Source: Amoebidium appalachense (lineage: Eukaryota; Protista; Ichthyosporea). Taken from it: 64,000 nt of DNA. This document shows positions 1 through 64,000 of the stretch, piece after piece (the stretch's first letter is position 1; every line of letters begins with the position of its first letter). The translations under genes and the position numbers were made by a program. The DNA is taken from positions 14,742,418 to 14,806,417 of the forward strand of contig CAVNZM010000001.1 of the NCBI GenBank assembly GCA_963693365.1. The letters are read 5' to 3'. The notes beneath the pieces were generated by a model, which ran no database searches, was not told the DNA's origin, and was given only the letters and a program-made list of their open reading frames with translations.

Positions 1-4
1 ATAG

Positions 5-352
5 ATGCCAACCCCCCATCGAAGGTGTGACCGAGCTGGAACGGCAACTCAACGAGACAGGTGCCATCCTCCTCCTCCTCCCCCCCCCCCTTGCCTTTGC
101 ATGTGTCCTTCGTGTATGCGTACTTCGTACCGTGTTCCACATTCAAACCCCCTCCCCCCACCCGCCACACATGCACACATGCACAGACTCTCTCTCACCA
201 TCTCCACGCACTTGCTCACACAGCATGGAGCAGGAAAGAGCAAATCAATCAAGGAACCACTGGAGAGTGAAAACCGAGAATATAGAGGGATTTTATGGAG
301 ACAATGTACAATTCACAACAGTAATGCCCCGCTGTCCCGACACTCACAACAA

Positions 353-383
<31 letters not shown>

Positions 384-585
384 ATAAAGATCACAAAATT
401 CCCAACTATCACGAGAAAGAACAAACATGCATCCCCTTACCCTAACACGTGTGCACACACAACCCTAACATAAGCTTTATTCACTGTTTGCACCCACAGG
501 AAACACCGCAGCGCTGTTCTGTCTGATGCACGCTAAGTTCCGTGAGGCTGCTGCACATGAAGCCCTTGTCCGGTTGCGTCTCTAA
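5..585 (+). CDS. 3' end (last two exons, 5-60 and 500-585) of an unidentified spliced gene
   Basis: ag|5-60|gt and cacag|500-585 join in phase to give ...CQPPIEGVTELERQLNET-GNTAALFCLMHAKFREAAAHEALVRLRL*. These are non-repetitive islands between low-complexity DNA. No family recognised. Confidence 0.55.
91..151 (+). repeat. Short dispersed intronic repeat, copy 1 (others at 59376-59435 and 63261-63335)
   Basis: Shared core tcgtgt(a/g)tgcgtacttcgtaccgtgttc..c(a/g)ttcaaacccc. Confidence 0.8.
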
Positions 586-635
586 TTACAATATTCTTAA
601 CTTTAGAGTTATAATCTCCCCTCCGTGGGGGTTTT

Positions 636-680
<45 letters not shown>

Positions 681-929
681 GTATGAGAATGCCGCACATT
701 TGGTCGAAATTTGAATGATCTGGCTTGCTGACAATAGTGTCCTATTTCAAGGTTGTATGTTTACAATATCTCAGTATTATGAATATCCCAAAATAGCAAA
801 ATAGTGGCCGTGCTGGAAAACGCAGTAAGCCCAAGACTTCCCAAGAAAAATTAGACCGTCTATACCAACCAAAAATAGGCTGAGATGTCCGTGGGATGCG
901 AAAGTTTGCGTTTTTTTTTTTTTTTTTTT

Positions 930-976
<47 letters not shown>

Positions 977-1671
977 GTTTTTGTTTTGTTGTTGTGTCTT
1001 AGCCTTTATCTAGGAGGTCTTGGTCTTAGCATTGATAGGGAGTGACGAGACACGTCCGGCCCACAATCTATAATTATGAATAACCTAGACCCAGCTATTG
1101 TGATCGAAGTTGCATTTAGCTCTTTTAGGGTTTAAGGGTGTAAGAGGCACGTGATTTGCTACAGATACCGTCCACCAAAAAAAATAAAAAAATAAATCGC
1201 TTTAGAATGAGTGTGCTGTGCATGTTTTATAATGTGTTAAATGGCATCCGAATATCCCCCCTCCCCCCCCCCCCCAACCACCACCACCACCACGACCCCC
1301 ACCGCCACACGCACACACACACATATAAACTCAGTGAATGCCACCGGGCCGGACCGGGAACCTCGCTGCATGCACGTGCACAAGCACATGCACCCCAGTA
1401 TTCTTCCACATTACTAACCTACAGTGGCCCTCGTGTTCTGTTGCTGTATTGGAATTCTGCAAGTGTGCAGTTCGGATATATACGGGACCCACAAAAACGG
1501 CCGCGGGATGCAAAATATATTGCAACTGATATGTGCATGCATGCACGTGTACGTGTGTATTTGTGTACATATATGATACGTGGTGGCACGAGGAGGATAG
1601 GTGGACAATTAACATTTGTCTCAGGAGGGTTAGAGCAGATATAATTGAAATAATTTTCTTTATTTATCGGC

Positions 1672-1715
<44 letters not shown>

Positions 1716-2235
1716 TATATCCGTGTAGATAAATTAGATTTAGATGGAGGAGAGAGGGGGGGGCTCTAGGGGCCGGGGGGGATATGCAGGACAGCATGAT
1801 GCAGTTTCCAGCACACCAGAAAGAATGGACAACAAAAAAATGGCACCTGCAGTTGCCCGCCAAGGAGGGGGGCACACAGCTTTATAAGAGGCCTGAATTT
1901 GGGCCAATTATCTTGCGACATCAGTTTCATATTAATGCGTGTGCACATTTTTCTTTAAATCGTATAAAAGTGTATTTGATCATAGGGGCGGGGCAGACCC
2001 ACAAAATCTACAACGGCAAATAATGAGGCCGTATGTGGCACAGAAAGTTTCATGTACATTATATTTTCAGACATTCCAAGGGATTAAAGATGCAAAACGT
2101 TACGGTCAAGAACGGATGACGTGTAGGCACATCTATATGAATGATAACACATCATTGTTACACGACTACATTATTCTTCACGGCAGATTGAAAATAGGCA
2201 CGGAGGAAAAGGAACCAAAGACAAGCACACAAACG

Positions 2236-2296
<61 letters not shown>

Positions 2297-2840
2297 TTTC
2301 GTTATAATGGACGTATACACAAACCAACGCACATTCGTTACAGCCATTATATTGCATAACTGCATACATACGAAAGCCCCTTTTACCCAGAGAACGCACA
2401 TGCACATCCTGCCACCCACACAATTCACATCTTCGTTAGTGTCCCATTACAACCTGCACATCCCACACTACTCTTCCGGCAACCAATATCCCTCTGGGTC
2501 ATCGCTCTCTCTCTCCCTAGGCCCCATCTAAACACACACACATACACACACACACACACACACACCACCCTCCTTCCTTCTCTCTCACCACCTCTCGTCC
2601 CCACACCTGAAACACACACACACACAACCCCCTCCCCCCCCCGGTTCTCCCTAACCCACCAACACCCTCCCCCCTCCCCCCTAACCCCTCCTAATGCCCC
2701 CCCCACCCCCAGGAAAAAAAGGAAACACACACACACACCTCCAAGCACACGCTCACAAGACAGCACATTCACCCATCCCCAGTAATACCCTCATCCGGCC
2801 CCCTCAGGCCAATCCCCACCCCGATTACTTTTCCTCACGA

Positions 2841-3652
2841 TCAACGCTCATCATCCAACGGGTAGAAAGGCTTCGAGTCAGGAGAATTCGGCTTGATTCC
2901 AGCCATGAACGCAGGGGGGGTCTTAACGATAGTCACAGGAACCATAGTGTGTTGCATAACATAGTCCCCCACGCTCCCCAGAACCAATTTCGCCAACGTC
3001 CCCCTGTTGCGGCTTCCAACGATAAGCTGGTCCGGCTTGAACCCGTTGCAGAATTCGCACACGGCCTCCCCGGGGTCTCCTTTAAGCAAGATGGCTTTGA
3101 CTTTTGCGCCCTTAAGGTCCGTGTTACCGCAGTAGTTTTCAGCCAGTTTCTTGCACAGGGGGGAGTCTTGCGAGAGAGGGCCGCTCGGGTGGAACACTGG
3201 ATATATGTGTTTGTGTGGGTGTTTTTTTTTTTGTTGGGGGGGGGGGAGAGGGAGGGGAGGGTGGGGGGGGGGGGGGGGGGGGGGGGGGAGGGGGGGGGGC
3301 GGGGGGGACGGTGGGTGGGTGGGTGGGCGTGAGTGAATGTGAGTGTGAGGTTATGTGCTCGGGTAAGTGGGTGGGTGGGTGTGGATGAGCATGCATGGGA
3401 GTGGGTGTGTGTGAATGCATTATATGCATGTGTTTGTTGAGTGGAGGGGAGAGCGCCGGGGGGGGGGGGAAGGGGGGGGGGGGGGGGGGGGGGGAGGGGG
3501 GAGGGGGGAGGGGGGGAGGGGGGGGGGGGGGGAGGGGGGGGGAGAGACAGGAAGATTTACGTGTGGGTGGAGGGCTTGGACTGTGTGGGTGGGGAGATGA
3601 GAAATCGGGGGCGGCAAGGTAGATGCACCCCAATTTGTGCTATTCAAGGGGG

Positions 3653-3691
<39 letters not shown>

Positions 3692-3701
3692 TGGTGGTGG
3701 T

Positions 3702-3737
<36 letters not shown>

Positions 3738-4085
3738 ATATTGGTAGGGAAGGAAGAAGAAGGAGGGTGGGGTGCGAGGTGGACGGTTTGAAAATGGTTT
3801 GTGTGTGTTTAACCGAGTAGAGAAACGAGGGAAGGAGGAGGCCGACAGATGGGAGGGAAGAAGGCGGTGATGGTGGTGGTGTGCGTGTGTGTGTGTGTGT
3901 GCAGGGGGGGGGGGGGGAGCTTCAATAATGCCCATTATCATGTGGTACGGCGGAGGGAGGGGCCCCGGGGGGGGGGGGGGGAGGGGGGGGGGAGGCATGA
4001 GAGACTATCAAAAACCACTGAAATACTCATTCAGGGAGGGCAAGTTGATGGGAGGAAAGAGAAGGACCGGGGGGAGAGGGTTGCG

Positions 4086-4132
<47 letters not shown>

Positions 4133-4999
4133 GTCAAAACATACCATTCCTGAAATCGACACCCTCCTCGCACACGTGAACAAGAATCAGCTCGTCATCC
4201 TTCTGCAGCAGAGTGCGCACAGTCCACTGTGGGAAGAATTTGGGTAGCGGTGAGGAGCATCAACCAATGAAGCTTTATGACAAATGTCGGTATTCAGCCG
4301 CGTGGTAGAATCGGGGGGCCTTTTTCTCAGCCAATCAAACAAAGAAAAGCAAAGTTAATCATCACTCCAGCAATTAGAGTGTGACGTCATAAGTTGCAAG
4401 ACATTTGAATACTGTCACCAAAAGGTCCTAATGACGAAACAACTATATAAGATATTTAATGCCTATGTCAGTATTTGCGTGTTTGACATGAATATGCATA
4501 TGTGGCTCGTGCAAGCCGTGATTGATCCAGCCATTATGATTTGATGTGATTAAGATTGTGCGCTTCAAATTTTTTTTTTGGTTTTCAGTTCTTGTCTAGG
4601 GTACTGCCCAGAAACGGACTGTGTGGGAACGAAGACGAGTGTGAATGTTGTAATGGGGAGAGAGGGGGGGAATTTAGCTAGAGCATACCGCATAAATCAC
4701 AAAAATGGACATTCAGTTGACATACAAACACACACAAACGTCACTGGGCAAACACACAAAACCTAAAAAAGTGAGGCAGACATCCGAAGGCAAGGAGGAG
4801 GGGAGGGGGGGGGGGGGGGGGGGGGGGGGGTGGGTGGGGTGGGTTGGGGAGGGGGGGAGGTGGGAAGGGAAATAAATATTCGGGCAGTTCTAGGAGGAAG
4901 TCAAATAATTTGGGCCTTAAAATCAGCGGGGTGGAAATAAGGAAGGGGGACATCAGAAAATGGCGGCCTAGAGGGTAGAGTGGTGGTGGTGGTGGTGGT

Positions 5000-5033
<34 letters not shown>

Positions 5034-5167
5034 AAAGGGTTTTTGGCTTGTACATTTAGAGCCTACTCAAGTGCCATCCATCATGCAAGGGAACAGAGTG
5101 AGCAGAAAAGTCCGGGGCAAGCCCGGTGGGTGTGGGGAAGATGGGGCCCCCGATGGGCGGTTTTTTT

Positions 5168-5208
<41 letters not shown>

Positions 5209-6010
5209 AATGCAACGTGATGCCACTGCAACACACGCACCGTGGTATACACCTGCCTGGCTATTTCTTATCCATTCCTATCTAAACCACGTACAACCAC
5301 TTGCTCCATCCAACAGGCAAACATGCATAAAAGAGTATTTCTTTTCAGCTCCACGCAAACGAATGGATTACATGACACACACACAACGTGTGCCTACATG
5401 TACTTACACGTGTACACACAGAAGCACGTTTATGCAATGAACATCCAAGCAGCTCATCCAAGGCAAACTCACCTGCAATCGGGCCTACATGAACGTGCAA
5501 TCGCAAGTTGCACATGCAAAAATTCTCACCCCCAACTACAAGCAGACTCTTGATGTATCATATGTTGAATGCAAGCCACACGAGATATAAAACCGTCAAA
5601 ACAGCAGACAGGTGAGATTGGAGACACAAGCATGCACGCACACAAGGATGCACACACGCACACACCTACACACACACGCGCGGAGTCACACACACACACA
5701 CACACACACAAGATCCCCAACCCAACACACGCACGCCCACACGCACACAAAAGCATTTTTCAGCAGCAAGTAGGCACCAAGCTTGAGAGAGAAACTTAAG
5801 AGGGGAAACTGAAGATTGTAGCTGGAGTGAACAGGTGGTGATTACAGTGGTGGTGGTTGGGGAGCAGGGGGGGCTGGGGGGGAGGGTAAGGACCTGGAAG
5901 GCGTAGCGGCTGTATGGTGAATTGTCGACAGCGAGCACAAAGCGCCGTGCCCCGGTAGGAAAGAAGTCTCCATCACGGCTGGACGCGTCGCTCGGGCTGT
6001 CCTCCGCCAT
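2841..6010 (-). CDS. Universal stress protein (UspA domain), 3 exons: 5894-6010, 4145-4226, 2841-3196
   Basis: Phase-consistent GT-AG joins give MAEDSP..RRFVLAVDNSPYSRYAFQ|WTVRTLLQKDDELILVHV..|..KGDPGEAVCEFCNGFKPDQLIVGSRNRGTLAKLVLGSVGDYVMQHTMVPVTIVK. Typical USP motifs: xAVDxSxxS, LVHV, GDP, IVGSR-x9-GSV, PVxIV. Confidence 0.93.
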
Positions 6011-6969
6011 TTTCCTCCCTAGTTGAAAACTAGATGTGGTCGGGAAAGGAAAGATCTGATCAAAGGGCCAACAAAGAATAGAAACTACACCAAAATGCCT
6101 CGGTTCCAAATGCTAACCAGCTAAAGAGATGGAACGTCAACAGTAAAAATTGCTCGGTTTCTAACTTCAGCAAAGGGCATGTACACGCCTTTTATGGCGT
6201 CGAATGCGAGTCGTGAACTGAAACTGCGCTCACCAACACGTGAAAAAAACGCCGATGGGAAAAACGAAGAGAAGGAAAAAGCAGGGTGCTACCAGGGTGA
6301 CACATTTCTTACACCTAGTTGGGTTGTGTTGTGGTTTAACCCCTGGTGTTCGTTTGCCCAAACCAGAGCTCAGAAACAGGGATGGTTGTGCTCCGGTGTG
6401 ACCTAAAAACAAAAAAAATGAATTCTGCTATAATTTTCATTGCGCGCCAACAGAAAAGAAAAAGAGAACGTTTTCCTAACGAGCTTCCCACCCACTGAAG
6501 TTCGAAGCACAAGCACCGTGAGTGGCTCACTGAAGAAATTTACAGCCCTGCAGAAAGAGGTGCACCAATCATTGCTCAAGCTCTTATCGCCCGCGATCTA
6601 TCGCGGAGCACAGCTGGATATGTAACTGGAGAGCTCGAGAGGCAGCTGGAATCCTGAACTTGATCTCCCGCCTTGTGTCTGAGAGGCTCCTTGTGGACAG
6701 TCCAGGCCAAGCTCGAGCTCGAGTGAGTGGTTATGCAGTTGTAGGCTCTCCTTCGGCCGCGGAGTCCCCAAGATTTCTTTCCCTCGTTCTTCCTCCTGCC
6801 CCATTTCTTCCTCGTTCCCAATCTCCCATTCTTTCCCCCTGCTCTCCTTATCTCTCCCCCTCTCCCTCTCTTCCGTTAGTTCCTCTTTCCCATCCCCGAA
6901 AACCAAAACTCACGAACACGCACACAGACGCACACATGCTTGCGCACCACACACACGCGCGCAACCTCA

Positions 6970-7492
<523 letters not shown>

Positions 7493-8301
7493 CGCAGGCT
7501 CTGTGCGCGCGCGCGAGTGTGCGCACGCTCATACACACTCTCTCCCTCGGGATATTCCTTTCTCACACTCTCGGTATTTTTGTTTATTGCTTAATGTGTC
7601 CGAGGCACCATCTTCAGTCCCTTTACCGAAAACAACCGAGGCTCGGTGAAGCCATGACTATGAAGAAACTTTCTCGCTCACGTTACCCCGGTGAGGGAGA
7701 CGGTGTCCCTGGAAGTACCAGTGCTCAAATATTCAACCAATCAGCAGTGACAATGTTAAGCTAAATTAGGAGCTGTTTCAGAGGGATGTAAATATTTTGA
7801 CATGTCATCAGCTGGGGACCCGTGGGGCCGTTGGCCTCAGGCCAACTTCGCTGGGTTTGACTGGTTTGAATTAGAGTTTTGAGTCAATCAAGTTTGAAAA
7901 AAATGTTGTTTATTGAACGCCATTTTGATGTGCCCTTTATTCATCATTCCCAACGTCGCAAAGGAATGACTTGGACGTTCCTGAAGCTTCTACGACCTTC
8001 TTCCACCGAAATTCTCAAAGGTCGGCGATACGTTTTAGTTTTAAAACATCCGTATATCTGCTTTAAACCTCAAATCTATATTGTAAAACGTTTTTTAAAC
8101 TGCAACAAAGCGTAATATCATGCTTCCTACTATCTGCTTCTCTATTCCGGTGAGCCACCCCCTCTCCTACATAAAAACCGCGACTTCGCAGTTTTTTTGA
8201 CACCACAGCGTTTTACAAAGAAGGTATCTTTGGCGAGAACCTGCTTTTTAATCTCACCAAAATCATCCTTAGCGTCATTTTTTCCGTGAGAGCCTGTAAC
8301 G

Positions 8302-9555
8302 ATGAAGCCCGAGGAACACAGCAAGTCACACAAGGATGACCGCCACAGCCATACCGGAGTGAGTGGCGAGCCTAAAAAAGGTGAGCTCCCACTTCCCTTC
8401 CTTGCCCATCCCCCACCCTTTGCCCCAGGGATTTCGGTTTCTCTTTTTTCCCCTTCCTTCTCCCTACACAGTTTCCTTCCTCCCCTCCCTCTTCCCCCAC
8501 AGCCCCCCTTCTTCCTTTACTTTCTCTTTTAATGGCCCCCTGCTACCTATACAACCCCCCCCCCCCCCCCCCCCCCCCCGCCCCAGCCCCTTCACTTTCC
8601 TTTCTAATGACACCCCCCGGCCTCCTTCCCAAGGACCGCTCCCCAGGACGACGTCCTTCTAACCGATACTATGCTGTTTGTTTTCTGTCCTCAACATTTT
8701 ATTATTGCAACTGTGTGCTGAATGGCAGCTGTTCTGTTCAATATGTTAGTGTTACGGTGCTCTTCGGTTACTTCCTTCTTTGTGCCCCCCCACCTCCCCC
8801 CCTCCCCCCCCCCCCCTTCCCCCCCAACCCCACGGCCCTTAGGGCCCCGTTCTCCGCACGTGCTCCCCATACCTCTGTTCTTGTCTCAGCCTCATTATCA
8901 CCTCCACGGTTAGCAAATATTCCCTGCTTTCTCATCTCCGGCACTGCACAGAATGGGGGCACACTTCACTTCCCCCAACCCCCCCCCCCTCCCCTTCTCC
9001 CGGCCCCACCCCATCCCTCCACCTCATCCCTCCCCCCATTCCCTTCCCTTGTACTGCCTTCATGGGAATTGTTCATTTCCCCCCTTTCCTTTCCTTGTCC
9101 CACTGAACTTGTATACCAGTCGGCCGTTTAGTCTGCAGCCTCCCCCCCCCCCCCCCCCCCCCCCCCCCCGCCCTCCATCTGTCCTCACCTTCAGTCTCCC
9201 TATCCCCACCCTCCCCCTCTCTGCCCCTAACCCCCACCGGTCTTTTTCCTTTGCACTCTCTAGTTATTTGTGTTTTCCTTTTGTTCCTTTCCCTTCGACC
9301 ACCCTTCAGATCACCTTCACAAACCTCTTTCTCTCACTTGCACTCTCTCTCGCCCGCTCCCTCCCTCCCCCCTCTTTCCCCCCCCCCCCCCCCCCCCCCC
9401 CCCCCTCTCTCCCTGGTTTCCCGGTTTTGAACGAATAACTGACACTCCTCTCAGGCGGTGCAGGTGGCCATTACACGTGGGGTGCACCTGGTTCTGAGGT
9501 CGACGCCCCCACCGGCGTGGACGATCCCAAGGACCCCAACTACGAGGAGAAATAG
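8302..9555 (+). CDS. 59-aa microprotein with PDCD4-N/SERBP1/Stm1/Stf2-like ribosome-binding motif, 2 exons: 8302-8380, 9455-9555
   Basis: Donor AAG|gtgagc, branch-like ctgac and ctctcag acceptor, phase 1/1. Product MKPEEHSKSHKDDRHSHTGVSGEPKKGGAGGHYTWGAPGSEVDAPTGVDDPKDPNYEEK*. Matches the PDCD4 pattern DRRSRSG..G.PKKGGAGGKGVWG.PG..(D)..DPNY across the splice junction. Confidence 0.85.
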
Positions 9556-9938
9556 ACCCCAGCCATGTGAATGTTTGCACCCCAGCCAATATGCTGAATT
9601 GTGGAGGTGGAATGCCCGGATCCTTATTTGATATGCCCAAAGGAGAATGTGGTTTATCAGGAAGCTGGGGGGCGTAATTTAGTGGGCTAGGGCATAGGAT
9701 GACAACCAAAAGAGATGGTTGAAAAGCGGGACGAAAATCAAAATGAAAGCGAAATCAAAATGAAAGCGAACTAGTTGAAAGAAAATTTTGGCTGTACGCT
9801 CAAATATGTGAAAAATGGCTGTTAAAAAAATGTTTGTAAAGCATTTTTGAAATCATATATGACCCCTTTTGGTGGTTGTAGCATTTTAATAATATTGGTG
9901 AATGTGAATGTAAGCAACGGTACCGGTTCCACGATGCC

Positions 9939-10010
<72 letters not shown>

Positions 10011-11058
10011 AGCTGCTGTGTTCCTTCTCTCCTCCCCCCCCCTCCCTTTCCGTCCCCTCCCCCCCCCCTCCCCCCATCCCTACCCCTCCACAAAAAAAAA
10101 GAGAAAGGAAAAAACAAAACAAGGCACACACTCATGCGCGTTCACACGCAGGCACTTCTTGGTGTTAAAAGTAGTTACTCCCCCTTTAGACTTGTCATGT
10201 CTGTGTCTTGGTTTGGGTTTTGAGGTTCAGGTGAATGGATAGATACTGGGATTCAGTTGCCCCTCTCTCTCTCTCTCTCTGCGCGCCGGGGGGAGGGGGG
10301 GGGGGGGGAGATAAGTTGGTGTATGCTGCTTATTCCTCCTTTTTTTTACTCCGTTTGATGCTTGCCAAGATACCATCAGTCTCTGTATATCTTTGTTCAT
10401 CCCAGTGGTGTAGTCAACCCCCCCTCCCCCCCCCCCCCCCCCCCCCCCCCCCCACCCGGTGCCGTTGCGCCGTCGCTGCCGCGCACGCACACACACACAC
10501 ACACACACACAAACTCACTCAATCGGGGGTTTGCGCTGTTTATCGAGACACAGAGCACAAACGTGCCACCACCAACCACCACCACCACGGTTCATCATGG
10601 ATAATTTCCCTGGCCCCACCCACTCCCCTCCCCTTTCCCCTTCTTCACGGCCACTCGATGTTTCTCATGCAACTCAACCCGCTTGCGCACCGAGCTTCCC
10701 AACAGGCAAATACCCTTCCACCTCCGCTCCATATTCCCCCTTTCGTGCTGTGCTTGCATCTGATAACCAGCCCACGTGTAGTGAGCACATCTTGCAGCCA
10801 TAGTGTGTCGAATTGAAGTATCTCACACGTTGGGGCCCGTACGGTAGTACCTCAAAGCAATACTCTGACAAGCTTGACCTAAGCCGTGTGTGGCCATGGC
10901 CGGAACGAATTTGGTATGAATTCCGTCCCACAATCATACAGCTCAAAATCATTGGCTGCATCATTGTTGAAGGTGAGCAGAAACAGTTGGGCAGCCAACC
11001 TACGGCCGATTATGGGCATCATGCCAGATGCACTGCAATCTTTCGTAATATTTATATG

Positions 11059-12514
11059 AAGACCGGGAGTGCAGGTCAGACACAGCACCCGTGTTGTCGC
11101 ATAAAATACGGACATGGTGGGTGGACCAGGAGGGGGCCCAGAGGGCCACGGCGGCTGCGATGGCCAGGAGTTCGATGACGGAAGAACCGAGTTTACCCTC
11201 ATGAGCATAGAGGGCTTGGGTGGAGGGGGACCAGGGCATGAAGAACCATTGGTCGAGCCAGTGGCCTCCTAGACCCACCGATCCGGCAGCATCGGTGGCC
11301 AGGGTGGTGTATGTGGGGGGTGTGATGAGGTGCACCCCATTCCATGATGTGAGGAACTGGTGCCATTCGGCTATGTCGGCCCGGGCGGCAGCAGTCAGTC
11401 GTATGTGGTGGTGGCCGGCAAGGTGTGGGTGGGTCCGGAGAGGGGCCCATAGGCGCTGGGAGAAGGCCCTCCCGGGGGGAACCAGCTGGGCACACCAGGT
11501 GAGTTTGCCGAGGAGGGACTGGAGGTCCCGAATGGTGATGGTGGGCTTTGGGTGGGAAGTGAGGTCGAGTAGGTCCGAGAGCTTGGAAGCCGGGATTCGT
11601 GCCTCCATGGCGATGGAGTCGAATTCGATACCGATGAAGATGACACGGGTAGCCGGGCCCTGCATCTTGTCTTCGGAGATGGCAATGTGCAGCTCTCGGC
11701 AGAGTTGCAGGAAGGTGGATAGGTGACGTTGGCACTGCTCTTGTGTGGGGGCGACTATAATCCAGTCGTCTACGTAGTGGCGGATGAGGGTAATACCGTG
11801 CTGGTGTGCCAGCCACTGTAGGGTGGCCGCGATCCGTTCCCAGATGGCTGGGCTAGATTTCAGGAAGAAGGGCAGTCTGGTTTCAACGTAAAAATGCCCC
11901 TGCCATTTGAATGCCATTAAGTGATGGTCTTCTGGTCGCATGGGCATGTGCCGGAAGGCAGCCTGCACATCTGCCACGGCCATGTAGCAGCCGGGGCCTG
12001 CGTCGAGAATGAGCTGGGTGACATCCCGGGCGCGAATGTACTGAAGTTCGTCGGGGTAGGTGATGCTGTCATTGACACTGCTACCCCGGGGCCAGGAGAG
12101 GTGGTGGATTCGACGGTACTTGGGGGGGTTCCCTTTCTTGGTAACGGCGCCGATGGGGGAGGAACGGTGGACCGGAAATTCGTCAAAGAATTGGGCCGGG
12201 GAGAGGGGGCCGCGCAGGTGGCCGAGGGCGACTTCTTTGGCAATATCCGCCGTGATAGCGGCAGCTGCCTCCGGGGTGGTGGGTAGGTTGGGGCCCACCC
12301 GAGAGGTGGAGGGGCCGCGATAGCCGATGTCGACACCGAATTCGACATCGTGGAGGAGTTGTGCGGCGAATAATTGGTCTGGGTAGGAGGCCAGCAGTTC
12401 CCGGAGGCGGGAGGTGTCAATGTGGTGCTGGGGCAGCGGGCGGGCCTCCGGGTCTGAGCCTCGGGGGAAGGGGGTGGTTAGCAAGGGTGGGGCACCCTCG
12501 GTGAGATCCCGGCA

Positions 12515-12556
<42 letters not shown>

Positions 12557-12700
12557 CAGGGCCCCCGGGGGGTTAGAGTAGGGCAGCTGGGCCCGAGTGA
12601 GGGTTGGCAGGGAGAGCAGCGGGGCCCTGTGCAGGGGAATGTGCCCGAGCACGCGGGGGTGTGGGCGGACACAGAGGTAGAAGAAGGGGGGGAGGGAGTG
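11059..12700 (-). pseudogene. DIRS-type reverse transcriptase / RNase H ORF2, truncated
   Basis: RT motifs KYRRIHHLSWP, DVQAAFRH, LPFFLKSSP (G of the usual LPFG replaced) and YVDD. RNase H motifs ATDAAG, IELLAIAAAV and ILCDN. The ORF breaks at 11059; the last ~20 codons of the track ORF come from the duplicated host sequence. Confidence 0.85.
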
Positions 12701-12944
12701 CTAGGTGAGTGTAAGGGGGGGAGGCTCGTGGGATGGGGGGGGGGAGTAAAATTATGTGCAGTGGCCAGAATAAACGTCTTTGTGTAGGGACATTTATTCT
12801 TGACGCGCGCGGGCGCCGTAGTTGGCCTGCGAAATTTTGTACTCAGCCCTATTGGCCCGTTCTCCCGAGCTCCGTTTCCCTGTACTCGTGTGTCCTAGCT
12901 CCTAACCCCTATGTTCTAGCTGTGTGTGTGGGTGTGCGCGTAGA

Positions 12945-14114
12945 CTAGGCATTGTGCTTGCAGTCTTTGCGGGGGTGTGTGCCAGAGCAGAGCGGGCACA
13001 CGTGGGAGAAGGGGCGGGGCTGCTTAGCGCAGGACCGACCGTTGATGTGGAAATTCCTGCAGTGCGTCGCGGGTAGATCCACGGGTCGGGCCGGTTTTGC
13101 CGGGCCGGGTTGCGGGCCAGGGCGGTTAGGGGTTTGACCCCCGCCGGGCTTGTGGGGCGGCTTAAAGCCGTCAAGACCACAGCCGGGCTTGGGGTACATG
13201 GGGCAGGCCGCGCTGGGGTGGTCGGGGAAGCCACAGCGCTGACATGCGTCCGGGATGAGCAGAGTGGGTGGCAGGAGGAGATCCTGGTGGAGTTGGGCGA
13301 GCAGGTTGGGACACTCGATCGGAGCCCGACCCTGCTGGTGGGCAACGGTTCGGGCGTATACGTCATAGTTGTGGATCTGGGCCCACGGGTATCGGGTGCT
13401 GAGGCGAGTGATGTGCTGAGTCCAAAGTACGTCTTTGTCCGTGGGGAGGCCGAGGTGGTGCTTGGCGGCCATGTAATGGGTCCAAGCTTGGATCCAAATG
13501 ACGAGTGAACGCAGGGGAACGGGTTTGTCTTGGCGAAAAGTCTCGATGCTGCCGTCGTCGGCCATGCGCAGATGCTGACCTTTCTTGGATGGGGCCAGGA
13601 GGGCGGCGGGGGTGAACTTATACAGGTCGACGAAACGATTGGCGCGCAAATCTGCCAGCACATCCGCGGGGGGAAGCGGGAGTGTGCCCGGCTGAATGTC
13701 GCCAGTGTTCTCACCTGTGATGGGGGGCGCGGGCAGGGCAGGTAGGTCTAGGTCAGGGCTGAGATGCAGCCCCGGGGAAACCTCCCCGGGTGCGGAGGGC
13801 GCGGCGGGGGGTGCGGGAGGGTCGCGGTTGGTGAGAGCAGCCAGGACGCCAGCCATCTGGGTGCTGATGGCGGTGAGGGCGGCAAGGACGGCGTCTTGAG
13901 AAGTCATCTGCGGGGACGGCGGGGCCTGAGGGGGGACTTCAGGAGTGGAGGGGAGAGTAGCCGGCGGGTCCGGGTCCGTGGTGGTATGGGCCGCTGGAGG
14001 CGCGTCAGTGTCCGCGGGAGCGTTGGTCAGCCTGTGGCGGAGGTCGCTGCGGGTCAGGCGCTTAGGTGCCGCGGCAGGGGCGGGGGCTGAGGCCTGGCGC
14101 TTTTTCGGCGGCAT
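12945..14114 (-). CDS. DIRS-type gag-like ORF1, 389 aa
   Basis: ATG-to-stop ORF with Pro/Ala-rich N-terminus, W..AW..Y and 'YPWAQIHNYDVYAR' core, CCHC knuckle CQRCGFPDHPSAAC, and C-terminal CRNF..C..F.H.C..C..H...C zinc region. Confidence 0.85.
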   Translation of the reverse strand: MPPKKRQASAPAPAAAPKRLTRSDLRHRLTNAPADTDAPPAAHTTTDPDPPATLPSTPEVPPQAPPSPQMTSQDAVLAALTAISTQMAGVLAALTNRDPPAPPAAPSAPGEVSPGLHLSPDLDLPALPAPPITGENTGDIQPGTLPLPPADVLADLRANRFVDLYKFTPAALLAPSKKGQHLRMADDGSIETFRQDKPVPLRSLVIWIQAWTHYMAAKHHLGLPTDKDVLWTQHITRLSTRYPWAQIHNYDVYARTVAHQQGRAPIECPNLLAQLHQDLLLPPTLLIPDACQRCGFPDHPSAACPMYPKPGCGLDGFKPPHKPGGGQTPNRPGPQPGPAKPARPVDLPATHCRNFHINGRSCAKQPRPFSHVCPLCSGTHPRKDCKHNA

Positions 14115-14231
14115 GCTGACCGGCGTAGGGAAAGATAGGGAGAATGAAAAGAAAATATAGCTGTAAAGCTGTAGGTGCTAAACACAGAAGATGTGTTTGT
14201 TGCTTGCTGATCTGCTAAAAAACTGTCGTGC

Positions 14232-14338
14232 TTATATACCTAAGGCTACCGAACTGAACCAATCAAAATCGATCTAGTGTTATGTGGAATCTGATCCTGA
14301 GCCAATCAAACTTGGTCTAGTGATCTGTGGAATCTGAT
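14232..14338 (-). promoter_or_regulatory. Putative element promoter: TATA box plus two 43-bp-period repeats, each with a CCAAT box
   Basis: tatataa on the - strand (14232-14238), ~120 bp upstream of the gag ATG. ccaatcaaa..tctagtg..tgtggaatctgat occurs at 14259-14295 and 14302-14338. Confidence 0.55.
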
Positions 14339-14794
14339 GTTTGATCGGCTAATAGGTGCCCGTATGTGGGCCGCCGAACGCGAACTGCTAAAACATGAAA
14401 CGAAGCCTGTTGATATTGGACACCCATCCTACGTGTTTACCCAGAAAAATATTTATGTCAATAATTTCCACAAATAAAAACCATGCCAGATGCACTGCAA
14501 TCTTTCGTAATATTTATATGTGTGACTTCCACAGATAGCTGCAATGGCTGCGGCAGAATACAGCAGCCGGACGCCCCCAAACCCAGTTGCACAAGTTGAT
14601 GGAAAGTCAGTACCAATACTGCAGCTGCAGCCTGATGCCTTCTGTACTATGCATAGTACGTCTGACAGCACCCCATCGAATTTGACCCTCACCTCCCAAC
14701 CGCCCTCTCCCCCCCTCCCCCTCCCCCCACCTTCGAAAAGTTCGGCCTCATCCCCCCCTCCTCCCCAGTTGCTTTTCTCCCCAACCTGCATCCA

Positions 14795-14841
<47 letters not shown>

Positions 14842-14994
14842 ACCACCACCACCACCACCACCACCACCACCGCCACCACACACACACACACACACACCCC
14901 ACCCTCCTTTCTCCCCCAAGTTGCATCCCCTTATCCAGGACCTCCACACCCCGTCACCACAAATACACATTTACTTTGCACAAAAGCCAGGTGA

Positions 14995-15218
14995 CCCTCC
15001 ACCGGTGAGGCTGGGGTGTAAAGCCTGGGCGGCGTATACTAGTAGTTAGGATTGGTAACGCCGTGTTAGCTTAATTAGCTGATTGCACCTTCAACCTTCA
15101 ACACCCTAACTAGGGTACAGTACGGTAGGCAGTACGGTGCTGTGTGGAAGTCGGTAATTCCTATGAGGTCCCCAGGGGGTTCCCTCCGGGAGCAAACCGC
15201 GAAAAAAAAAAAACCAAA
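14995..15218 (+). mobile_element. SINE-like poly(A)-tailed retroposon, copy 1
   Basis: Homologous to the reverse complement of 22893-23092. A-tail at ~15202-15218. Degenerate TSD aaaagccaggtga / aaaagcctggtaa. Confidence 0.6.
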
Positions 15219-16371
15219 AAAAGCCTGGTAAAACTCCAGGCTCAACCATTTCGTTTAAGAAAGAAGAAAGGAAATTTCAGTACAAAGTCTTCTTGATGCA
15301 AAGAAGTACTGACACCTTCCTTTGCCATTCCCCCCCCCCCCCCCCCCCCCCCCCCCAGCAGAGCCCGAAAGTTGCTAACAAATGTGCCCTGTTTCATGAT
15401 TGCAATTGTTATAAATTTATCAACCCCCTTCCCCCCCCCCTCCTCCCTATCCCCCCCCCCCCCCCCCCCCCCTCCCCCCCCTCCACCCCGCCCCACGGCA
15501 GCCGCCTCCCACCTCTACCCTCCATATACCCACACAATTGTTGTACATTGTCGATTACTAACCCCTAGTACTCATGTGCCCCTCTACTCCCTCCGATTTC
15601 CGGGCCCTTCCCACCATTTTTACAGCCTCTAAAAGCAAACAAAAAATGTGCTTTTGCCCATACTTCAACCTCTCTTCTTCCACCCCGACCCCTGTCGCTC
15701 TTCTCCACCAACACTGCCATTTCTCCGCACCTCGCCCATGCAAGTTCGTCTGGGCAGGTTTTCAGGGTCAGATTGTATTCCCTTTTCCTTTCTCCCCCTC
15801 CCCCATACCCCCCCCCCCCCCCCCCCCCCCCGGCCCCTCACCCCCTACCCCTCCGCCCTCATCTTCCCGGATCATTCTCCCCCCGTCCCCCCCCTCCCCT
15901 CCCCTCCCCTCCCCCCACACACACCCACACACCCACCTCCTCCTGCCCCCGAGCGGCCCCTCCACCCTCATCTTCGGATCCCGCCTCCCTCTCCCTCCCG
16001 CCTCCCCCCCCCCCCACCACCACCACCACCACCACCCACCCACCCACCCACCCACAAAAAAAGAATAAAAATAACACACACGCGCGCGCGCGCGCGCCAG
16101 CCGCTATTGATGCCACTTTATCCTCACCCATATATATGACCACGTGACTTGCCCTGCAAACACGACCTACATTTTGCAACTTCCATATTTGGGCGTCTCA
16201 AGCAGGCACGGTCGGACGACCAACCCACGGCCTGTGTTTTGGATTTAAAGAACAATTTCCTGTATCTCGCTGGCAGGCTAGGCTCGAAAAATTAGAGCAC
16301 AATGCGGCATAATATTGATAATGTCCCCTCTCCCATCCCGTTCTAACCCTTTCCCCCCCCCCCCTCCCCCC

Positions 16372-16426
<55 letters not shown>

Positions 16427-17383
16427 CCCCCCCCCCCCCCCCCCCCCCCCTCCCCCTCCCTGGCCTCCCCTCTGTCCTCCTCTCGCGTATACCATCCAAA
16501 AGGGTTCTTCATTCGATTAGACCTTCTGTTGACCGTGTGCTATCCCACGCAAATAAGCAGCCCCCCTACCCCCCCCCTCCCCCTACCCCTCCTTCCTCTC
16601 CCCCCGCTTCCCCCCTGGGCCCACACACTTGCTCACACATGCTCTCCCTTCCCCGGCCCTTCCCCTCCTAACCTTCCTCCACCCCGTTGACAGTGCCATC
16701 ACCATAATGAGTCCCACCCCTTTTCCCCCACCCACCAAACTTCCGAAGATTTACAGCCTTGTCCCACAATTGAAAACCACAAGTTCCTCTCTAACAGAAT
16801 AGTATGTCTCAAGCAGGTACAGGTGGGGCACCAACATAAGGTGTACATGAGTGCAGCTTCTGCACACATGTGTCGCCATCTTGTGGCCTGTATCGGCAGG
16901 CTGGCAGGCTAGGTGCGATAAAACTGTCGCCCCTAAAACCGAATGCAGAAGACAATGAACCCAAAAACTGCTACAGGCTTACCAGTCGGAAGGAATGGTG
17001 CCCTTCCCCCGTCAACTGGTATCCGTTTGTATGAATACCAGACGGTGTGTGTTGCAAGAATTGTGTCACCCGATTCCTTGTGTTCTCTGTGATTTTGACT
17101 ATTTTGTATTGCCGTCTCGGTAGGGAGAGAAAGAGGTTTGTGTGCCATGCTCCGTTTTTTTAAAAATTTTGTGTGTGTGCATGGGGACTTAGCCATTTCG
17201 TGCACATGCCCAACCAAGAAGCGGAAAAGGTTTATTCCAAAAAATCCCCTGCGCAAATTTAAAAGTGAAACAAGTACATCGCGTTGATAGCACCATAAGC
17301 ATCTCGTAGGCAACAACGCCTGACTCAGCTGCTAACAGCTTGCCAAGAGTTAAAGGCTGTGATAAACGAGTGGCCGTTACGGT

Positions 17384-17415
<32 letters not shown>

Positions 17416-19884
17416 ATCAAAGCCCCTCCCCCCCCCCCCCCCTCCCCCCTCCCCCCCTCCCCCCCCCCCCCCCCCCCCACCCCAATAAAAAAAACCCAAC
17501 CCCGATGCTCTCTTCAGTACACCGTTTCTATCCCACGCACATTGCACCCTTCTTCCCCTGACCCATGGGTCCATCGCAAGGGTTTAACAGCATCACAATA
17601 TCAAACAGAGGCTGCAGTTAGTCACCAGCAACTGAAATGTCATAATTTATCCCACCAACACATCAAGGATCGACGACATGCATACTTGGACGGTCCGAGT
17701 CCGAAGCTTCTTTTCATTATCATCGAGACTCTTCGCCTGTATCTTGTAATGGTTGGCAGGCAGGGTACCTAGTATACAAGATGGCAAAAAAGATGTGGTT
17801 GTAAACAATTTAGCTCGGTTAGCTTCTGACGCTGCATTTCTTTGGATGAATAAACAATATGATAGTCCCCCCCCCCCCCCCCCCTCCCTCCCTCCCTCCA
17901 CCCTCTCCCCCCCCCCCCCCCCCCTCCCCCCCCCCCCCCCCCCCAAAAAAGCCCTCCTTTATGAATTTCACAATGATTCAAGCCTATGCCCATCCCCCTA
18001 GTACACCCACCCATTCAATCGCTTAAACTACAGATTTGTCCCACAATCAGCAACCATAAAATCTTACCAACACCGTTCTCTGCCGTAGCAGGTGCAGTTG
18101 GGTGACCAGCTCACAGAACATGCAGTTTTTCTGCAGTCGCTTTAGCCAAACCTGAGGGTCGGAGAGATATGGTCACCCCACAACTACATGCTGAAGACCC
18201 AACTACAGAGCCAGACAAAAAGGGCTTTAAAGTTATCGCCCAGTCACCTCTCAGATGTAAGCTCCGCTAAATTCGCCTGCATAACTCCTGGTGGCCTGAT
18301 GGTGTTCTAGTTCACTGTGGCATGCTATTCTAAATTAAATCCCGAAACACAGTTTTCCGTGCAGGATACGAAATGGATGTGTGCCCACCCAGTACTTAGA
18401 CAGATCGTTCCTCATTCATATCTTAAAGTCTGTGGCCCTTAGAAAATGAAAAAGTGGAAAGTATTCCGGTTGTGTACAGTGAGCACTCCTGACTATCATA
18501 CTGTAGATACCATGGTATGTTGAATGAATGAACATCGGGATAACAACCCCCCTCCCCCTCCCCCCCCTCCCCCCCCCCCCCCCCCCCCCTTTACCCCCCC
18601 GCCCCCCACTCTTTCGAACTGAGTCTCATCTTCACAGGCTGAGCACAACGTGCAAGCAGAAGCTGCAGCAGCCCCACCACACGTGCCACTGCCCTCACTG
18701 CCCTCAACAAAACAAGCTTGCCTGACCCTGCTTTCCGAATCGTGCAAAAGCACCAGCGCTCCCCCCCCCCCCCCCCCCAATCTCCTACACTGTATGATTA
18801 TGTAATCAACCCCCTCCCCCCCCCCCCCCCCCCCCCCCACCTGCTTGCAAGATTTTGATCCTGTAGTATTTAATCGACACAGAACACTTCCCATCAGGAG
18901 ATTTCGGAGCTTAGACAGCTCACTAGGTTTCAAAAAGGATATCATGTAAAAAGCACAAGCTCGAGCAAGATATATTTATGGTTTCTAAGTACTATCTTAC
19001 ATACTTTCGGCCTGCCCGTTGTCCTTAAGCAAGTTCTCTGTAAACCCTCCATCTGATTCAACGACCATCCCTGAGTCCGCTCCAGCTTTCACTGTCTCCC
19101 CCCCCCCCCCTCCCCCCACCCCCCTCCCCAAGAAAAAAAAACAGTTTCTGTCTCACCCCAGAAAACTGTTACCGCTATTAGAAACGTTTAGCCTAGCGGA
19201 ACCCAATGGGTCAAGTCAATTTCCTTACGCTGCCCTGAAACTAAATATGGTAAATGGGCAACATGCACACGAAGGGACGTTTTTCCATTACATTCCCTCA
19301 AAAGTAATTTATACAAATGAATCAGTTATTCGTTTGGCACAAAGCCAGGCGAAACACCCGGTCAATACGCAAACAGGGAATGTTTTATTGCTTTTTTTTA
19401 CAGCAATAACCACCTGGAGCAAAACAGACGATTGACCCTCCCCCCCCCCCACCCCCCCCCCCCCCCCACCCCCACCCCCCTTCACGTGCGTCCTACCCCC
19501 TTCCCGAGGTCCCCCCCCCCTCTCCAGGTCCCTCAACACTCCATGCACGAGTAGTACCGTACGGTGCGCGAGCACGTGACTCTGAGTCAGGAACACGCCC
19601 AACCTGTTGACCACATAGCCCCCTTTGGCCTCTAAAATACCGGCACAAACATACAAAGATTTCTGCAACAGCCCCAGGCCATTCCCATCATCCCCCCTTC
19701 CCCTTGCCCCGCCCACTCTCTCCCGGCCCTCTGCCATCCCCACTTCCCCCCCAACCCCCTCCCCCCTTCCCCCCAACCCTTCCCCCCCCCCCCCACACAC
19801 ACACACTACCACCACACACACACACAAATACACGTACACACGCCCACACTCACCCACCTCTCCCAGCCGCCAGCGCTAGATAGA

Positions 19885-20539
19885 GCCAACACCCTACTCC
19901 CACTCCTATTACCCTCACCAAACCAACGTCTAAAACCTACTGATATATCCCACAATTACAAGTCACAAATAAAGTTTCGGCATACCTGTCGGTCAAACGC
20001 AGGTACATTTGGGTGACCAACTGTCAGCATGCGCACATGCAATTGTTGCAGAGTAATAACAATTGCAGATCTTCTGTGAAGGACGGGTCCAGAAATTATG
20101 GTCGCCCCAAAACAATATGCTAAATCCTTACTAAACAGTCGGTTGTTTGCTCGCAACGAGTGGGAAGAAGTGCTGCGAGCTTGAGGTTTACCCTAATTAC
20201 CCTAATTGCTCCTGGTGGTTTCAATATGTGTATTCTTTGTGGCATGCTGGTGTGATGAGGTGCCGGCACTGGGCCAAGGCCAACAGCATTTGTACACAAC
20301 ATGTGAAGGCGCATAGCCAAGATTACAGCGATAATATCGAAAACATAGGTTTACATGCAGGGGTTTACATGAGTATGTGCACGTGGCCTACCAGAGATTG
20401 CCCTCTTCCGTGCTCTTCTTTGAAGAATCCAGTTTCGATTGAATAAGTGCTGTAAGCGCCTCATCTAGAAAGTAAGCCTGGTAGCTCCTGATTATGGTCC
20501 CAAATCAATGAAAGAACAATATTGAATCATCCCCCCCAC

Positions 20540-20576
<37 letters not shown>

Positions 20577-20981
20577 CACACACACACCCACACCCACCCA
20601 GACACTAGGTAATACCCCTCCTGTCGGCCGTGTAAAACTACTCAAGACGCTTACGCATGCCCCCCTCCATTCCCCCAACCCCGCTCTCCCCAGTGATCAC
20701 CACCACCATGATCCCCCCCCCTCCCCCCCCCTCTCCCCCGCCTCTCTTTCCAGGTACCTTCCAACTCTTGACCAGCACTCCGTGCAGAGGTAGTACCACG
20801 TAGTACATAGTCACGTGACTAAGGAACCTAATCAAAGCTGTTGCTCACATAGTCCACCTTGGCCTCTGCAATACCGGCACAAACATAAAGGGATTTTTGC
20901 AACAGCATTTCTTAAGGCTTCCTCCCCTCCCCCCTCCCCCCTCCCCCTTCCCCCTCCTCCTGCCCTCTCCCATCTCCCCCA

Positions 20982-21025
<44 letters not shown>

Positions 21026-21930
21026 ACGACCCAATGGGCCACCCTACTCCCACTACTGGTGTCCCCGCCCTTCAATGTCGAAGATTCACAGAATCGTTCC
21101 ACAATCATCAACTATCTCCAATAGATGCGACTGTCAGTGTAAAGCAGGTGCATTTGGGTGGCCAACTCTCAGCACATGCAGTTGTTTGCAACACAGCTTG
21201 GTCAAGTTTGGTCTGTATTTGGCTGGCAGGCTGAAATCAGACAACTGGTCACCCCAAAAATATGCCAACACCCTACTCCCACTCCTATTACCCTCACCAA
21301 ACCAACGTCTAAAACCTACTGATATATCCCACAATTACAAGTCACAAATAAAGTCTCGGCATACCTGTCGGTCAAACGCAGGTACATTTGGGTGACCAAC
21401 TGTCAGCATGCGCACATGCAATTGTTGCAGAGTAATAACAATTGCAGATCTTCTGTGAAGGACGGGTCCAGAAATTATGGTCGCCCCAAAACAATATGCT
21501 AAATCCTTACTAAACAGTCGGTTGTTTGCTCGCAACGAGTGGGAAGAAGTGCTGCGAGCTTGAGGTTTACCCTAATTACCCTAATTGCTCCTGGTGGTTT
21601 CAATATGTGTATTCTTTGTGGCATGCTGGTGTGATGAGGTGCCGGCACTGGGCCAAGGCCAACAGCATTTGTACACAACATGTGAAGGCGCATAGCCAAG
21701 ATTACAGCGATAATATCGAAAACATAGGTTTACATGCAGGGGTTTACATGAGTATGTGCACGTGGCCTACCAGAGATTGCCCTCTTCCGTGCTCTTCTTT
21801 GAAGAATCCAGTTTCGATTGAATAAGTGCTGTAAGCGCCTCATATAGAAAGTAAGCCTGGTAGCTCCTGATTATGGTCCCAAATCAATGAAAGAACAAAA
21901 TTGAATCATCCCCCCCCCACTCCCCCACCC

Positions 21931-21961
<31 letters not shown>

Positions 21962-22376
21962 ACCCCCCCCCCACACACACACACCCACACCCACCCAGAC
22001 ACTAGGTAATACCCCTCCTGTCGGCCGTGTAAAACTACTCAAGACGCTTACGCATGCCCCCCTCCATTCCCCCAACCCCGCTCTCCCCAGTGATCACCAC
22101 CACCATGATCCCCCCCTCCCCCCCCCTCTCCCCCGCCTCTCTTTCCAGGTACCTTCCAACTCTTGACCAGCACTCCGTGCAGAGGTAGTACCACGTAGTA
22201 CATAGTCACGTGACTAAGGAACCTAATCAAAGCTGTTGCTCACATAGTCCACCTTGGCCTCTGCAATACCGGCACAAACATAAAGGGATTTTTGCAACAG
22301 CATTTCTTAAGGCTTCCTCCCCTCCCCCCTCCCCCCTCCCCCTTCCCCCTCCTCCTGCCCTCTCCCATCTCCCCCA

Positions 22377-22408
<32 letters not shown>

Positions 22409-22648
22409 ACGACCCAATGGGCCACCCTACTCCCACTACTGGTGTCCCCGCCCTTCAATGTCGAAGATTCACAGAATCGTTCCACAATCATCAACTATCT
22501 CCAATAGATGCGACTGTCAGTGTAAAGCAGGTGCATTTGGGTGGCCAACTCTCAGCACATGCAGTTGTTTGCAACACAGCTTGGTCAAGTTTGGTCTGTA
22601 TTTGGCTGGCAGGCTGAAATCAGACAACTGGTCACCCCAAAAATATGC
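19885..22648. repeat. Recent near-perfect tandem duplication, units 19885-21265 and 21264-22648
   Basis: Duplicate ORFs at offset 1379. The copies differ by a few SNPs and poly-C lengths, with a 2-bp 'gc' overlap at the junction. Confidence 0.93.
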
Positions 22649-22892
22649 TTAATCAAACGACAAATATTAAAAACTCCAACCTAAGTCTCAGAGGACTACA
22701 TGACGGAAAGGTGCTCACTCTCCATCCTGCCCAATCAATCTTATCTTGTTGAACGAATACATGTAACTTAAGAACTGCTGCAAGGCTCACCCCGTTTACT
22801 CCTTGCGGTGTCAAGCTGTGTAATCCCTGTGGCATGCTGTCTTTTTTGGGGGGTCTCATCGGTATTTTTTATTACGTCGACATACATGTGAA

Positions 22893-23092
22893 TTTTTTTT
22901 TATTTTATCACGTTTTGTTCCCGGAGGGATTTTCAGGCCCTCTAGGGAAACTACCGTCTACCACACAAGCACCGGCAGTACACTAGTTAAGGTGCAGTAT
23001 CTACGAGTCTCAGCTAAGCTAAACCATCCTTCACAACCTAACTATAAGTGCACACTTTGCCCAGGGCTACTACCCCAGCCACGCCGGCAGGA
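22893..23092 (-). mobile_element. SINE-like poly(A)-tailed retroposon, copy 2
   Basis: T-tract at 22893-22906 and perfect 14-bp TSD gacatacatgtgaa (22879-22892, 23093-23106). The homologous array unit has an uninterrupted site (acaacatgtgaaggcg, ~20296). Confidence 0.75.
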
Positions 23093-23264
23093 GACATACA
23101 TGTGAAGGTGTGATGAGTTACACAACGAGGCATAAAATTTGTAGAATTGCTTGCATTGTGTTTTTCTGTTTGATGTTGTGGAAGTTGAACTCCCGGGAGG
23201 GGAGAGGGGGGAGAAAAGGGGGGGGAGGAGGGGGAAGGGGGAGAGAAAAAATGGGAGGAGGGAG

Positions 23265-23295
<31 letters not shown>

Positions 23296-23604
23296 ATGCT
23301 TCCTTACGGCAATGATATCCGAAAACAGGTTTGCATGCAGGGGTTTATTGCATTTGTCCACAATTAGTAAAGACTGCATTATTCCGTGCCCAACCAAGGA
23401 GAAACCGATGAAAGTCGTCTTTGAAGAATTTGATGCTGAAAACCTGTCCGTGCTCTTTTTTTATTATAAGTAATCCGTTTTGCGTTTCACCGATGAGGCC
23501 CCGGTAAGCGTTTCATAGAAAGCAAGCGTGGTAGCTCCTGATAGTGTTTTACAGTGGAAAAAACGAAATCGGTATCTCCCCCCCCCCCCCCCCCCCCCCC
23601 CCCT

Positions 23605-23636
<32 letters not shown>

Positions 23637-25018
23637 CCCTCCCCCACTCTAGGTATTACCCCTTCTGTCGACATGTAAAACTACCCAAGACACATGCACA
23701 AGCCCCCTCGCCCCCCACTTCCTTCCTTTCCTCCCCCTCCCCCCCCCCCCCCCCCCCCCCCCCTCTCCCCCCCCCCCCCCCCTCTCCCCACACACACACA
23801 CATACATACCACCACCACCATCCCCCCCCCCCCCCCCCCCCCCCCACCTCCCCCCCCTTCCCCACACCCCGCCTCCCTCTCCAGGTAACTCACCAGCATT
23901 GCATGGAGGGGTAGTACCACATGGTACACATGCACACTACACAAGAACCTTCTCAACCTGTTGATCACAATGTTATAGTCCCCCTTCCGGCACAAAAATA
24001 GAGATTTCTGCAACAGCACCCGAAAGCTTCCTCCCCTCCTTCTCCCTCCCTCCCCCCCCCCCCCCCTCCCCCCCCCCCCCCCCCTTCCCCCCCCCCCCCC
24101 CCCCCCCCCCCCGGCCCTCTCACATCGGCACTTCCCCACCGGTACCCCCCACTCACCCACTTCCCCACCACCATACTCCCACTCCTAGTATCCCCACCCA
24201 TTCGATTTCTAACATGAGACTTGCATACAAAATTTCCTCACAATCACCAACTAAAAATCCCCCACAGGCATAACTATCAGTCCAAAGCAATTACCGTTGG
24301 GTGACAGACTGAGCACGTGCAATTCGTTGCACACATGCACTGAGAAATTCTTCGTGCCTGTACTTTGCTGGCAGGGGTTAAATATTTGGTCGCCCCAAAA
24401 CCATATGCTGAAAAAAATGAATCCTGGTTGTTTGAGGGGTCTGACCCGCAAGTTGCATACTGTGATTTGCATATATTTGCATATACTTACATGTTGCTGG
24501 TGACCCCTCGCTTGAAGCCGGGTATTTACTGTAACAGACTGTCCTTACTCCGGGAGTAACCATCGGTGCTGTTCATTATTTACATGCACGTCAGGCTGTG
24601 ACTAGGTGTCGGTACCAAGGCCAGCAAGACTGTCCACTTTCACCCAACGGGGCATACATGCAGCTAGATTACGGCAAATTGAAGGTGATCTCGAGGTGTC
24701 ATGCAGGGTATTACATGTATATAATAAAAAGACAACCAATCAGAATAATTGATGAAAACACAAGCGAGGATTTCATGATAGTTCGGTGGTTCCTGTATTT
24801 CCACATCAACCCACCGCATACAGCGACGATGAAACAGCCAAATGAAGCTGCAAGGAAATAAACTACAATGCCGAAATTTAATTGGGGGTGGATATATTGG
24901 CACTTTTGCACTGATGGAGCGGGTCAGGTATCGCCCCAGCTCGGCGACAGGCTGTATTGTTCACCCAATACTTAAAACACTACCTGTGTGTATCCGTAAC
25001 ACGGGAGCCTCAGTAAGT

Positions 25019-25058
<40 letters not shown>

Positions 25059-25390
25059 AAGCTAGGTTGGGATTGGGGGTTGAGACATAGTGTTGGGGGC
25101 TGGGGAGCGGTTTTCTTTTTGAATCTCAATCAATTTATTTTCACTCAGCATTGGACTTTGGTGTGATGCAATATTCCAACCATGTACGTGCACAGCACGT
25201 TCATTATCAGCACGCCACCTACTACATTTTGTCATCAGATCCACATAGACTATCTATACATGTTGGGTCTCCGCTTACCTAATAGTTGGAGATAACCCCC
25301 CCCCCCCCCCCCCCCCCCCCCCACCACACACACACACACACTCACACATGCAACCCGACACACTTGAACGCGAACAACCCCGAAACTATC

Positions 25391-52816
<27,426 letters not shown>

Positions 52817-52828
52817 GTTGTCTTAACT

Positions 52829-53403
52829 CTGTACAAGAAGTAAATAAGGCAGAAACCATCCGTTTTTCCTAGTATAAAGGGGGACTTGGAGTAAGATGAG
52901 TTGAGCCTATAGTATTGAGTTTCAGAACTCTAGAGGGCATGTGGCTGCCCCAAAGGGGTGGGGGGTGGGGACGGCGGTGGGGGGTGGGGATGGTGCTGGT
53001 GGGTAGGGGTTGGGGAGGGGGGGGGGGGGGGGGGGAGGACTTGAAAGATCCTGGCCAATTGGTGATGAGTAGCTAGGAAGGCGGTATTGATGCAAGAAAG
53101 CTGAAGGTGATTGCTTGTTCTTATTGTTACCTAACGTTTTACTATTGTTCTTGCTCGTTGTTATCATGCTTGGCTACTTAGATCCACGTTTGGCAGAGTG
53201 TACGAAAGTGCATCAGGTTGGGGAAGAACAGTTCCTGGAAGATGTTGTTTGGTGCAGTCATAAAAGAACAAAATCACGCATCCGTACCGACTTCGAAGCT
53301 TATGATACTAGGGAGTCTCGTCCACTGTACATGAACATCAAATATAGGAAGACCCTATTTAGTGCACAGCTTTGAAATTGCATTCACGAGATCCCTTGCT
53401 TAC
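52829..53403 (-). other. Probable 5'-UTR intron of TPP2
   Basis: Strong donor cag|gtaagc at 53403 and a pyrimidine-rich cttcttgtacag acceptor 12 nt upstream of the ATG. Confidence 0.55.
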
Positions 53404-53599
53404 CTGTGTGTAGCAAGCCGCCTCCCACGATTTATGTATTTTTACAGGAACAAGCGGTAGCCTTTAGTAAACCACAGCTCAATATTATTGCTTTCTTGAC
53501 TCTTTTTTTCTTTGGAAAAAGTCTACTCAGGTGCTAACAATACCAGGTTTTAGACTGGTGGGGATTGGAAGTGAAGAGTAGTGTGAAGAGCGAACTCGA

Positions 53600-54000
53600 A
53601 CGTAGTAAACAAAGGGCAGGATCTAGATTCCGCAGGGATCTTCCATTTTTATGACGGCATGCGATGCTCGCTAAACCAATCACTGAGCTAGCCTCGATAC
53701 CATACCGGCACGTGTGTACCGTGTGTTTTCGGGAGACCGAAAAGAGGAAAAGACATCAAGAAAAGAAGATATATAAGTCAAATTACATAATAATATATAC
53801 TGCAGTTGTAATTACGCCATATTTTGGTTTAGTCTAATTTATTTTTCATTGAGCATAAAGCCCTTAAAGGGTGTATGGGTGCCGGCCCATGCTCAGTTGG
53901 TTGGGGCCCGGGCACAGCCTGCGTTGAGAGCGCCAATCAATGATCGTGTCTGGTGCTCTTTTATCCAATACCCATTGAGGAATAATGCAAGTTTAACCTT
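53600..54000. promoter_or_regulatory. Putative divergent promoter region between TPP2 and the cNMP-aralar gene
   Basis: Island free of simple repeats between head-to-head genes, with CCAAT boxes at 53676 and 53933 and an AT-rich stretch at ~53770-53850. Confidence 0.4.
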
Positions 54001-54739
54001 ATTTGGTTCGAATTCGAATTTCAGTGCCAGACAGCTAGACTCAGAATGTGCAAACGCTGACAGGCTGATCAGGATATCGAAACGTTTGTTCTTGTGCGAG
54101 ACTGTGAGTGCTCAGTTGTGTCCATGTTTTCAAAGGATTAGAAGTGAGAGAAGCACATATAGCGCTATTTTTTACTGATTTTATACGCTGTGAAACGGTG
54201 TTATGGCTTAGTCTTTTTTTCATAGTTTTGTCAGATCATCTTGCTTCACAGGCTAGTGCAGAGCTGCAAAAGGTGCAACATACCGTTGAATCTACCATAT
54301 GTATTGTGACCGATTTTACGCTTACGCACGGGCACACTAATGTACATTTAAACACGATAGATTTACGTCTTTTAGTATTTGATTATAAGGATTTTCTGTG
54401 CATTGTTCGCACACAGCATTCACGTGGCCCTCTCAGACTTGGCTATACGATCTTGAAATGCCATTATAGGGCTAAACGAACGGAAGGAGGAGTGAGCCGG
54501 CATAGGGCCATGCTGGCTGGTAATACCCATCCCCCCCCCCCCCCCCCCCCCCCCCCACCTACCCACCTCCCCCCCTTCCTCGCCCACTCTCCCGTCCTGG
54601 TTCCCAGTTCATGTCCAGCCAACATAGCCCCCCGCCCGCCTGTTCACTTTTCCGCAACCCCTTTGTCACCAGCTGCAGCTGTTCTACTCTGCAACGTTTT
54701 GTTTTTGTGTGCATGTGCCTCTGTCCCTCTCCTTCTCTC

Positions 54740-55560
<821 letters not shown>

Positions 55561-56081
55561 CCCCCCCCCCCCTCTCTCTCTCCCTTGGGCTCTCACTCTC
55601 TGCGTCATGCTGCACACATGTATACCCGCTTGCCCTGCTTTCTCAGAGGGGAGATCCCTACCCCTCTCCAGATCCCTACCTCTCTCTCTTCCTCCCTTTC
55701 CTTTCCCGCAACCTCCCTTTCTAATCCAGGTCCGTAGATGTGCAAACACCATCAACCAATTGCCACATGCCGTCTATCCACAGATGCTTGTATGTGTTCA
55801 GTTACGTGCTTCATTCGGTATTAGCATGCACATGCACACCTTCTGATAGATTCACAGCATATGAAATATTCAAAATAATCAAACATTTATAGGCGAACTT
55901 CCTGGGCACTGGTACCGGTGCATGATTCTCGGCATACATGTACGTGCACGCCCAGCCGCTCACGCTTTTACCCTGGCATGCCGTTATGAAATACTCCGCA
56001 CTCCAGATGTCTTTGCATGTTCAAATCTTGCTGATCTCATCACCCTACCCTATCCCTCTGTGCAGCTGCAACTGTGTCCCA

Positions 56082-63986
<7,905 letters not shown>

Positions 63987-64000
63987 GTGAGTGTGTGATT

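Follow-up and report, generated by a model that had tools for sequence, protein, structure and literature searches.

A transcribed two-exon gene of Amoebidium appalachense with a predicted 59-residue product resembling the ribosome-binding region of PDCD4

The ribosome-binding region of PDCD4 and its counterpart in Amoebidium

Human PDCD4 contacts the small ribosomal subunit through residues 100-145, and Motif 1 as well as Motif 2 of this region is required for 40S binding. In structures its position is incompatible with those of mRNA, initiator tRNA and eIF1A, and binding is lost in the human mutants R102A/R103A/R110A and W124A/Y131A (PMC11217289). According to the available part of a second study, W124 lies in a pocket of uS3, K114/K115 on helix 18, and R102 and R110 contact the decoding bases, while the substitutions K114A/K115A and V123A/W124A abolish binding (PMC11310195). 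The same partial text describes the fragment 1-156, which alone binds the 40S subunit with a Ki of 21 nM and, when unlabelled, competes full-length PDCD4 off it. The fragment binds 43S weakly with no gain from eIF4A, whereas eIF4A stabilises the full-length protein on 43S. In the experiments given there, concentrations of the fragment up to 8 uM left lysate translation uninhibited (PMC11310195). Under starvation PDCD4 co-migrates with 80S, and the authors point to its likeness to Habp4/SERBP1/Stm1 (PMC11310195, available part). Loss of Habp4 is described, in the accessible portion of another report, as lowering monosomes and leaving polysomes unchanged (10.1101/2021.11.03.467131). Finally, a review states, in its accessible sections, that it has yet to be proven that even PDCD4 generates vacant 80S (PMC12785861).

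The locus described here lies in a stretch of 64,000 nucleotides of A. appalachense DNA, the whole of which is termed the window. Its predicted product of 59 residues corresponds to the human PDCD4 ribosome-binding region (about 100-146; PDB 8XXL-8XXN, 9BKD, 9BLN), with which it is collinear, the glycine run being kept, and it ends at the equivalent of residue ~146. Human PDCD4 has 100 N-terminal residues, an eIF3G-pairing strand (148-159) and MA3 domains, whereas the window protein lacks all three. PDCD4 and the plant MRF proteins carry tandem eIF4A-binding MA3 domains, while the window protein ends three residues past its DPNY box.

In the alignment, R14, H15 and S21 occupy the places of human R102, R103 and R110, K25/K26 those of K114/K115, W35-G36 those of W124-G125, V42 that of Y131, and the DPNY box (residues 53-56) that of 140-143. 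Motif 2 of PDCD4 and plant MRF, comprising the lysine pair and WG, is retained, and the DPNY box that closes the region is present. From Motif 1, one of the three arginines (R14) is retained, with His and Ser at the others. The description of the protein as a PDCD4-type ribosome motif in the first-pass annotation is supported by the equivalents of K114/K115, W124, R102 and DPNY and weakened by His and Ser at the places of R103 and R110. Both replacements occur in natural relatives: His at the R103 place is the family norm (78 of the 110 short relatives scored), and Ser at the R110 place is rarer (8/110 short and 21/113 long forms). The Trp is kept in 109 of the 110 short relatives, and the lysine pair and WG, which are known 40S contacts, are the residues best kept across distant eukaryotes. 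The window protein contains a single Arg and is both very hydrophilic (GRAVY -1.63) and net acidic (pI 5.6).

For scoring, 116 of 120 long homologues contributed their motif region to a profile. Full independence cannot be claimed for it, because the long set had been retrieved with an alignment containing both exons and 2 of its 120 members had no MA3 match. The spliced product scored 73.5 bits, compared with 40.7 for exon 2 alone, 22.8 for exon 1 alone and 22.6 for the unspliced read-through. The best of 500 shuffles reached 8.4 bits against the same profile, so the PDCD4-type motif in the spliced product is not due to chance. A Pfam scan of each exon separately returned no family. A family profile, consisting of 17 short relatives and both exons, was searched against the PDB and matched human PDCD4 98-150 with an E value of 2e-16, against 1e-3 for the best SERBP1 match, which bears out the original reading of the sequence as PDCD4-like and not SERBP1-like. 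With the SERBP1 chain of 6MTE, modelled over 55 residues, the same profile gave E 0.005, and in a PDB search with exon 2 alone PDCD4 was top-ranked, though only at E 0.15.

SERBP1, HABP4 and Stm1 are hibernation factors of the Pfam family PF04774, which hold eEF2 on vacant 80S ribosomes. SERBP1 resembles the window protein in the DRH(S) of Motif 1, the lysine-glycine run and WG, and its modelled chain in 6MTE is close to it in length. However, SERBP1 chains are RGG-rich and extend to 402-408 residues, and the aligned SERBP1 stretch lacks the DPNY box that the window protein has. Judged by its sequence, the window protein is neither PDCD4, having no MA3 domain, nor, by size, an orthologue of SERBP1/HABP4. 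It is predicted to work like the channel-binding segment shared by PDCD4, SERBP1 and HABP4.

Gene structure, transcript and genomic neighbourhood

The microprotein locus is an intact, spliced and transcribed two-exon gene, the protein product of which is predicted (Table 1). The exons contribute 79 and 101 coding bases, which together make 59 codons. The junction 8380/9455 was found in contigs of two of the three sequencing runs (X1 and X2), where 1074 bases with GT..AG ends are skipped; the third run (X3) gave no contig at the locus. A 556-nt contig of X1 aligns to 8269-8378 and 9453-9898, has 0 mismatches and continues past the stop codon with no further splicing. Since an in-frame TGA lies inside this contig, the frame cannot begin further upstream on the X1 transcript, and because the contig is also unbroken through the stop, the 59-codon frame is complete. 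The in-phase splicing of two exons into such a frame, as originally proposed, is thereby confirmed. The window protein was absent among the matches listed in the two protein searches described below, which is consistent with the earlier remark that annotation would easily miss it.

Table 1. Features of the microprotein locus and of the remainder of the window
Feature	Position	Strand	Remarks
TATA-like box	8168..8175	+	pattern match; upstream of the transcribed part; putative role
5' untranslated part	8269..8301	+	within X1 contig; in-frame TGA at 8287-8289; RNA start may differ
Coding exon 1	8302..8380	+	ATG at 8302; residues 1-26 plus one base; Motif 1 (DRH 13-15), K25/K26
Intron	8381..9454	+	1074 nt, phase 1, GT..AG; donor GT at 8381; AG ends at 9454
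Branch-point-like CTGAC	9439-9443	+	inside the 1074-nt intron
Coding exon 2	9455..9555	+	glycine run; W35 (codon 9478-9480); DPNY, residues 53-56 (9532-9543); TAG 9553-9555
3' untranslated region	9556..9898	+	343 nt; X1 contig, no break; poly(A) site not readable from contigs
Universal stress protein (USP) gene (PF00582)	2740-6234	-	head-to-head neighbour of the microprotein gene; splicing seen in X1 and X2
Retroelement	11003-14177	-	gag-like frame 12948-14177; reverse-transcriptase frame 11003-12700 (PF00078)
Tandem duplication	19885-21265 and 21264-22648		~1.4 kb, 97% identity
Tripeptidyl-peptidase II gene exons (PF12580, PF21223)	about 31600-40200, probably wider	-	long repeat-rich introns
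Exons with weak EF-hand matches	59554-64000	+	perhaps a mitochondrial carrier that binds calcium (guessed from the sequence)

The transcript support comes from one sample of one study, in runs that are marked 'RNA?' as a guess and none of which is on record as RNA; they behave as mRNA of this organism, because in X1 and X2 the upstream USP gene, too, is found in spliced form. Contigs give neither transcript ends nor expression level, and the depth of the microprotein contig, about 15-20 times that of its USP neighbour in both runs, cannot rank the genes. No AATAAA was found downstream of the microprotein gene, and no Rfam family matched in 7500-10900. A low-depth X2 contig (depth 3.3) at 8020-8200, upstream of the main transcript, may represent a longer 5' end or DNA.

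When the window, divided into 2020 frame segments, was scanned with an MA3 profile, no signal was obtained (best E 4.3). In the corresponding control, spiked pieces of held-out proteins were recovered in 40 of 58 cases at a length of 25 residues, in 40 of 42 at 35 residues and in all 28 at 50 residues. In addition, a tblastn search of the window with the 120 long homologues matched exon 2 and nothing else, and no second copy of the microprotein gene was detected within the window. The contiguous X1 contig and the absence of MA3 from the window agree with the claim that the protein stops at the TAG and is not spliced into downstream MA3 exons. Among the 19 frames scanned, the genes flanking the microprotein gene lie on the opposite strand, namely the USP gene upstream and, downstream, a reverse-transcriptase element, presumably DIRS-like, followed by tripeptidyl-peptidase II. 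Some contigs cover intronic parts of the USP gene, which suggests retained introns or other isoforms.

These results bear on the possibility that the locus is a leftover from the duplication of a PDCD4 gene, transcribed yet either not translated or in decay, or else part of a longer gene that has been called wrongly. Mis-calling appears easy, given the many single-exon fragments among the short matches of the searches below, and the support for the gene is at transcript level with a predicted protein. However, one contig runs across the ATG, the junction, the stop and the whole 343 nt of untranslated region, MA3 is missing from a window in which the control recovered nearly all 35-residue pieces, the flanking genes are on the other strand, and complete short relatives exist in many lineages. 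We thus consider a remnant or a mis-called fragment highly improbable.

Short relatives in other eukaryotes

Two protein searches returned 515 short matches among 955 candidates and 743 short matches among 5293, and the rows examined were the best 120 of the 515 and the best 120 of the 743. As many as 55 of the 121 short matches examined start at the glycine run behind intron-like residues, and all 55 are compatible with an AG acceptor; as stand-alone proteins they were rejected, being single-exon fragments of longer PDCD4 genes. These protein fragments suggest that many PDCD4 genes share the intron site of the window gene, a result that one such fragment in the query favours. From the 120 rows of the second listing, 5 truncated PDCD4 proteins and 3 DUF952 fusions were removed, and the 112 that remain include likely fragments (e.g. 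P0013, P0025, P0301) and are not a clean family count. The top match of one search, a protein of 4282 residues with 13 repeats (P0001), was rejected as a repeat match.

Short homologues without MA3, the search for which had been suggested at the outset, were found widely. Stand-alone relatives of 58-160 residues are present in Amoebozoa, Apusozoa, an ichthyosporean relative, red algae and streptophytes. They include proteins of Chromosphaera (66 residues, Nk52_evm38s270), Thecamonas (77, AMSG_09297), Flamella (64), Vannella (58) and Echinostelium (79). Red algae contribute those of Rhodella and Erythrolobus (73 each), Rhodosorus (82), Porphyra, Galdieria and Gracilaria, and streptophytes those of Chlorokybus, Spirogloea, Nothoceros, Marchantia (MARPO_0162s0011), Sphagnum, four ferns and Ginkgo; a named entry also exists for Adiantum (GOP47_0003880). 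In these uncharacterised proteins, those of Galdieria, Rhodella, Flamella and Vannella among them, a short leader is followed by the full motif and by a stop soon after DPNY, with no MA3 domain, and at 59 residues the window protein is one of the shortest among short database proteins. On the strength of this shared layout, it belongs with the short, uncharacterised, stand-alone PDCD4-type proteins. The notion of a minimal stand-alone factor is thus upheld insofar as the short gene is complete, but the protein is not unique, being a member of a wide short-protein family. In Chromosphaera the 66-residue form coexists with a separate 417-residue MA3 protein encoded on a different scaffold, the two being 57% identical over the shared stretch.

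In metagenomes, 12 of 29 loci stop within 47 codons of the match without MA3 in the locus, 15 contain MA3, and the other 2 run on into other long frames. One of the loci (L011:1137-1410) encodes a 64-residue stand-alone homologue with an 81-nt GT..AG phase-1 intron exactly at the site of the window gene's intron. Two loci (L021:91-252 and L025:304-498) have the motif at the beginning, or close to it, of long frames of 354 and 412 residues, which do not match MA3 and are further fusion partners. Five plant-like stand-alone members of 145-162 residues (L012, L013, L018, L023, L024) carry additional conserved segments at the N and C terminus; an identity of L018 with At1g16850 was not supported, as both published primers gave 0 matches. 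Three proteins (P0320, P0321, P0328) carry the ribosome-binding motif fused to PF06108 (DUF952), and because of these fusions the PDCD4-type motif can be regarded as a mobile module beyond PDCD4.

In a tree based on 51 columns, short and long forms are interleaved with 6 changes between them, and the branch of the window protein is long; in an AU test, grouping of the short forms into one clade was not rejected (p 0.14), which leaves room for one origin of the short forms as well as for several. Three rows are absent from the first tree and one from the second, where the motif pattern failed. None of 213 pattern matches in viral contigs was confirmed, and in prokaryote genomes 1 of 228 pattern matches, comprising 17 residues inside an unrelated frame, was rejected.

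Yeast Stf2 and Tma10 are small, hydrophilic proteins of the PF04774 type with a related motif. To our knowledge, they have no DPNY box. They could constitute the fungal branch of the short PDCD4-type group, which would reduce the novelty of the latter. When 19 aligned rows were compared with PF04774, 12 matched at E values up to 1 (best 8e-8), and a fern relative (P0002) scored narrowly above the curated cut-off (22.4 vs 21.8 bits). Some of the short relatives are named 'Hyaluronan/mRNA-binding protein domain-containing' in UniRef and others 'hypothetical', and these existing labels weaken the original interpretation. In the Atlas, a 57-residue, mostly fungal HABP4-type cluster, in which Zoopagomycota prevail among the 11 members with a phylum, adjoins the 66-residue Chromosphaera relative with a score of 0.90, which is to be taken as a lead only; an Atlas search with exon 2 gave matches that were all below 0.9.

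This adjacency, together with the marked hydrophilicity of the window protein, would agree with a small stress protein acting mainly off the ribosome, in dehydration or oxidative protection or in general RNA binding, like Stf2, which the available part of one paper describes as a hydrophilin of the cytoplasm on which survival of dehydration depends (PMC3306391). Nevertheless, the best-kept residues are the 40S contacts, i.e. the lysine pair and WG, which a generic hydrophilin would not need, and a function of this kind seems rather unlikely.

Possible role on the ribosome

We consider it somewhat probable, by analogy with human PDCD4, that the window protein is a stand-alone PDCD4 ribosome-binding region acting as a reversible plug, which would park idle 40S subunits or vacant 80S ribosomes. 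If the human structures are a guide, W35 would occupy the uS3 pocket, K25/K26 would rest on helix 18 of the 18S rRNA and R14 would reach the decoding centre, and these contacts would hold the mRNA channel closed. Because the eIF3G strand and the MA3 domains are missing, trapping of eIF4A should be impossible and displacement of the microprotein upon formation of the 43S complex would be expected, so that its effect may lie in the protection or storage of ribosomes and less in a block of initiation. We infer such a plug from three observations on the described proteins, namely the co-migration of PDCD4 with 80S under starvation, the effect of Habp4 on monosomes and the lack of inhibition by the N-terminal part of PDCD4. 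An AlphaFold model of the 66-residue Chromosphaera relative has no fold (mean pLDDT 60, pTM 0.19), which is what one would expect of a peptide becoming ordered on the ribosome, and the window product is likely unfolded too.

Several features speak against such a plug. The equivalents of R103, R110 and Y131 are His, Ser and Val, while the human triple and double mutants that include these places lose binding. The R103 change would be mitigated by His being the family norm, whereas Ser at the R110 place stays rarer. The net acidic character of the predicted product is a further argument against it, as are the transcript support from a single sample and study and the long branch of the window protein, and the formation of vacant 80S is described as unproven even for PDCD4 in the accessible sections of the review (PMC12785861).

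Occupation of the channel could also make the protein a repressor in its own right, sterically blocking 43S/48S assembly, as the clashes of the PDCD4 region with mRNA, initiator tRNA and eIF1A would allow (PMC11217289). However, the human N-terminal part does not inhibit, and the window protein is a shorter version of it, in which two of the Motif-1 arginines are missing as well; a stand-alone repressor is therefore quite improbable. Of the two functions initially offered, translational repression is thus doubtful, and hibernation is the half that the comparison with PDCD4 would favour. A different possibility is that of a natural competitor of full-length PDCD4, which would bind the same 40S site without the eIF4A trap and relieve or tune PDCD4 repression. 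The coexistence of short and long forms in Chromosphaera is in line with it, as is the ability of the human fragment to displace full-length PDCD4 from 40S while being non-inhibitory (PMC11310195, available part). On the other hand, eIF4A stabilises full-length PDCD4, and not its N-terminal part, on 43S, and competition may fail where it is needed. We regard this role as unlikely and return to the reversible plug as the preferred reading.

The PDCD4 ribosome-binding region was defined in 2024, and it may either park ribosomes or help to block initiation. A natural gene for this region alone, kept across distant eukaryotes, separates both functions, which opens the question to experiment in tractable hosts, among them Marchantia, Ceratopteris and Galdieria. 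A search of the open-access literature, with subscription journals and bioRxiv supplements outside its scope, yielded no study of stand-alone PDCD4-type short proteins, and the available parts of PMC3850090 and PMC11847360 contain nothing on short forms. In the Toxoplasma ribosome, an unassigned channel density has been tentatively ascribed to a SERBP1-like protein in a 2026 preprint (PMC13419753, available part), and the short PDCD4-type proteins are candidates for unassigned mRNA-channel densities in ribosome maps of protists and plants.

The window locus contributes a member of very small size, an intron site that is shared, the absence of a neighbouring PDCD4 and an argument against the repressor function. 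Its novelty is tempered, as the family is wide and partly annotated already; what the sequences would offer is a putative minimal form of a recently defined module, which is directly testable. Tentatively, the short proteins of 58-160 residues may constitute an ancient and so far overlooked eukaryotic class of minimal mRNA-channel plugs, maintained alongside full PDCD4 in lineages that range from amoebae and red algae to land plants and unicellular animal relatives. They may then be the smallest such hibernation factors, tuners of PDCD4, and possibly the module that was fused to MA3 domains to build PDCD4.
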